Shown: positions 1 to 64,000 of the stretch, piece after piece
Layout of the letters: each line of letters starts with the position of its first letter
Position numbering within the stretch: the first letter of the stretch is position 1
NCBI GenBank assembly: GCA_040768245.1
Contig: JAXGNA010000010.1
Span: forward strand, 2,372-66,371
DNA length: 64,000 nt
Direction: 5' to 3'
Source: Methanomassiliicoccales archaeon
GTDB lineage: Archaea > Thermoplasmatota > Thermoplasmata > Methanomassiliicoccales > UBA472
Translations under genes and position numbers: made by a program
Notes under the pieces: model-generated
What the model was told of the DNA's origin: nothing
Database searches by the model: none
Seen by the model: the letters and a program-made list of their open reading frames with translations, nothing else

Positions 1-1
1 C

Positions 2-133
2 ACCGAGGACTACCGCATGCTTACCGGGGTCTTCTGGCTGCTGGTCGGTCTGATCGCTACCTACATGGGTGCCGCCATCACCATGCTGGTGATGAAGGGC
101 AAGCCGGTCCTTCCGCTGCTCATAAAGGCCTAG
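2..133 (+). CDS. C-terminal fragment of a membrane protein, possibly SatP/GPR1/FUN34/YaaH acetate uptake family (5' truncated)
   Basis: Frame 2 reads TEDYRMLTGVFWLLVGLIATYMGAAITMLVMKGKPVLPLLIKA*. Hydrophobic helix ending in G-x-x-V-L-P, as in SatP-type C-termini; pyrimidine-rich terminator-like tract follows. Confidence 0.45.
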   Translation, partial: TEDYRMLTGVFWLLVGLIATYMGAAITMLVMKGKPVLPLLIKA

Positions 134-220
134 GTAGGACGAGCAAAATAAACGCCATAAACCCTTTCCCATTTCTAATTTTTACAAAGCTTCAACAATT
201 AACATGGCCATGCTCTAGAT

Positions 221-1030
221 ATGACCGGGGAACGATCCCGCTGGTGCTGTGAGGATCTGGACGAGGCGATCGAGCTGGTGAGCAAGCGGAATCGGCAGGG
301 GATCCGTTGCGTGATCGATCCCCTGGGAGAGCTGGCCAAGGACGAAGCTGCGGCCGACAGGGCGCTCTCCGCGACCATCCAGACCATCGAAGCGATATCC
401 CGTCACGGTCTGCACGCCTCGATCGCGCTTAAACCGACCGCCCTCGGCGCGGCCTATGACCTTGATCTATGTTTCCGGCTGGCAAGTCGGGCAACGCGAG
501 TGGCTTGGAACGAAGGTATCGCGGTCGAGCTGGACATGGAGGCCCGGAAGTACGTGGACGAAACGCTGCGCCTGGCCACGGTTCTTTTAGAGAACGGTCG
601 TGGACCGTTAAGCATCGCCCTCCAGGCATATCTTTACCGGACCCCCATGGACGCCAGGCGCATGGACATGGTCGGGGCGAAGGTACGGCTGGTGAAGGGC
701 GCGTACGCCGGGGACCTAGAAGACTTCGACGGCATAACCGCGGCCATGATGGATAACATCGATCTGCTCGCGACCATGGGAAGACCTTTCAGCATCGGCA
801 CTCATGATCCTCGGATCATCGAACGCATTTGGAAGAATCGGGGATTGAAGGGCCTGTTGGAGGTAGGTATGCTCAAAGGGCTTGGAGACGAAACAAAGAT
901 CAAGCTAGCCGGTAAGGGGTGGGCGGTCGCCGAGTATGTTCCTTACGGCAAGGACTCCTATGCTTACGTCACTAGACGAGAGAACTATCTACGGAACTTG
1001 GGGAAGATAGGGTATGAACCTTGTCCGTGA
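221..1030 (+). CDS. Proline dehydrogenase family protein (monofunctional, FAD)
   Basis: Motifs DPLGE, ALKPTALG, LDME, LQAYLYRT, VRLVKGAY, GTHD, YVPYG..Y..RR. Confidence 0.85.
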   Translation: MTGERSRWCCEDLDEAIELVSKRNRQGIRCVIDPLGELAKDEAAADRALSATIQTIEAISRHGLHASIALKPTALGAAYDLDLCFRLASRATRVAWNEGIAVELDMEARKYVDETLRLATVLLENGRGPLSIALQAYLYRTPMDARRMDMVGAKVRLVKGAYAGDLEDFDGITAAMMDNIDLLATMGRPFSIGTHDPRIIERIWKNRGLKGLLEVGMLKGLGDETKIKLAGKGWAVAEYVPYGKDSYAYVTRRENYLRNLGKIGYEPCP

Positions 1031-1326
1031 TAGGTTCGTAGTTCCAATTCAACCTTTAACGATAGTAGATTTTTCCGAATGCTCTTTTTCCACGTAAAAC
1101 CAGGGCTTAGAACCCGATTTAGACCCCTTTCAAGTTGATGTTAGGGAGTCCGTCGCATACAAATTTGAACTGGTTTGTACAACAAACTATCAAAAGACAT
1201 CAAAATATTGAAAAATATATTTTTAATAATTATATCTAAACATATATGGATATTAGTGTTATCTAAAAACATTAAATAATTAATTATATTATAACTATGT
1301 ATAATCATAATACTATGGTGTTTCCA

Positions 1327-1473
1327 ATGTCCGAGGGAAAGACGACGATACAACTGACCGAGGCAACGAGGGACCGGCTCTACAAATTGAAGTTCCGCCG
1401 GACCTATGACCAATTTTTGAACGAGCTATGCGATCTCTACGAGGCAGAGGAGAAAAAAGGCCAAAATAAATGA
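1327..1473 (+). CDS. Small ribbon-helix-helix/antitoxin-like DNA-binding protein (48 aa, below ORF-track cutoff)
   Basis: MSEGKTTIQLTEATRDRLYKLKFRRTYDQFLNELCDLYEAEEKKGQNK*. TTI.L...TRDRL...K....TYD..L..L pattern; GGTG RBS at 1317-1320; coding-like composition within an AT-rich spacer. Confidence 0.7.
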   Translation: MSEGKTTIQLTEATRDRLYKLKFRRTYDQFLNELCDLYEAEEKKGQNK

Positions 1474-1646
1474 TAATTATTCAGTTGTAATGGTTTATAG
1501 TAATTATAAATATGTAGTATAGCTACGAACTAAACAAATATATTATTATATTTAACACAGCTCAATTTCTTCAGATTTTTCAGTTCTGATCGGACGAGAA
1601 GGATTATTAAGCCGCCCGCTCCCATAGCAGACCCAGTGATATTCTC

Positions 1647-2177
1647 ATGAAGGCAAGCATAGAGAAAGCGTTGAACGAGCAGATCAACGCCGAGATCTAC
1701 TCGGCCTATCTGTACAAGTCCATGGAGATGTACCTTCAGTCGGTCGACCTTCCCGGAATGGCCAACTGGATGAAAGTGCAGGTACAGGAAGAACTGGCCC
1801 ACGCCGAGGGATTGATCCAGTTCGTCAACCTCCGGGGCGGACGCGTTCTGCTCACGGCCATCGATGCTCCCAAGAAGGAATGGAGGTCCCCTGCCGAGGT
1901 CTTCTCAGACGCGTACGACCACGAGTCTAAGGTGGTCACGGTCAAGATCCATAAGCTGGTCGATCTTGCCATAAAGGAGAAGGACCACGCCTTCAACCAG
2001 TTCCTGCAATGGTATGTGGCCGAGCAGGTGGAAGAGGAGGACAACACCTCAACGATATTAAGGAAGCTGAAGAAGATCGGTGACCACATCCCGAGCCTGA
2101 TGCAGGTGGACGCCCAGCTGGCGACTAGGGCGTTCAAGGCGCCAGTGATACCTGGCACGACCGTAGGCGGACCTTAA
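1647..2177 (+). CDS. ftn: Ferritin (non-heme)
   Basis: LNEQINAEIYSAYLY, EELAHA, HE, FLQWYVAEQVEEE ferroxidase motifs. Confidence 0.93.
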   Translation: MKASIEKALNEQINAEIYSAYLYKSMEMYLQSVDLPGMANWMKVQVQEELAHAEGLIQFVNLRGGRVLLTAIDAPKKEWRSPAEVFSDAYDHESKVVTVKIHKLVDLAIKEKDHAFNQFLQWYVAEQVEEEDNTSTILRKLKKIGDHIPSLMQVDAQLATRAFKAPVIPGTTVGGP

Positions 2178-2189
2178 AAAACTCAAAAG

Positions 2190-2216
2190 GCAGGGGAACT
2201 CCCCTGCATTTTTTTT
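2190..2216 (+). terminator. GC hairpin plus T-tract between convergent ferritin and fasciclin genes
   Basis: GCAGGGG-AACT-CCCCTGC followed by ATTTTTTTT; A-runs on the other side suggest bidirectional use. Confidence 0.65.
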
Positions 2217-2226
2217 CTTAACCAGT

Positions 2227-2679
2227 TTACGGAAGCAGGACCTTGTTCACCACGTGGATGTATCCGTTCCGGCACTTTATGTTGCCGCGGATGATGGTGG
2301 CCCCGGCGACCTTCAGAAGTCCCTTGGCATCGACGGCCAATTCCTTCTGGTCAGCGGTGGCGACACTTGGCTTCGCCGCTACCTGGTCATAGGACAATGC
2401 GCCCTCCACTACGTGGTGGGTCAGCACGGCCTTCAACTTGGCCTTGTCCTTCAGCAACGCCTCGACCGTCCCATCTGGCAGGTCGATGAAGGCTGAGTTG
2501 TTGGGAACGAACACGGTGAACGGTCCCTTCTTACCCAGCAGATCTACCAATCCAGCTTCCTTCAGTGCCACGACGAGAGTCTTGTAGTCGTCGTCCGCTG
2601 CCACCGTCTGTGCGATGGTCTTCAGGTTAGGGTCAGCGACCCAAGATCCCTTCTTCTTGAATATATCGAAGAATCCCAT
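2227..2679 (-). CDS. Fasciclin (FAS1) domain protein
   Basis: GPFTVFVPNNSAF (H1) and NGYIHVVNKVLLP (H2) motifs. Probable start MGFFDIFKKK; no signal peptide. Confidence 0.9.
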   Translation of the reverse strand: MGFFDIFKKKGSWVADPNLKTIAQTVAADDDYKTLVVALKEAGLVDLLGKKGPFTVFVPNNSAFIDLPDGTVEALLKDKAKLKAVLTHHVVEGALSYDQVAAKPSVATADQKELAVDAKGLLKVAGATIIRGNIKCRNGYIHVVNKVLLP

Positions 2680-3039
2680 GAAATCCCTGGGGTCGAATTT
2701 GACTTGTATCAATATAAAACCATACTATTAACGCGATAAAGTTCCCAATTTCCATTTTCTAATATATAAAAAAAATTTCCAGATGTTCAGGGTATAATCA
2801 ATAAAACACGAAAGATATTTATAATCGGGATAAACGCCAACCTGAAAAACTTTTCAAAATCATCTAGTTTATGTTAATGCTTAATAAAAATACATAATAA
2901 AGATACAACTTAATAAATTAAATAATAATCGAAATGAATATTATAGTAATCAAAAATAATTGTATATTTTCATCATTCAATTCAAATATGTTAAAGTCAA
3001 TATATTTCCTAACTTCCTTAATAAACGGAGGGATTTGGG

Positions 3040-5808
3040 ATGCAAACAAACAAGCTGAGAGCATCAGCCGTAGCTTGGATACTGTTGGTGCCCTTGTTCA
3101 TGGGTCTCTTTTTCATCGGCGGCAGCAATGCTATGGACCCGCCGGTGCTGGATGAGACGTCTTGGACCAAGGGCATCATTGATCAAAGCTCTGATGTCAA
3201 GAACATAGTTAGCCAAGACACAGATTCGAACGGATACCTCTACGTGAGCTATTATGACAATATCGGTCAGAACCTCATGTTCGCCACCAATTCAGGAGGC
3301 GTGTGGACCACTGAGATAGTGGACAACAGCGATGGGATCAATGGCCAATACAACTCGATAGCCGTCGGTGGGGATGGAACTGTCCATATATGCTACTACG
3401 ATTACGCCGATGATTGCCTAAGGTACGCCGTGAAATCTACGGGTGTCTGGGCGATATCTGTCGTAGGTGTCGATGACAGCGTGGGCAAGTATAACTCCAT
3501 GGTGCTGGACGAGGACGGGAACGCCCACATCGTCTACCAGGACGCGCACGACGAGGTAATGAAATACGCCAACAACGTCGGTGGGACCTGGCAAATATCC
3601 ACGTTATACGGTTTCAACGTGTACGCCACCGCTCTGACGATCACGGATGACGGAATCCTCAACACCGCATTTGTCGGTCAGAACGGTAAGATCAATTACG
3701 CCAGGCTGGTCGCAGGCAACTGGACGATGCCAGAGATAGTCGACGACGCTCCGGGCATTTCCCCCGGTGTCGATATTGATGTCGTGGACGGAAAGATATG
3801 CGTTGCATACTCCAGCGCGGCGAAGGGATTGAAATTCGCCGTCCGGAACGATCTGAACGACTGGGCGAAAGAGGACGTCGATAGCACCAGCAGCACCGTT
3901 TCCTGGGTGTCCTTGGACGTGGATTCCCTGGACCGCGTGCACATTACCTACTATTCTTTCCCGAGCCTCAACTACGCTAAGTTCGATGGCGTCTGGAGCC
4001 TGTCTATGGTCGATGAGAACGGCGGCAAGTGCAGCTCGATCGTATCCGACCCGAACGACAAGCAGCACGTGGTCTACATAGACGCGGAAACGGTCACCTC
4101 GCATCTGAGCTATATGACCAACTCCGGAGCCAGATGGATCAGTGAAGTGGTCGACGAGGGCGGGGATCTTGATAAGGTCAGTTCCATCGTCCTTGATGAC
4201 GACGGTAACGTCCACATCGCCTACTTCGATGATTACGAGGCAAACAACACCACCCGTGGAAGGCTTTGCTACGCCAACGACATGGATGGATGGAACGTCA
4301 CCGTGGTCGACGACAGCACCGCCATGACCGGGCTGAACCCATCCATCGCATTGGATTCGGCGGGATGGGTACATATCGCTTACTTCGACAACTCGGTAGG
4401 ACAGAAGGTCTTGAAGTACGTCAATAACGAGGGCGGTAACTGGAGCGTTCCGATAATCCTCCTTCCAGGCACAGCCGATGTCGGTCGGTTCAGTGCAATC
4501 GCGGTGGATGGAGAAGGGACCGTTCACATCGCATACTACTATCAGGGATCTAAGGACCTCATGTACTCGAACAACAGGCAAGGATTCTGGGTCCCCGAGT
4601 CGATAGACAATTCTCATTCGGTGGAAGGCCGTGTATCTCTGGCTCTAAATTCCAGCGGTATGCCGCAGGTGGCCTACTATAACGATGATGGATTGATGTA
4701 CGCAAAGCGCAACGCGACATCTTGGGGCTCCACCATGCTGGACGCCAACAATGAGCTCGGTGGCGGGATCTCCCTGTTCATCGACGCTCAAGACCAGTCA
4801 TACATAACGTACCACAACGAGGACCTGACCCTGCTGAAGTACATCAACAACGTCGGTGGGGAGTGGAACAACGCCACGATAATCGCTTCCGATGGGGACG
4901 TGGGTGCGGATAGCGCCATAAGCGTTGACCAGAACGGGGACGAGCATATCGCATATGTGGAATCCACCGGCGATGGCACCCTGAACTACGTCGAGAGGCG
5001 GAGCGGTATCTGGATGTTCCAGAGCGTGGACGTGGAGGGTTGCGGCGACCGCATCTCCATGGCCATGGACGCAATGGGTCGTGCTCACGTGAGCTATTTC
5101 GACCCTGTGAACAAGGATCTCCGTTACGCCACGGTGGTGTCAGTACCATCCGCTCCGACCAACCTTACCGTAGAATCTGAGGACGGTCGTCTCGAACTGA
5201 GCTGGCAAGCTCCGACCAACGATGGCGGCTCCAACATAACCGGCTACCGTATCTACTGGTCCAATTCGACCGGTGGTCCGTTCAATCTCCTTGCAGAGGT
5301 TGAAGCCGATGTGACCGAGTACAGCCACACAGGTTTGACGAACGGGGTTACCATCCACTACCGGGTCCGATCTGTGAATTCGGAAGGTAACAGCCCTTAC
5401 TCCAATGATGGAGCCGGTACCCCCTGTGTCCTGCCCGGAGCGCCTAACGTGGACGCCGAAGGTAAGGACAAGGCCGTGGTCCTGGACTGGGACGCGCCTG
5501 ACAACGGTGGAGCGGCCATCGAGAAGTACAACATCTACCGCAAGAACGAGACCGGCGTGTACCACCTGATCGCCACCGTCGATGGGGGCGTCACCTACTA
5601 CAAGGACACTGGCCTTGAGAACGGGAAGGAATACTTCTACTATGTTACCGCGGTGAATCCCGCCGGTGAGGGGCCGGAGAGCGATCCCGTCTCCGCGACT
5701 CCCGACGAGGGCATGGACACGATGCTCATAATCGTGATCGTCATCGTCGTGCTGGCCGCGGTCGGTGTAGGCGTGTTCTTCTTCCTCAAGAAGAGCGGCC
5801 GGATCTAA
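3040..5808 (+). CDS. Membrane-anchored surface protein: tandem beta-propeller-like repeats, two fibronectin type III domains, C-terminal TM anchor
   Basis: N-terminal signal peptide. Recurring ~48-aa unit W...VD...VG..SIA.D..G.VHI.YYD....L.YA; FN3 motifs PSAPTNL..LSWQAP..GY.IY..YRVRSVN; C-terminal hydrophobic helix followed by KK. Confidence 0.8.
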   Translation: MQTNKLRASAVAWILLVPLFMGLFFIGGSNAMDPPVLDETSWTKGIIDQSSDVKNIVSQDTDSNGYLYVSYYDNIGQNLMFATNSGGVWTTEIVDNSDGINGQYNSIAVGGDGTVHICYYDYADDCLRYAVKSTGVWAISVVGVDDSVGKYNSMVLDEDGNAHIVYQDAHDEVMKYANNVGGTWQISTLYGFNVYATALTITDDGILNTAFVGQNGKINYARLVAGNWTMPEIVDDAPGISPGVDIDVVDGKICVAYSSAAKGLKFAVRNDLNDWAKEDVDSTSSTVSWVSLDVDSLDRVHITYYSFPSLNYAKFDGVWSLSMVDENGGKCSSIVSDPNDKQHVVYIDAETVTSHLSYMTNSGARWISEVVDEGGDLDKVSSIVLDDDGNVHIAYFDDYEANNTTRGRLCYANDMDGWNVTVVDDSTAMTGLNPSIALDSAGWVHIAYFDNSVGQKVLKYVNNEGGNWSVPIILLPGTADVGRFSAIAVDGEGTVHIAYYYQGSKDLMYSNNRQGFWVPESIDNSHSVEGRVSLALNSSGMPQVAYYNDDGLMYAKRNATSWGSTMLDANNELGGGISLFIDAQDQSYITYHNEDLTLLKYINNVGGEWNNATIIASDGDVGADSAISVDQNGDEHIAYVESTGDGTLNYVERRSGIWMFQSVDVEGCGDRISMAMDAMGRAHVSYFDPVNKDLRYATVVSVPSAPTNLTVESEDGRLELSWQAPTNDGGSNITGYRIYWSNSTGGPFNLLAEVEADVTEYSHTGLTNGVTIHYRVRSVNSEGNSPYSNDGAGTPCVLPGAPNVDAEGKDKAVVLDWDAPDNGGAAIEKYNIYRKNETGVYHLIATVDGGVTYYKDTGLENGKEYFYYVTAVNPAGEGPESDPVSATPDEGMDTMLIIVIVIVVLAAVGVGVFFFLKKSGRI

Positions 5809-5890
5809 GAACGAGGGCTCCCGCCCTCCCCTTTCCCTATTTTCATTTTTCCCAACCTCAGTTTTATAACCAAAGTGGTCATTGTGAAGG

Positions 5891-7315
5891 TTGATGGCTG
5901 ACGATTGGACCGAGCTCTACCGTCCCCGGGGACTATCCGAAGTGGTGGGCAACCCCAAGGTCATCAAGGACCTGCAGCAGTGGGCCTTGTCCTGGGAGGA
6001 AGGTCATCCCGAGTTCAAGGCGGTGGTCCTCATGGGCCCCCCCGGAGTAGGCAAGACCAGCGCCGCCCTGGCTCTGGCCAGGGACTTCAAATGGGGGGTG
6101 GTGGAGATGAACGCCTCCGACCAGCGCAACGCCGACGCCATCAAGAAGGTGGCCATCCGCGGTTCGCGCTCGGAGACGTTCACCGACGAGGGCGAGTTCC
6201 TGTCCAGCAAGGAGGGAAATCTCAAGCTCATCATCCTGGACGAAGCGGACAACATATTCGGCCGCGAGGACGCCGGCGGGATCCCAGCCATCGCGGAACT
6301 GGTGGCCAACACCCGACAGCCAGTTATCCTGATAGTCAATGATTTCTACGAGCTGAGCCGAAAAAGCTCGGCCATCAAGAACAACACCCTGCAGCTCAAG
6401 GTCTCCAAGGTGCAGGCGGCGACCATGCGGAACGTGCTCCGCAGGATCGCCATCGACCAGGGGCTGGAGGTTCCGCAGAGGGTGTTCGAGACGATCATCG
6501 AGAACTCCAATGGGGACATGAGGGCGGCGGTCCGCGACCTCCAGGCGGTGGGTGAAGGGAACGCGGACATGGGCGAGGATGACGCGTTCGTGCTGGAGAG
6601 CCGGATGTCGGTACGGAGCATGTACGACCTGATGCGCGACATACTTCACGAGTCGGACTCGCGGAGGGCAAGGCGCACGGCCATGGATGTCGACGAGACG
6701 CCGGAGCACATCATGATGTGGCTGGACGAGAACGTCCCCCTGGAGTACAAGGACCCCGAGGACGTCCATAGGGCGTTCCAGCACCTGGCGAGGACCAGCA
6801 CCTTCCTGGCCAGGGTCACCCGGCGCCAGTACTATGGGTTCTGGTCCTACGCCAACGATCACAACGTCATCGGGGTATGCTCTGCAAAATCCCGGCCGAA
6901 CCGGGGCTGGGTGCAGTACCGGTTCCCCGGCTACATCATGAAGATGTCCCGCAGCAAGGCCTTCCGTTCCATGCGCTCCGGGATATCCTCCAAGATCTCC
7001 CAGCACACCCATACCTCGACCCGCCGTTCAGCGCAGGACATCCTTCCCTATCTGGCACAGATGTTCAGGGCCGATCCAGAGTTCCGCTTGTCCATGATCA
7101 ACACCCTTCGCCTGAGCACCGAGGAGGTGGCCTTCCTGCTGGACAAGAAGGTCGATTCCGCAGAGGTCAAGAAGCTGATGCTGGAGTCGGAGAAGATCAG
7201 GATGAGCAGGGAGCAGCCATCGAGGCCGGCGGCCGAGAAGGTCGAGGAGAAGTTGGAAAGGCCGGAAAAAAGACCGGAGCCGAAGGGGAAGCAGGCCTCC
7301 CTCTTCGAATATTAG
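5891..7315 (+). CDS. rfcL: Replication factor C large subunit
   Basis: WTELYRP, GPPGVGKTS, EMNASD, DEAD, GDMRAAVRDLQ; C-terminal PIP box QASLFEY. Confidence 0.95.
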   Translation: MMADDWTELYRPRGLSEVVGNPKVIKDLQQWALSWEEGHPEFKAVVLMGPPGVGKTSAALALARDFKWGVVEMNASDQRNADAIKKVAIRGSRSETFTDEGEFLSSKEGNLKLIILDEADNIFGREDAGGIPAIAELVANTRQPVILIVNDFYELSRKSSAIKNNTLQLKVSKVQAATMRNVLRRIAIDQGLEVPQRVFETIIENSNGDMRAAVRDLQAVGEGNADMGEDDAFVLESRMSVRSMYDLMRDILHESDSRRARRTAMDVDETPEHIMMWLDENVPLEYKDPEDVHRAFQHLARTSTFLARVTRRQYYGFWSYANDHNVIGVCSAKSRPNRGWVQYRFPGYIMKMSRSKAFRSMRSGISSKISQHTHTSTRRSAQDILPYLAQMFRADPEFRLSMINTLRLSTEEVAFLLDKKVDSAEVKKLMLESEKIRMSREQPSRPAAEKVEEKLERPEKRPEPKGKQASLFEY

Positions 7316-7322
7316 GTGAAAC

Positions 7323-8264
7323 ATGAAGAACGACCTGCGGGAGATCTTGCAGAAGCAGCAGTACCGGCTGTGCGGAGAGCACGCTGGTGTCAAGCTCTGC
7401 CACTGGATGAAGCAGAGCCTTCTGAAGGGCCGTACCTGCTACAAGCAGGACTTCTACGGCATCCGCTCTCACCGCTGTCTGCAGATGACCCCGGCGGTGA
7501 ACGACTGCACTCACAACTGCCTGTTCTGCTGGCGAGTACGGGGGTTCGAGTCCACGGTCACCAAGTGGCAGGACCCGGAGACGGTGCTTGACACCTGCAT
7601 AGAGGGGCAGCGACAACTGGTCACCGGGTTCAAGGGCGATCCCCGCTGCTCGCCGGCCATGTGGGACGAGGCCCGAGAACCTCGTCAGGTTGCCATATCA
7701 TTGGCCGGGGAGCCGACCATCTATCCCTATCTGGGGGATTTCATCGAGCTGTGCCACCGGCGGGGGATGACCACCTTCCTGGTGACCAACGGCACCTTCC
7801 CGAAGGTGCTCGAGGAGCTTTCGGAGCTACCCACCCAGCTCTATGTCACCGTCGCCGCTCCTAATCGGGAGATATACAAAAAGCTCTGCGTGCCCAGGAT
7901 CGACGATGGTTGGGAGCGACTGATGGAAACGCTCGAGCTTCTGCCGTCCCTCGATACCCGGACGGTCATCAGGCACACCCTGGTCAAGGACTGGAACCTG
8001 GGCTGGGAGAAGGAGTACGCCGCCCTGGACCGTGCGGCAGACCCGACGTTCGTAGAGCCTAAAGGCTTCGTTTTCGTCGGGGACTCGCGGCGCAGGATGT
8101 CCATGGACAACATGCCCTCCCACGCCGAGGTGCTGGAGTTCGGAAGGCGGGTGGCCGACGATCTGGGGATATGCCTGCTCCAGGAAAAGTCGGACAGCCG
8201 GGTGGCCGTCTTCGGCGCGGAAGGCACGGATACCAAGATCCCCGGTCTGGATCAGAGCGGGTGA
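7323..8264 (+). CDS. taw1: 4-demethylwyosine synthase (radical SAM, TYW1/Taw1)
   Basis: HAGVKLCHW, CYKQDFYGIRSHRCLQMTP, CTHNCLFCWR, ISLAGEPT. Confidence 0.95.
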   Translation: MKNDLREILQKQQYRLCGEHAGVKLCHWMKQSLLKGRTCYKQDFYGIRSHRCLQMTPAVNDCTHNCLFCWRVRGFESTVTKWQDPETVLDTCIEGQRQLVTGFKGDPRCSPAMWDEAREPRQVAISLAGEPTIYPYLGDFIELCHRRGMTTFLVTNGTFPKVLEELSELPTQLYVTVAAPNREIYKKLCVPRIDDGWERLMETLELLPSLDTRTVIRHTLVKDWNLGWEKEYAALDRAADPTFVEPKGFVFVGDSRRRMSMDNMPSHAEVLEFGRRVADDLGICLLQEKSDSRVAVFGAEGTDTKIPGLDQSG

Positions 8265-9043
8265 CCTTTTAGGAACTTCAGGACGTGCGAGCAGCACCGG
8301 TCGGCCGGGATGATGTGGCCGGCGCCCGGGATCCACACCAGCTCGGAACCATCTATATGCCCCGCCAGCTCGCGGGCGAAGTGGGGGGCGACCATGATGT
8401 CCTCGTCACCGTGGATGATCAATGTCGGAACGGTTATCTTATCCAGATGGTCATGGCTGTCGAACAGGTCCAGGGCCAGCTTCTGTGCCTTGAAACCCTC
8501 GGCGGCCCTTTTTCCGTTCCCGTTGCAGCGCCGCTGCGCTGGTTTCGCCAAAGCCAGTTTCCGGAAGTAATCCTCGGGCAGGCACCAGGATTGCATGAGC
8601 TCCATGAGGGAGTCGAAGGTGGCCCCTTCGTCCACCGTCCTGATCATGGTGTCGATGGCGAAGGAAGAGCGCTCCGGGCGCCGGGTGTAGGTGGACATGA
8701 GCACGAGAGACCCGACCTTGGAGGGATGATCGATGGCCACTCTCTGGGCGACGTTGCCGCCCATGGACCACCCCAGCACATGGTAGCGGTCGCGACCCAG
8801 ATGTTCCATCAGACCGGCCACGTCATCGGCCAGGGTGCTCATGGTGAAAAGAGTCGGAGGATAATCGGTCTCCCCCGCCCCACGGTTGTCCAGGATGACG
8901 ACCTCGTAGGACCTCGACAGAAGGGGTATGAACTTCTTCCAAAAGGCCATCTCCCCGCCCAGGCCGGTGATGAGGACCAGCGGTTCCCCTTCCCCGTGAA
9001 CCTGGAAATTGATGCGAGCGTCCCCGATATCGACCTTGGGCAT
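8252..9043 (-). CDS. Alpha/beta hydrolase (enol-lactonase-like)
   Basis: GWSMGG nucleophile elbow, DNRGAG, HGDED, GAGH. Confidence 0.9.
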   Translation of the reverse strand: MPKVDIGDARINFQVHGEGEPLVLITGLGGEMAFWKKFIPLLSRSYEVVILDNRGAGETDYPPTLFTMSTLADDVAGLMEHLGRDRYHVLGWSMGGNVAQRVAIDHPSKVGSLVLMSTYTRRPERSSFAIDTMIRTVDEGATFDSLMELMQSWCLPEDYFRKLALAKPAQRRCNGNGKRAAEGFKAQKLALDLFDSHDHLDKITVPTLIIHGDEDIMVAPHFARELAGHIDGSELVWIPGAGHIIPADRCCSHVLKFLKGHPL

Positions 9044-9092
9044 CGGACGGCGGGATTAGGCTTGTGCTATTTGTCCTTATTCCCTTGACAGG

Positions 9093-10199
9093 TCAGGGGA
9101 CGTGACAGAGCACCTTCTCATCGAAAACGTACTTCTTCCGCGGTCCTACGAGGTATACTGGCGACCTTCCGAAGAAGTCCATGCGATAGATGTCGTAAAG
9201 CATGAGCGAATAGAACTCCCTGGTCACTGCCTGTAGCCCATCACAACGGGCCAGGTCCTCTTCGGTCATCATGGCGATGCCGTTGGCCCGTTCCACCAGC
9301 CCCTCCAATATATCTATGCGGGAATTGAGCAGATGGTTGGCCATGCGCAGGCTCATCACGCTCTGGAAGCTGCGCATGATCCAGAACTGCTCCAGGAAGA
9401 TACCGATGAAGAACGCCAGGTCCCAGAGGCCATAGTCCCTCAGGGAGGTCAGCAGGGTGAGGAAGGTGAAACCCGGAAGCACCAGCGCCCCAATGAATAT
9501 GATGGCCACGGTGACCAGCACGGCCACCGCCGCCGATTTGACCACGAAGGAGGCGGTACGACCTTTCAGTTTGGCCGCGCCCATTCTCTTGGCCCAGGAA
9601 CGCGCTATCGCCGAAACGCCCTGGCTCTGGGGCTCCAGGAAATTGACCAGGGTGTAGAAGACGAAGATGAGCACCACCTGGAATATGATCAACCGGGCCA
9701 GGCCGGCCACGGCGGTGTAGTCGGTCAGCAGGAAGCCCACCAGAACGACCAATCCGGTCCCCAGTATCAAGGTGAAACCGATGGTCAGAGGAACCATCCT
9801 TCCCAAGAACAAGGTGATGATGATCTCCAGGGTCAGCTTGGGCTTCCCAAGCAATCTTCGGTAGGCCATCCTCCGCTGCAGCTTGGACTTCTTCTGCTTG
9901 ACGATGTTGCCGTTGTTCCGCACGCTCTTGCGAGTGGTCGGCAGGAGCAGGAAGATGAAGTTCCAGGAATAGAGCACCAGACTGGCGATGAACCAGCTCC
10001 AGAGGGCCTTGGGATACTGGAAGATGAGAACCCCGGTGAACGCCAGGAGCAGCAATGGGACGATGGTCCCGCGCCACTGCCTTTTCCTCTCCTTCTTGAC
10101 CATCTCCAGCAGGTCCTGTTGGCGGGCCAGTTCTGCACGCGCCTCCTCGGAGAAGGCCAGGACGCTGTCTTCAAAGGTCAGGACCGAAGGTTGTTCCAT
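9093..10199 (-). CDS. Uncharacterised polytopic membrane protein
   Basis: 368 aa, about 6-7 hydrophobic segments with basic loops; no family recognised. Confidence 0.75.
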   Translation of the reverse strand: MEQPSVLTFEDSVLAFSEEARAELARQQDLLEMVKKERKRQWRGTIVPLLLLAFTGVLIFQYPKALWSWFIASLVLYSWNFIFLLLPTTRKSVRNNGNIVKQKKSKLQRRMAYRRLLGKPKLTLEIIITLFLGRMVPLTIGFTLILGTGLVVLVGFLLTDYTAVAGLARLIIFQVVLIFVFYTLVNFLEPQSQGVSAIARSWAKRMGAAKLKGRTASFVVKSAAVAVLVTVAIIFIGALVLPGFTFLTLLTSLRDYGLWDLAFFIGIFLEQFWIMRSFQSVMSLRMANHLLNSRIDILEGLVERANGIAMMTEEDLARCDGLQAVTREFYSLMLYDIYRMDFFGRSPVYLVGPRKKYVFDEKVLCHVP

Positions 10200-10343
10200 G
10201 CTCCTTGGACAAGATGGCTGGCCCTTTTAAAAACATTCGCTCTCAGCCTAGATGAACTAGGAACGATCGTCCGAGGATGGAAAAGGATATCTAATCCGTG
10301 CTTGGATAGATGCCCGAGGTGTCCCTTGGGAAAGAAAGAGAAG

Positions 10344-10523
10344 ATGGCCTCCATGCTCCACCTGGTCGGCGGAAAGCCGGAGAACGTGGAGAAGATCGTG
10401 GACGAGATCGACATGTTCTTCGATACCCTGAACGCCGAGCTGGAGGACTGGAAGGTGTCCATGGAGGAATTCCCCGACGGCACTCGCATATACGCCCGCT
10501 TCCAGGTACTGGTCAAGAAGTAG
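10344..10523 (+). CDS. Small hypothetical protein (59 aa; alternative TTG start at 10326), paralog of 12034..12210
   Basis: MASMLHLVGGKPENVEKIVDEIDMFFDTLNAELEDWKVSMEEFPDGTRIYARFQVLVKK*. Appears only as the tail of the spurious ORF 9333..10523; native codon usage. Confidence 0.75.
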   Translation: MASMLHLVGGKPENVEKIVDEIDMFFDTLNAELEDWKVSMEEFPDGTRIYARFQVLVKK

Positions 10524-10532
10524 GTGCTGACA

Positions 10533-11225
10533 ATGCCTGATGAAGAGGAGGCGCCTCGTGAGAGGGTCCTGATGTGCGCGGCGGACTGGAAGGACCCCGA
10601 CTGCCGCACGGTGATCAGCGAGTTCCACAAGGAGGGCATAGACACCGAGATACTGGACGTGGACCAGGACCTGCGGGGTTTCGAGAACAAATGGGGTGAT
10701 CAGGGTCCGGCCAAGTTCTACAGCGAGTATCACAAGGAGGGCGCGCCGTACCTGGAGAAGGACGGCCTGAACGATTACGTTCCAACCGGCCCCATAGAAC
10801 GTACGGGGCGCTCGCCCAAGGACGCGGTGCTGGACCGCAAGCTCGACGTGGGAACGGTGGAGGTGATAACCTACGCCCTCTTCCGGGCCATATTCGGCTA
10901 CGGGGTGAACATACCCATCAAACGTCCTGGCGTGGTGGATATGGACGTCACCATCAAGGGCAAGGACATCAACATCAACACCAATGATTTCTATTTCAAC
11001 GTCCCCGACCTCATCGTCTGGAAGGTGGCGTACTCTCATCAGGGAACGCCGATCATGGAGTTCGGGCGGGGGGTGGACAAGGGCTTCAAGGTGCACCGGC
11101 TGAACGCGTTGAAGCTCTTCCTGGCCCTGCGGTCCAAGTCCAAGAAGGCCACCAAGGACCGCATGGCCGCACGGAAGGCGGCCGCCGAGGAGGCCGCCCG
11201 GGAGAAGGAGGCCAAGGCGCTATGA
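10533..11225 (+). CDS. Uncharacterised protein (230 aa)
   Basis: AGGTG RBS before ATG 10533; native codon usage; ATGA overlap with downstream kinase. Confidence 0.8.
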   Translation: MPDEEEAPRERVLMCAADWKDPDCRTVISEFHKEGIDTEILDVDQDLRGFENKWGDQGPAKFYSEYHKEGAPYLEKDGLNDYVPTGPIERTGRSPKDAVLDRKLDVGTVEVITYALFRAIFGYGVNIPIKRPGVVDMDVTIKGKDININTNDFYFNVPDLIVWKVAYSHQGTPIMEFGRGVDKGFKVHRLNALKLFLALRSKSKKATKDRMAARKAAAEEAAREKEAKAL

Positions 11226-12037
11226 GCCCGGTACGCGATGATCAGAAGGAGCACTTCCGGGACGTGCTGCGCTCCATCCACCTGATCATGGTCGAATCTT
11301 TCAAGCTGCGGCAGGTGAAGGTAACGCCCCTGGGATCGGAGGGTTCCCGGCTGTCGATACCGATAAGGATCGACGGCGTGGACAGGACCGGTTCCCCGGT
11401 GCGCTACTTCGCCAAGATACTGGGCGGAAGCGACATCATGACCGAGAAGACCATCCAGTTCTTCAAGAACGTATACCTGCAGATGGATGGCCGTCCCCCG
11501 CTCTTCAACTTCAACCGTTCCGCCAAGGACCTCGCCCTGCATCAGTACGAGACCATGGGCCAAGTGTACCGGCTGGGCATACCGACCGCCAAGCCACTGG
11601 GGACCTTCGCTCTGCCGGGGGGGATGTGGCTCTTCGTCGCCGAGTTCCTGGAGGCCGCGTCGTCCGCCACCAGGAAGGTCAGCGAGGCGCAGCTGGACAA
11701 GGCCTTCGAGCATCTCCGGCTGATGCATCGGAACGGCATCTATCACGGGGACATAAAGCCGGAGAACTTCCTGTTCGCCGACAAGGTCTACATCATGGAC
11801 GTAGGGAACTTCCTTAGGGACGCCCCGGAGAAGGAGAAGCTGTCTTACGACCTGGCCTGCATAATGGCCTCGTTCCTGGACCTGGCCGCCCCGGAGAAGC
11901 TGGTCAAGATAGCCAGGGGTCATTACGGGGCGCGGGACATGAAGCGGGCGGCTAGCTACCTAGAGCTGATCGACCGACGGCCGGACTTCAGGATGCCGCC
12001 AGAGAAGATGAAAAGATTGAAGGAGCTGCTGTCCTAG
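11222..12037 (+). CDS. Atypical protein-kinase-like enzyme (RIO/Bud32/Kdo-WaaP superfamily)
   Basis: YFAKI (VAIK-type Lys), GIPTAKP, HRNGIYHGDIKPENFL catalytic loop, IMDVG (DFG variant). Confidence 0.85.
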   Translation: MSPVRDDQKEHFRDVLRSIHLIMVESFKLRQVKVTPLGSEGSRLSIPIRIDGVDRTGSPVRYFAKILGGSDIMTEKTIQFFKNVYLQMDGRPPLFNFNRSAKDLALHQYETMGQVYRLGIPTAKPLGTFALPGGMWLFVAEFLEAASSATRKVSEAQLDKAFEHLRLMHRNGIYHGDIKPENFLFADKVYIMDVGNFLRDAPEKEKLSYDLACIMASFLDLAAPEKLVKIARGHYGARDMKRAASYLELIDRRPDFRMPPEKMKRLKELLS

Positions 12038-12210
12038 GCGGACTCCTTCTTTTTCAGCAGGGCCTTGGCCGCGAACTCCACGCGTATGCCCTCCTTGGTC
12101 TCCTCCACCGAGAACTTCCACTGCTCGATGTTGGCGTTGTAGTCCTTGAACAGCTTCTTCAGTTCCTGGCCTTTCTCGTTGAGAACCACCGTTACGTCCT
12201 TTTCGGGCAT
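12034..12210 (-). CDS. Small hypothetical protein (58 aa, absent from ORF track), paralog of 10344..10523
   Basis: MPEKDVTVVLNEKGQELKKLFKDYNANIEQWKFSVEETKEGIRVEFAAKALLKKKESA*. AGGTGG RBS upstream; strong native codon bias. Confidence 0.8.
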   Translation of the reverse strand: MPEKDVTVVLNEKGQELKKLFKDYNANIEQWKFSVEETKEGIRVEFAAKALLKKKESA

Positions 12211-12265
12211 GGTAAATCCACCTGTGGACGGAACTATGGCAGCCTGGAATAGATTAAGGTTTGGC

Positions 12266-13918
12266 TCAAGCCTCGGGCCATAGCTTGGCCGCCGTCTCCC
12301 TCAGCTTGACCTTCATGATCTTCCCGCTGGCGGTCATTGGGTATTCGTCTATGAAATGGACGTACTTAGGGATCTTGTAGAAGGCGATCTTACCCCGGCA
12401 GTGGTCCACGATGTCCTCGGCGGTGAGCTTCACGCCTGGCCGGAGGATCACGAAGGCCGCTGGCAGCTCCCCGTACTTCTCCGAGGGTACGCCGACCACC
12501 TGGACGTCGGCCACGCCCTCGATGTGATGGATGAAGTCCTCCACCTCCTTGGGGTAGATGTTCTCCCCGCCGCGAATGATCATGTCCTTCAACCGGCCGG
12601 TGACCGCGAAGTAGCCTTCCTCGTCCATCATCCCGATGTCGCCCGAGTGCAGCCAGCCGTCCCGGTCTATGGCCTTGGCGGTCTCCTCCGGCATTTTATA
12701 ATATCCCTTCATCACGTTGTGCCCGCGGCAGCACAGCTCGCCGTGCTTTCCCGGGCCCAGATGCTCCCCCGTCTCTGGGTCGATGACCGCCACCTCGATG
12801 CCCGGGAAGGCCTTTCCGACCGTGGAGCATTTCTTCTCCAGGCTCGGCTCGTCGAAACGGCTCTGGGTCATGGCCGGGCTGCTCTCGGTGAGGCCATAAA
12901 CTATGGTGACCTCTCTCATGTTCATGCGGGCGACGCACTCCTCCATGGTCTTTACCGGGCAAGGCGAACCGGCCATGATGCCTGTGCGCAGGGAGGAGAA
13001 GTCGAACTTGTCGAACAGCTTGTGGTCCAGGATGCCGATGAACATGGTCGGGACGCCGTAGACGGCGGTGCACCTCTCGCGTTCGATGGACATCATCACG
13101 TTTATGGGGTCATACCTCTCCAGGATGACCATGGTCGCTCCGTGGTTCAGGCAGGCCATGACCGCCAGCACGCAGCCGAAGCAGTGGAAGAGCGGGACCG
13201 GAATGCACACCCGGTCGGAGGTCGTGAAGTTCTCGTTCACCCCCACCCAGTAACCGTTGTTGGTGATGTTGAAATGGGTCAGCATGACCCCCTTCGGGAA
13301 GCCGGTGGTGCCGGAGGTGTACTGCATGTTCACCACGTCATGCGTGGAAAGCTCGCCCTGCCTCTGGTGATATTCGTCATCCCCCACCGCCACGCTCATC
13401 GCCAACAGCTCGTTCCAGGAGTACATGCCCCGGTGCTTCTCCGGACCCAGGAACAGCACCCGGCGAAGATGGGGATAGCGTTCCGAACGCAACCGGTCGC
13501 GGGGCTGGACCTTCAGTTCGGGTATCAGCTCGTACAGGGTGTTGACGTAATCCGTGTCCCGGTAGCCATCGATGACGAAGATGTTCTCGCAATCGGACTG
13601 CCTCAGCAGGTAATCGATCTCCGCCGAGCGGTAGTTGATGTTGATGGTGAGCAGTATGGCCCCGATACGAGCGGTGGCGAACTGCAAGGTGACCCAGTGT
13701 GGCACGTTGGTCGCCCACACCGCCACCTTGTCCCCCTTCCTCACCCCCAAGGCCATAAGCCCCTTGGCCGCCTTGTCCACGGTGTCCCGGAACTCCTTCC
13801 AGGTCTGGCGGTAATCGCGGTCCGCGTAGACCACCGCATCCTGGTCCGGTACGCGCTCGACCATCTCGTCAAGAAGCTGCCCGATGGTGGCCTCCCGGGT
13901 TATGTTCTCCCTCGGCAA
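12266..13918 (-). CDS. AMP-forming acyl-CoA synthetase
   Basis: YTSGTTGFPKG, YGLTE, GWLHSGD, GRLKDMIIRGGENIYP, SGKI.K. Confidence 0.93.
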   Translation of the reverse strand: MPRENITREATIGQLLDEMVERVPDQDAVVYADRDYRQTWKEFRDTVDKAAKGLMALGVRKGDKVAVWATNVPHWVTLQFATARIGAILLTININYRSAEIDYLLRQSDCENIFVIDGYRDTDYVNTLYELIPELKVQPRDRLRSERYPHLRRVLFLGPEKHRGMYSWNELLAMSVAVGDDEYHQRQGELSTHDVVNMQYTSGTTGFPKGVMLTHFNITNNGYWVGVNENFTTSDRVCIPVPLFHCFGCVLAVMACLNHGATMVILERYDPINVMMSIERERCTAVYGVPTMFIGILDHKLFDKFDFSSLRTGIMAGSPCPVKTMEECVARMNMREVTIVYGLTESSPAMTQSRFDEPSLEKKCSTVGKAFPGIEVAVIDPETGEHLGPGKHGELCCRGHNVMKGYYKMPEETAKAIDRDGWLHSGDIGMMDEEGYFAVTGRLKDMIIRGGENIYPKEVEDFIHHIEGVADVQVVGVPSEKYGELPAAFVILRPGVKLTAEDIVDHCRGKIAFYKIPKYVHFIDEYPMTASGKIMKVKLRETAAKLWPEA

Positions 13919-13927
13919 GAGCCCACC

Positions 13928-14491
13928 TCAGATCGGGGTGTAGATGACGGCGAATATCTCCGCCGGTTTTTCGTGAGCAGCGCCCAGGTGATGCGGGACC
14001 ACCGAGTTATAGTGCATGGAATCGCCCTCGCCCAGGAGGAACCTCTGCTTACCGTAGATAAGTTCCACCTCCCCCTTGACCACGATGACGAACTCCTCCC
14101 CCTCGTGCGAGGAGGTGCAGGTGTCGTCGCAAGGCTGCACGATTATGTAAAGGGGTTCCATGTGGCGGTCGGTCTTTCCCTTGGCCAGCGGATAATAGTG
14201 ATACTTGCCCACCGCGCCCTCCTTGTGGGCCGCGGTCTCCTCCGCCCGGTCCTTGCAGCGGGTGATGACCGGGTCCAGGCGGACCTGGTCGTCCATGAAG
14301 GTGCCGAGCCGCTGCCCGAGCGCCCTAGATAGCTTCACCAGCACTCCCAACGGTGGATAGGCCTCCCCCTCCTCGGCCTTCCGTATCAAGCTGGCCTCCA
14401 CGCCGGCGTTCTTGGCCAGGTCCTCCACGCTCATGTTCAATCTCTCACGATAGGTGCGTAAGCGGGTACCAAGTTTATCAGGAGTGGTCAA
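13928..14491 (-). CDS. XRE-family HTH regulator with cupin domain
   Basis: N-terminal HTH; HEGEEF and YNSVVPH cupin motifs; TTG start with GGAGG RBS. Confidence 0.9.
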   Translation of the reverse strand: MTTPDKLGTRLRTYRERLNMSVEDLAKNAGVEASLIRKAEEGEAYPPLGVLVKLSRALGQRLGTFMDDQVRLDPVITRCKDRAEETAAHKEGAVGKYHYYPLAKGKTDRHMEPLYIIVQPCDDTCTSSHEGEEFVIVVKGEVELIYGKQRFLLGEGDSMHYNSVVPHHLGAAHEKPAEIFAVIYTPI

Positions 14492-14631
14492 CAGGTCATC
14501 CTCCGGTCAGCCAGGCGTCAGGCCCAGGTCTGTAATGCAGTAACCTAAACCGCCGGACGTTTAAGAAACTTACTTATCATGGTCACTTGACCAATGGAAA
14601 TGGAAAAAATGAGCAGAGTGCCGGAGCACCC

Positions 14632-16029
14632 TCATAAATTGTTCTTCGCCCAATCGAAGGCCGCCCGGTACACCTTGCGGTTCCTCTCCGCCAGGGCCGG
14701 CTTCGCAGCGAAGCTGGCGTCAAGCGCCTGAAGGACCTGCTCCTCCGGAAGCCCGTGCAGTTCGAGCGCGGTCAGTGCGCCAAGGAGCGCGGTGTTGGCG
14801 GCCTTGGGCGTGCCTGATTCGGCGGCGATGCGGGAGGCGGGGAAGGACAGCACCCTCACTCCCTCCCTTGCTCTAGGCTCCGGTAAGGAGGCCTCGTAGA
14901 TCACCACCCCCCCGACCGGAACGGTCATGGCGAACTTCTCTGCCGCCTGTTGGCTCATGGCCACCAGGACGTCCGGGGCGTCCACCGTGGGCGATCCCAC
15001 CTCCTTGCCGCTGACCACCACCGAGCAGGATGCGTAGCCGCCCCTCTGCTCCGGTCCGTAACTGGGAAGCCAGGAGACGAATCGGCCGGAGGCCCCGGCG
15101 GCCTCGGCGACCACCAGTCCCAATGAGAGCACGCCCTGTCCCCCGAAGCCGGAGAACTTGAACCGGCGTTCCTTGAATCCCAGGTCGGCCTTGGCCGCGG
15201 GGCCCTCATGTCCCTCGCCGAGCAGCTCCTCCACGGTCATCTGGGGCACCGACTTCGCCACTGGCGCAGGTTCGGCGCTGCGGTCCCGGAAGTTGCCCAG
15301 CGGGAACACCTTCTCCATCTCCTCGTTGACGAACTGAGCGGACGTGACCGGGTCCATGCGCCAGTTGGTCGGGCAGGGGGAAAGGAACTCCACGAAGGCG
15401 TAGCCTTTCCCATCCCTCTGTATCTCCAGCGCCTTCCGCACGGCCTTCTTGGCCTGCATGATGTGCTTGGTGTCGGAAACGGAAACGCGTTCGATGAACA
15501 CCGGGGCGTCCAGTTGGTTCAGCACTTCGCACACCTTTAGCGGATAGCCTTCCTTGACCGGGTCGCGCCCGAAGGGCGTGGTGGTGGTTTTCTGACCAAG
15601 CATGGTGGTCGGGGCCATCTGCCCGCCGGTCATGGCGTATATCGAGTTGTTCACGAAGAAGCAGGCGAAGTGCTCCCCGCGGTTCGCGGCCTGGAAGGCG
15701 TTGTTGAACCCGATCGCTCCAAGATCTCCGTCTCCCTGATAGGATATGACGACCTTTCCCGGCAGGGCGCGCGCGATCCCGGTGGCCACGGCGGACGCAC
15801 GACCATGTGGTCCGGCCACGTTACCGCAGTCGAAGTAGTGGAAGCAGAAGGCGGCGCAGCCGACCGGGGATACGAAAACGGTGCGGTCCTGGATCTCCAG
15901 TTCGGCCATCGCTTCCCCGATGAGCTTGTGGATGATGCCGTGGCCACAGCCCGGGCAGTAATGCGTGGCCCGGGTGCCCGGTTCCTTGCGGTCGAAGGTG
16001 TCGTAGAAGCCCTTGGCCCTCTTTATCAT
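14632..16029 (-). CDS. vorA: 2-oxoacid (ketoisovalerate) ferredoxin oxidoreductase, fused beta/gamma subunit
   Basis: YCPGCGHG, GDGD TPP motif, YAMTGGQMAPTT, SPCPTNW, GFGGQG, PSYGPEQRGG. Start MIKRAK overlaps the vorB stop. Confidence 0.88.
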   Translation of the reverse strand: MIKRAKGFYDTFDRKEPGTRATHYCPGCGHGIIHKLIGEAMAELEIQDRTVFVSPVGCAAFCFHYFDCGNVAGPHGRASAVATGIARALPGKVVISYQGDGDLGAIGFNNAFQAANRGEHFACFFVNNSIYAMTGGQMAPTTMLGQKTTTTPFGRDPVKEGYPLKVCEVLNQLDAPVFIERVSVSDTKHIMQAKKAVRKALEIQRDGKGYAFVEFLSPCPTNWRMDPVTSAQFVNEEMEKVFPLGNFRDRSAEPAPVAKSVPQMTVEELLGEGHEGPAAKADLGFKERRFKFSGFGGQGVLSLGLVVAEAAGASGRFVSWLPSYGPEQRGGYASCSVVVSGKEVGSPTVDAPDVLVAMSQQAAEKFAMTVPVGGVVIYEASLPEPRAREGVRVLSFPASRIAAESGTPKAANTALLGALTALELHGLPEEQVLQALDASFAAKPALAERNRKVYRAAFDWAKNNL

Positions 16030-17081
16030 GTCCGCACCTCCAGCATTTTCCGGGCCTGAAGCACCACGTCCTCCACCTTCATCATGTTCCCGCCCATGCG
16101 GTTGATCAGTTCCAGGTCGCAATCCAGTTCGCGGTCCAGGTGCAGAAGCACATCGTCCCGGTACTGACCGTTGCTCAGTTCGATGACCAGCAGCTTGCCG
16201 GCCTTGGCCGCTTGGTTGAGCGCCCTGTACGGGAAAGGGAACAGGGTCAAGGGCCGGAACAGGCCGGCCTTTATTCCCTGGGACCTCAGCTCGTCCACCG
16301 CGGAACGGGCGACCCGGGAGCTGGTCCCGTAACCGGTGAGCACGATCTCGGCATCCTCGGTCAGGTACGATTCGGACAGGGCGTCTGCCTCCATCGAAGC
16401 GTACTTATCCTGCAGCATCCAGTTATGTCGCTCCTGGAGCTCGTTGTCCAGGTATATCGACGATACCAGGTTGCCCCGGGTGGCGGCGTCCCCCTGAGCG
16501 GCCCAGGAGGAGGTCTCCGGTCGGGACGATCCCCTATCCGGCAGTTGCAGGAACTCCATCATTTGACCGAGAACAGCATCCGCCAGCACGATGACCGGGT
16601 TGCGGTACTTGAAGGCCAACTCGAATGCCCTGATGGTCAGGTCGCACATCTCCTGGACGGAGGCAGGTGCCAGCACGATGTTGTGATAGTTCCCGTGCCC
16701 GCCGCCCTTGACAGCCTGATTGTAATCGCCCTGCTCCGGGCCGATGTTGCCCAGTCCAGGTCCCACTCGCTGAACGTTAACGATGACCGCCGGAAGCTGC
16801 GCCCCGGCGAGATATGACAGTCCTTCCTGCATGAGCGATATCCCGGGTCCGGAGGAGGCGGTCATGGTCAGCTTACCGGTCGAGGCCGCTCCGAACATCA
16901 TGTTGATGGCGGCCGTCTCGCATTCCGCCTGCAGATGCTCCCTCCCCAGCTGCGGAAAGTACTCGGCGACGGCGTGGGCGATATCGCTGGCCGGGGTGAT
17001 GGGATAACCGAAATAGGTGTCGCATCCCGCATAGACGGCGCCCATGGCCACTGCCTCGTTCCCCTTGACGAACTTTCTCAT
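16026..17081 (-). CDS. vorB: 2-oxoacid (ketoisovalerate) ferredoxin oxidoreductase, alpha-type subunit
   Basis: [36 protein letters not shown]. Confidence 0.9.
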
Positions 17082-17314
17082 TGGGGTTCCCTCCCATCGT
17101 CCACCTGCAGCGCGTATGGTTCAGGACAGTTGTAGAAGCAGGTGGCGCAGCCGATACATCCCTGGCCGAGGTACTCGACGGCGTTGTAGCCGCGGCGGTT
17201 GACGCGGCCGGAGAGACGCAACACCTTCTTAGGACAGGCGGCCACGCAGCGGCCGCAGCCCTTGCACTCGCTCTCGTCGATGATGGGACGGGAAATCCTC
17301 CTCTCGGTGCTCAT
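17078..17314 (-). CDS. vorC: 2x[4Fe-4S] ferredoxin subunit
   Basis: [12 protein letters not shown] and [14 protein letters not shown]. Confidence 0.88.
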
Positions 17315-17378
17315 CGCCTATCTGGATAGAGGGTCGATACTTAAAGTTACTTCCACCTGCTTCGTCGGCGCGCCTGGC

Positions 17379-18182
17379 TCAAGTACTCCCGTACCTCCGC
17401 ACATGCTCCCAGGCCTCATACAGCTGAGGGTCCTTTTCCGGACCGTCGTACAGTCCCATGTCCCCGCGCTTGAACAGCTTGCGGTCCTCCCCCACCGGGC
17501 AGACCTTGATGCATATGCCGCAGGGCGAACGATGTCTCTTCTTAAGTTCGATGCTCCGCCCGGAGCATCTGACCTTGTCTATGGATGCCTGGGGATAATC
17601 GACGTCACCGATGGCCTGCACCGGACAGGCCTTGATGCAACGGTGGCAACGGACGCAGAGGGACCTCTCCATGGGCTTCCCGGCCGGGATCTCCGCGGTG
17701 GTGAAGACGGATACGAAGCGCACCCTGGGCCCGAACTCCTTGGTCAGCAGCATGTTGTTGAGACCGAACGTTCCCAGCCCGGCGAGATAGGCAGCATGGC
17801 GGTGCGAGAAGAACGCGTACGGATTGTCGACCAGCACCTCCACCGAGCCGTAGCCGTCCCTTGGGACGTAGACCGAGGCATGGCCAAGACGGTTCAGGAG
17901 CTCCGAGAGCTGGTATGCCCTTTCGTCCAATTGGCTGTTGAGGTTCATATAGAGCTCCTTGTACCAGATGGAGGGGGACGTCTCAAGGATCGGCAGCGTC
18001 ACCGGGAGCCCGAGGACCACCACGGTCCGGCAGCCGGGGAATATGGCCTTGGGGCAGAACTCCCTTGGAGGGAACGGCTCCAACGGCGGATGCTCCCAGT
18101 CGTCCGCGGAGGCGAAACCGACCATCTCGATGCCCCATTCCCGACAGCGGTCCAAAATCTTCCGGCGCAGGTCAGCGCTCAT
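17379..18182 (-). CDS. Epoxyqueuosine reductase/reductive dehalogenase-like Fe-S (cobalamin) protein
   Basis: SHRHAAYLAGLG.FG.N, FGPRVR, CVRCHRCIKACP, CGICIKVCP. Probable start MSADLRRK; the longer ORF overlaps the upstream gene. Confidence 0.85.
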   Translation of the reverse strand: MSADLRRKILDRCREWGIEMVGFASADDWEHPPLEPFPPREFCPKAIFPGCRTVVVLGLPVTLPILETSPSIWYKELYMNLNSQLDERAYQLSELLNRLGHASVYVPRDGYGSVEVLVDNPYAFFSHRHAAYLAGLGTFGLNNMLLTKEFGPRVRFVSVFTTAEIPAGKPMERSLCVRCHRCIKACPVQAIGDVDYPQASIDKVRCSGRSIELKKRHRSPCGICIKVCPVGEDRKLFKRGDMGLYDGPEKDPQLYEAWEHVRRYGST

Positions 18183-18232
18183 ACTCGATGGAACGCCGTC
18201 CGCGATAGAAATAGCTGCGCTCGCCAGCCCCA

Positions 18233-19222
18233 TCACAGGCGATCGGCCACTCGTTCCGCGAACTCCATGGTCCCCAGCGTTCCGCCGAGGTCCCTGGTCC
18301 GGTCTCCCTCGGTAAGCGTCTGCACCAGAGCGGACTGCAACCGGCTGGCGGCGTCCATCTTCTTGAGGAATTCCAGCATCAGACAGGCCGATAGTATCGT
18401 CGCGGAGGGGTTGGCGACGCCCTTGCCGGCAATGTCCGGGGCGCTGCCGTGCACCGGCTCGAAGAGCCCGAAATGATCGCTCAGGTTGGCGGAAGGGGCC
18501 ATTCCCAGTCCTCCCGTCAATGCCGCTGCCTCGTCCGATAGGATGTCGCCATAAAGGTTCAAGGTGACGATGCACTGGAACTGCTTGGGCTTGGATATCA
18601 GGGCCGCGGCCACCGCGTCCACGATCATGTCCTCGGCCTCCATTCCGCTTCCGCTCATGACCTCATAGAAGACCTTCCGGAAAAGTCCGTCCGATCTCCT
18701 CAGTACGTTGGCCTTGTGCACGCAGGTGATCTTGTTGAAGCCCATGACCTTGGAGACCTTGATGGCCTTCTCCACGATCCGGCGGCAGCCCTTCTCGCTG
18801 ACCACCCTTTCCAGTATGACCGATCCGTCCTCCTCCCGTTCCCGGCCGGTGTACATGCCCTCGGTGTTCTCCCGGACGATCACCGCGTTCAGGTCCACCA
18901 CCTTGAACTCCGGGAGTATCGGGAAGCAGGGGCGGATGTTGGCATAGAGATCGAAATGCTTCCTCAGTTGCAAAAGCGGGGAGCGGTAGCAGGGGTCGGG
19001 CGTCACCGGGGAGGTTATGGCCCCGAACAGAACGGCCTTGGACGATTCGAGCGTCCTCAAGGTCTGGGCCGGCAGGTACTCGCCGGTCCTCTCGTAGCAG
19101 TCCAGGCCCATGTGGGCCTTGACGAACTCCAGGCCCAGGTCCATCTGCTCCAGGATGTGCATGGTGGCGCCCACCACCTCGGGGCCGATGCCGTCCCCGC
19201 CCATCACCGCCACCCGGGTCAT
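18233..19222 (-). CDS. Isocitrate/isopropylmalate dehydrogenase family protein
   Basis: GDGIGPEV, VRENTEG.Y, HKANV, NLYGDILSD, FEPVHGSAPDIAGKG.ANP. Confidence 0.93.
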   Translation of the reverse strand: MTRVAVMGGDGIGPEVVGATMHILEQMDLGLEFVKAHMGLDCYERTGEYLPAQTLRTLESSKAVLFGAITSPVTPDPCYRSPLLQLRKHFDLYANIRPCFPILPEFKVVDLNAVIVRENTEGMYTGREREEDGSVILERVVSEKGCRRIVEKAIKVSKVMGFNKITCVHKANVLRRSDGLFRKVFYEVMSGSGMEAEDMIVDAVAAALISKPKQFQCIVTLNLYGDILSDEAAALTGGLGMAPSANLSDHFGLFEPVHGSAPDIAGKGVANPSATILSACLMLEFLKKMDAASRLQSALVQTLTEGDRTRDLGGTLGTMEFAERVADRL

Positions 19223-20151
19223 CTCATCCGCTCGACAACGGAGGCGACCAGCATCGGCAGGGTGATGGTCGCGTCGCCCTCCACGTTAACCTGCCAAGCG
19301 TCCTCGCGGACCTTGCCCCAGGATATGGCCTCCCGCACCTGCGCACCGCTGAGGGAACCATCGTACTCCACCGCTGTGGTCATATAGACAGCGTAATCAA
19401 GACCGCCCCGGAACTGGTTCCACCAGATGACGTGGTGCTTGGAAATTCCTCCTCCGACGATGAGCGCGCCGCTGACCTCCGCCCTAAAGACCAGGCCGGA
19501 CAGCTCCTGCTCGTCCTCGAACAGGTCTATCTTGAGGTCACGGTGGGTCTGCCAGTACATCCAGAGCTGGCTGCCGAAGGACCCGTCGGTGATCCCGGGA
19601 ACGAATATGGGGATGCCGTTCCGATGAGCCCAGTAGAGCAGCGAGTCCTCGTTGTCCAAGCGCGCGCCCACCTGGTCAATGATCTCCCGGGTGGATATGG
19701 CCTGGCGTCCGGCCAGTATCTCCTCGAACATCGGAAGGAGGCGTTCTTCGAGCACCAGTCCGTAGCTCTCGTCCGGGACCAGCACGTTACCCAGGCGGTT
19801 CACGCCCTCCTCGCGCAGCTCGGCGTCGTCCATAGCGAAATCGCCGTGATAGTAGTCCTTCCAGGAGCGCGCAAGATCGTGGTCCAGGGTGCCGCAGGTG
19901 GTTATGACCACGTCCACCAGTTTGCGTTTGACCAGTTCCACGATCACGCCCCTGGTGCCGGTGGCCATGATGCAGGCCGGGAATGATAGGAAGGTAAGGC
20001 ACTTCTCGTCCTTCACCATCTTCTCCACGATGTCTATGGCGTCCGCCAGCTTCTTGGCGGTGAAACCGCCGGAATCGGACATGGCCCTGACCAGCTGGTC
20101 GACGGTCATGCCCTCGGTGACCTTGATGTCGCGTACCGCTCTCTCTTCCAT
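19219..20151 (-). CDS. dys: Deoxyhypusine synthase
   Basis: TGTRG, NRLGN, PGITDGSFG, GGGISKHH, DGSLSGA..REAISWGK. Start MEERAV. Confidence 0.95.
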   Translation of the reverse strand: MEERAVRDIKVTEGMTVDQLVRAMSDSGGFTAKKLADAIDIVEKMVKDEKCLTFLSFPACIMATGTRGVIVELVKRKLVDVVITTCGTLDHDLARSWKDYYHGDFAMDDAELREEGVNRLGNVLVPDESYGLVLEERLLPMFEEILAGRQAISTREIIDQVGARLDNEDSLLYWAHRNGIPIFVPGITDGSFGSQLWMYWQTHRDLKIDLFEDEQELSGLVFRAEVSGALIVGGGISKHHVIWWNQFRGGLDYAVYMTTAVEYDGSLSGAQVREAISWGKVREDAWQVNVEGDATITLPMLVASVVERMR

Positions 20152-20254
20152 GATGATCGTCCCTCCTATCCCCCGCGCCTTAAAATATATTGCCGCTGAA
20201 ACTCCGGAGGGGGTTAGCAAGCCCTTAATAATTAACCAAGACCTTATACTGGCA

Positions 20255-21430
20255 ATGGACACCAAACGCCTGGCGGTGCTCAGCGGCGGTTACATCGGAC
20301 CGCTCTCAGGCAACGCCGTGCTGGCCATGATACCGGTGCTCAAGATGGAGTTCGGGGCGAGCGCGGAGGAGATACTAGTGTCCATCACCTTCTTCATGCT
20401 GCCCTTCGCTTTCTTCAACCTGTTCTCCGGGACGGTGTCGGACGTCTACGGCCGCCGGAAGATGCTCAACATCGGCTTCCTGGTCTACGCCCTGGGCTGC
20501 GTGTTCTGCGTCCTCAGCTCCGACCTCATGTCCTTCTACCTCTCCCGCTCGGTGCAGGGGGTGGGCTACGCCTTCGTGAACCCGGTCCTACTGGCGGTGC
20601 TGGGGGACATGACCCCTCCCCAGGAGCGCGGCAAGGTCATGGGATATTTCGGGGCCTTCACCACCGCCGGGATCGCCACCGGACCCATGATCGCCGGGTT
20701 CCTCACTCCCTACGACTGGAGATGGATGTTCGTGCTGGTGGCCGTTCTGGCGGTCGCGGTCAGCTTCTGGATAAGGACCGCCTGCCCGGTCACCCGGCCG
20801 AACCCGGACGCATTGAGGCATCTGAAGGGCAACGTCAGGACCGCCGTGTCGAACAGGGCGGTAATAACCCTCTGCACGCTCGGTTTCCTGGCCTTCCTGT
20901 GCTACATGGGTGCCCTGGGCTTCCTCTCCGACCACCTCTCGATACCGCCCCTGTCCATGGACGAGGAGGCCGTGGGAATACTGGTGGGCATGAGCGGGGT
21001 GGCCGGCATGTTCGCCGCTCCCTTGGGCGGCCGCCTGGTGGACGCTAAAGGACGAACGTTCACCGCCACCATCGGTTTCCTGGTGGTGGGCGCGGCTTTC
21101 CTGGCCTTGTACTTCTCCTCGAACTGGGTCCATTTCGCCGGGTCCCTGCTGGTGTTCGGCACCGGCACGGCCTTCATCTGGGCCTCGCTTCTCACCATAA
21201 CCGTGGAGGTGATCCCGAGACTGAAGGGCACGGTGTCCTCGGTCTTCAACAGCACCCGCTTCTTTGGATACTCCCTGGCCCCCCTGGTGTTCGCCCCTAT
21301 CTATTTGCAGGGAGGCTTCGGCCTGCTGCTCCTGGTAGGCATGGTCATGACCATGGTCGCGCTGCCGGTGATACTCCTCCTGAAGGCTCAGCTCGACGCG
21401 TCCCATTCCGATAGGACCTCGGTCAGCTGA
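20255..21430 (+). CDS. MFS transporter (DHA1-like)
   Basis: GTVSDVYGRRK motif A; ~12 TM segments; start MDTKRL. Confidence 0.9.
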   Translation: MDTKRLAVLSGGYIGPLSGNAVLAMIPVLKMEFGASAEEILVSITFFMLPFAFFNLFSGTVSDVYGRRKMLNIGFLVYALGCVFCVLSSDLMSFYLSRSVQGVGYAFVNPVLLAVLGDMTPPQERGKVMGYFGAFTTAGIATGPMIAGFLTPYDWRWMFVLVAVLAVAVSFWIRTACPVTRPNPDALRHLKGNVRTAVSNRAVITLCTLGFLAFLCYMGALGFLSDHLSIPPLSMDEEAVGILVGMSGVAGMFAAPLGGRLVDAKGRTFTATIGFLVVGAAFLALYFSSNWVHFAGSLLVFGTGTAFIWASLLTITVEVIPRLKGTVSSVFNSTRFFGYSLAPLVFAPIYLQGGFGLLLLVGMVMTMVALPVILLLKAQLDASHSDRTSVS

Positions 21431-21972
21431 GCCCGGGTGTCCTCGATGGAGCCGCAGTTGTTCAGGACCTTCCAGCCCCGGGCGGCCAGGTCGAGGACCT
21501 TCCGGCGGACCTTCTCCAGAGATTCCAGGTTCTCGAACATCTCCCGTTCGTGCTCGCGCTCCTCGATGCGGCGCAATGCGCACTCCGGGGTCACGTCCAC
21601 CAACAGCAGTTTCCCCGGGATCGGGAGGACCTTGCAGAAGAACTCGTAACCTGGCACGTAGAGCGACCTGGGAAGGTAGGCCGTGGCCATCACGTAGCGG
21701 ACGAAGATCACCTTGTCCTGGTCCCTCCAGCCGCGAAGCCGGCGTAATGAGTTCAGTACGTCCAGGATGAAGAACACCGTGGCCACGGTGTGCATGAGCT
21801 TGCCCTGCGAGGTGAGCGACCTCCGGCTGAGGCGGCCGTACAGCGAATCGGAAGGATGCGTCCTGATCAGCACCTTATCTCCCCGGGAGCGGTAATGCGC
21901 GGCTATCCATTCCGCGACCGTGCTCTTTCCCGAGCCATCTATGCCGTCCACCACGATCAGTTCCATCCGCAT
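21388..21972 (-). CDS. tmk: Thymidylate kinase
   Basis: DGIDGSGKST P-loop, VRY (DRY variant), LDVTPE.ALRRI. Confidence 0.85.
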   Translation of the reverse strand: MRMELIVVDGIDGSGKSTVAEWIAAHYRSRGDKVLIRTHPSDSLYGRLSRRSLTSQGKLMHTVATVFFILDVLNSLRRLRGWRDQDKVIFVRYVMATAYLPRSLYVPGYEFFCKVLPIPGKLLLVDVTPECALRRIEEREHEREMFENLESLEKVRRKVLDLAARGWKVLNNCGSIEDTRAQLTEVLSEWDASS

Positions 21973-21975
21973 ACC

Positions 21976-22704
21976 TCAGATCCCCGCCAGGAACATGATC
22001 AGCGCCGTGGACAGGGGAATGACCAGATTATCGTATTCGCCCGGGGTGTACAGCTCCACCACCGCCACGTAGGCGCTCAGCCCGACCGCGGTGAGGAGGC
22101 TGATCGTCAACGGGATGGTCCTGGTGCCGTATAATCCCTCGGCGAAGAGGAAGTTGTAGTAATTGATTATCAGGAATATCGCCAAAGCTGCGAAGACGAA
22201 CACGGCGAGCGTCCCTTCCAGGGTCTTGTTGCCGTGGATCTTTCGCTTTCCGAAGGTCTTGCCGACCAGGCCGCCCATGCCGTCACCGTAGGCCATGCAC
22301 ACTATGCCGACCGAGGCGATCACCAGGTCGTTGAAGGCGAAGAAGGCCAGCAAGGTCCAGGAGATGGCGTAATAGACCAATCCCAGTTTGTGCCCGTCGT
22401 GCGAGGCGGTGGAGAGTATCGAACCCTTGAGGCCCTCCACCAGCTTGCTGTCGTCCTTCTCCTTCTTCCCCCCGTACTTGGAAAAAACCAGCAGCAGGGG
22501 GATGAAAGGCGCCGCTGCCAGTAGGGACATGACATAATTGGTATCGAAGACCCACCAGAACAACGCTATGTTGCCGATCATCACATGGATGAACTTGCGG
22601 TGGAACGAGTGGTCGCGAAGGAAGCGCGACCTGGTCGTGACGACCACCATGGCACCCACGTAGGCGTAGACCATTAACAGACCGAGAGCGTCGCCGCCTA
22701 TCAA
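21976..22704 (-). CDS. Polyprenol/dolichol/phytol kinase family membrane protein
   Basis: RKFIH, GLVYY, GDGMGGLVG..FG, KTLEG, DNL..P. Probable TTG start at 22704. Confidence 0.85.
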   Translation of the reverse strand: MIGGDALGLLMVYAYVGAMVVVTTRSRFLRDHSFHRKFIHVMIGNIALFWWVFDTNYVMSLLAAAPFIPLLLVFSKYGGKKEKDDSKLVEGLKGSILSTASHDGHKLGLVYYAISWTLLAFFAFNDLVIASVGIVCMAYGDGMGGLVGKTFGKRKIHGNKTLEGTLAVFVFAALAIFLIINYYNFLFAEGLYGTRTIPLTISLLTAVGLSAYVAVVELYTPGEYDNLVIPLSTALIMFLAGI

Positions 22705-22840
22705 AGCAATCCGTACCCAATGGCCTTGGAAATATTTAATATAAGGAGGGCTCCAGTAACTTGTTCCGGTCTGAATATCAAATTCGATTGGGCGAAAGAA
22801 CCTGATATATAGGCTATTTTTTAATGACCGTTGGGCGCCG

Positions 22841-23488
22841 ATGAACACCAGGGACCTCTCTCAATGCGGGAACCTCCGCAGGCAGCTAGGTGATGTCCCA
22901 CGACCGGGCCTCTACGTTCTGGACGCGACCTCCACCCATTTCGTGGTGGTCGAGCTGGTACTGCTGAAGGCGCTGATCGGGGAAGGGAACCCCGGGCTGT
23001 TCATCTCCGTGGACCGCCCGCACCAGTACATCGTTCATCTGCTGGACATGCACGGGATCGCCCACGACGGACTGCATTTCATCGACACCGTATCCCGGTT
23101 CTCCCGGGGCGAGACATACTGCCGGGAGGGCAGCGGCCTGTTCAGGGGTCCAAGCCACATCGACGAACTGCCCGTGGTCCTTGGGAATGGTTCGTTCGTC
23201 AGTAGTGGTCTCGACCTTACCAGGTTAAAGTTCGCGGTCATAGACAACGTCGCCATTCTGCTCATGTACAATGGCCGTCAGGCGGTGGAGGGCTTCCTCA
23301 GGGATTTCGCGCAGCTCCTGTCTGGGAGCGCGGCGGTGGTCCTGGTCATCGATCGGGTGAGATATTCCGACCTGTATGATACGGTCCTGTCGCTGGGGGG
23401 CAGGGAACTGCGGCTGGAGTCTGAACCGGGACGGGCGAAGGGCGGCGCCCAATGGGCGGAAGGTCCAAACGCACGAAGGGGGATTTGA
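22841..23488 (+). CDS. Degenerate RecA/KaiC-fold protein (no Walker A)
   Basis: GLFISVDRP, FIDTVS, AVIDNV.ILL.YN pattern typical of inactivated KaiC-like domains. Confidence 0.65.
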   Translation: MNTRDLSQCGNLRRQLGDVPRPGLYVLDATSTHFVVVELVLLKALIGEGNPGLFISVDRPHQYIVHLLDMHGIAHDGLHFIDTVSRFSRGETYCREGSGLFRGPSHIDELPVVLGNGSFVSSGLDLTRLKFAVIDNVAILLMYNGRQAVEGFLRDFAQLLSGSAAVVLVIDRVRYSDLYDTVLSLGGRELRLESEPGRAKGGAQWAEGPNARRGI

Positions 23489-23490
23489 TC

Positions 23491-24192
23491 ATGGAAGGGG
23501 ATAGAGCGCAAGGCACCGAAATGGAACGGATCCCGTCAGGCATACCGGGTCTGGACGAGCTCATCGAGAACGGTTTTCCGTTCCCATCGGTGATATTGGT
23601 ATCAGGAGCGACAGGGACCGGGAAGACCACGTTCTGCCTGCGTTTCCTCTGTCAAGGGGCGGAGCGGGGGGAGCGAGGACTTTTCTTCACCACTCTCAGC
23701 GAACCGGTTCACTGGATGCTCCGCTTCTCCTCGCAGTTCGGCTTCATGCGCCCGGAGTACATCGACCAGGACATCGTGTACGTGGACCTGGGCGACCTGA
23801 TCAGGTCCGGGGACCACGACAAGATCTTGGAAACCATCGACCGCAGCATCGCGGAGGTCATGCCGCAGCGCATAGTGATCGACCCCATCACCGTGGTGGG
23901 AGAGATGCTCAAGGAGGATTACCGCAGCTTCCTGTTCGACCTGACCAACCATCTCAAGCACTGGAACGCCACCACCCTGGTCACCGGGGAGGTCCGGCCC
24001 GGCGAGCTGTACCCCCCGGAGATCGCCTATACGGTCGATGGTATCGTTCTGCTCGTGCTAGGTGAGGAGCATGGGGACCGGCGGAAGTACCTGGAGGTGC
24101 TGAAAATGCGCGGGACCGCTCACAGCAGCGGCCGGCACTCCATCGACATCTCCCGCAAGGAGGGATTGGTGGTCCTCAAGGCCAGGTTCTGA
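23491..24192 (+). CDS. Single-domain KaiC/RAD55-like ATPase
   Basis: RIPSGIPGLDELIENG, GATGTGKTT, RIVIDP, VDGIV, LEVLKMRGT.H. Confidence 0.92.
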   Translation: MEGDRAQGTEMERIPSGIPGLDELIENGFPFPSVILVSGATGTGKTTFCLRFLCQGAERGERGLFFTTLSEPVHWMLRFSSQFGFMRPEYIDQDIVYVDLGDLIRSGDHDKILETIDRSIAEVMPQRIVIDPITVVGEMLKEDYRSFLFDLTNHLKHWNATTLVTGEVRPGELYPPEIAYTVDGIVLLVLGEEHGDRRKYLEVLKMRGTAHSSGRHSIDISRKEGLVVLKARF

Positions 24193-24340
24193 GCTCCGTC
24201 AAAGGGCTGAGACAGGACGTACGAACCCTTCGGTTAAACGACGCTCATTCGATGCCAGACTACGTTTTTCGTGGCCGATTATTACCTAAACGATTTATAT
24301 AGGTAGCCGTATTTAGGCTGGAATTTAAAGAGGCTTTTCA

Positions 24341-26494
24341 ATGCTAGACGATCCTCTGTACTATACAATACCGATCGCGGGCATCATAGGTCTCCTCTTC
24401 GCCGGATTCCTGACCTGGTGGGTTCTCAAGAAGGACACTGGTACTCCTGAGATGAAAGCCATCAGCGACGCCATCCGCGAGGGGGCCATGGCCTACCTTG
24501 CCCGACAGTACAAGACGATTGCCATCATCAGCGTCATATTGGGTGTCCTGATCACCATCGGGATCAACCTGTGGACCGGTGTGGCCTTCCTGGCCGGAGC
24601 GTTTTTCTCCGCTCTGTCCGGATACATCGGAATGTACGTGTCTGTGAGCTCGAACATCAGGACCGCGAGCGCCGCCAGGCGCTCCTTGAACGAAGCGCTC
24701 CTGACCTCCTTCCGCGGCGGCGCCGTTTCCGGAATCGCCGTGGTGGCCTTGAGCCTGTTGGGGGTCGCCGGGATATTCTTCGTTTACCAGGCGTATGTCG
24801 CCGTGGGCCCGGCCGAATCGGCCGTGCTGTACATGGACGCCCTGTTCCTCGCGGTCGGATACGCCTTCGGGGCTTCCTTCGCCGCGCTGTTCGCCCAGTT
24901 GGGCGGCGGTATCTACACCAAGGCCGCCGATGTCGGCGCTGACCTGGTTGGTAAGGTCGAGGCCGGAATTCCCGAGGACGACCCGCGCAACCCCGCCGTC
25001 ATCGCTGACCTGGTCGGCGACAACGTCGGCGACTGCGCCGGACGTGGGGCGGACCTGTTCGAGAGCACCGCCGCCGAGAACATCGGCGCCATGATCTTGG
25101 GTATCGCCATCTACGCGTTCACATTGCTCCCTGGAGGCCCCGAGCCGAACACTGGTTGGTTCATGTTCCCGCTCGTTGTGCGTGGCTTCGGTCTACTGGC
25201 CGGCCTGGTCGGTATCATGACCGTGCGCATGAGGAACGAGGACGAGAACCCGATGAAGGCCATCAACCGCGGCTATTACGTGACCTGTGTCATCGCGGCA
25301 ATATTGTTCTACATCGCTGTGGACCAGTTGTTAGCCGGTGAGATACTCTTCTTCGTCTGCGGTATGATCGGAATCGCTCTCAGCATAGTGATCGTCTACA
25401 TCACCCAGTACTACACCGCCGGCGAATATCGCCCGGTGAAGAAGATCGCCAAGGCCTCCGAGACCGGCCCGGCCACTAACATCATCACTGGTATCTCCAT
25501 CGGTATGGAGACCACCGCCATGTCGATTCTGGCCATCGCCATCGCCTTGATATCTTCCTACGAGCTCGGTGTCATGGCCTCGCCGGACGCCGCCCACGAG
25601 TTCATCTACGGTCTCTACGGAACCGCCGTGGCCACCATGGGCATGCTCGCCACCTGCGCCTTCGTGCTGGCCGAGGATACCTTCGGCCCTATCACGGACA
25701 ACGCCGGGGGCATCGTCGAGATGTCCGGCCAGCCTGAGGAGGTTCGCGTCAGGACCGACCGCCTGGACTCTATCGGAAACACCACCAAGGCCCTGACCAA
25801 GGGTTACGCCATGGGCGCCGCGGCCCTCGCCGCCTACCTGCTGTTCGGAGCGTTCTTCGAGCAGGTCGCCAAGATCCGCGGCGTGGACATCCTGGTCTTC
25901 TACAACAGCTTCACCGTGGACCTGTTGCAGCCGGTGGTCTTCATCTCCGCCATGATCGGCGCCATGCTGGTCTACCTGTTCACCTCGCTAGCCATTAGCG
26001 CGGTGGGCAAGGCCGCTGGTGACATGATCGCCGAGGTGCGCCGCCAGTTCAAGGAGAGGCCCGGCATTCTCGCTGGTACCGAGAAGCCGGACTACGCCAC
26101 CTGCGTGGACATCAGCACCAAGGGCGCCCTGAAGGCCATGATCCTGCCTGGTATACTGCCGGTGGTCGTGCCTGTCGCCCTGGGTCTGATCCTGAGGTAC
26201 GCCTACCCTGACGCCAACGATATGGCCGTCATGGGCGTCGGTGCCTTCCTGATGGTCGCCACCATCGCCGGTGTGCTCATGGCCCTCTTCCTGAACAACG
26301 GTGGAGGGGCCTGGGACAACGCCAAGAAGTACATCGAGTCCAAGGGTCTGAAGGGCACGCCTCAGCATGCCGCAGGCGTGGTGGGAGATACCGTCGGAGA
26401 TCCGTTCAAGGACACCGCCGGTCCCTCGCTCCACGTGCTGGTGAAGCTGCTGTCGACCATCACCCTGGTCTTCGCCGTGCTCTTCGTGGTCTGA
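24341..26494 (+). CDS. hppA: Membrane-bound ion-translocating pyrophosphatase (K+-independent H+-PPase signature)
   Basis: GGGIYTKAADVGADLVGKVEAGIPEDDPRNP, DNVGD, GNTTKA, GDTVGDPFKDT. Confidence 0.97.
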   Translation: MLDDPLYYTIPIAGIIGLLFAGFLTWWVLKKDTGTPEMKAISDAIREGAMAYLARQYKTIAIISVILGVLITIGINLWTGVAFLAGAFFSALSGYIGMYVSVSSNIRTASAARRSLNEALLTSFRGGAVSGIAVVALSLLGVAGIFFVYQAYVAVGPAESAVLYMDALFLAVGYAFGASFAALFAQLGGGIYTKAADVGADLVGKVEAGIPEDDPRNPAVIADLVGDNVGDCAGRGADLFESTAAENIGAMILGIAIYAFTLLPGGPEPNTGWFMFPLVVRGFGLLAGLVGIMTVRMRNEDENPMKAINRGYYVTCVIAAILFYIAVDQLLAGEILFFVCGMIGIALSIVIVYITQYYTAGEYRPVKKIAKASETGPATNIITGISIGMETTAMSILAIAIALISSYELGVMASPDAAHEFIYGLYGTAVATMGMLATCAFVLAEDTFGPITDNAGGIVEMSGQPEEVRVRTDRLDSIGNTTKALTKGYAMGAAALAAYLLFGAFFEQVAKIRGVDILVFYNSFTVDLLQPVVFISAMIGAMLVYLFTSLAISAVGKAAGDMIAEVRRQFKERPGILAGTEKPDYATCVDISTKGALKAMILPGILPVVVPVALGLILRYAYPDANDMAVMGVGAFLMVATIAGVLMALFLNNGGGAWDNAKKYIESKGLKGTPQHAAGVVGDTVGDPFKDTAGPSLHVLVKLLSTITLVFAVLFVV

Positions 26495-26496
26495 GC

Positions 26497-26528
26497 AAAA
26501 CCCCTTTCCATCCCTTTTCTTTTTTTTA
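26497..26528 (+). terminator. Pyrimidine/T-rich terminator after hppA
   Basis: AAAACCCCTTTCCATCCCTTTTCTTTTTTTT directly after the stop; similar AAACCC(C)TTT tracts follow genes at ~160 (+) and ~46350 (-). Confidence 0.6.
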
Positions 26529-26612
26529 TCCAGCATCCCGAACGCTTATATGCTCGGTGGTCAATCTTTATATAACAGATTTATCATGCCAAGGTAGTTA
26601 AGAGGATTCCTC

Positions 26613-27179
26613 ATGTACATGTTGACCCAAAGGGAAAAGGTAGTCCGCATCCCGCCCAGCAGGTTGGGCGACGACGTGGACGAGGTGGTCAATGAGCTGG
26701 CCCGCGAGTCCTACGAAGGTAAGATCGAGGGGGACGACTCGCTCACCGTCATGATCAAGAACATCGAGCCCGTCGGCGAGGGGCGCATCGTACACGGCGA
26801 CGGCGCCGTCTACCAGACCGTGAAGTTCGATTCCCTGGTCTTCAAGCCAATGGTCAACGAGGTCGTGGAGGGGCACGTTTGCGAGGTTCTCAAGTTCGGA
26901 GCGTTCGTGCGCTTCGGGCCCTTGGACGGACTTCTGCACGTGAGCCAGGTCATGGACGACCGCATGGACGCGGACGAACAGAACCAGAGGCTCATCGGCA
27001 AGGACACCAAGCGCGAGGTCAAGAACGGCGACCTGGTCCGCACCAGGATAGTCACCCTGTCCTTCAACGAGCGCAATCCCCGGGAGAGCAAGATCGGCCT
27101 GACCATGAGGCAGCCTGGCCTGGGTAAGAAGGAATGGCTGGCCGAGGACCGGGCCAAGAAAGGGGGTCAGGAGAAATGA
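26613..27179 (+). CDS. rpo7: RNA polymerase subunit Rpo7 (E')
   Basis: VRIPP, GDGA.Y, FGAFVRFGPLDGLLHVSQ, KIGLTMRQPGLGK.EW. Confidence 0.97.
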   Translation: MYMLTQREKVVRIPPSRLGDDVDEVVNELARESYEGKIEGDDSLTVMIKNIEPVGEGRIVHGDGAVYQTVKFDSLVFKPMVNEVVEGHVCEVLKFGAFVRFGPLDGLLHVSQVMDDRMDADEQNQRLIGKDTKREVKNGDLVRTRIVTLSFNERNPRESKIGLTMRQPGLGKKEWLAEDRAKKGGQEK

Positions 27180-27361
27180 AGGTGGCCAAGGCCTGCAAGG
27201 TCTGCTTCGCCATCACCGAGGAGGACAAGTGCCCGCTCTGCGGCGGCGAGACCTCCAAGGACTGGCAGGGCTACGTGGTCATAATCGACCACACCAAGTC
27301 CGAGATCGCAAAGAGGATGAACATTGACAAGAACGGAAAGTTCGCCCTCAAAGTGCGCTGA
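27176..27361 (+). CDS. spt4: Transcription elongation factor Spt4 (RpoE'')
   Basis: ACKVC..CPLCG, DWQGYVVI, SEIAK, G.FALKVR; ATGA overlap with rpo7. Confidence 0.95.
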   Translation: MKVAKACKVCFAITEEDKCPLCGGETSKDWQGYVVIIDHTKSEIAKRMNIDKNGKFALKVR

Positions 27362-27884
27362 TCTGGAGGTCCCCCCGAAAGGGTGGAGCATGCCGGACCG
27401 CATGAGGAACGAATTGGGAATGCCATTCGGGAGCCTTTTCAAGGGCGAGGACGTCCTTGCCGGGCTGTCCGGGTGTGACAGGGTCATAGCCGTGGGGGAC
27501 GTGGTCTCCAGCACCCTTATAAACAAGGGCGTCATCCCCCACCTGACCGTTTACGACCGGCGCAACGAGAGGAGGGAACTGGAGGCGGGCGAACATCCTG
27601 CCGACGACCTGCCGCTGCCGGAGACGAAAGTGGAGAACCCCCCCGGGTCGATAACCCCTGGACTGGTCAAGGCCATGAAGGATGGCCTGGAGTCCCCGGG
27701 CAAGACCAAGGTCCGGGTGATAGGGGAGGAGGACCTGGCCGCGCTGGTGTGCGCCGCCATAGCCCCGGCAGGGTCCTGCCTCGTGTACGGGCTCCCGGGA
27801 AAGGGAGTGGTGTTGGTGCACACCGACGCCAAGGTCAACCAGGCGGCGCAGAGACTGATACGCTCAATGGAGGTATTGAAGTGA
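27324..27884 (+). CDS. GTP-dependent dephospho-CoA kinase (DUF359); start uncertain, possibly ATG 27390
   Basis: VGDVV, NPPG.IT, GEEDL, YGLPG.G; conserved position between spt4 and rps24e. Confidence 0.9.
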   Translation: MTRTESSPSKCADLEVPPKGWSMPDRMRNELGMPFGSLFKGEDVLAGLSGCDRVIAVGDVVSSTLINKGVIPHLTVYDRRNERRELEAGEHPADDLPLPETKVENPPGSITPGLVKAMKDGLESPGKTKVRVIGEEDLAALVCAAIAPAGSCLVYGLPGKGVVLVHTDAKVNQAAQRLIRSMEVLK

Positions 27885-28186
27885 AGATCGAGATCGAGAG
27901 CAAGAAGCCCAACGCCCTGATGGACCGCACCGAGGTCACCTTCAAGGCAGACCACCGCGGAGAGGGTTCCCCCAAGAGGGCCGATGTGAAGGCCAAGCTG
28001 GCGGAGGCCCTGGCGGTAAGCAAGGACAAGGTCGTCATCGACCACATGGAGACCGAGTTCGGGACGGGCGTCAGTGCCGGGTACGCCAAGGTGTACGGCA
28101 GCGAGGAGTCGGCCAAGAAGTACGAGAAGAACTACTTGCAGGCCAGGAACGGGCTCGCTGAGAAGAAAGCGGTCAAGAAGAAGTGA
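27881..28186 (+). CDS. rps24e: 30S ribosomal protein S24e
   Basis: N.LM.R.EV.F, T.FG...GYAKVY; GTG start with GGAGG RBS. Confidence 0.95.
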   Translation: MKIEIESKKPNALMDRTEVTFKADHRGEGSPKRADVKAKLAEALAVSKDKVVIDHMETEFGTGVSAGYAKVYGSEESAKKYEKNYLQARNGLAEKKAVKKK

Positions 28187-28196
28187 GGTGTGATCC

Positions 28197-28388
28197 ATGG
28201 CTGCCAAGAAGAAAGAGGTAAAGAAGGAAACCCCCTCGGCGAAGAAGGACTACTACCAGGCTAAGGGGGAGAAGCTGGAACGGTTGAAGAAGAGCTGCCC
28301 CAAGTGCGGTCCCGGCGTGTTCATGGCCGAGCACAAGGACCGGACGTCCTGCGGCAAGTGCGGATACACCGAGTTCAAGAAGAAGTGA
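28197..28388 (+). CDS. rps27ae: 30S ribosomal protein S27ae
   Basis: [23 protein letters not shown]. Confidence 0.97.
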
Positions 28389-28452
28389 GCTAGTCTCGAT
28401 CTTCCCTTCCCGAGAGGGACGGGCAAAAAGGTCATGGTATCCCGATGACCGC

Positions 28453-28526
28453 GGGCCTGTAGTGTAGCTTGGATATCACTGAAGCCTCCGGAGCTTCGAA
28501 CTGGGGTTCGAATCCCCACAGGCCCG
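28453..28526 (+). tRNA. tRNA-Arg (anticodon CCG), CCA not encoded, no intron
   Basis: Acceptor GGGCCTG/CAGGCCC; anticodon arm GAAGC-CTCCGGA-GCTTC; T arm TGGGG-TTCGAAT-CCCCA. Confidence 0.95.
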
Positions 28527-28579
28527 CCTTAACTCTCTAATCCAACACCTTCTTATCTATCGATCCTGTTCTCCTGGAC

Positions 28580-29746
28580 ATGCAACTCACCATGGAAGAA
28601 CAGGCCATGCTGGCCGGCAAGCAAGGCAAGGCCAAGCGCAAGGCCATGGAGCTTTTGGTTGCCCTCGGGGCCATATACGGTGCCGACCGCCTCATTCCCA
28701 TAACCTCCGCTCATCTTTCCGGCGTATCGTACAAGACCATCGGGGAAGGGGGGATCGATTTCTTGGAGGAGATGGCCTCGGACGGAAAGGTGGTCGTGCC
28801 CACCACCCTTAACCCCATGGGCATGGACGGGGAGCGGTGGAAGGAGATGGGGGTGGACCAGCATTTCGCCGAGAGGCAGCTGCATATCATCTCACTTTAC
28901 GAGAAGATGGGGGTGGAGGTCAACTGCACCTGCACCCCTTACCTGCTGACCAACCGGCCAAAGGTCGGGGACCACATCGCCTGGGCCGAGTCGTCCGCTC
29001 TCTCCTTCGCCAACTCCGTATTGGGTGCTCGCACCAACCGAGAAGGGGGACCGGGGGCGCTGGCCGCGGCCATCACCGGAAGGACGCCCAATTACGGTCT
29101 GCATCTGGACCAGAACCGCAGGCCCACCCATGTGGTGGAGGTCGAACCGGGGATAACCAAGGACGAATGGTCCCTGGTCGGACACGCCGTGGGCAGGAAG
29201 CTTGGCGCGTGCATTCCGTTCTTCCGCGGGCTGGGGAACGATGTCAACGGGCTCAAGTCGCTGGCCGCGGCCATGGCCGCCGCCGGTTCGGTCGCCCTTT
29301 TCATGGTGGAGAAGGTCACGCCGGAACAGCCTTCCTCGCTTGAGGGGCTGCCGGTGGTCAAGATCACCCGTCAGGATATCGAGGAAACGGTGAAGAGGTT
29401 GAGGACCGGGACCAGACCGGACCTCATCGCCATCGGCTGCCCCCATCTCTCGGAAAGGGAGATGAAGGAGCTGGCGGGATTCCTGGACGGAAGGAAGAAG
29501 AAAGGTGACGTGGAGGTGTGGTTCTGCACCTCAAAAGGTGTCTGGCTGCGCTGCCCCAAGGAGAGGGCGGTGCTGGAGCGCTTTGGCAAGGTCCTTTGCG
29601 ACACCTGCATGGTGGTGGCCCCCATCGAAGGGACGCACAAGGTCACCGCCAGCGATTCCGCCAAAGCGTGCGCCTATCTTCCCGGGCTGTGCTCGCAGAA
29701 GGTCTTCTGCGGCTCCCGGCGCGAGCTCATGGAGCTGATACTGTGA
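28580..29746 (+). CDS. Aconitase X catalytic subunit (probable phosphomevalonate dehydratase large subunit, DUF521)
   Basis: AHLSGVSY, TTLNP, CTCTPY, AWAESSA..FANS..GARTNREG, IGCPH, DTCMVVAP. Confidence 0.92.
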   Translation: MQLTMEEQAMLAGKQGKAKRKAMELLVALGAIYGADRLIPITSAHLSGVSYKTIGEGGIDFLEEMASDGKVVVPTTLNPMGMDGERWKEMGVDQHFAERQLHIISLYEKMGVEVNCTCTPYLLTNRPKVGDHIAWAESSALSFANSVLGARTNREGGPGALAAAITGRTPNYGLHLDQNRRPTHVVEVEPGITKDEWSLVGHAVGRKLGACIPFFRGLGNDVNGLKSLAAAMAAAGSVALFMVEKVTPEQPSSLEGLPVVKITRQDIEETVKRLRTGTRPDLIAIGCPHLSEREMKELAGFLDGRKKKGDVEVWFCTSKGVWLRCPKERAVLERFGKVLCDTCMVVAPIEGTHKVTASDSAKACAYLPGLCSQKVFCGSRRELMELIL

Positions 29747-30516
29747 AGCTGAAAGGACGAGAGATTTTCAAGGGAAGGGCGATCGGCCGGCTCCTGGTAC
29801 TTGACGAGGCGTTCAGTTTCCTGGGTGGAGTGGACCCTAAGACCGGACTGCTGACCGTGGCCTCCGGCCGGGAGGGGGAGAGCGTCGAGAACCGCATCCT
29901 GGTGTTCCCGCACGGTAAAGGTTCCACGGTCGGTTCGTACACCATCATGGACCTGAAGAAGAACGGTCATCTGCCGGCGGCCATCGTGAACGCCCAGGCC
30001 GAGACGATCGTGGCCACCGGCGCGGTCATGGCCGGGGTGCCCATGATCGACTCCATCGACCTGTCCTTGCTGAGGGATGGCGACCGGGCGGTGGTCATCG
30101 GGGACGGCCTGGACATGATGGACCTGGTGGAGAAGAAGGTGGTCACCTGCGTGTTGCGCCGAAAGGGAAAGATGCTCATCCTGAAACGCAGTCAGAAGGT
30201 GGGGACCAACAAGGGCAAGTGGGCGGCGGTAAGCGGTTACATTGAGCGTGGGGAGAGGCCGGAGGAGACCGCCCTGAAGGAGGTGGCCGAGGAGACCGGG
30301 ATCTCCACCGCTCGCCTGGAGGGTAGGGCGGAGACCCTGCGTATTCGCGATGGAACTTACGTCTGGAGCATCTACCCTTTCCTGTTCGAGGTGGGCGACG
30401 AGGAGGTCAGGCTGGACTGGGAGCACACCGAGTGCGCCTGGGTCGGCGCGGACGAGCTCCAGGGCTACGATACCGTCCCTGGCTTCAGCAAGGTGCTGGA
30501 GGCGCTGGGACTATAG
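29743..30516 (+). CDS. Aconitase X swivel subunit (DUF126) fused to a C-terminal NUDIX hydrolase
   Basis: GTG start overlapping the upstream stop. SFLGGVDP.TG and GKGSTVGSY, then Nudix box GYIERGERPEETALKEVAEETG and LDWEH. Confidence 0.9.
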   Translation: MKLKGREIFKGRAIGRLLVLDEAFSFLGGVDPKTGLLTVASGREGESVENRILVFPHGKGSTVGSYTIMDLKKNGHLPAAIVNAQAETIVATGAVMAGVPMIDSIDLSLLRDGDRAVVIGDGLDMMDLVEKKVVTCVLRRKGKMLILKRSQKVGTNKGKWAAVSGYIERGERPEETALKEVAEETGISTARLEGRAETLRIRDGTYVWSIYPFLFEVGDEEVRLDWEHTECAWVGADELQGYDTVPGFSKVLEALGL

Positions 30517-33500
30517 TGTCCCGTCCACTTCCTTCTCCAGCAGGTTCAGCTCGTTGGCGTCCAGGGTGGATGGGTTCAGCACCATCATCATGATGGAGTT
30601 GTTTATGGCCACCTGGTCCCTCAACGACTGGACGAAGCGCAGCACGGTGAGGAAGTTATTGTTGGTGATCAGATACTCCAGACCATCCAGCAGCACCACC
30701 CCCTGGCCCTGGGTAAGGAACTGTTCCAGGGAATAGTTCAGCTTCTCCAGGTCCTTGGGGCGCAGGCTGTCCTCCTTGCCCACGTTGCTCAGCCAGACGA
30801 TCGGCGTCTCCCCGAGTTCGTACTTGCCACGGATCTTGACCGGGTAGTTGCGGGTGATGCAGAATCCCCGTTTCCCCTTCTTCAGCTGTTCCATGAACAG
30901 CTCGTAGGAACGGTCCGAGCGGTCGTCCTTGATCAGGTAGCTGTACCCGTCCTGTAATCCCTGCGGCTTGGGCGCTTCCGCCTCCTCCTCCACCGCCTCA
31001 ATGCGCAGCGATGTGCCGCAGGAAGGGCAGTTCAGGTCCTTGGCGGTGACCTCCCGTCCGCACTTGGCGCAGGTGGAGCAGCGTTGGAAGCCTCCCTCGG
31101 CCACGTACTTGAGTATCTCGTCGATGGTCTTGCTTCCCAGCCCGGGAACGTTCTTCAGCTCGTCCCTATCGGCCGCCTGCAGTCTGTCCAGGGAATCATA
31201 GCCAGCGTCGTATAGCATCTCCGCCTTGAGCTCGTTCATCCTAGGTATCCGCAGGAGGTAGGGCGTCATCTCCGCCTTGTCCATGGTCTTGCCGGTCCCC
31301 TCCGGGACGGCCTTGCAGACCTCGGCCGTACGATCGGAATGATGCAGCGCCCGGCGAACCTCGGCCTTGGGCAGTTTGGTGATCTCCTCCACCTTGTCCT
31401 CGCCCAGCTGCTTGAGGTCGGCCTCGGAGCGGACGCCGGCGTCCACCAGGGACTCGGCGGCCTTGGCGGTTATCCCGGGTATCTTGGCCAGTTCCTTGAT
31501 GGAATCCTTGAGGTTCATGGAGGAGACGCCTATCTCCACCTTCTCGCCCTCGATCTCCCACTTTCCGACCTGGTCGCCATGGACCTCCATGACCAGCTCC
31601 ATGGACTTGGAGCGCACCTCGGACATGATGTGCTGCTTCCACATCTTGATGTACTCGGCGAGCTTGACGTCGGCGCGGACCTCCACCTTGACGAACTCCT
31701 CGACGTCAAGTTTCATCTCCTTGCGGGTCTGCTGCACCCGGCGGATGATCTCCCTGGAGAAGCCCTCGGCCTCGATCTCCCGGGTGACCTCGAAGTCCAG
31801 ATACAGCTCGCCGCCGCTGAAGGTGGCGGCGTAGACGTCCTTTGGCAAAGAGACTGTGAAGGAGACCATGTTCGGCTCGATCTTGACCAGCTGCCCCTCA
31901 ATGCCTAGCGAATACTCTCCACGCTGCATGCTCTCCTTGATCAGACCGGCCGGCCGGCTCTGCAGCAGCACCGCGATCTTGGAGGCCCATTGCCTATAGA
32001 CCTTCCCGATGGCCATGGGGTTCGGGACCACGTTGAGCACGGTCTCCGACCACTCCTCGCCAGTGCCTACGTACTCCACCTCCTTGACGTTGGCCTGGGA
32101 CTTGAGTATGTCCTCCAGGGCACGCAATGAGAGCAGCGTGTCGTTGCTGTCGACCTTGATCACCACCCTCTTCATCGGCCAGCGCAGCTTGACGTTCTTC
32201 AGCTGCCTTTCCCGGGTGACGGTCTCCACGATCTCCTGGACCATGGACATCGCCTTCTCCAAGCGCTCGTCCACCTTGGTCAGGTCGCTGGTCGGCCAGT
32301 CCATCATGTGCACCGACGGTTTGGAGCCGTCCATGTGCTGGTAGATCTCCTCTGCCAGGTGCGGGCATATGGGGGCCAGCAAAAGTGTGGTCTCCATTAT
32401 CGCGTCGTAGAGCGTGCGATAGGCGGCCAGCTTGCCGGCGTCGCCCTCCTCGCTCCACATGCGGTCACGAATAAGTCTGACGTACCATCTGGACAGGTCG
32501 TCAAGTATGTACTCTTCGAGCGCCCTCCCGGCCTTGTGCAGCTCCAGGGCGTTCACCTGGCGGGTGAACTCGTTCTTGAGCTTCTCGGTCCGAGATATTA
32601 GCCAGACGTCCTCCTGGTTAAGATGTGCCCGCACCGCCTCCCTGGTGATGCGCTGCGGCTCGAAATGATCGATCGCCATGTAAGTGGTGGCGAAGTTGAC
32701 CACGTTCCAGAGCACGTTCAGCGTCTTGCGGGCGTTCTTGACCCCCTCCATCTGGAACGGGATGTCCTCCCACGGTGCGGAGGTCTTCAGCAGATAGAAG
32801 CGCAGGGCGTCCGCGCCGTGCTCCTTGATCACCTTTCCCGGTTCCACGACGTTGCCCTTGCTCTTGGACATCGGCTGGCCCTGACCGTCCAGCATCCAGC
32901 CGTGCATCAGCACCGATTCGTAAGGAGCTCTGCCGAAGGCGATGACCCCGGCCGCGAGCTGTGAATAGAACCATCCTCGCGTTTGATCGTGGGCCTCCAC
33001 GATGAACTTGGCCGGCCACAATCGTTCGAAGGCGTCCCGCTTCTTGGGGAAGCCCAGCTGCGCCCAGGAGGCCACGGCGGAATCGAACCATACGTCCAGG
33101 ACGTCCGGCACCCGGCCCATCTTGCCACCGCACTTCGGGCAGACCAGCTTGACCGAGTCGATCCAGGGGCGATGCAGCTCCATGTCCTCCACGTAGCCTT
33201 CCGCGCCCTTGAGCTCATCGGCCATGCCGATGACCCTCATCTCCCCGCAGGAGCAGGTCCAGACCGGTATGGGTATTCCCCAGTACCGCTGCCGGGAGAT
33301 GCACCAGTCGCGGGCGTTCATGGCCCAGTCGTATTCCCGGGACGAGCCGGCCCAGTCCGGGGTCCAGCGGACCTTCTCGATCTCCTCCAGCATCTGGTTC
33401 TTGACCTGGGTGACCCGCAGGAACCACTGGTCGGTGGTCCTGAAGAGCACGGGCGATTTGCAGCGCCAGCAATGTCCGAAACGATGCTCTATGGTCCCGC

Positions 33501-34671
33501 TGAAGAACAGACGGTCATTGGCCTCCAGGTCCTTGAGCAGTTCCGGGTTGGCCTTCTTGATATGCATGCCCACGTACTTGCTTCCCACCAGGGGCGTGTA
33601 CACCCCCGTTTCGTCCACGGGGCAGAACGGTTCGAGCCCGAACTCCTTGCCCAGCTCGAAGTCCTCGGGGCCGTGGCCAGGGGCGATGTGCACCAGGCCG
33701 GTGTTGGAGGCCTCGACGGTCTTGGAGGGGAGCACCTTGTGCATCCACTTGCCGGTGGCCTGCGTCTGGTAAGGCACCTCGTCCACGAAGGGGGTGATGT
33801 ACTCCACCCCGACCAGGTCGTCTCCCTGGATGGTCTGCAGCACCTCGTACCTCTCCCAACCTCCCAGGTCCTTGATCTCCTCTTCCAGCCCCTTCATTAT
33901 GATCACCGTGTCGGTGACCCCTATCTTCCGGTAGCGGACCTTGACGTACTCGAAGTCCGGATGGGCGGCCACGGCGAGGTTCGCTGGCAGCGTCCAGGGG
34001 GTGGTGGTCCAAATCAGCAAAGAGACCTTGGGGTCATCCTTCAGGCGGAACTTGACGTATATGGACGGGTCCTTCTCGTCCCAGTAGTCGATCTCCGCCT
34101 CGGCCAGGGCGGTCTCGCAGCGCGGGCAGCCAGGAAGCACCCGGCTGGCGCTTATCAGCAGCCCTTTATCGTAAGCGCGCTTGAGCGTCCACCAGGCCGC
34201 CTCGATGTAGCCCGGGGTGATGGTGAGGTACGGCCGCTCCCAGTCGAACCACACGCCAAGCTCCTTGAAGTCGGCGTTCATCTGCTTCTGGAAGTCCAGG
34301 GCGAAGTTCTTGCAGGTGCCGACGAAGCGGTCGATGCCGTACTCCTCGATCTCCTTCTTGTTCTTCACGCCGATGGACTTCTCCACCTTGACCTCGATGG
34401 GCAGCCCATGCATGTCGTAACCAGGAGTGTCGGTTACGTTGAACCTCTGCATGCGCTTGAACCGGACGATCATGTCCTTGATCGTCTTGTTCATCGCCGT
34501 GCCCAGATGGATATATCCAGTGGTGTACGGGGGTCCGTCCACGAAATAGAAGTCCGGACCGGACGCCCGAAGTTCCTTGGTCTTCTTGTACGCGTCGGTC
34601 TCCGCCCAGAGGGCCTGCACCGACTTTTCCAGCGCGCTAGGGTTGTAACTGCCTTGGACCTGCTTTATCAT
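30511..34671 (-). CDS. ileS: Isoleucyl-tRNA synthetase with long C-terminal extension (HhH pairs, zinc ribbon, DUF835-like domain)
   Basis: DGPPY..G.IHLG, GYDMHGLPIE, WTTTPWTLP.N, GTG.VH.APGHG, DWCISRQRYWG, PMSKS; about 330 extra aa after the normal C-terminus. Confidence 0.96.
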   Translation of the reverse strand: MIKQVQGSYNPSALEKSVQALWAETDAYKKTKELRASGPDFYFVDGPPYTTGYIHLGTAMNKTIKDMIVRFKRMQRFNVTDTPGYDMHGLPIEVKVEKSIGVKNKKEIEEYGIDRFVGTCKNFALDFQKQMNADFKELGVWFDWERPYLTITPGYIEAAWWTLKRAYDKGLLISASRVLPGCPRCETALAEAEIDYWDEKDPSIYVKFRLKDDPKVSLLIWTTTPWTLPANLAVAAHPDFEYVKVRYRKIGVTDTVIIMKGLEEEIKDLGGWERYEVLQTIQGDDLVGVEYITPFVDEVPYQTQATGKWMHKVLPSKTVEASNTGLVHIAPGHGPEDFELGKEFGLEPFCPVDETGVYTPLVGSKYVGMHIKKANPELLKDLEANDRLFFSGTIEHRFGHCWRCKSPVLFRTTDQWFLRVTQVKNQMLEEIEKVRWTPDWAGSSREYDWAMNARDWCISRQRYWGIPIPVWTCSCGEMRVIGMADELKGAEGYVEDMELHRPWIDSVKLVCPKCGGKMGRVPDVLDVWFDSAVASWAQLGFPKKRDAFERLWPAKFIVEAHDQTRGWFYSQLAAGVIAFGRAPYESVLMHGWMLDGQGQPMSKSKGNVVEPGKVIKEHGADALRFYLLKTSAPWEDIPFQMEGVKNARKTLNVLWNVVNFATTYMAIDHFEPQRITREAVRAHLNQEDVWLISRTEKLKNEFTRQVNALELHKAGRALEEYILDDLSRWYVRLIRDRMWSEEGDAGKLAAYRTLYDAIMETTLLLAPICPHLAEEIYQHMDGSKPSVHMMDWPTSDLTKVDERLEKAMSMVQEIVETVTRERQLKNVKLRWPMKRVVIKVDSNDTLLSLRALEDILKSQANVKEVEYVGTGEEWSETVLNVVPNPMAIGKVYRQWASKIAVLLQSRPAGLIKESMQRGEYSLGIEGQLVKIEPNMVSFTVSLPKDVYAATFSGGELYLDFEVTREIEAEGFSREIIRRVQQTRKEMKLDVEEFVKVEVRADVKLAEYIKMWKQHIMSEVRSKSMELVMEVHGDQVGKWEIEGEKVEIGVSSMNLKDSIKELAKIPGITAKAAESLVDAGVRSEADLKQLGEDKVEEITKLPKAEVRRALHHSDRTAEVCKAVPEGTGKTMDKAEMTPYLLRIPRMNELKAEMLYDAGYDSLDRLQAADRDELKNVPGLGSKTIDEILKYVAEGGFQRCSTCAKCGREVTAKDLNCPSCGTSLRIEAVEEEAEAPKPQGLQDGYSYLIKDDRSDRSYELFMEQLKKGKRGFCITRNYPVKIRGKYELGETPIVWLSNVGKEDSLRPKDLEKLNYSLEQFLTQGQGVVLLDGLEYLITNNNFLTVLRFVQSLRDQVAINNSIMMMVLNPSTLDANELNLLEKEVDGTL

Positions 34672-34754
34672 CGCCGTCCCTTTAGGCCCCTATTGGCCAA
34701 CTTCCTTTTAAACCCGTTGGTCCTGGCTACACTTTTCTGCGGCATCCCGCAGGC

Positions 34755-35760
34755 TCAAAACATGTCGAGCCGCATTTTGGTCCTTCTTCGCTACTGAGGA
34801 GAACTTGTCCAACGCCCCGTTCCCGTTTCTCGGAGAACCCATACTCCCCGCAGAGCATGTCCAGCACCTTCTGGCGGTCAGGCTGGCTCCAGACCAGGCG
34901 ATAATCGTCGGTGCGTTCGTAGTCCAGGAAGATCGACCACCACCTTCTCCATCTCCCGTCCTCCATGCCCAGCGAGCGCAAGTGCGCCGGCCAGGGTCCC
35001 ATGCTGTTTGATCAGTTTTAGCGCCTTCTTCGGCCCGATGCCCATCACCCCGGGATTGAAGTCCGTACCCACCAGGATGCATAGGTCGACCAGCTGCTTT
35101 CCGTTCAGCCCCAAGGCGGACAGCGTCTCCTCGCGGTCGATGATCTGCATGCGAACCTCGCGGTACTCGTCCCTCCCGGGCATCTTGCGTCTTCCCGACA
35201 GGGGTAAGGTTCCTGACCAGCCGAGGCGCGCCGAACAGCAACGAATCGAAGTCCTGGGGAGGCCGAGGCCCAGACGTCGCCCTTGACGCACATGTGGGCG
35301 GCCTGCGCCTCCCCTTCCTCGGGGGCCTGCGCCACCGGTATGCCGAGATGGGTGAGCAGGATGCGCGACGATTCCACGATCTCGTTGGTGATGCGGGAGG
35401 ACTGGGTGGCCTTTGAATAGGCTCTCCGCACATCGCCCTCGGCCTTGGCCTGCTCCCATTCCTTCTTCGCCGCCTCCCTCCTTTCCCGGCGCTCCTCGGG
35501 ATGGTGGCACCTTCTTCTCCCGGCGGGATGCCATCGAACACCAGGCGGGCCGCAGACCCATCTCCATCAGGTTGGCGTTGCGGTTGAGCAGTCCCTCCAG
35601 GTGCGAGGTTATCCTACCCCGGGGGTCCATCAACGGGGTTCCGTCCCTTCATCACCGACAGGAACAGATCGCGTGGCGCCCTGGCCGCCGTCCTGCCCAT
35701 GAGGTCCCGCGGCTCCAGGTCCTTGGCCGTGACGAGGTCGGATAGGTTCCTCCCCGGGAA
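34755..35760 (-). pseudogene. fen: Flap endonuclease 1, broken by many indels (probably a sequence error, not a true pseudogene)
   Basis: Fragments in alternating frames: NLSDLV, GTPLMD..GRITSHL.GL, QAPEEGEAQAA, QDFDSLLFGAPRLVRNLT, LVDLCILVGTDFNPG..GIGPKKALKLIK, C-terminal PIP-like QMRLDMF*. Confidence 0.85.
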
Positions 35761-35819
35761 TCGGAGAGGTTATCTCTCTCGGCCATAAAGTTATTGTCCA
35801 AGTCACGAATGATTTCAAC

Positions 35820-36026
35820 ATGCGCGACGAGCACGGCGAGCCCGGAAGAGGCCGGTGGCGGAAGGCCAGATCTGAGGTGACCATAACCGATATCGGGGAG
35901 CGGGGCGACGGGATCGGCAAGATAGAAGGTCTGGTGATAATCGTCCCCGATGCCACTCCGGGAGAGACGGTCAAGGTGCGCATCTCCCGGGTGGAACGGA
36001 AAGTGGCGTTCGGCCGGAAGGTCTGA
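35820..36026 (+). CDS. Single TRAM-domain RNA chaperone (5' part frameshifted)
   Basis: EVTITDIGERGDGIGKIEGLVIIVP....GETVKVRI. The expected PVAEGQI(Y) lies in another frame just upstream. Confidence 0.85.
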   Translation: MRDEHGEPGRGRWRKARSEVTITDIGERGDGIGKIEGLVIIVPDATPGETVKVRISRVERKVAFGRKV

Positions 36027-36200
36027 TCAGTTCTCGGACTTGGGCAGATAGAGCATGGTGAGCCCCATGCCCAGCCAGATAATGGTCAGCATGATGACCC
36101 AGATGCTGGGAGTGATCAACAGGGCGGCTAATAGGAACAACAGCGGGGCGATGACGGTGAGGAAAATCACCATCTGCCTTCCAGACATCTTCATGTACAT
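36027..36200 (-). CDS. Small two-TM membrane protein (57 aa, absent from ORF track)
   Basis: MYMKMSGRQMVIFLTVIAPLLFLLAALLITPSIWVIMLTIIWLGMGLTMLYLPKSEN*; exactly fills the gap between neighbouring genes. Confidence 0.65.
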   Translation of the reverse strand: MYMKMSGRQMVIFLTVIAPLLFLLAALLITPSIWVIMLTIIWLGMGLTMLYLPKSEN

Positions 36201-36243
36201 CGAACCCCGGATAGCCGACCTTTCGATATGAACTTTCCTGCGC

Positions 36244-36654
36244 TCAGTCCAGTTCCTTCTTCTTGTTCACGAACTTGATCCCGGCCCAGTCCTCGTCCAA
36301 GGAGGAGATCTTGACCTCGGCCATGCCGTGTCCGGTTCCGACCTCCCGGACGGTGACCCCGGTAAGGTCGGAATCGATCTTCGAGGAGGTCCTGGGGTAG
36401 GATATCCAGAATATGCCCTCCTTCTTCAATGTGCGCATGAGCTTGGGGAACTCCTTGCGCAGCTCATCCTCGGAGGAGGTGAAGAGCTGTATGAAGTCCA
36501 GGTCGCTGTCGCCACTGCCGGCCTCGACCACGTTCTTAGGGAGGCGTCCCAGGGCCATGTCGTACTTGGAAGGGGCGTTGATGATGCGAATCCTCTGACC
36601 TTCCTTAATTCCCAGCTTGGCCACCAGTGATTTCTTTGAACCTATTCGAGCCAT
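36244..36654 (-). CDS. DUF3052-like protein
   Basis: L..KLGIK, WISYP...SK..SDL, GM.EVK....DEDW.G.KF. Confidence 0.75.
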   Translation of the reverse strand: MARIGSKKSLVAKLGIKEGQRIRIINAPSKYDMALGRLPKNVVEAGSGDSDLDFIQLFTSSEDELRKEFPKLMRTLKKEGIFWISYPRTSSKIDSDLTGVTVREVGTGHGMAEVKISSLDEDWAGIKFVNKKKELD

Positions 36655-36758
36655 GATCGGACCATTCCCACGATTTGTATAACCCTATCGTTTAAATACG
36701 ACAAGGTTTGCCCTAGATTTCGATTCACCATTATTATACTTGCTATTGGAAAACGCCT

Positions 36759-37406
36759 TTAATACTTGTGCCAAAGGTCGATCTCCGCCCCCATGTCCTT
36801 GGCCTTGAACAGGGCCGAACCGGCGGCCAGCACGGTGGCGCCGTTCTCCACGCACAGCTTTCCGGTCTCCCGGTTGATGCCCCCGTCGATGACGATCTCG
36901 AAATCCAGCCTTTTCTCGTCCCTGATCCGGCGCGCCTGGGAGATCTTGGGCAGCACCTCCGACCGGAAGGATTGCCCGCCGAAACCGGGCTGAACGGTCA
37001 TCACCAGCAGCAGGTCGATGTCCTCTAGGTAGGGTTCCACCTTGGCCAGCTCGGTGTCGGGGTTCAGGGATATGCCGGCCTTCATGCCCAGGCGCCGGAT
37101 GTGGGATAGAACCCCCTTGACGTCGTGGGTGGCCTCCACATGCACCGTGAGGTAGTCAGCACCGCACTCGGCGAAGCGTTCCACGTACCTCTCGGGCATC
37201 TCGATCATCAGATGCACGTCGAAAGGGATCTTGGCGTGCGGGCGCAGGGCCTTGATCACCTCCGGCCCGATGGTCAGGTTGGGAACGAAAACGCCGTCCA
37301 TGACATCCACGTGCACCCAGTCTGCCTTGGCCGCCTCGACCCGGCGTACCTCCTCGCCCAAGCGGGCGAAATCGGCGGAAAGTATCGATGGAGCTACCTT
37401 GACCAT
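36759..37406 (-). CDS. rpe: Ribulose-phosphate 3-epimerase
   Basis: APSILSADF, HVDVMDG.FVPNLT.G, DVHLM, MTV.PGFGGQ, DGGIN. Confidence 0.97.
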   Translation of the reverse strand: MVKVAPSILSADFARLGEEVRRVEAAKADWVHVDVMDGVFVPNLTIGPEVIKALRPHAKIPFDVHLMIEMPERYVERFAECGADYLTVHVEATHDVKGVLSHIRRLGMKAGISLNPDTELAKVEPYLEDIDLLLVMTVQPGFGGQSFRSEVLPKISQARRIRDEKRLDFEIVIDGGINRETGKLCVENGATVLAAGSALFKAKDMGAEIDLWHKY

Positions 37407-37466
37407 GATGAGACCTCGGAACGGTCTGGAGATGGCCCCCAGGCTAAAAATACTTTGGATTGACGG

Positions 37467-37883
37467 TCACGGGACCAGCAGCAGCGGAACCTTGATGTTC
37501 TGGCTGACCTGGCCGGACACTCCTCCCAGGGATATGGACGGCGAGCTTCCCGATCCCTTTCTGCCCATGACCACCAGATGATGCTTCGCGGACTTCTTCA
37601 GTATCACCTCGGCCGGATTCCCGGTCAGGACGCTCAGGCAGTGGTCCACTCCCGCCTCCTTGAGGATCGAGGCGGCGGCGCTCGATCTAGCCTTGGCGAT
37701 AGCATCCACGTCGCATACCGGGGAGGTCTTCTCCACGAAGTAGTCGCAGTCCATGGGCGTCACCACCACCAGCAAGGTGATGTAGGCGTCAGCCGATACC
37801 AGCAGGTCGCGGGCCATCTCCACCGCCCTCAGGGAGTTGTCCGAACCGTCAACGCAGACCAGGACCTTGCGTCTGTCGTTCAT
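37467..37883 (-). CDS. Universal stress protein
   Basis: VLVCVDGS..S.RA, G.PAE.I, VMG.KG, LGGVS. Confidence 0.9.
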   Translation of the reverse strand: MNDRRKVLVCVDGSDNSLRAVEMARDLLVSADAYITLLVVVTPMDCDYFVEKTSPVCDVDAIAKARSSAAASILKEAGVDHCLSVLTGNPAEVILKKSAKHHLVVMGRKGSGSSPSISLGGVSGQVSQNIKVPLLLVP

Positions 37884-37965
37884 ATTGTTCGATTCATCGT
37901 TGAGGCAATAAGCATATCCCCGGAGGGGGCAATCCTATTATATCCGTAAGGGAGGTTCCAGGTCC

Positions 37966-38181
37966 ATGGCGGAAGCTCGTCACGCTACCAAGGCCAGCAA
38001 GGCCTGCGATGTCAAGGGATGCGGCTCCGAGGCCGAACGCTCCATCTCCGGGGACGCGGCCAGCGAAGCCAAGCTCAAGGTCGACGAAGGTCTGAAGCGG
38101 GTGCACTTGTGCAAGGACCACTACCGCGAGTACAAGAAGGTCTCCCGGAAGGACCGCGAGCTGGAATCCCTCGGAAGGTGA
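37966..38181 (+). CDS. Small basic zinc-binding hypothetical protein
   Basis: CDVKGC...LCKDHY (C3H ligand set); GGAGG RBS and TATA-like TATTATAT upstream. Confidence 0.75.
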   Translation: MAEARHATKASKACDVKGCGSEAERSISGDAASEAKLKVDEGLKRVHLCKDHYREYKKVSRKDRELESLGR

Positions 38182-38221
38182 TTCAGCAAAGGATAATATC
38201 CTTTAAGGTTTCCCCCGGGTC

Positions 38222-39328
38222 ATGAAGGCAGGTTACATCCAGTTGCTCTCCAGCGCCGGACTTTCCGGCGCAGCCCTGCTCATCCCCAACATGCTGAGGG
38301 ACGAGCTGGGCGCTAATACCATGGAGATCGGCCTGATCACCGCCTCCTTCAACCTGGCGCTCTTTCTGTCGTCCTACATATTCGGGCGGGCGTCCGACGT
38401 GCACGGCCGGAAGCTCTATCTACAGGGCGGCCTGGCCCTCACCGCCATCGCGCTCTTTCTCCTGATCTTCGCCAACAGCAAGGAGACCATAGCCGTGGTG
38501 CGGGTGATGATCGGCCTTTGCGCCGGGATATATCCCTCGGCGCTGCTGACCTATGTTTACGAATCAGAGGGTAAGATAGGCAAGTTCACCGCCTACGGCA
38601 GCCTGGGCTTCGGCATAGGCACCTTCATCGCCGGAATGCTGACCATCTACTACGAGATATTCCTGGCCAGCGGGATCATGCTCCTGGTGGCCTACCTCAT
38701 ATCCACCCGCATGATCTTCGTCGGGGAGAAGGTCCACCAGGTCCCCCTTTTCCCGGCCAAGATGATCCGCCATAACTATCCCGTCTATCTGTCGATAATG
38801 TTCAGGCACACCGGCGCCAACATGATATGGGTGGTGTACCCGCTCTTCCTGGCCGACCTAGGCGCGACCCCGCTATTCATCGGCTTCGTATATGGTATCA
38901 ACGCCGTCGCCCAGTACGCCTTCATGCGTTTCATCGACCGGTTCAAGACCTATCATCTGGTGATGGCCGGGTTCGCCTTCTCCATCCTGACCTTCCCCTC
39001 TTATACGCTGGCCACCCGCCCGGAGGAGATCATCCCCATGCAGGTGTCCATCGCCGCCGCCTGGTCCTGCCTCTACGTCGGTTCGATAAAGTACCTCATG
39101 GAGAGGAACGAGGAGAAGGGCACCTCGTCCGGACTGCTTCAGTCGTTCCTCAGCATCTCGGCCATCATCGGGGCGCTGGTCGGCGGGTTCACCGTGTTCG
39201 CCCTGGGGTACCACGGCTCCATGTTCATCGCCACCGGGCTGGCCATCATCGGCTTCTTCATCTTCATCATCGGCAACCGCTTCCTGAGCAGGAAGGAGAA
39301 AGGCGTTATAGCTCCCGAGGGGGTTTAG
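38222..39328 (+). CDS. MFS transporter
   Basis: GRASDVHGRK motif A; ~12 TM segments. Confidence 0.9.
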   Translation: MKAGYIQLLSSAGLSGAALLIPNMLRDELGANTMEIGLITASFNLALFLSSYIFGRASDVHGRKLYLQGGLALTAIALFLLIFANSKETIAVVRVMIGLCAGIYPSALLTYVYESEGKIGKFTAYGSLGFGIGTFIAGMLTIYYEIFLASGIMLLVAYLISTRMIFVGEKVHQVPLFPAKMIRHNYPVYLSIMFRHTGANMIWVVYPLFLADLGATPLFIGFVYGINAVAQYAFMRFIDRFKTYHLVMAGFAFSILTFPSYTLATRPEEIIPMQVSIAAAWSCLYVGSIKYLMERNEEKGTSSGLLQSFLSISAIIGALVGGFTVFALGYHGSMFIATGLAIIGFFIFIIGNRFLSRKEKGVIAPEGV

Positions 39329-39334
39329 GTAGGC

Positions 39335-40243
39335 ATGGACCTCACATTCCTGGGCACGGGCGGGAGCGTTCCCACCACCAAGCGCAACACGGTGTCCATC
39401 GCCCTGCGCCTTGGTCCCGAGATCCTGATGTTCGATTGCGGGGAGGGGACCCAGAGGCAGCTGATGGCCTCCTCGGCCTCCTTCATGAAGATCACCAGCA
39501 TATTCATCACCCATCATCACGGCGATCATTTCCTGGGGTTGCCCGGCCTGATCCAGTCGATGAACTTCTACGGAAGGACGGAGCCGTTGGACATCTATGG
39601 TCCGGTGGGCACCCTTTACCTGGTCGAGTCCATCAGTTCCCTCGGCCTCTTCAAGCTCAATTATGACGTGAGGGGGCACAACCTGACGCCCGGGGACGTG
39701 GTCAAGGGCGATGGTTATTCGGTGGAGAGCTTCAAGGTCAATCATACCGTGCCCTCGCTAGGCTATGCCTTCCAGGAGGACCCCAGGCCTGGCCGCTTCG
39801 ATCCGGAGAGGGCGAAGGCGTTAGGCGTGAAGGAAGGTCCCAGCTTCTCCCGCCTGGTGGAGGGCCGACCGGTCAAGGTCGGCAATTCCACGGTCACCCC
39901 GGACATGGTCATGGGGCCGGCCCGCCGCGGCCTCCGACTGGTGTACAGCGGGGACACCGCCCCCTGCCCGGAACTGGCCTCGGCCTGCGAAGGCGCGGAC
40001 GTCCTGGTCCACGAGGCCACGGTGGCTTCCGACCTCCAGGACAAGGCGCGGGAGTTCGGCCACAGCACGGCCAGGGACGCGGCGGAGCTGGCCAGGGACT
40101 CCCGTGTGGGTTCCCTGTATCTAGTCCATATCAGCGGGCGCTACGAGGAGGCCGACGCGCTGCTCGAGGACGCTCGAGGAATATTCGAGAATACAACAAT
40201 ACCGAACGACCTGGACACGTTCGTTCTACGAATGGAACGTTAA
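39335..40243 (+). CDS. rnz: Ribonuclease Z
   Basis: FLGTGG..P...RN, FDCGEGTQRQ, THHHGDH..GLPG, YSGDT, HEAT, HST. Confidence 0.96.
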   Translation: MDLTFLGTGGSVPTTKRNTVSIALRLGPEILMFDCGEGTQRQLMASSASFMKITSIFITHHHGDHFLGLPGLIQSMNFYGRTEPLDIYGPVGTLYLVESISSLGLFKLNYDVRGHNLTPGDVVKGDGYSVESFKVNHTVPSLGYAFQEDPRPGRFDPERAKALGVKEGPSFSRLVEGRPVKVGNSTVTPDMVMGPARRGLRLVYSGDTAPCPELASACEGADVLVHEATVASDLQDKAREFGHSTARDAAELARDSRVGSLYLVHISGRYEEADALLEDARGIFENTTIPNDLDTFVLRMER

Positions 40244-40261
40244 TTCACTTGAGAATATTCC

Positions 40262-40825
40262 TCACAGCATCTTGAGCAGGTCGGCCGAGGTGATGATCCC
40301 GGTCATGTCGCCGTTACGACCGACCATCACCGCGTGGGAGCTGCTGAGCAGCGCGGTGACCGCCTCGATCGGGGTGTCCTCGTTCACTATCGGAAAGGCA
40401 TCCTCCATGATGTCGCTGACCTTCAGCTCCACGATGGTCTCCATCCTCTCCCCGTCCCTGAGGCGTGCCAGGATCTGGTTCTCGCTTACGCTTCCCACGT
40501 GCTGTCGCCCAAGGAACACTGGCATCTGGGAGATCCCGGAGGAGCGCATCAGCTCGGTGGCCGTTTTCACCAGCTCGTTGGACTGAACACCGACTATCTG
40601 TCTGGTGGCCAGGTCCCCGGCCCTGCTGGCCTTGGAATGGCGGCGGGACTCGTCCTGAAGGGCGGTGAATATTTTGGTGACCGCCTCATAGCTGCCCTTG
40701 ATGCTCCCCCTCTCCAGCTTGGCTATGGTCGATTGACTGACGCCACAGAGCTTGGCCAGTTCCTGCTGCGTGATATCAAGGGACTTGCGAAGCCTTTTGA
40801 TCTCACCTTCCGGGGGGAACTTCAT
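40262..40825 (-). CDS. XRE-type HTH regulator with tandem CBS domains
   Basis: LRK.L.ITQ.ELA..CGVSQS.IAKLE; ISQMPV and GIIT.ADLL CBS motifs. Confidence 0.92.
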   Translation of the reverse strand: MKFPPEGEIKRLRKSLDITQQELAKLCGVSQSTIAKLERGSIKGSYEAVTKIFTALQDESRRHSKASRAGDLATRQIVGVQSNELVKTATELMRSSGISQMPVFLGRQHVGSVSENQILARLRDGERMETIVELKVSDIMEDAFPIVNEDTPIEAVTALLSSSHAVMVGRNGDMTGIITSADLLKML

Positions 40826-40840
40826 ATTTACCGTATTGAT

Positions 40841-40856
40841 TATTCATATATGAATA
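40841..40856. promoter_or_regulatory. Perfect 16-bp palindrome, candidate operator in the divergent HTH-CBS/mat promoter
   Basis: TATTCATA|TATGAATA, 15 nt upstream of the regulator start and ~15 nt upstream of TATA-like CCTTATATC (40871). Confidence 0.55.
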
Positions 40857-40949
40857 TTTGAGTCAATCACCCTTATATCAAACCAGGAATTTCCAAGGAA
40901 CCATCCAGGTTCCCTGACAGGTCCCTGCTCACAACAAGGTGAATCATCA

Positions 40950-42248
40950 ATGGCTAAGGTAAGCGCAAAGGCGAAGGCCGCCGCCAAGCCGGTGGGCCGC
41001 AAGGTTTCCCCCAAGAAGGCATCCAAGAACATCGTGGTCGAGAGCATGAAGGCCGTTCCCCTCGCCCAACAGAACATCGAACTGGTGGAGAGGAAAGGCA
41101 TCGGTCATCCAGACAGCATATCCGACGGGATCGCGGAGGCTGTCTCGTTGGCCTTGTGCAAGATGTACCTGGAGAGGTTCGGTGAGATACTTCACCACAA
41201 CACCGACCAGAACGAGGTCGTGGGCGGACAGAGCACCCCCCGCTTCGGGGGCGGAGAGGTCCTCGAGCCCATACACATCATGCTTTCCGGAAGAGCTATC
41301 ACCCAGGTCAACGGTGAGCGCCTCCCCTACAGCACGACCGCCATCAACGCCACCAAGGAGTACCTAAAGCGCTTCCCCAATCTGGACGTCAACCGCCACA
41401 TCACCGTGGACTGCCGCATCGGAAAGGGCTCCTTCGACCTGATCAAGAACTTCGAGGCCCTGAAGGACCAGTGCAAGATGGACGGGCACGGCAACCACTG
41501 CCTGTTGGCCAACGACACTTCCTTCGGCTGCTCCTTCGCTCCCTACTCGGACACCGAGCTGGTCTGCCTGGAGACCGAGAGGTATGTGAACGGGGCCATG
41601 AAGAAGAAGCTGAAGGAGACCGGGGAGGACGTCAAGGTCATGTGCTCCCGCAAGGACAAGAAGATAAACATGACCATCGCCTGCGCCATGGTCGACCGCT
41701 ACATCCCGGACGCCGATCACTATAAGAGCGTCGTGGAGGAGATGAAGGAGAGGGTGCTGGACAACGCCACCAAGTTCACCGATTACGACGTGGCCCTGGA
41801 CATCAACCATGCCGACAACCCAGCCACCGGTAATTTCTATCTGACCGTCACCGGCCTCAGCGCCGAGAACGGGGACGACGGCTCGGTGGGCCGTGGGAAC
41901 CGCATGAACGGTCTCATAACGCCGTACCGTACCATGTCCATGGAGGCCTCGGCCGGCAAGAACCCCATCACCCACGTGGGCAAGATGTACAACATCCTGG
42001 CCAACTGGATCGCCAACGACATCGTGAAGAAGAGCAATGGCAACATCGTGGAGGCCGACGTGCGCATACTGTCCCAGATCGGCCGTCCGATCAGCGACCC
42101 GGAGACCTGCAGCGTGCAGCTGTTCCTGGCCCCCGGCGCCGACGCCGCCAAGTGGCAGAAGGAGGCCTACGCCATCTCTGACGAATGGTTGGAGAACATC
42201 GGCAAGGTCACGGAGAAAGTTGTAAAAGGTCAGGTCACGGTATTCTAG
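40950..42248 (+). CDS. mat: S-adenosylmethionine synthetase (archaeal type)
   Basis: ELVERKGIGHPD, HHNTD, ANDTSFG, GEDVKVM, GDDGSVGRGNR.NGLI, GKNP..HVGK.YN. Confidence 0.97.
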   Translation: MAKVSAKAKAAAKPVGRKVSPKKASKNIVVESMKAVPLAQQNIELVERKGIGHPDSISDGIAEAVSLALCKMYLERFGEILHHNTDQNEVVGGQSTPRFGGGEVLEPIHIMLSGRAITQVNGERLPYSTTAINATKEYLKRFPNLDVNRHITVDCRIGKGSFDLIKNFEALKDQCKMDGHGNHCLLANDTSFGCSFAPYSDTELVCLETERYVNGAMKKKLKETGEDVKVMCSRKDKKINMTIACAMVDRYIPDADHYKSVVEEMKERVLDNATKFTDYDVALDINHADNPATGNFYLTVTGLSAENGDDGSVGRGNRMNGLITPYRTMSMEASAGKNPITHVGKMYNILANWIANDIVKKSNGNIVEADVRILSQIGRPISDPETCSVQLFLAPGADAAKWQKEAYAISDEWLENIGKVTEKVVKGQVTVF

Positions 42249-42251
42249 GGC

Positions 42252-42836
42252 ATGAAGCTCGTCGACCTGCCCCGCTACGGTCCGGTGCACCGTTTCGGCA
42301 ACCATCACGTGTACCGCACGCTGATGGTGCTCTCGGACCAGAAACGCAAAGGGCGAAAGCAGATAGCGGACGCGGTGGGCATCGGCGAGGGCAGCATGCG
42401 GACGATAATAGAATACCTCCGTGGACTGGACATGATCGATATACGCCAGACTGGCGTCAAGATCACCCGCCACGGAAACGCCTTCCTCTCCGACCTCCCG
42501 ATCAAGATGGCCGATATCGGCCACGGCTCCATCGCCCTGGGCAAGGAATGTGTCGCTGTCCAGATGAGCAACAACGGCGACAAGATCAAACTGGGCGTGG
42601 AACAGCGGGACTCGGCCATCATGGCCGGGGCGGAGGGAGCTACCACGCTGGTGGTCCGGGACGGGAAGCTGACCGTGCCCCCTGATTACGTGATAGACGA
42701 GCACGATCCGGAACTGGCCAGGCTTCTGCACGAGAAGTTCAATCTGCGGGAAGGGGACGCGATAATCATCGGCACCGCCTCCACGGTCTCCAAGGCCGAG
42801 GACGGGGCGTTGGCGGCGGCCTTCGATCTACTCTAG
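42252..42836 (+). CDS. DUF4443-like protein with N-terminal winged HTH
   Basis: GRK..A...GIGEGS.RT, G.EQRD.AI.AGA.GATT. Confidence 0.8.
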
Positions 42837-44828
42837 TAGCTTTTCCACCTCTTTTCGGTCATCCGTCTCCGGCAGGCAGGCACCTTTCAGGCAAAGCCGG
42901 TATCCCCTGGGAAGCAGGGGCTGGTCCTCCAGATGCTCCGCCTTCACCGTAAGCAGGTGAGGGTGGTATCCAGGGAACCAGGGGTCGGATGGCCCGAAGA
43001 CCTCCAGCGTCCTCGAGGCATCCTTCATCAAAGCTCCGCACATGAACATGGTGTAGGCGGAGGGCGTCAGGCGCAGCTCGCGCATGAAATGCCTCTCCAC
43101 GCCTTCCAAAGCGTCCATCGTCCGGGGGTCGTTGAAAAGCGCTGCAAGCTGTGTCAGTACATAGTAGGCCACCGAGTTCCCGGAAGGATAGGCCCCGTCG
43201 TACAGGTCCTTGGTCCGGATCAGCAGGTCCGGATCGTCGCGCGAGAGGTAGAACCCCCCGTCCTCGCGGTCAAGGAACAGGGACATCATCTCCTCGACCA
43301 GGTCCAGGCATCTTTCCAAATGCCTTTTATCGAAGGTCGCGAAGTACATCTCCAAGCGGGCCCAGGCCAGGTAAGCGTGGTCGTCCAGGAGCGAAGGGAC
43401 ACCGACCTCTCCCTGGCGATAGGTATGATAGAGCATCCCATCCCTGACCATGTTCCGGTCCAGGAAATCGATGGCCCTCTCGGCCAAAGTAAGAGCGTTC
43501 CCGCGACCGAGATGACGGTGGGCTTTGCACAGAGCGACGACCATCATCCCGTTCCAGTCGGTCAGGACCTTGTCGTCCAGCGCCGGGCGTGGCCTCTCCT
43601 GCCGGTGCGACCAAAGGGCCGCTCTGACCCGCTCGTCCCAGGCGTACATTTCATCCGGCTCCATCCCTTTCGTCGAGGCGAAGTCCCGGAGGGACCTGAT
43701 ACGATGGAGGACGTTGAGCCCGGACCTGGTTCGGGTGGCCTCGTCACGGAAGTTGCCCGAATCCCAGATATCGTAAAGCTCTTTGAACATCAGCATGTCG
43801 TCCGTGGAGAGGAGAGCGGACAGTTCCTCGAACTTCCAAACGTAGAAAGCGCCCTCCTTTCCCTCGGAATCGGCGTCCTCGGACGAGTAGAACGCGCCCT
43901 CCGGGGAGGTGAGGTCCCTTTCGAGATAACGGACCAGCTCATCCCCGGCCTGCCGATACTCCCGGTCGCCGGTGACCGCGTAGGCCTCCGACAGGGCCAT
44001 CAGCATCAGTGCCTGGTCGTAGAGCATCTTCTCGAAGTGCGGAAGGTGCCAGCGATGGTCCGTGGAATATCGGTGGAATCCCCCGCCCAGATGGTCTCTC
44101 GTTCCCCCGCGTACGATGTTGTCCAGGGTCTTGATGGCCATTTCCAGGGCCTTGGGTTCCTTTCTCTCACGGTGATAACGGAGCAGGAAAAGCAGCTTGT
44201 GGGGGGACGGGAACTTCCGCTCCCCGTCGAACCCGCCGTATCGGGGCTCGAAGTCCTCGGACAAATGCTGCAAGGTCATGTCCAGTAGGCCGGGTACGTC
44301 CCCTTCCTCGGGGTCCCTCTCGAACGAATCCAGCATCTCCAGGACCTTGACCGTCACCTCCTTGATGTCCTCACGTCTCTCTTGCCAGGTGCGATGCACC
44401 GCCGGCAGCAGGTCGATCATTCCCGGCATGCCCTGGCGGGACCGCTTGGGGAGGTAGGTCCCGGCCCAGAAGGGGACCCGCTCCGGGGTCATCAGGATGG
44501 TCAATGGCCAACCGCCGCCCCCGGTCATCATCTGACAGACCTTCATGTAGAGGCTGTCCACCTCCGGCCGTTCTTCCCGGTCCACCTTGATGCTGACGAA
44601 CCAGTCGTTCATCATCGCCGCGACCTCGGGGTCCTCGAAGCTCTCCTTCTCCATGACGTGGCACCAGTGGCAGGACGAGTAGCCGATGGAGAGGATGATC
44701 GGCCGGTCGAGCTCTCTAGCCTGTTCGAAAGCCTCCGCCCCCCAGGGGTACCAGTCCACCGGGTTGCGGGAGTGCTGCAGCAGATAGGGGCTTCGTTCCT
44801 TGGCTAGGCGGTTCTCGGGTCCGGCCAT
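42828..44828 (-). CDS. Thioredoxin-domain/six-hairpin protein (YyaL/SSP411, DUF255)
   Basis: [42 protein letters not shown]. Confidence 0.95.
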
Positions 44829-44963
44829 GAGTGGTGCTAACGAAGCTCCTCGGTAATCTACCTATTCCCGCTAGGTAAAATATTGGGTCACGATGATAGT
44901 ATTATATGGCGGTCTTCCAATCTCCCTAGCCAGTATTTCCGGTCTTTGGGATGGGATGCGCCG

Positions 44964-46175
44964 GTGAACATTCGCAAATGGTTGGGTGGAGGGAGGGACA
45001 GCGCTAGCGTCAGCGAACGCCAGTCCCTGCGTTACGCCACCGTGTTCATCCTCCTTCTAGGCGCGGTATCCCTTTTCGCGGACATGTCCTATGAGGGTGC
45101 CAAGAGCATCAGCGGTTCCTACCTGAAGACCTTGGGCGCCACCGCGGCCACGGTCGCCCTGGTGTCCGGCTTCGGCGAGTTCATCGGTTACGGATGGAGG
45201 GTGGTCTCCGGCCACATCACCGACCGTACCGGCCGCTACTGGACCATCGTGGTCGTCGGTTACGCCATGAACCTGCTGGCCATACCGCTCCTGGCCTTCA
45301 CCGGCGACTGGTACATGGTGGCCATCCTGATCGTCCTGGAACGCATGGGCAAGGCCATAAGGGCGCCGGCGCGCGACGCCATGCTCTCCCATGCCGCCAT
45401 CAAGACCGGTCGGGGCTGGGCCTTCGGGGTTCAGGAGGCCTTGTCCTCCGTAGGGGCCATGATCGGGCCGGTCTCCATATTCCTGGTCTTCTGGGCCGGG
45501 GGGGATTATTCCATGGCCTTCCTGCTCATGGGCATCCCTGCCCTGATCACCTTGGCCGTCCTTTACTATACGTACACCAAGTATCCCAAGCCCCAGCTGA
45601 TGGAGCCGGCCCGCCCGCAGGAGAAGGCCGTTCTCCCCCGGCGCTTCTGGTTGTACGCGCTTGCCGCCGCGTTCATGGCCGCCGGCTACATCGACTATCC
45701 GCTGGTAGCCTACCATATACAGAACCGAGCCCTGGGCGAGGAGATGGTCATACCCCTGCTCTACGCCCTGGCCATGGGTGCGGACGCCATCTCGGCCATG
45801 ATCCTCGGCAAGCTCTTCGACCGCGGTGGCCCGAAGGTGCTGCTGCTGGTGATAGTCCCGGCGGCCTTCTTCCCGGTCCTGGCCTTCTCCGATTCCATGA
45901 TCGTCATCGCCGCCGGTATGGGACTGTTCGGGCTGGGGATGGGTGCTCAGGAATCCATAATGCGCGCGGTGGTGGCCGACCTGGCCCCGGTGGGCCGGAG
46001 GGCCACGGCGTACGGTTATTACAACACGGTCTTCGGCATGTTCTGGTTCATCGGTTCAATGGCCTTGGGCATGCTCTACGACCTGTCGATACCGGTCATG
46101 GTGGCGATATCCGTAGGTCTGCAACTGGTCTCCGTCCCCCTGTTCCTGATGTTCCTAAGGGACAAAACGGTCTGA
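44964..46175 (+). CDS. MFS transporter
   Basis: VSLFADM.YEG, G.ITDRTG.YW, ERMGKAIRAPARDA; probable GTG start. Confidence 0.9.
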   Translation: MNIRKWLGGGRDSASVSERQSLRYATVFILLLGAVSLFADMSYEGAKSISGSYLKTLGATAATVALVSGFGEFIGYGWRVVSGHITDRTGRYWTIVVVGYAMNLLAIPLLAFTGDWYMVAILIVLERMGKAIRAPARDAMLSHAAIKTGRGWAFGVQEALSSVGAMIGPVSIFLVFWAGGDYSMAFLLMGIPALITLAVLYYTYTKYPKPQLMEPARPQEKAVLPRRFWLYALAAAFMAAGYIDYPLVAYHIQNRALGEEMVIPLLYALAMGADAISAMILGKLFDRGGPKVLLLVIVPAAFFPVLAFSDSMIVIAAGMGLFGLGMGAQESIMRAVVADLAPVGRRATAYGYYNTVFGMFWFIGSMALGMLYDLSIPVMVAISVGLQLVSVPLFLMFLRDKTV

Positions 46176-46277
46176 GAAAGGGTTTGGAAGGGGTTTGGGC
46201 GGCCAGGTGTGGCCTTGAACCCCTTGTTGCGTTTCTCCTCCTATTGGTCCGGCGGAGGTCAAGAACGACCGCAGGAC
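46174..46277 (-). ncRNA. Candidate small structured RNA (unknown family)
   Basis: Minus strand: TATA-like TACTTAAAT ~46306-46298, two hairpins separated by an A/G-rich linker, then terminator-like AAACCCTTTCTC; no start codon after the linker. Confidence 0.45.
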
Positions 46278-46360
46278 GATATTATTATGAAATGCACATT
46301 TAAGTAAATTTCCCTGGAAAAAATGAAAAAGGGATTATGAAAGAGGTTTGATCGGGCAGC

Positions 46361-47974
46361 TCACCACTTCTCGAGCATTGGGAGCATGACCCGCTCGGCC
46401 AGGTTCTCCAGGGTCTCCACCCCGGTCACCTTCTGGGCGTAAGGGGTCAAGGAGGCGATGTCGTCACGCTGGATGTTGCTCAGGGTGAACTTCCGGCTGC
46501 CGGCCATCAGCTGCTTCAGCCCTTCGCCGAGGCGGTCCACAAAGTAGGTGTACTCGCCCACCGCGCCGTAGGGGATGTCCGTTCCCAGCTTCTTCTTCTT
46601 GTAACGATGCTCGAGCTCCTGGGCGGCGATGAAGAAGGTCCTGGGGTCGCTGCCATAGGCGGCGGTGAAGCTGCTGGGCAGGGAGTTCGTTTCCGCCAGC
46701 TTCATGAAGTTGGCGCTCTTCATGACCGTCAGCAGGGGCGCGCGGGCCATGGCGATGGCCTTCACCAGCGGACCATCGCCGAGATTGCTCATGGCCATGG
46801 ACTTGTATATCTGGGTCTCGTTGACGAAGCCTCCGGCCATGACCAGGTCCGGGATGAACTTGCCCTTCCTCTTCATGACCTGGGCGCACATCATCATCTG
46901 CGCCTGGAGGTGCACGGTAGGGGTGCTCATCTCGTTCATCATCGGTACCGGGGACATGCCGGTGCCGCCTCCCGCGCCGTCGAAGGTCAGCATATCGATC
47001 TTGGCCTCGGAAGCGGCCTTCATGGTGAACGCCACGACCTCCGGCCGGTAGGCGCCGGTCTTCAGGAAGACATACTTAGCGCCCTGGGACCTCAGTTTCT
47101 CCACGTCTTCGACGAAGGAAATGTGATTCGGGAATCCGACCCGGGAGTGCCTCTCGAAGCTCTTGAAGGCGCCGGCCTTGAAGGCTTCCTGAACATCCTT
47201 GTCCTCGGGGTCCGGGAGCACCAGGTAGCCGCGCTTCTTGAGCTCCAATGCGCGTTCCAAAGTGGTCAGGCGGACCTCGCCCCCGATGGCCTTGGCGCCC
47301 TGGCCCCATTTGCGTTCGATGATGTCCACCTCCAGCTTGCTGAGGGCGTACTCGTCGACGCCCCCGCGCTGGTCCTCGACGTTGGTCTGCACGGCGATGC
47401 CGCCGTACTTCCCGTCATAAAGCTCCTTGTAGGACCTGACCCTGAAGGCCAGGTCCGGCGAGCTGGTGACCTTGCCCTTGGTATAAACGGATTCGTGGTC
47501 CATTCCGCAGACGTTCTCGCCCACGGTCTGAATGACCCCGCTCATGGCCGCTCCCTTGGCCATGGCCTCCCAGTGACGCTTGGCGACGGCGGTGGAGCCG
47601 AGGCCGGCGATGACCAGCGGCACCTTCAGCTTGATCGGCTTCTTGGAGCGGGTGGCGACGGAGGTGGTTATGTCCACGTTCTCGAAGAAGGCCTTGTCCG
47701 GGGTCGGCTCGATGCCGTGCGCCCCGATAAGCTCGGCCATGATCTGGAAGTGGGACCAGTCCAGGTGGAACTCCTTGTTGGAGGCGGCGGTGCTCTTGCC
47801 GAAGTACTCCGGCAGGGGATATAGCACCTCCCGTCCCCGGAAGGCGGACTTGCCGACCTCGCAGAGGACGTTGCAGTCCTCCACGCATATGGGGCACATT
47901 CCGTTCACTGGGCTGATGTCTGGCACACGAGTCTTGGTTCCGGTGGTCGATCTGCTGTTCTCAATGGTGTTCAA
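46361..47974 (-). CDS. FMN-binding glutamate synthase family protein (stand-alone)
   Basis: GMCPICVEDC..LCE, GENVCGMD, KWGQGAK.IGGE, LKTGAY, DGAGGGTGMSP; probable TTG start with GGAGTG RBS. Confidence 0.9.
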   Translation of the reverse strand: MNTIENSRSTTGTKTRVPDISPVNGMCPICVEDCNVLCEVGKSAFRGREVLYPLPEYFGKSTAASNKEFHLDWSHFQIMAELIGAHGIEPTPDKAFFENVDITTSVATRSKKPIKLKVPLVIAGLGSTAVAKRHWEAMAKGAAMSGVIQTVGENVCGMDHESVYTKGKVTSSPDLAFRVRSYKELYDGKYGGIAVQTNVEDQRGGVDEYALSKLEVDIIERKWGQGAKAIGGEVRLTTLERALELKKRGYLVLPDPEDKDVQEAFKAGAFKSFERHSRVGFPNHISFVEDVEKLRSQGAKYVFLKTGAYRPEVVAFTMKAASEAKIDMLTFDGAGGGTGMSPVPMMNEMSTPTVHLQAQMMMCAQVMKRKGKFIPDLVMAGGFVNETQIYKSMAMSNLGDGPLVKAIAMARAPLLTVMKSANFMKLAETNSLPSSFTAAYGSDPRTFFIAAQELEHRYKKKKLGTDIPYGAVGEYTYFVDRLGEGLKQLMAGSRKFTLSNIQRDDIASLTPYAQKVTGVETLENLAERVMLPMLEKW

Positions 47975-48189
47975 GGTGATCTCACTCCCCTTGCTAACGC
48001 TTGACACGATGGCATATGATGTCCGTATATGAATGTTATCGGGGAAAATGTAGACAAATATGCATAGAATACTTAAATACAATAACTAAATGTCTAATTA
48101 TTTAACCTGTCTGACCCCCAATCTTAGTCATTTGTCTATGAGCCCTTTTTCGAAACGTCCTTATCTGAATAGTACTTCTCCGGGAACAG

Positions 48190-48399
48190 GTGCGGGCATT
48201 GGCTCTGAATCTGATTTGGGTAGGGACCATCTGGGGTGCGGCGGTGGGAATAATACTGGCGGACATACTCTACTTCCTCACCTATTCCCTGGCCTCCTTC
48301 CTGCTCTTCATCCCCTGCGCGTTCGCCGGCTTTTGGCTGGCTAGGAGAGCTCTGCGCAAATGGGGCTCGGTGGAGAACTACCTCAAGGGCAGCAAATAG
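48190..48399 (+). CDS. Small two-TM hypothetical protein
   Basis: 69 aa, two hydrophobic helices and a basic tail. Confidence 0.55.
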   Translation: MRALALNLIWVGTIWGAAVGIILADILYFLTYSLASFLLFIPCAFAGFWLARRALRKWGSVENYLKGSK

Positions 48400-48452
48400 G
48401 CCAACATTTTTAATCAGTCCTTACAATATCCACGGCAGGAGAAGGGATTCCT

Positions 48453-48986
48453 TTGCCAGACATAAGGGATAGGGTGGAAGACGACCGTGGATTGTTGAAG
48501 AAGATCCAATTGGTCGTCCCGGGATTCCGTGGCTACAGGATCAGGGAGGACCTCAGGGACTCCGATCGCATGCTCAGGGCCGAGCTGGCCAAGAGGCTGG
48601 GGCTGCAGAGGTCCCAGCTGGAGGATGCAAGAAGGGCGCTGGTCCGGGAGAACCCCATGTCCAAGGCCCTGGAGGAGATGGGCGGGGTGGTCAATTCCAT
48701 GAAGAGGGTGGAGGGCGAGATACTCCACGCCGAGGTGGGCTACTCCGGGATCGCCGCTGACATCAGGATGAAGGACGATGAGCTTAACCGGCTTTATGAG
48801 TACGATAACTCGATGATCGAGAGCCTGAACTTCATCGATGACGCGCTGATCAGGGTGCCGGAGATGGTGAGGTCCGGGAACGACGCCGGTCTGCGCGACG
48901 CGGTGGAGACCGTGAGGACCAGGGTGGACGGGCTGGAAAGCCGCTTCAAGCGCCGCAAGGCGGCCATAACTGGAACGGGGCTGTGA
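48453..48986 (+). CDS. Uncharacterised helical protein, first gene of the SPFH operon
   Basis: PGFRGY..REDLR.SD..LR, GYSG, L.RLYEYD; appears all-alpha. Confidence 0.8.
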   Translation: MPDIRDRVEDDRGLLKKIQLVVPGFRGYRIREDLRDSDRMLRAELAKRLGLQRSQLEDARRALVRENPMSKALEEMGGVVNSMKRVEGEILHAEVGYSGIAADIRMKDDELNRLYEYDNSMIESLNFIDDALIRVPEMVRSGNDAGLRDAVETVRTRVDGLESRFKRRKAAITGTGL

Positions 48987-48990
48987 TCAT

Positions 48991-50124
48991 ATGAGCTTGA
49001 TCGGTGCTGAGACATTCAACTGGGAGGACGGGAACAAGCGGAACAACATCATGTACCGCATGCCCCGCAACATAAAGTTCAACGACAACATCGTGGTCCG
49101 GGAGGACGAGATCGCCGTGTTCTACCGGGACGGGAAGGCGCTTGCCTATCTGGACCGTCCTGACCGTTACGCTCTCACCTCTCTAAACGCGCCTATCATC
49201 GGCAAGGTCATCGAGGCTCTGTCGGGGGCAAGGCAACAGGCCGAGGTCGTCTACCTGCAGAAGCGGGCGTTCGACGGAAAGTATGGGAGCAAGCAACCTT
49301 ACCAGTTCCGCGACGCCGAGTTCGGGATGGTAAACCTGCGCGTCTTCGGCGAGTTCCGTTACAAGGTAGGGGCTCCGGAGAACTTCGTCAACCAGTTCGT
49401 GGGGACCTTCAACTTCACCACCTCGGCCGAGGTCGAGGACCGCGTAAAGGAGCAGATGGTGGTGCTGATCTACAACGCCATCGGCGAGCTCAAGAACAAG
49501 GGCATGGGCGTGGCCGATCTGGCCAGTCAGCTCATGAACATCGAGCAGGTGGTGCTGGCCAAGGCCAAGGACCACTTCGAGCTGTACGGCGTGCTCATCG
49601 ACAAGGTATCGGGAATGTACATCTCCCTGCCGGACGAGGTGCAGAAGGCGGTGGACATGCGGGCCTCCATGCAGATCCTGAACACCAACTACGCAACGTA
49701 CCAGGCTGGACAGGCCATGCGCGAGGCCGCCTCCAATCCATCGGGAGGGGCCGCCGCGGCCGGTGTCGGCGTGGGTGCTGGTTTCGGTGCGGGATACATG
49801 ATGGTGGACGCCATGAGGCAAGGAGGGACGGCCCCGCCCGCGGGTGCAGCGCCAGCTGCTCCAGCGGCAGCGGCCGCTCCGACGACGGCCTGTCCCAAGT
49901 GCGCCACTCCCAATCCGGTCGATGCCAAGTTCTGTCGGAACTGCGGCAACAAGATGCAGAACCACACCGTGAAGTGCGGCAAATGCGGCAATGAGGTGCC
50001 ATCCGACTCCAAGTTCTGCCCTGAATGCGGCAACCAGCTGAAGGGCAGCAAGAGCTGCCCCAAGTGCGGCAAGGAGTCACCGATGAACGCCAAGTTCTGC
50101 CCGGAGTGTGGTACCAGCTTCTAA
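48991..50124 (+). CDS. SPFH (band 7, YdjI-like) protein with C-terminal triple zinc ribbon
   Basis: VVRE.E.AVF.RDG, FRD.EFG.V.LR.FG, Gly/Ala-rich linker, three CxxC...KFCxxCG units. Confidence 0.92.
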   Translation: MSLIGAETFNWEDGNKRNNIMYRMPRNIKFNDNIVVREDEIAVFYRDGKALAYLDRPDRYALTSLNAPIIGKVIEALSGARQQAEVVYLQKRAFDGKYGSKQPYQFRDAEFGMVNLRVFGEFRYKVGAPENFVNQFVGTFNFTTSAEVEDRVKEQMVVLIYNAIGELKNKGMGVADLASQLMNIEQVVLAKAKDHFELYGVLIDKVSGMYISLPDEVQKAVDMRASMQILNTNYATYQAGQAMREAASNPSGGAAAAGVGVGAGFGAGYMMVDAMRQGGTAPPAGAAPAAPAAAAAPTTACPKCATPNPVDAKFCRNCGNKMQNHTVKCGKCGNEVPSDSKFCPECGNQLKGSKSCPKCGKESPMNAKFCPECGTSF

Positions 50125-50133
50125 GGTGTTCCG

Positions 50134-50877
50134 ATGGCCAGCATGAAGTGCACCAAATGCGGGGCTCCGGTGGAGTTCGACACCGGCGATAGGTTCGTCA
50201 AGTGCTCCTACTGCTCCTCGCAGATCTTCATCGATAGGTCCGGGGCCGGCTTCTATTACGCGCTCCCGTTCTCCGTCCAGGAGAACGACGCGGTCGGTAT
50301 CTTCCGGCGCTGGGCCGGAGGCTCGACTAGGGCCAAGGACCTGGACAAGCTGGCCCAGATATCGTCGCTTAAAAAACAGTACTTCCCGGTATACCTGTTC
50401 AAGCGGGACGTCAACGGGATGGAGCAGGTGTACGTGGAACCGGCCGCCTCTACGACGTTACCGGGATTGCACAACCTCAAGGTCCCCGGCGGCGACCTGA
50501 AGGTGTTCGACGACAAGTTCAGCACCAACGGGGCGGAGCTGGTGAAGATCGATATTGAGATGGCCTCCTACCTGGGCAACCTTCCCGGGACGGCGAAGGA
50601 GCAGGCCCTGGTGTACTTCCCCATCTGGAGGTTGGATTACGTGTTCGAGCAGAGGAACTATGTGGTGGTCATCAGCGCCTCCTCGGGCGAAGTTTTCTCC
50701 GGAGAGTTCCCGCCGCGCAGCTCGGGAGCGTACCTCGCCGTGGCCGGCCTCGGCTTCGTGGCCTTCCTGGCGGAAGGGATGCTCGCGCTCTTCTCCCCGC
50801 TTCTGGCGGTAGGACTAATCGCCGTGACCATCGTGGGAGTGTTCGCCGCCTCCAATTTCGTCGCCAGGAGGATGTAG
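50134..50877 (+). CDS. Zinc-ribbon protein with C-terminal TM helices (YdjG-like)
   Basis: CTKCG..CSYC; YFPVY and YFPIW motifs; two TM helices. Confidence 0.75.
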   Translation: MASMKCTKCGAPVEFDTGDRFVKCSYCSSQIFIDRSGAGFYYALPFSVQENDAVGIFRRWAGGSTRAKDLDKLAQISSLKKQYFPVYLFKRDVNGMEQVYVEPAASTTLPGLHNLKVPGGDLKVFDDKFSTNGAELVKIDIEMASYLGNLPGTAKEQALVYFPIWRLDYVFEQRNYVVVISASSGEVFSGEFPPRSSGAYLAVAGLGFVAFLAEGMLALFSPLLAVGLIAVTIVGVFAASNFVARRM

Positions 50878-50879
50878 AC

Positions 50880-51884
50880 ATGTCCATCAGTGTCGGCCTC
50901 AATTGCCCGGCCTGCGGTGGGGCGATCCAGATCAGCGAAGGGGAGAACGTCCTGAACTGCAATTACTGCGGTTCTCTGCTATGGGCGGAAGGGGATGCCG
51001 GAGTGATGACCGTGGCCTTCCGCAACGCCCAGGGCCGGGACTCCGTGCTGAGGGCGACCGAGGAATGGTGGCGGAAAGGGTTCAAGGCCAGAGACCTGAG
51101 GACCAAGGGCAAGCTCCTGGAATGCTATCCCATCTATCTGCCTTTCTGGAGCACCACCACTCGAGTGGCCGGCTGGATCTGCGGTTACGAGGAAAGAAGA
51201 CATACCGATCGCAACGGGAACACCCGCACGGAAAGAATTCCGAAGGAGGAGATGGTCCTTCACGATTATCGGTATACCAACATCGCTTGCGACCCCGGCG
51301 ACCTGGGAATCAAGTTCCTGAGGAACGTGAGCGGGGAGGCCTCTTTCGCCGACTTCGAGAGCATACCCACGTTCGAGGTGACCACCAGCAAGGATGACAT
51401 GGTGGAGATGTCCAAGCAGAACGCATTGGGCGATGCGAGAAGCGATGCCAACGTGCCGCATATAACCTTTGAGAAGGTAACGGCGATACCGAAGCAGATC
51501 AGCCAGATATTCTATCCCGTCTGGGTGGTACGATATTCCTACGGGGAGAGGATGTACATGGCCACCGTGGACGGGGTGACCGGGAAGGTATTGTCGGGAA
51601 GGGCGCCAGGGGACGCGCTCTACCAAAGCCTGGCCATGACCGGGGGCACCTCGGTCAGCGGGCTGATCGCCGCCGGCTCCATAGCCTTCGGCATCGGCTC
51701 GGGCGAAGGGAGCATCGCCATCATCGGCCTGGTGGTGGGGGCGGTCATCCTGGGGTTCACATACCGCTTCTTCCGGCACGGTTCGGAGATCATCGAGGGG
51801 GATTTCGATGACAAACGCTCCTCCGACCTGGGGAAGGAGCTCAGGAAAGGGCTGAAGTTCAACGTGGGAGGGTTCCGGATATGA
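50880..51884 (+). CDS. Zinc-ribbon protein with TM hairpin (YdjG-like)
   Basis: CPACG..CNYCG; YLPFW and FYPVW..Y.Y....VDGVTG.V motifs. Confidence 0.75.
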   Translation: MSISVGLNCPACGGAIQISEGENVLNCNYCGSLLWAEGDAGVMTVAFRNAQGRDSVLRATEEWWRKGFKARDLRTKGKLLECYPIYLPFWSTTTRVAGWICGYEERRHTDRNGNTRTERIPKEEMVLHDYRYTNIACDPGDLGIKFLRNVSGEASFADFESIPTFEVTTSKDDMVEMSKQNALGDARSDANVPHITFEKVTAIPKQISQIFYPVWVVRYSYGERMYMATVDGVTGKVLSGRAPGDALYQSLAMTGGTSVSGLIAAGSIAFGIGSGEGSIAIIGLVVGAVILGFTYRFFRHGSEIIEGDFDDKRSSDLGKELRKGLKFNVGGFRI

Positions 51885-52468
51885 AGGTCATTCAGGTCAA
51901 ATGTCCCCGGTGCCAGCAGCCTATATACTCCAAGGTGAAGGACCGGGCGTTCTACTGCGGCCATTGCCGCACCATGCACATCCGCAACGGAGGGCCGAAC
52001 GTGATAGAGTTCGACATCGGCGAGTTCAGCATGAACGCGCCGCCAGACCGCATGTACATGCCCTTCTGGAGGCTGTTCTCCACCTTCTCCATAAACCAGT
52101 CCAAGGTGGCCGGCGGAACCTTCCACAAGCTCAACCGGATGATGAAGGGGGACGCCAAGGGCGGCAACCTGTTCATCTACGTTCCGGCCTGGGAGACGGA
52201 GATCGGGGAGTTCAAGCACTGGTCCGTCGGCCTCACTGAAAATCAGCCGATGTACTCGCTGCGCCAGGACTTCAACAACGTGGAGAGGTGGCCCACCTCG
52301 GTCTCCAAGGAGGAGGCCATGCAGTTGGCCGACTTCGTCATAGTCACCATGGAAGCGGAGAGGCCTGGCACCCTGCAGTACCTGGATTACGGGCTGCAGG
52401 TGCACGACGCTCGTCTGGTCTACGTTCCGTTCGTACGAGGACCTTCGGGACTGGCCCCCGGGTTCTGA
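51881..52468 (+). CDS. Soluble zinc-ribbon protein, paralog of the two upstream genes
   Basis: CPRC..CGHC; YMPFW and VYVPF motifs. Confidence 0.72.
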   Translation: MKVIQVKCPRCQQPIYSKVKDRAFYCGHCRTMHIRNGGPNVIEFDIGEFSMNAPPDRMYMPFWRLFSTFSINQSKVAGGTFHKLNRMMKGDAKGGNLFIYVPAWETEIGEFKHWSVGLTENQPMYSLRQDFNNVERWPTSVSKEEAMQLADFVIVTMEAERPGTLQYLDYGLQVHDARLVYVPFVRGPSGLAPGF

Positions 52469-52509
52469 GCGTACAAAGGTTGAATATCAGTTGATGGATA
52501 TTATCGCGC

Positions 52510-53058
52510 ATGGCCGAGCTTCGCCTCAGCAAGGGGCTTATCGCCGCTATCGTCGCCATCGTAGCGGTGCTCATCGTGGTAATGATGGTCGCATTGTCCT
52601 ACAACGGCATGGTCTCCAAGCAGCAAGGTGTAGAGAATGCCTGGGGAAACATAGAGGCACGATACCAGAGGAGGATCGAGCTGATCCCTCAGGTGCAATC
52701 GGCCATGAACCTGTCCATCGAATTCCAGGCCAATCTGTTCCAGAACATCACCGAAGCACGCACCAGGTGGCTAGCATCAATAGGTAATGTGCCTGAACAG
52801 CTGAACGCCACAGAAGTATTGGACCGCAACCTGGCTATCCTGGTGGCCACCTATGAGAACTATCCCCAGCTGGACCTCGGTGTCATTCAGGCCTTCGTCG
52901 CCGAGCTCTCCTCCACGCAGGGAATGATAGACGCGGCAAGGATATTCTACAACGACGCTGTCCGGGAGTACAATACGGCCATCAAGAAGTTCCCCAACGT
53001 GATGTTCGCAGGAATGTTCGGCTTCGAGGAAGCGGTCTACTACTCGCAAGGGATGTGA
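52510..53058 (+). CDS. lemA: LemA family protein
   Basis: N-terminal TM, YNGMV, AW.NIE..YQRR..LIP, ENYP.L, YN.AV..YN..I..FP. Confidence 0.92.
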   Translation: MAELRLSKGLIAAIVAIVAVLIVVMMVALSYNGMVSKQQGVENAWGNIEARYQRRIELIPQVQSAMNLSIEFQANLFQNITEARTRWLASIGNVPEQLNATEVLDRNLAILVATYENYPQLDLGVIQAFVAELSSTQGMIDAARIFYNDAVREYNTAIKKFPNVMFAGMFGFEEAVYYSQGM

Positions 53059-53066
53059 ACCGTTAA

Positions 53067-53804
53067 ATGCGCGTTTCGCGCCCGATAGCTATCGCGATAA
53101 CCGCCGTGTTCATAGTAGCCATGCTCATACTGGCAGGCTTTGTCATATGGAGCTATTTCCAACCCGATCCTCGTTTCGAAGGTATTCCCGAGCTTGAGTA
53201 CTATGTAACCGACGAAGTGGGAGTCCTCTACAACTACTACGATGTCGAGGATATCTGTTACACGGTCGATGTGGAAACCTCATGCGAGATGGCAGTGCTG
53301 GTGGTGAACAGCACCTTGCCTAGGAGCGCCAACGAGTTCGCTCTCCGCACGTTCCAAATGAACGAAATTGGCAAGGAAGGTAAGGACAACGGGGTGCTCA
53401 TCCTGATCGTGGCCAGTACCAGGGAATGGAAAGTGGAGGTCGGTTACGGTCTGGAGGGCGTCATCACCCCCACCTTCCTCAACCAGGTAGCTACGGATTA
53501 CGTCGTTCCCTACCTGGAGGATGATGATTATGGCGAAGGGGTCTACAACATGGCCCTTTTCATCGGCACCGAAATAATGGATAAATACGAAGGGTCTGAA
53601 TCTGGTGATCCCGCCTTCCCTATAGGTTGGGTCCCGCTGACCACTCTGCAATGGGTACTCTTGATAATCGGTCTGGTGGCCATCACCATCATCACTAAAG
53701 GAAGGATCTGGCTGCTTCTTTTCTTCGTATTGACCCTCGGGCGCGGAGGGGGAGGTTTCGGTGGAGGGCGTTCTGGAGGTGGCGGCGGAGGTGGGAGGTT
53801 CTGA
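53067..53804 (+). CDS. TPM-domain membrane protein (YgcG-like)
   Basis: V.D..GVL, IGK.GKDNGVL.L, EVGYGLEG; Gly-rich tail FGGGRSGGGG. Confidence 0.92.
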   Translation: MRVSRPIAIAITAVFIVAMLILAGFVIWSYFQPDPRFEGIPELEYYVTDEVGVLYNYYDVEDICYTVDVETSCEMAVLVVNSTLPRSANEFALRTFQMNEIGKEGKDNGVLILIVASTREWKVEVGYGLEGVITPTFLNQVATDYVVPYLEDDDYGEGVYNMALFIGTEIMDKYEGSESGDPAFPIGWVPLTTLQWVLLIIGLVAITIITKGRIWLLLFFVLTLGRGGGGFGGGRSGGGGGGGRF

Positions 53805-53882
53805 ATGATTTCAGAACCGTCCTCCCTTGTCAACAACCTTTAACTAATCTCTTATTAATCAGCCAAAAAGTCAGGTGCACAG

Positions 53883-56759
53883 ATGTCCGCAAGGTCCAGT
53901 GAGGTAGAGGCGAAGTGGCAGGAACGTTGGTACGCTGCGCGCATCAACGAGGTCGAGAACGACGGCCGGCCCAAGTTCATGTTGATCTTCGCTTACCCCG
54001 GGGTGACCGGATATCTGCACGTCGGGCACATGCGCGGCTTCACCTACGTGGACGCCATCGCCCGCTTCAAGCGCCTGGAAGGCTACAACGTGATGTTCCC
54101 GGTCGGCACTCACGCCACCGGCAACGGCGCGATAAGCCTGGCGGCACGCATCGCCCGCGGGGACCAGAAGACCATCGACTACCTCTGTGGGAACACTTGT
54201 CCGGTCGACATGCTCGATTCACTGAAGGACCCCGTGAAAGTGGTGGAGTTCTTCAATGAGGTCTACGTCAACCAGTACTGGAAGCGCTTCGGCTTCATGT
54301 GCGACTGGAGGCGCTTCACCTCCACGGTGCGTCCGGACTACCAGATGTTCATACAGTGGCAGTTCCGCAAGTTGATGCAGAAGGGGCTGCTCATCCAGAA
54401 GCCCTATTACGCGCCGGCATGCGTGGTCCACGGCCCGGTGGCCATCGACGCCTCCGAAACGGACATCCAGTGCGGCGGTTCGGCCGAAACGGTGGAATAC
54501 ACCCTGCTCAAGTTCAAGTGCGGCGACATGTACCTGGTTGCCGCCACCCTGAGGCCGGAGACGGTATTCGGGCAGACCAACTTCTGGGTGAACCCCAACG
54601 CCGATTATGTCAAGGTCAAGGTCGGAGAGGAGATCTGGGTGGTCAGCGAGGACGCTTATTTCAAGCTCGGCTACCAGATGGATGGCATCCAAAGGATCTC
54701 ATCGATCAAGGGCTCCGAGCTCATCGGGCTCAAGTGCGTGGCGCCCATGGTGCGCCGGGAGATCCTCACGCTACCGGCGGACTTCGTCGACCCTGGCGTG
54801 GGAACCGGTCTGGTCACCTCCGTCCCGTCCGACTCCCCGGACGACTGGATATCCCTGAGGGCGGTACAGCAGGACGACGGCCTTCTGGACCGTTTCGGTC
54901 TGGACAAGGCGGCGGTGAGGGCGATAGGGCCGATAGCCATCATCGAGATGAAGGGCTGGTCCGACCTTCCCGCGGTCGAGGTGACGGAGAAGATGGGCAT
55001 AACCGCTCCCGGCGATCCCAAACTGGAGGAGGCCAAGAAGCTGGTGTACAAGGACGGTTTCCACACCGGCAAGATGAACTCCACCGCCGGGGACTACGCC
55101 GGGCTTCCGGTGATGGAGGCCAAGGAGCGCATGAAGCAGGCCATGATCGCCTCCGGCGAGGCGGCCGTGATGTACGACCTATCGGAGAACGTCACCTGCC
55201 GCTGCGGGGAACGCGTGGTCATAAAGAAGGTCGATGACCAGTGGTTCATCGATTACGCCAACGCGGAAGCGACCGCCGCCTCCAAGGAGCAGGCCAAGAA
55301 CATGGAGATATTTCCCATCGAGTATTACCAGAACATCCACGGCGTTCTTGACTGGTTCCGGGAACGGGCCTGCGTCCGTCAAGGGAACTGGATCGGCACC
55401 AAGTTCCCCTTCGACGAGAAATGGATCATCGAGGCCATCTCCGATTCCACGCTCTACCCGATCTACTATACCATATCCAAGTTCGCCAATGACGGTTCGA
55501 TCAAGGCCGAGCAGATGACCGAGGAGTTCTTCGACCATGTCATCCTGGACAAGGGTGAGGTGGGCGCTGTCTCCGCCTCCACCGGGATCGGTCCTGGTAT
55601 GCTTAAGAAGATCCGGGACGACGTGCATTACTGGTACCCTCTGGACCTCAATCTGGGCGGCAAGGAGCATCTGACCGTGCACTTCCCGGCCTTCCTGATG
55701 AACCACGTGGCGCTGCTGCCCAAAGAAATGTGGCCCCGGGGGATCTTCGTCAACTGGTGGGTGATGGGAAAGGGAGGAAAGATCTCCAAGTCCAAGGGCG
55801 GCGCCCAGCCTATCCCGGGCGCGGCGGAGGAGTTCGGGGTGGATGCCCTACGTCTCTATTACGCGCACATCGCCTCGCCCTTCGCGGATGTCGACTGGGA
55901 CAACGAGGCCGTGGAGGGATACACCGCCCGCACCGAGAAGATGGAACGGACGCTACTTGACCTCATGTCCCTGGACGGGCCGCAAAGCGATGTCGACGGC
56001 TGGATGATATCCCGCATGGCCTCTCGCGTTCAGCGGGTCAGGGAGATGATGCGCACCTACGACCTGCGCTCCATGGCCAACGAGGTCTACTTCGAAGCGT
56101 TCAACGACCTGCGCTGGTACCAGAGGAGGGGGGGCTGTCACGCCCCCACCATCAAGCGGGTCCTGGACCTGCTGATCCCGCTGATGATGCCCATCACCCC
56201 GCACACCGCCGAGGAGCTGTGGGAGGCATCCGGCCATAAGGACCTGGTGTCCGCTTCACTGCTTCCTAAGATCGAGGAAGGGGAGATCGACGTCTCCAAG
56301 GAACGGGCCGAGGACTACCTGCGGGCGATGATGGACGACGCCAACGAGATCCTCAAGGTCACTGGCATTAAGCCGACCCGGATGACGCTGTTCACCACCG
56401 CCCCCTGGAAGCGCGAGGTCGTTTCCATGGCCGCGGAACTTCATGAGAAGGCCGAGCTCAAGGTGCCCACCCTCACCAAGATGGCCATGGCCCAGGAGTC
56501 CGTTCGGGTCAAAGGAAAGGAGGCCTCCGACTTCGCCAGGAAGACCGCCGAGGACCTCATGAAGAGGTCGCCCGCAGAGGCCAGGAAGATGGCGCAGCGG
56601 TTCGATGAGCTTTCGTTCCTATCAGCGAGCAGGGAGTTCCTGGAAAAGGAGTACGGCTGCGCGGTGGCGGTTCACGAGGCGGGAGAGCCCGGTATCGCGG
56701 ACCCTCAGAACAAGGCCAGGCAAGCGGCGCCATGGCGCCCGGCCATCCTGGTGGAGTGA
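53883..56759 (+). CDS. leuS: Leucyl-tRNA synthetase (archaeal type)
   Basis: AYP...G.LHVGH, ATLRPET..GQTN.W, GTG.V.SVP, E..SDST.Y, KISKSKG, K...A.P.RPAI.VE. Confidence 0.97.
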   Translation: MSARSSEVEAKWQERWYAARINEVENDGRPKFMLIFAYPGVTGYLHVGHMRGFTYVDAIARFKRLEGYNVMFPVGTHATGNGAISLAARIARGDQKTIDYLCGNTCPVDMLDSLKDPVKVVEFFNEVYVNQYWKRFGFMCDWRRFTSTVRPDYQMFIQWQFRKLMQKGLLIQKPYYAPACVVHGPVAIDASETDIQCGGSAETVEYTLLKFKCGDMYLVAATLRPETVFGQTNFWVNPNADYVKVKVGEEIWVVSEDAYFKLGYQMDGIQRISSIKGSELIGLKCVAPMVRREILTLPADFVDPGVGTGLVTSVPSDSPDDWISLRAVQQDDGLLDRFGLDKAAVRAIGPIAIIEMKGWSDLPAVEVTEKMGITAPGDPKLEEAKKLVYKDGFHTGKMNSTAGDYAGLPVMEAKERMKQAMIASGEAAVMYDLSENVTCRCGERVVIKKVDDQWFIDYANAEATAASKEQAKNMEIFPIEYYQNIHGVLDWFRERACVRQGNWIGTKFPFDEKWIIEAISDSTLYPIYYTISKFANDGSIKAEQMTEEFFDHVILDKGEVGAVSASTGIGPGMLKKIRDDVHYWYPLDLNLGGKEHLTVHFPAFLMNHVALLPKEMWPRGIFVNWWVMGKGGKISKSKGGAQPIPGAAEEFGVDALRLYYAHIASPFADVDWDNEAVEGYTARTEKMERTLLDLMSLDGPQSDVDGWMISRMASRVQRVREMMRTYDLRSMANEVYFEAFNDLRWYQRRGGCHAPTIKRVLDLLIPLMMPITPHTAEELWEASGHKDLVSASLLPKIEEGEIDVSKERAEDYLRAMMDDANEILKVTGIKPTRMTLFTTAPWKREVVSMAAELHEKAELKVPTLTKMAMAQESVRVKGKEASDFARKTAEDLMKRSPAEARKMAQRFDELSFLSASREFLEKEYGCAVAVHEAGEPGIADPQNKARQAAPWRPAILVE

Positions 56760-57305
56760 TCAGTCGCCCCAGCGCTTGAACAGCTGATGCGGCTGGCCCA
56801 GTTGGTCCAGTATCTTGCCGACCAGGAAATTGACCAGGTCCTCCACCGTCTGTGGTCTGGGATAAAACCCGGGGCTGGCCGGCAGTATGGTCGCCCCGTC
56901 CTCCGCCAGGCGCAGTGAGTTCCTGAGCATGATGGTGCTCTGCGGTGTTTCCCTAGGGACCACCACGAGCTTGCGGCGCTCCTTCATGCACACCGCCGCC
57001 GCCCTGGTGACCAGATTGTCGGCTATGCCGGTGGCGATCTTGGCCAGAGTGGACTCGGAGCACGGGCAGATGACCATGGCGTCGAAGCGATGGCTGCCCG
57101 AGGCGACCGGGGCGAACAGCTCATCCTCGTGATACACGTCGTCGGCCATCTGGAGCACCTGCTCCACGGTGTAATCGGTCTCCGCCTCCAGGATCCGTTT
57201 CGCCGTCTCGGTGATGATGAGCGCCTTCTCGCCTTCCAACTCCTCGAGCAACCGTATACCGTACACAATGCCCGAGGCCCCGGTGATAGCCACTACGGTC
57301 TTCAC
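56760..57305 (-). CDS. ubiX: Flavin prenyltransferase
   Basis: AITGASG..YG, ASGS, PCS..TLA.IA.G, RAA.V..KE.R, PRETP, PGFY..P. Confidence 0.95.
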   Translation of the reverse strand: MKTVVAITGASGIVYGIRLLEELEGEKALIITETAKRILEAETDYTVEQVLQMADDVYHEDELFAPVASGSHRFDAMVICPCSESTLAKIATGIADNLVTRAAAVCMKERRKLVVVPRETPQSTIMLRNSLRLAEDGATILPASPGFYPRPQTVEDLVNFLVGKILDQLGQPHQLFKRWGD

Positions 57306-57551
57306 GCTCCCAATTAAGCACTGACGCGTATTTCAAATCTTACGCCCGGCATCCCGAAACGTTCTTCAATATCGGCGATGATGGCGATGAAAGCCAAATG
57401 AGAGATTGGCTCGGTCCCGCCTCGCCCTCTCTCTGGTACGGGCACCAGAAGGGCTTTGGAGGACAAGAATCCTTATATAGGGGTACCATATTAGTGGCCG
57501 AACATACCATTTGGTCTAGTCTATATCTGAAGTTCATTGAGGTTGGTTAAG

Positions 57552-57974
57552 ATGGTTACGGTCTATGATGTGCCCTCCGAGAAGCTGATCGCAAACGTGG
57601 CCCAGAAGTTGAAGGACTCTGGGGCGGTGAACCCTCCCGAGTGGGCGGAGTTCGCCAAGACCGGCGTTCACACGGAGAAGGCGCCGATCCAAGCCGACTG
57701 GTGGTACACCAGGGCGGCCTCTGTGCTGAGAAAGGTCTATGTCAAGGGGCCTATCGGAACGTCCAAGCTGGCCGCGGAGTACGGCGGCTTCAACGACCGC
57801 GGGTCCAAGCCGAACAAGGCCGTCAAGGGAAGCCGCTCCATAGTCAGGAGGTCCCTGATGCAGCTGGAGTCGGCCGGCCTGGTCGCCAAGAACAAGAACA
57901 ACGGCCGCGTGGTCACCCCCAAGGGCCAGGCCCTTCTGGACAACGCGGCCAAGGAAGTCAGCGACTCCAACTGA
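57552..57974 (+). CDS. rps19e: 30S ribosomal protein S19e
   Basis: TVYDVP, P.WA.F.KTG.H.E..P, WWY.R.AS.LRK.Y. Confidence 0.97.
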   Translation: MVTVYDVPSEKLIANVAQKLKDSGAVNPPEWAEFAKTGVHTEKAPIQADWWYTRAASVLRKVYVKGPIGTSKLAAEYGGFNDRGSKPNKAVKGSRSIVRRSLMQLESAGLVAKNKNNGRVVTPKGQALLDNAAKEVSDSN

Positions 57975-57982
57975 ACGAGGTG

Positions 57983-58318
57983 ATGTCCGTGGACGATGCT
58001 GAGCTCATGGAACTGCGCCGGCGGAAGATGGCCGAGATGCAGCGCCAGGGAGAGCAGCAGGCCATGATGGAACAGCAGGCCCAGGCCATGGAGGCCCAGC
58101 GGCAGGCGATCCTTCGCCAGCTTCTGACCCCCGAGGCAAGGGACCGGCTGGCCAACGTCCGCATGGCCTACCCGGACATAGCCCGCTCCGTCGAGGACCA
58201 GCTCATCAGGCTGGCCCAGAACGGGCAGATAAACTCGCAGATAGACGAACCTACCCTGAAGCAGATACTCAGGAAGGTCTCCCCTCAGAAGAGGGAAATT
58301 AACATTGAGAGGAAGTAA
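57983..58318 (+). CDS. PDCD5-family DNA-binding protein
   Basis: EL..LRR.KM, LRQ.LTPEAR.RL; conserved position after rps19e. Confidence 0.93.
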
Positions 58319-58319
58319 T

Positions 58320-58475
58320 ATGGCACGCAACAAGCCCGCCGCCATGAAGGCGCGATTGATGAAGAAGCTGAAGCAGAACCGCCGGGTGCCGGCATGGGTC
58401 ATGATGAGGACCGACCGGACCTTCCTGCGCCACCCCATGAGAAGGAACTGGCGCCACAGCAAGCTGAAGGAGTGA
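58320..58475 (+). CDS. rpl39e: 50S ribosomal protein L39e (51 aa, absent from ORF track)
   Basis: [51 protein letters not shown]. Confidence 0.96.
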
Positions 58476-58480
58476 GCTAG

Positions 58481-58744
58481 ATGGCCGAGAACGAGTCCGT
58501 TTACATAATTCCGCTTATCAAGACCAAGACCGTGCCGACCACCGAGCGCTCCAACCGTGCCATAAAGGAGATCCGCGCCTACGTCGCCCGCCACATGAAG
58601 GCCGAGGAGGACAGCGTTTGGATCGACCCGAAGGTCAACGAGGCCATCTGGGCCCGCGGCATAACCGCCCCTCCGAGCAAGGTGCGGGTCAAGGCCGTCC
58701 GTTTCGAGGACGGACTGGTCGAGGTCTCCCTTCCCACCGAGTGA
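58481..58744 (+). CDS. rpl31e: 50S ribosomal protein L31e
   Basis: Y.IPL, RA.K.IR.Y..RHMK, VNE.IW.RG...PP.K.RV. Confidence 0.96.
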   Translation: MAENESVYIIPLIKTKTVPTTERSNRAIKEIRAYVARHMKAEEDSVWIDPKVNEAIWARGITAPPSKVRVKAVRFEDGLVEVSLPTE

Positions 58745-58754
58745 GCGCTAGGAC

Positions 58755-59414
58755 ATGTTGCGGGTCTCTAACTACAACGGCGTGGAGTTCATCGGCGTAT
58801 ATGCCGTAGCGAACGAAGCCATGGCGCTTCTGCCGAACGACTCCGATGACCGTTTCCAGGACGATATCTCCGCCGCCCTGGAAGTTAAGTGTCAGAAAGG
58901 GACCATAGCCAGTACGAACCTCATCGGCTCGCTGGTGGCCATGAACTCCTATGGTGCGGCCGTCAACAGCTTCGCCACGGATACGGAGATAAATGTTTTT
59001 TCCAAGCTCAGCGTGGCCAGGCTGGATGATCGGCTGAACGCCTGCGGCAACAACATACTGGTCAACGACAAGGGATGCCTGGTCAACCCGGATATGGACG
59101 ACCGGAGCCTGCACGCCCTCGAAGAGGTGTTCAACGTGGAGGTGGTCCGCGGCACCGTGGCCGGGCAGAACACCGTCGGTTCGGTGTGCAAGGTCACCAA
59201 CAAGGGGCTGATATGCCACCCCGCCTCGTCCGCTTCCGATCTGAAGATGCTCAGGGACCTCTTCAAGGTCGAGCCGAAGATAACCACCTTGAACTACGGT
59301 TCCCCGTACGTCGGCGCGAGCATCGTGGCCAACAGCAAGGGCGGCGTAGTTGGTTCAAGAAGCACCCCGATAGAACAGGGCCGGGTCGAAGAGGCCCTGG
59401 ACATAATCAGCTGA
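58755..59414 (+). CDS. eif6: Translation initiation factor 6 (aIF6)
   Basis: IGVYA.ANE, GNNILVND.G.LV.P, GT.AG...VGS, T.N.G.PYVG; follows rpl31e. Confidence 0.95.
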   Translation: MLRVSNYNGVEFIGVYAVANEAMALLPNDSDDRFQDDISAALEVKCQKGTIASTNLIGSLVAMNSYGAAVNSFATDTEINVFSKLSVARLDDRLNACGNNILVNDKGCLVNPDMDDRSLHALEEVFNVEVVRGTVAGQNTVGSVCKVTNKGLICHPASSASDLKMLRDLFKVEPKITTLNYGSPYVGASIVANSKGGVVGSRSTPIEQGRVEEALDIIS

Positions 59415-60050
59415 TCACTGCGAGAAGACCCAGTATTCCGTCTTTTCCGGCAGGTCCTCGGCCTCGAACTCCACTTCGTTGCCGACCCGGACGATCTTTT
59501 CCTCGGGCAGGCCCTTGAGGAAGCCATCAGCGTTCTGGATGGACATCGACAGACCGCCGACCCGGAAGTGCATGGGTATGGCCACTTTTGGCCCTATCTT
59601 TTTGACCAGGTCCTGGGCCTGGGCCCCGTCGATGGTGAAGACCCCGCCCACCGGCACGAAGAGCACGTCCACCTCCCCCAGTTCCTCGATCTGCGGTCCC
59701 GAGAGCATGTGCCCAAGGTCGCCCAGGTGGCAGAAGCGTACCCCATCCAGGGTCAAATGGAAGATGTTCATCTTGCCCCTTTTCTCGCCATTGACATCGT
59801 CATGGAAACCGGTTATGCCCCGGATGGCCACGCCCCTGACGTTCTTGGGCGTCACGTCCTTGACCACCACGTAATCGCCCTTGATCACCCTTACGGCGTT
59901 ATGGTCGAAGTGGTCATGGCTGATGGTGACCACGTCCGCCTTGAGCGAGGGCGGTTTCACTCCGATGGAGCGGCCATCGTGCGGGTCCATGACCACGGTC
60001 GCCTGATCATTGATCTCAAAGCATGAATGCATGTGCCAGACCAGCCTCAT
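59415..60050 (-). CDS. Metallo-beta-lactamase-fold hydrolase
   Basis: HSCF, SHDHFDH, HLGDLGH, PVGG.FTI, IPMH. Confidence 0.92.
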   Translation of the reverse strand: MRLVWHMHSCFEINDQATVVMDPHDGRSIGVKPPSLKADVVTISHDHFDHNAVRVIKGDYVVVKDVTPKNVRGVAIRGITGFHDDVNGEKRGKMNIFHLTLDGVRFCHLGDLGHMLSGPQIEELGEVDVLFVPVGGVFTIDGAQAQDLVKKIGPKVAIPMHFRVGGLSMSIQNADGFLKGLPEEKIVRVGNEVEFEAEDLPEKTEYWVFSQ

Positions 60051-60058
60051 GTTATCAT

Positions 60059-61246
60059 CTAGTCCTCGGATTCGAACTCGGCACCACAGGCGGGGCAGGC
60101 TTCCGAGCTCTCTCCCACCTTCTCATGGCACTTCGGGCATATGTAGACCTCGTTCTCTTTTCTCTTACGGATCGAAGGATAGACCGCCGCCGCCCCGAAG
60201 ATGATCATGAACGAGCTGACCGCCCCGCCTCCTATCCCGGTCGCGGTGTTTAGGGCGCCCAAAGATGTTAAGGTTAGAACTATCAGGTAGGCGATGGTTC
60301 CCACTGCCAGGACGGCCATCGATGCCATGCCCCATTTACCGGCATGCGTGGCGACGAGCATCGGTGCCAGCCTCTCCTTCGTCCTCTCGACCTTGATCAG
60401 CTTCAGCTTGATGGTCTCGTGCGAGTCGGTGGTGGACATCGCCACCACCCCTTCTCCGTCTCCTAGGTGCTGTTCGGAGACCATCTCTTCCTGGGCCGGC
60501 TGGACCACCTCCACGGTCACCTCCTTGGCCGGCACGGTCTCCCCGACGGTCACAACGGGTGAGGCGGGAACGTTGTTTTTCTCTGGTTCCAGGTCCAGGG
60601 ATGGTTCAGAGATTTGGGAAGGTGGGACGTCGGTGTTTTCAGGTTCCGAGATCGTCTCGGCCTCCTGAACCGGTTCGCTTTCGTCCACCCGAATGACTTC
60701 CTCAGATGCAGATGGGGGCGATGGTTCCTTCGGTATTTCCTGATGAACCGGGGAAGGCTCCTCAGCTGGAACGCTAACTTCTTTCGACGGCCCCTTTAAA
60801 ATATCGGCGATGGTGGTGCCTTGGATGGCTTCCTTGTTTGATTCAACTTCCTCTTCCACCAAGGGAACGGATCTGGCCTCCTTGATCCTGAGCTTGTCCT
60901 GCACCGGCTGGCGGTGCTTTTCGTCCTTAAGCTCGCGACCCTTTTCCTTGATCGGGGGCATATCCAGATCCCTCAGGGCCTTGCCGATGTTACCCGCCTC
61001 GCGTATCTCCACGTTCCGGACGACCGGGGCATCCTTGCGGATTATGGTGGACTCGATGCGCTTCGAGGTGCGGTCGTCCAGGGGTCGGCGCAGCTCCATC
61101 TTGTTCAACGACTCCAGGTCCCGGATGTGCTGCTGCCAATCGTCGGATGGTCCGAGGTTCTGCCCGCAGAAGTCGCACTGAGTGGCGCTGGGCTTGTTGC
61201 GCAGGCCACATTTTGGGCATTCCTTGAAACCGGACCTCTTCTCCAT
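60059..61246 (-). CDS. Membrane protein with N- and C-terminal zinc ribbons and a long acidic/Pro-rich linker
   Basis: CPKCG..CDFCG; E/P-rich low-complexity middle; two TM helices; CPKC..CPACG. Confidence 0.75.
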   Translation of the reverse strand: MEKRSGFKECPKCGLRNKPSATQCDFCGQNLGPSDDWQQHIRDLESLNKMELRRPLDDRTSKRIESTIIRKDAPVVRNVEIREAGNIGKALRDLDMPPIKEKGRELKDEKHRQPVQDKLRIKEARSVPLVEEEVESNKEAIQGTTIADILKGPSKEVSVPAEEPSPVHQEIPKEPSPPSASEEVIRVDESEPVQEAETISEPENTDVPPSQISEPSLDLEPEKNNVPASPVVTVGETVPAKEVTVEVVQPAQEEMVSEQHLGDGEGVVAMSTTDSHETIKLKLIKVERTKERLAPMLVATHAGKWGMASMAVLAVGTIAYLIVLTLTSLGALNTATGIGGGAVSSFMIIFGAAAVYPSIRKRKENEVYICPKCHEKVGESSEACPACGAEFESED

Positions 61247-61377
61247 CTCAGCGCCCTATACCAGAATCCCCAATTATACCTTTTTTCCCTCTAGCCCATT
61301 AAATATCGTCTCTACAGCTCGTTATTCAATAGTCATTACATTATTTTTATATAGAAGGATGCTGGATTGATAACGAG

Positions 61378-62532
61378 ATGAAGGTCCTCATCCTGAGCGT
61401 CGATCGCGACGACGATTTCGGCAAGAAGGCCGGGCTGAACAGCCCATTCATAGGTCGCGAGGAGAACGCCAACGCCGTTATGGCCTTGGGTTTGAAGGAC
61501 GCCGAGGACTCCGACGTCAACACGGTAATGGCCGCCCTGAGCATGTACGATGAGATGCTGAAGAAGGGCGAGGACGTTGAAATCGCCACGATTTGCGGGG
61601 ATGTCAAGGTAGGTTATGAATCGGACCTGGTCCTGACCACACAGCTGGAGAACGTCCTGGAGCTGGTGAAGCCGGACCGGGTGATCCTGGTCAGCGATGG
61701 GGCGGAGGACGAGTTCATCTATCCCATGGTCTTCTCCCGGGTCAAGGTGGATTCCGTCCGCAGGGTCTGGGTCAAGCAGGCGCCTACGGTGGAAGGGACG
61801 TATTACATCATCACCAAGATGATGGCCGATGACAAGATGAGGAAGCGCATATTCACCCCGCTGGGTCTGGTCCTCTCAGTGCTCGGGCTCTTCAACATCC
61901 TCCCGCAGCTCATCAAGCTCATGGCCCAGGAGGCGAGCATAGAGACGGTGGCCAGCATGGGCTGGGGGATGATCGCCCTGGTCCTGGGTCTATACATGAT
62001 ATTCTTCGCCTATCGTGTAGCGGAGCGAATAGAGCAGTCCATCAAGAACACCGGGACCGCCATAAGGAACGGCAGTCAGATGATACCGTTCGTCATCGTT
62101 TCCGCGCTTCTGTTCCTGGCAGGTATAATATTCTCAGTGGATACCGCCACCAACATGGAGGAGGCGGGTTACTTCGTACAATCCTTCGGTGTGCTCAGCA
62201 TCCTGCTCTGGATGTGGACGTTCTCCCTGTTCTCATACCAGATGGGCAAGATGGTGAACCATTACCTCACCTTCAACAAGCTCTACGTCACCAGCCTGGT
62301 GGTCAGTGTCAGCCTTTTCGCCATCGCCTTCATCCTGCAGGCGGCGTTCGACCTCATCGCCCTGGTGTTCGATTACCCTCATCCAGGTGAACAGTACATC
62401 GTGTTCATGGTGGTGATCGGTTTCCTGTTGGCCGGGTTCAGTGGCCTGATCAACATGAACATGAGGAGCTTCAACCGCATGGCCAAGGCCAAGGAAGTGG
62501 GGCCTGAGCCGCAGAACTATCCTGAGGCATAA
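61378..62532 (+). CDS. DUF373 family membrane protein
   Basis: L.VDRDDD.G.K, DSDVN, VSDGAEDE, V.VKQ. Confidence 0.9.
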   Translation: MKVLILSVDRDDDFGKKAGLNSPFIGREENANAVMALGLKDAEDSDVNTVMAALSMYDEMLKKGEDVEIATICGDVKVGYESDLVLTTQLENVLELVKPDRVILVSDGAEDEFIYPMVFSRVKVDSVRRVWVKQAPTVEGTYYIITKMMADDKMRKRIFTPLGLVLSVLGLFNILPQLIKLMAQEASIETVASMGWGMIALVLGLYMIFFAYRVAERIEQSIKNTGTAIRNGSQMIPFVIVSALLFLAGIIFSVDTATNMEEAGYFVQSFGVLSILLWMWTFSLFSYQMGKMVNHYLTFNKLYVTSLVVSVSLFAIAFILQAAFDLIALVFDYPHPGEQYIVFMVVIGFLLAGFSGLINMNMRSFNRMAKAKEVGPEPQNYPEA

Positions 62533-62533
62533 G

Positions 62534-63172
62534 ATGGAATGGTCGAAATGGAGGCCAATATACCTCCAGATACTGGAAGATCTCGATTTCGACATCAGGG
62601 CGGATGTGGAATCCGCAGAAAAACTTTCGAACCTAGTATTTTCTAAGCGAATTCCGAATTGTAGTACGATTGTCGAAAAGCTGGGTCAACATGTGTCGAT
62701 AGTAGGGGCCGCCGCATCGTTGGAGGACGAAGTTGGCACATTGTCGGAGAGGGATACAATTATTTCCGCCGGTTCGGCGACGGCTAGATTGATGAAGTTG
62801 GGTCTGGTCCCAGACATATTGGTCACCGATCTAGACGGTGATGTAAGTTCGGAGATAAGAGCTATGGAAAGCGGAGCTTTGGCCTTCATCCATGCCCACG
62901 GGGACAACATGGCCAGGATAGACCAGGTCGTGCCTGGATTGACCACGCCTTTCGTCCCCACCGTCCAATGCAAACCCTTCGGGAACGTCTACAACTTCGG
63001 AGGTTTCACTGACGGCGACCGGGCTTTTCTCATGGCATCGCATTTTGGTGTCAAGGACATAAAGATGATCGGTTGGGACCTGGACCGTCCATATCCCAAG
63101 GAGGGGTGCGATGGTTCGCTAAAGTTGAGAAAGCTAAAATGGGCTCGCGAGATAATCGATCTGCATCGATAG
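62534..63172 (+). CDS. mptE: 6-hydroxymethyl-7,8-dihydropterin pyrophosphokinase (DUF115)
   Basis: W...Y..I, VTDLDG, HAHGDN, NFGGFTDGDRA, K..KL.WA. Confidence 0.92.
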   Translation: MEWSKWRPIYLQILEDLDFDIRADVESAEKLSNLVFSKRIPNCSTIVEKLGQHVSIVGAAASLEDEVGTLSERDTIISAGSATARLMKLGLVPDILVTDLDGDVSSEIRAMESGALAFIHAHGDNMARIDQVVPGLTTPFVPTVQCKPFGNVYNFGGFTDGDRAFLMASHFGVKDIKMIGWDLDRPYPKEGCDGSLKLRKLKWAREIIDLHR

Positions 63173-63459
63173 ATAGAGATCATTGTCGAATCGATCGTTC
63201 ATTTCCCGTGCATTTTTCTTATGGAAAGTAAATTATCATTATGTTCATCAAAGAGTGACTTCATTTGTCACTATGACAAAAATATTGGAAAAATGTTGGA
63301 CGATTAAAGGTGTTTTTCTAGTGATAATAGGACCTATATTTCGTACTGCTGGATGGTAATTTCGTACGGGGATAATCGACAAAGGTATATATAGCAACAA
63401 ATTGTTTAAAGAAGTCAATCTCCCAACCATTTGTGGAGTGGGAGGAAGGAGGATTGAGA

Positions 63460-64000
63460 ATGGAAGGAAGTGCTGATACCTCTGCAGATGCTGGGAAAGG
63501 CAAGTCCAAGATGAAGATAATCGCTATCGTGGTTGTCGCCGTCTTGATCATCGCCGCACTTGGCGCTGCACTGTTAATGTCCGGAGGCGGGGACGACGAG
63601 GAGAAGATCCTGGTCGTTGCTACCATCTCTGGAAACCCCGAGAGCCTGGATCCCGCGGTGGACTACGAGACCGCCGGCGGCGAGATAATCCAGAATGTGT
63701 ATGAGACCTTGATGTTCTATGATGGTGCGAGCGCTGACGTATTAAAGCCGATGCTTTGCACTGCCGTACCTACCGTTGCTAACGGAGGAGTTTCCGAGGA
63801 CGGTCTGACCTATACTTACCACCTCCGCGAGGGTGTCAAGTTCCATGATGGGACCGACATGACCTCCGAGGATGTCGTGTACAGCTACGAGAGGTTCCTT
63901 AGGCTGAACGACCCCCACGGACCCGCTTGGATGGTCGGTGAGCTTCTTATCACCGACTACTACGACTATGACGCTGGAGCATTCGACTCTGACGGCGTTC
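63460..64000 (+). CDS. ABC transporter substrate-binding protein, family 5 (peptide/nickel), 3' truncated
   Basis: N-terminal TM anchor, PESLDPA..YET, NVYETL, SEDGLTYTY.LREGVKFHDG..MT.EDV.YS. Confidence 0.92.
   Translation, partial: MEGSADTSADAGKGKSKMKIIAIVVVAVLIIAALGAALLMSGGGDDEEKILVVATISGNPESLDPAVDYETAGGEIIQNVYETLMFYDGASADVLKPMLCTAVPTVANGGVSEDGLTYTYHLREGVKFHDGTDMTSEDVVYSYERFLRLNDPHGPAWMVGELLITDYYDYDAGAFDSDGV

What the first reader, a model, noticed from the sequence alone, without database searches (positions are those of the whole stretch)
30511..31520. IleRS with a ~330-aa HhH / zinc-ribbon / DUF835-like tail
Seen: after the usual IleRS end (..WEIEGEKVEIGV) the frame continues through two HhH-pair domains (IPGITAKAAESLVDAG; IPRMNELKAEMLYDAGY..VPGLGSKT), a CAKCG..CPSCG ribbon and a domain with GFCITR..P, WLS, VVLLDGLEYLI..N.F..VL.F...L.D, which I recognise as DUF835-like. 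Total 1386 aa, with uniform codon usage across the junction. Established: DUF835 is regarded as an inactivated KaiC-like ATPase domain and usually sits on sensor-type proteins. Inference: an essential synthetase wired into KaiC-type signalling, such as Ile or uncharged-tRNA sensing, with added nucleic-acid-binding modules. This could be a stringent-response-like link.
Basis: partly seen in the sequence, partly recalled or inferred. Interest (0 to 1): 0.72.

Follow-up and report, generated by a model that had tools for sequence, protein, structure and literature searches.

The report
IleRS fused to dead KaiC-like domain
The only isoleucyl-tRNA synthetase of this methanogen-related archaeon carries a flexibly tethered, ATPase-dead KaiC/RecA-like domain that is as well conserved as the enzyme itself, which points to an untested second, non-catalytic job such as docking or signalling.

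Summary
Window 30511-34671 (-) is one 1386-aa frame. It holds a complete IleRS with all motifs intact, the only one in the genome. After it come two HhH pairs, a Cys4 zinc ribbon, an acidic linker and a C-terminal DUF835 domain (Pfam E 1.8e-34).

It is not an assembly error:
- Contigs of four other studies, two of them RNA libraries, cross the junction without indels.
- The fusion stands in 28 of 38 relatives.
- Close relatives of its DUF835 domain occur in 148 of 300 genomes of the class.

DUF835 folds as a KaiC/ArlH-like RecA core (pLDDT 94) but lacks the P-loop and the catalytic Glu. It is the best conserved part (73% mean identity, core 68%, linkers 26-41%) and always sits at the C-terminal end, on tethers of variable make-up and length.

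In one family the tail sits on an IleRS paralogue that has lost every catalytic motif, beside a normal tail-less IleRS. This indicates a second, non-catalytic function.

Tail-bearing genomes whose KaiC count I have hold at least four strong KaiC-like ATPases. Genomes with none or one never have the tail.

The partner and the signal are unknown, and uncharged-tRNA sensing is untested. This scan found the same fusion earlier on other genomes. The papers I could search do not describe it.

The parts
30511..34671 (-). Whole gene: IleRS-HhH-HhH-Zn ribbon-DUF835, 1386 aa plus stop
   Evidence: One open frame. It is the only IleRS-level match in the genome. Contigs of 4 studies cross the junction without indels.
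31522..34671 (-). IleRS body, residues 1-1050: Rossmann fold with CP1 editing domain, anticodon-binding domain, and C-terminal DUF5915 domain
   Evidence: TIGR00392 scores 947 bits against a cut-off of 621. HIGH (HLGT), KMSKS (PMSKS), TTTPWT, GHG..D and DQTRGWF are all as in tail-less orthologues.
31327..31506 (-). First HhH pair, about residues 1056-1115
   Evidence: HHH_5 and DNA_pol_lambd_f matches. The PDB profile search hits NusA AR domains, Pol beta and the RadA N-terminal domain. Helices in the model. Mean identity 0.37.
31093..31284 (-). Second HhH pair, about residues 1130-1193
   Evidence: HHH_5 at 1139-1187. Matches Hel308 domain 5 (E 7e-8) and the Rad51/RadA N-terminal domain (E 3e-6). 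pI 4.6.
31009..31080 (-). Cys4 zinc ribbon (CAKCG...CPSCG), residues 1198-1221
   Evidence: Alignment: present in families f1 and f5, absent in f2, f3 and f4. Other genera carry a second ribbon between the HhH pairs. Weak rubredoxin-like and RpoP matches.
30952..31008 (-). Acidic low-complexity linker, residues 1222-1240
   Evidence: Net charge -4 over residues 1225-1240 here, and down to -11 in relatives. pLDDT is below 50 in the tail model.
30514..30951 (-). DUF835, an inactivated KaiC/RecA-like domain, residues 1241-1386
   Evidence: Pfam E 1.8e-34. AF2 model with pLDDT 94.2 and pTM 0.89. Foldseek best hits are ArlH/FlaH 4yds, PH0284 2dr3 and KaiC. hhalign against the genome's own KaiC-like ATPases gives 84%. 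No Walker A and no catalytic Glu. Mean identity 0.73, the highest of any region.

Best explanation
This is the organism's housekeeping isoleucyl-tRNA synthetase, made as one polypeptide of about 155 kDa. On a flexible tether of variable make-up it carries a C-terminal DUF835 domain. That domain is a shortened KaiC/RecA-like core that can no longer bind or hydrolyse ATP in the usual way.

Shown:
- The gene is real, single and catalytically intact.
- The fold and the loss of ATPase motifs in the tail.
- Strong purifying selection on the tail.
- Retention of the tail on catalytically dead IleRS paralogues.

Inferred:
- The protein has a second, non-catalytic function in which the IleRS body (which binds tRNA-Ile, Ile and ATP) and the DUF835 domain act together.
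- DUF835 serves as a docking or output module, as it does at the C-terminus of REC- and PAS-containing archaeal signalling proteins.
- The most likely partner is the set of KaiC-like ATPases and DUF835 proteins encoded in the same genomes. That would tie IleRS location, activity or occupancy to that network.
- The HhH pairs, zinc ribbons and (elsewhere) TPR repeats act as spacer or adaptor modules.

My odds by step: real fused live enzyme 0.97; dead KaiC-like domain 0.9; second non-catalytic docking or output role 0.6; partner within the KaiC/DUF835 network 0.35.
For: 1. One frame, intact motifs, sole IleRS in the genome.

2. The junction is crossed by contigs of 2 DNA and 2 RNA libraries from 4 studies, with no indels or joints.

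3. The fusion stands in 28 of 38 relatives (26 in frames of 1163 aa or more, 2 cut or frameshifted). Close relatives of its DUF835 domain (E<=1e-40) occur in 148 of 300 class genomes; the best rows lie mostly in frames of 1300-1800 aa, up to 2929. A protein search gave 328 clusters at 90% identity, and the best 120 all carry PF00133 plus PF05763.

4. DUF835 fold: pLDDT 94.2. Foldseek found 188 PDB hits at E<=1e-3, led by ArlH/FlaH 4yds, PH0284 2dr3 and KaiC. hhalign against 10 KaiC-like ATPases of the same genome gave 84%, E 7.4e-6. It places the Walker A GK(T) opposite 'DR', the catalytic 'TLEE' strand opposite 'CITRNYP', and Walker B opposite 'VVLLDGLEYL'.

5. Mean pairwise identity among 14 fused proteins: DUF835 0.73, IleRS core 0.68, HhH pairs 0.37 and 0.41, linkers 0.26-0.36. 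In every fused protein read, DUF835 is at the C-terminal end, behind a tether whose make-up varies (about 110 residues in P0070 to about 1730 in L071 by Pfam coordinates).

6. The fused DUF835 domains form one slowly evolving clade (14 of 14, support 0.82).

7. In family f21, 4 of 4 genomes have a canonical tail-less IleRS (903-931 bits) plus a divergent IleRS-like paralogue that carries the tail (324-363 bits, frames of 1313-1466 aa). In the 2 paralogues read, HIGH, KMSKS, the CP1 motifs and DQxRGWF are gone. Yet DUF835 is 44-54% identical to ours, against 28-29% for the body.

8. Co-occurrence with strong KaiC-like ATPases (E<=1e-25): f1 23/23, f2-f5 16/16, f7 0/25, f6 genus g13 0/4. The tail was found in none of 35 f7 genomes and none of the 4 g13 genomes tested (G027, G031, G035, G332). 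The tail-bearing genomes that also stand in the KaiC survey hold 4-10 strong KaiC-like genes. The two g102 genomes with a single KaiC lack the tail.

9. The IleRS tree places the tail-less f7 and f6-g13 enzymes as orthologues inside a tail-bearing outgroup, which implies loss of the tail.
Against: - No partner was identified.
- No KaiC-like or DUF835 gene is a conserved neighbour, either of the live gene or of the dead paralogues.
- The co-occurrence runs one way and rests on few independent events. G357 (97% complete, 6% contamination) has 5 strong KaiC-like genes and no tail. Families f15, f19 and f28 have 3-11 DUF835 genes but no IleRS fusion.
- Small host-associated genomes lose many genes together, so co-loss could be unspecific.
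- The family-wide conserved residues sit at the C-terminal ends of the strands (R in TR..P, WLS, DG.EY, NP). That pattern fits a ligand pocket as well as a protein interface.
- The root of the tree was assumed.
- Nothing here shows that the tail affects aminoacylation.
Confidence: 0.5

Rival explanations
1. The tail recruits IleRS into a translation-related assembly, such as a multi-synthetase complex, the ribosome or an elongation factor. This would resemble the C-terminal extension of eukaryotic IleRS. It would have no link to KaiC signalling.
For: The terminal domain is conserved at the level of a housekeeping interface (0.73). That fits a universally conserved partner better than lineage-specific KaiC paralogues. 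The tether is flexible (pTM 0.38). The (HhH)2 modules are acidic and NusA-AR-like, and such modules are protein-binding elsewhere. That eukaryotic IleRS uses a C-terminal extension for complex assembly is recalled, not checked here.
Against: The tail was lost in f7 and in f6-g13, which keep the whole translation apparatus. The DUF835 family otherwise sits on signalling-type proteins (PMC5847659). No other synthetase in this genome carries DUF835.
Confidence: 0.15
2. The tail is a cis-acting tRNA or nucleic-acid-binding appendage, HhH pairs plus a zinc ribbon, that raises the enzyme's affinity for tRNA-Ile. This would resemble the EMAPII/Trbp111-type appended domains of other synthetases.
For: There are two (HhH)2 modules and a zinc ribbon. 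Appended tRNA-binding domains on synthetases are an established theme (recalled).
Against: The HhH modules are neutral to acidic, poorly conserved and variable in number. M. luminyensis P0070 has one weak HhH and no ribbon, and families f2-f4 lack ribbon B. The conserved payload is DUF835, not HhH. Tail-less orthologues manage without it.
Confidence: 0.1
3. DUF835 is a small-molecule or phospho-ligand sensing domain that allosterically tunes IleRS, with no protein partner.
For: The residues conserved across the family lie at the C-terminal ends of the strands, where RecA-type folds bind nucleotide. The Walker B Asp is kept. Related inactivated KaiC-like domains (MEDS) have been proposed as ligand sensors (recalled; MEDS is listed as iKaiC in PMC5847659).
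Against: A long, disordered tether of variable length is a poor route for allostery. The dead paralogues have no activity left to tune.
Confidence: 0.1
4. The tail is a degenerate RadA/Rad51-like module (HhH N-domain plus RecA core) that ties IleRS to DNA or to recombination and replication proteins.
For: Foldseek on the whole tail ranks Rad51/RadA filaments first (E 7e-5 and weaker, 265-308 aligned columns). HhH pair 2 matches the RadA/Rad51 N-domain. Another DUF835 protein in relatives is fused to a DnaA-type AAA+ ATPase domain (L070).
Against: The TM-scores for the whole tail are low (0.17-0.29). For the domain alone, KaiC and ArlH rank above Rad51. The ATPase motifs are absent. The HhH modules are not basic.
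Confidence: 0.06
5. The fusion is an artefact: an assembly error, a frameshift or a missed stop that joins two genes.
For: The neighbouring FEN-1-like gene is split over several frames in this assembly, so local errors or pseudogenes do occur.
Against: Independent contigs of 4 studies cross the junction without indels. The same architecture appears in hundreds of independent assemblies, among them single-contig genomes (G021, G075, G348) and an entry that NCBI names Methanomassiliicoccus luminyensis. Codon usage is uniform. There is no conserved internal start.
Confidence: 0.01

Closest known systems
Archaeal-type isoleucyl-tRNA synthetase without a tail (orthologues in families f7 and f6-g13; TIGR00392)
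   Same: The body is 55-61% identical, with identical HIGH, KMSKS, CP1 and DQTRGWF motifs and the same C-terminal DUF5915 domain. These enzymes end at the residue where the tail begins here.
   Different: They lack the 336-aa HhH / zinc ribbon / DUF835 extension.
REC-DUF835 and REC-PAS-PAS-DUF835 archaeal response regulators ('DUF835 (iKaiC)'; Galperin et al. 2018, PMC5847659, table read)
   Same: The same Pfam domain sits at the C-terminus, behind an input-type domain. They occur in Methanomicrobia and Thermoplasmata.
   Different: Here the N-terminal partner is an essential enzyme of 1050 aa, not a receiver or sensor domain. The IleRS-fused DUF835 domains form their own slowly evolving clade.
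KaiC-like RecA-superfamily ATPases: ArlH/FlaH (4yds), PH0284 (2dr3), KaiC
   Same: The core fold matches (TM 0.68-0.75 normalised to the query). A profile match to this genome's own KaiC-like ATPases keeps the Walker B Asp.
   Different: The domain is about 150 aa rather than about 230. It has no P-loop and no catalytic Glu, so it is not an ATPase. Ring formation is untested.
Catalytically dead IleRS-DUF835 paralogues (family f21 here; earlier scan notes e1-3383071, e1-5047884, e1-1481789, e1-980245)
   Same: The same architecture and the same DUF835 subfamily, 44-54% identical.
   Different: Those have lost every catalytic and editing motif and sit beside a separate canonical IleRS. The window's protein is the sole, intact enzyme.
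GCN2 kinase with its HisRS-like domain; HisZ
   Same: A synthetase or synthetase-like body is coupled to a regulatory function. In GCN2 the pseudo-synthetase domain binds uncharged tRNA.
   Different: The synthetase class and the output domain differ. Here the body is still the working enzyme, and no tRNA-sensing role has been shown.
RadA/Rad51 recombinases
   Same: The order of modules is the same: an (HhH)2 domain followed by a RecA-type core.
   Different: There are no ATPase motifs. A zinc ribbon and an acidic linker lie between the modules. On the domain alone, KaiC-like proteins match better.

Membership tests
Isoleucine-tRNA ligase (TIGR00392 equivalog) | Score above the curated equivalog cut-off | tested here: met
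   947.4 bits against 621.4.
Isoleucine-tRNA ligase (TIGR00392 equivalog) | Class I signatures HIGH and KMSKS, and the CP1 editing motifs | tested here: met
   HLGT, PMSKS, WTTTPWT and GHGPED are as in tail-less orthologues. Which motifs define the family is recalled.
Isoleucine-tRNA ligase (TIGR00392 equivalog) | Acts as the cell's IleRS (no other copy) | tested here: met
   It is the only match above the cut-off. The next matches are ValRS- and LeuRS-like, below 300 bits. The genome is 81% complete.
DUF835 (PF05763) | Score above Pfam's gathering threshold over the whole model | tested here: met
   118.8 bits against 33.1, model positions 4-135 of 136.
Active KaiC/RecA-superfamily ATPase (PF06745) | RecA-like alpha/beta core | tested here: met
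   Foldseek TM 0.68-0.75 to 4yds and 2dr3. hhalign 84%.
Active KaiC/RecA-superfamily ATPase (PF06745) | Walker A P-loop GxxxxGK[TS] | tested here: not met
   The aligned position reads 'KDDRSDRS', and no GK[ST] occurs in any of the 40 aligned DUF835 domains.
Active KaiC/RecA-superfamily ATPase (PF06745) | Catalytic Glu after strand 2 (TLEE) | tested here: not met
   The aligned position reads 'CITRNYP'.
Active KaiC/RecA-superfamily ATPase (PF06745) | Hexameric ring assembly | not testable with these tools
   The one complex job gave no answer. See Tried and rejected.
RadA/Rad51 recombinase | HhH N-domain plus an ATP-binding RecA core with a polymerisation motif | tested here: not met
   The module order resembles it, but the ATPase motifs are absent. 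The polymerisation motif was not examined.
(HhH)2 domain (PF14520 HHH_5) | Score above the gathering threshold, two hairpins per module | tested here: met
   59.2 bits against 27, in two stretches. The helices appear in the model.
Archaeal KaiC-centred signalling network (as proposed by Makarova et al. 2017; paper not held) | Physical or genetic link to a KaiC-like ATPase | tested here: inconclusive
   There is co-occurrence only, with counter-example G357. No conserved neighbourhood was found.

The most novel reading that the evidence does not exclude
The IleRS body, while still charging tRNA, doubles as the input module of an archaeal amino-acid or tRNA-status sensor. Its occupancy by tRNA-Ile or Ile is reported through the tethered dead-KaiC output domain to KaiC-like ATPase hubs. 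This would be a GCN2-like logic in archaea, which lack a RelA/SpoT-type stringent response. Where a second IleRS was acquired (family f21), the fused copy became a pure sensor, a pseudo-synthetase.
Probability: 0.2. Interest if true: 0.85.

Novelty: new variant of a known kind. Interest (0 to 1): 0.6.

Why it matters
Synthetases with appended domains are the classic route by which translation enzymes gain regulatory or scaffolding roles in eukaryotes. Clear archaeal examples are rare.

Here an essential enzyme carries a domain of the least understood archaeal signalling family, the KaiC-like ATPases and their inactivated relatives. The tail is conserved at housekeeping level across about half of the sampled genomes of a class. 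It is kept even where the enzyme part has died. That gives a concrete, testable entry point into two questions: what DUF835/iKaiC domains bind, and how archaea couple amino-acid or tRNA status to regulation.

NCBI's entry for Methanomassiliicoccus luminyensis carries the fusion (P0070), so it could serve for experiments if it can be grown, which I recall but did not check.

Tried and rejected
- **Self-association of DUF835.** Complex prediction with two copies of the domain (alignment A2) returned 'no answer', score 0.00, and the controls were not run. This is no evidence either way.
- **Makarova et al. 2017** (mBio 8:e01959-17, PMC5717392). This is the paper that defines iKaiC. It is not held. 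I know it only through its citation in PMC5847659 and from recall, and it may mention this fusion.
- **Literature searches.** 'DUF835'; 'KaiC-like' + 'archaea' + 'signal transduction hubs'; 'KaiC-like ATPases' or 'isoleucyl-tRNA synthetase', 2017-18; 'isoleucyl-tRNA synthetase' + 'KaiC' (2 unrelated papers, listing only); 'IleRS' + 'Methanomassiliicoccales' (none); 'iKaiC', 'inactivated KaiC' or 'PF05763'. One search listed only 15 of its 38 hits, and none of the listed papers concerns this protein. No paper listed by these searches describes the fusion.
- **PDB sequence search** with the tail profile found only HhH relatives and nothing for DUF835.
- **First fold of the whole tail** was mediocre (pLDDT 72, pTM 0.38). 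It was useful only for module order.
- **Gene neighbourhood.**
  - Around the window gene are AcnX, AcnX-swivel/NUDIX, a broken FEN-1-like gene, Rpe, Usp, MFS and an RNase Z-like gene. None is informative.
  - Beside the dead paralogues, PanE and a MiaB-like methylthiotransferase are conserved in 3 of 3 loci. All three come from one family, so this may be plain synteny.
- **Stand-alone HhH-DUF835 proteins**. Most of the 157 hits sit on short contigs and many carry DUF5915, so they look like cut fusions. The few on long contigs (P0142, P0156, P0166) were not examined.
- **The search of earlier findings by place** returned nothing for this genome.
Full report
**What is there.**
Window 30511-34671 (-) is a single 1386-aa open frame.

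- Residues 1-1050 are a complete archaeal-type isoleucyl-tRNA synthetase. TIGR00392 scores 947 bits against a cut-off of 621. Pfam finds tRNA-synt_1, Anticodon_1 and DUF5915.
- The HIGH (HLGT), KMSKS (PMSKS), CP1 editing (WTTTPWT, GHGPED) and DQTRGWF motifs are as in tail-less orthologues.
- No other gene in the 1.31-Mb, 81%-complete assembly reaches the IleRS cut-off.
- After '...WEIEGEKVEIGV' the frame continues for 336 residues: an HhH pair (about 1056-1115), a second HhH pair (about 1130-1193), a Cys4 ribbon (C1201/C1204...C1215/C1218), an acidic linker, and a DUF835 domain (Pfam 1251-1381, E 1.8e-34, 118.8 bits against 33.1).
- Codon usage does not change at the junction. GC3 is 0.88 and 0.86. 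RSCU r is 0.93, against 0.91 between the two halves of the core.

**Not an artefact.**
- The stretch around the junction is held by 20 public runs from 15 studies (anaerobic digesters, wastewater, activated sludge); 6 of them are RNA libraries.
- Of four runs laid, each has a contig crossing the junction near position 31520 with no indel and no joint: X13 (RNA) 30594-32557, X6 (RNA) 31445-32505 with 0 differences, X3 (DNA) 31017-32167, X7 (DNA) 30400-32475. RNA libraries can contain DNA, and contigs do not prove a single transcript.
- Among 38 relatives, the tail lies in frames of 1163 aa or more in 26, and in cut or frameshifted frames in 2 (G030, G022).
- It was not found in 10: G005, G015, G016 and G038 (79-93% complete), G027, G031 and G035 (f6, genus g13), and G028, G032 and G036 (f7).
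- A protein search limited to 762-2426 aa gave 328 clusters. The best 120 all carry IleRS and DUF835 domains, and one is the entry that NCBI names for Methanomassiliicoccus luminyensis (P0070, 1301 aa).
- At class level, 148 of 300 sampled genomes (68 of 198 high-quality ones) have a DUF835 domain matching this one at E<=1e-40. The best-matching rows lie mostly in frames of 1300-1800 aa, up to 2929 aa. I did not examine the shorter frames.
- The Met of 'MNLKDS' is not conserved, so there is no conserved internal start.

**The terminal domain.**
- With a 40-sequence alignment, the DUF835 domain folds with pLDDT 94.2 and pTM 0.89.
- Foldseek against the PDB gives 188 hits at E<=1e-3. They are led by the archaellum KaiC-like ATPase FlaH/ArlH (4yds, TM 0.68), the RecA-superfamily ATPase PH0284 (2dr3, TM 0.75) and many KaiC entries.
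- A profile-profile comparison with 10 KaiC-like ATPase domains of the same genome gives 84% probability and E 7.4e-6 over 117 columns.
- In that alignment:
  - the Walker A GK(T) falls on 'DR' in the loop 'KDDRSDRS';
  - the catalytic-Glu strand 'TLEE' falls on 'CITRNYP';
  - only the Walker B Asp is kept ('VVLLDGLEYL').
- The domain is therefore an ATPase-dead KaiC-like core. This agrees with the label 'DUF835 (iKaiC)' in Galperin et al. 2018 (PMC5847659; passages read). I could not read the defining paper, Makarova et al. 2017.

**The tether.**
- The whole-tail model is beads on a string (pLDDT 72, pTM 0.38, linkers below 50).
- By sequence, the HhH pairs resemble Hel308 domain 5, the RadA/Rad51 N-domain, the NusA acidic repeats, Pol beta and haloarchaeal L32e.
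- As a whole, the tail has the module order of Rad51/RadA.
- The HhH modules are neutral to acidic, with net charge -13 to +5. Here their pI is 6.7 and 4.6. They are only 37-41% identical among 14 fused proteins.
- The make-up of the tether varies:
  - a zinc ribbon between the HhH pairs in other genera, but not in this one;
  - the second ribbon absent in families f2-f4;
  - one weak HhH and no ribbon in M. luminyensis;
  - extra HhH, double zinc ribbons and TPR repeats in forms of 1639-2921 aa.
- In every fused protein read, DUF835 is at the C-terminal end.

**Selection.**
- Among 14 full-length fused proteins from 5 families, mean pairwise identity is 0.73 for DUF835 and 0.68 for the IleRS body. 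It is 0.26-0.41 for everything in between.
- The fused DUF835 domains form one clade with short branches (14 of 14, support 0.82). Its sister group is a set of small stand-alone paralogues of family f5.
- This genome has six other, much more divergent DUF835 proteins of 152-369 aa. None is on another synthetase.

**A second function.**
Earlier notes of this scan pointed to catalytically dead IleRS copies that keep this tail, and I tested that here.
- In family f21, 4 of 4 genomes have a canonical tail-less IleRS: 903-931 bits, in frames of 1056-1058 aa for three and 818 aa for G073, whose match begins at base 14 of its contig.
- Each also has a divergent IleRS-like gene (324-363 bits, below the cut-off) in a frame of 1313-1466 aa. 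That frame is the one carrying the DUF835 match.
- In the two paralogues I read (L075, L076), HIGH, KMSKS, TTTPWT, GHG..D and DQxRGWF are all gone. The body is 28-29% identical to ours, while DUF835 is 44-54% identical.
- The canonical enzyme there (L077) is only 37% identical to ours, so it is a different IleRS lineage.
- The simplest reading: once another IleRS took over charging, the fused gene was kept for something that needs the IleRS scaffold plus the tail but not catalysis. In the window's organism, one protein must do both jobs.

**Link to KaiC-like ATPases.**
- This 1.3-Mb genome has 10 matches to PF06745 at E<=2e-14, 8 of them at E<=1e-25. One lies 6.3 kb from ileS, at window 23530-24180.
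- Across 89 genomes of the order, strong KaiC-like genes (E<=1e-25) occur in f1 23/23, f2 1/1, f3 4/4, f4 1/1, f5 10/10, f6 20/24 (genus g13 0/4) and f7 0/25.
- The tail was found in none of 35 f7 genomes and in none of the 4 g13 genomes tested (G027, G031, G035, G332).
- In the rest of f6 it is present in G330, G348 and G345.
- Within genus g102:

| Genome | Strong KaiC-like genes | Tail |
|---|---|---|
| G351 | 6 | fused, 1439-aa frame |
| G353 | 6 | match in a 237-aa frame |
| G336 | 1 | not found |
| G343 | 1 | not found |
| G350 (79% complete) | 5 | not found |
| G357 (97% complete, 6% contamination) | 5 | not found |

- So the tail-bearing genomes whose KaiC count I have hold at least 4 strong KaiC-like genes, and genomes with 0-1 never have the tail. 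The reverse does not hold.
- Families f15, f19 and f28 have several DUF835 genes but no fusion.
- An IleRS tree of 20 sequences and 1046 columns was rooted on tail-bearing enzymes of other families. It places the tail-less f7 and f6-g13 enzymes as the deepest branches of the order, which implies loss of the tail. The root is an assumption.
- These are few independent events in reduced genomes, so the link is suggestive only.

**Verdict.**
- The 'inactivated KaiC' assignment is right.
- 'Nucleic-acid-binding modules' is doubtful.
- 'Uncharged-tRNA sensing / stringent-like' is an attractive guess that remains untested.
- The best-supported mechanism is a live IleRS carrying a tethered, non-catalytic docking or output domain with a second function. 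That function probably, but not demonstrably, runs through the KaiC/DUF835 network.
- The scan has met this fusion before on at least 20 other genomes.
- The papers I could search do not describe it. Supplements and the Makarova paper were not seen.
- The tally includes one unpublished genome (G133). No claim depends on it.

Noticed in passing
window 34727-35700 (-): The gene just upstream of ileS looks like FEN-1/XPG but is spread over at least three reading frames. XPG_I matches fall in ORFs 35105-35431 and 34878-35633, and the C-terminal part lies in 34727-35002. It is either a pseudogene or a local indel error of the assembly.
   Followed up: partly
window 23530-24180 (+): A KaiC-like ATPase (PF06745, E 1.9e-44, 255-aa frame) lies 6.3 kb from the end of ileS. 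G006, of the same genus, shows the same spacing (C5:88533-89183 against the tail at C5:81763-82212). I did not check whether this holds outside the genus.
   Followed up: partly
L070 (G018:C28), 725 aa; own genome L002:817-1923: A second DUF835 architecture: an N-terminal region, a DnaA-type AAA+ ATPase domain (Bac_DnaA, E 6e-59), then a C-terminal DUF835. Frames of 708-758 aa with the same DUF835 subtype occur in 7 relatives. This genome's 369-aa L002 protein has the related DUF835 but no AAA+ match.
   Followed up: partly
L071 (G124:C27) 2921 aa; L072 (G045:C3) 2335 aa; L074 (G088:C12) 1639 aa: Giant IleRS-DUF835 forms whose tether holds three HhH modules, several double zinc ribbons and TPR repeats. 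DUF835 is still at the very end.
   Followed up: partly
L078, L079, L080 (family f21): The dead, tail-bearing IleRS paralogue is followed in 3 of 3 loci by a ketopantoate reductase (PanE/ApbA), then by a convergent UPF0004 / radical-SAM / TRAM methylthiotransferase (MiaB-like). In L079 a 615-aa HhH and zinc-ribbon protein lies upstream.
   Followed up: partly
L077 (G063:C26): The canonical IleRS of family f21 is only 37% identical to the window's enzyme and carries the classical HIGH signature. It may be a replacement by a different IleRS lineage.
   Followed up: no
window 28580-30516 (+): An aconitase X gene (388 aa) is followed by an ORF that combines an AcnX swivel domain with a NUDIX domain (332 aa as listed). 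The listed start overlaps the AcnX gene, so the true start is probably further downstream.
   Followed up: no
L022/L025 (G022:C4:133882-138113): In this relative the fused ileS is broken into three frames of 450, 725 and 382 aa. That means frameshifts in the assembly or a pseudogene.
   Followed up: no
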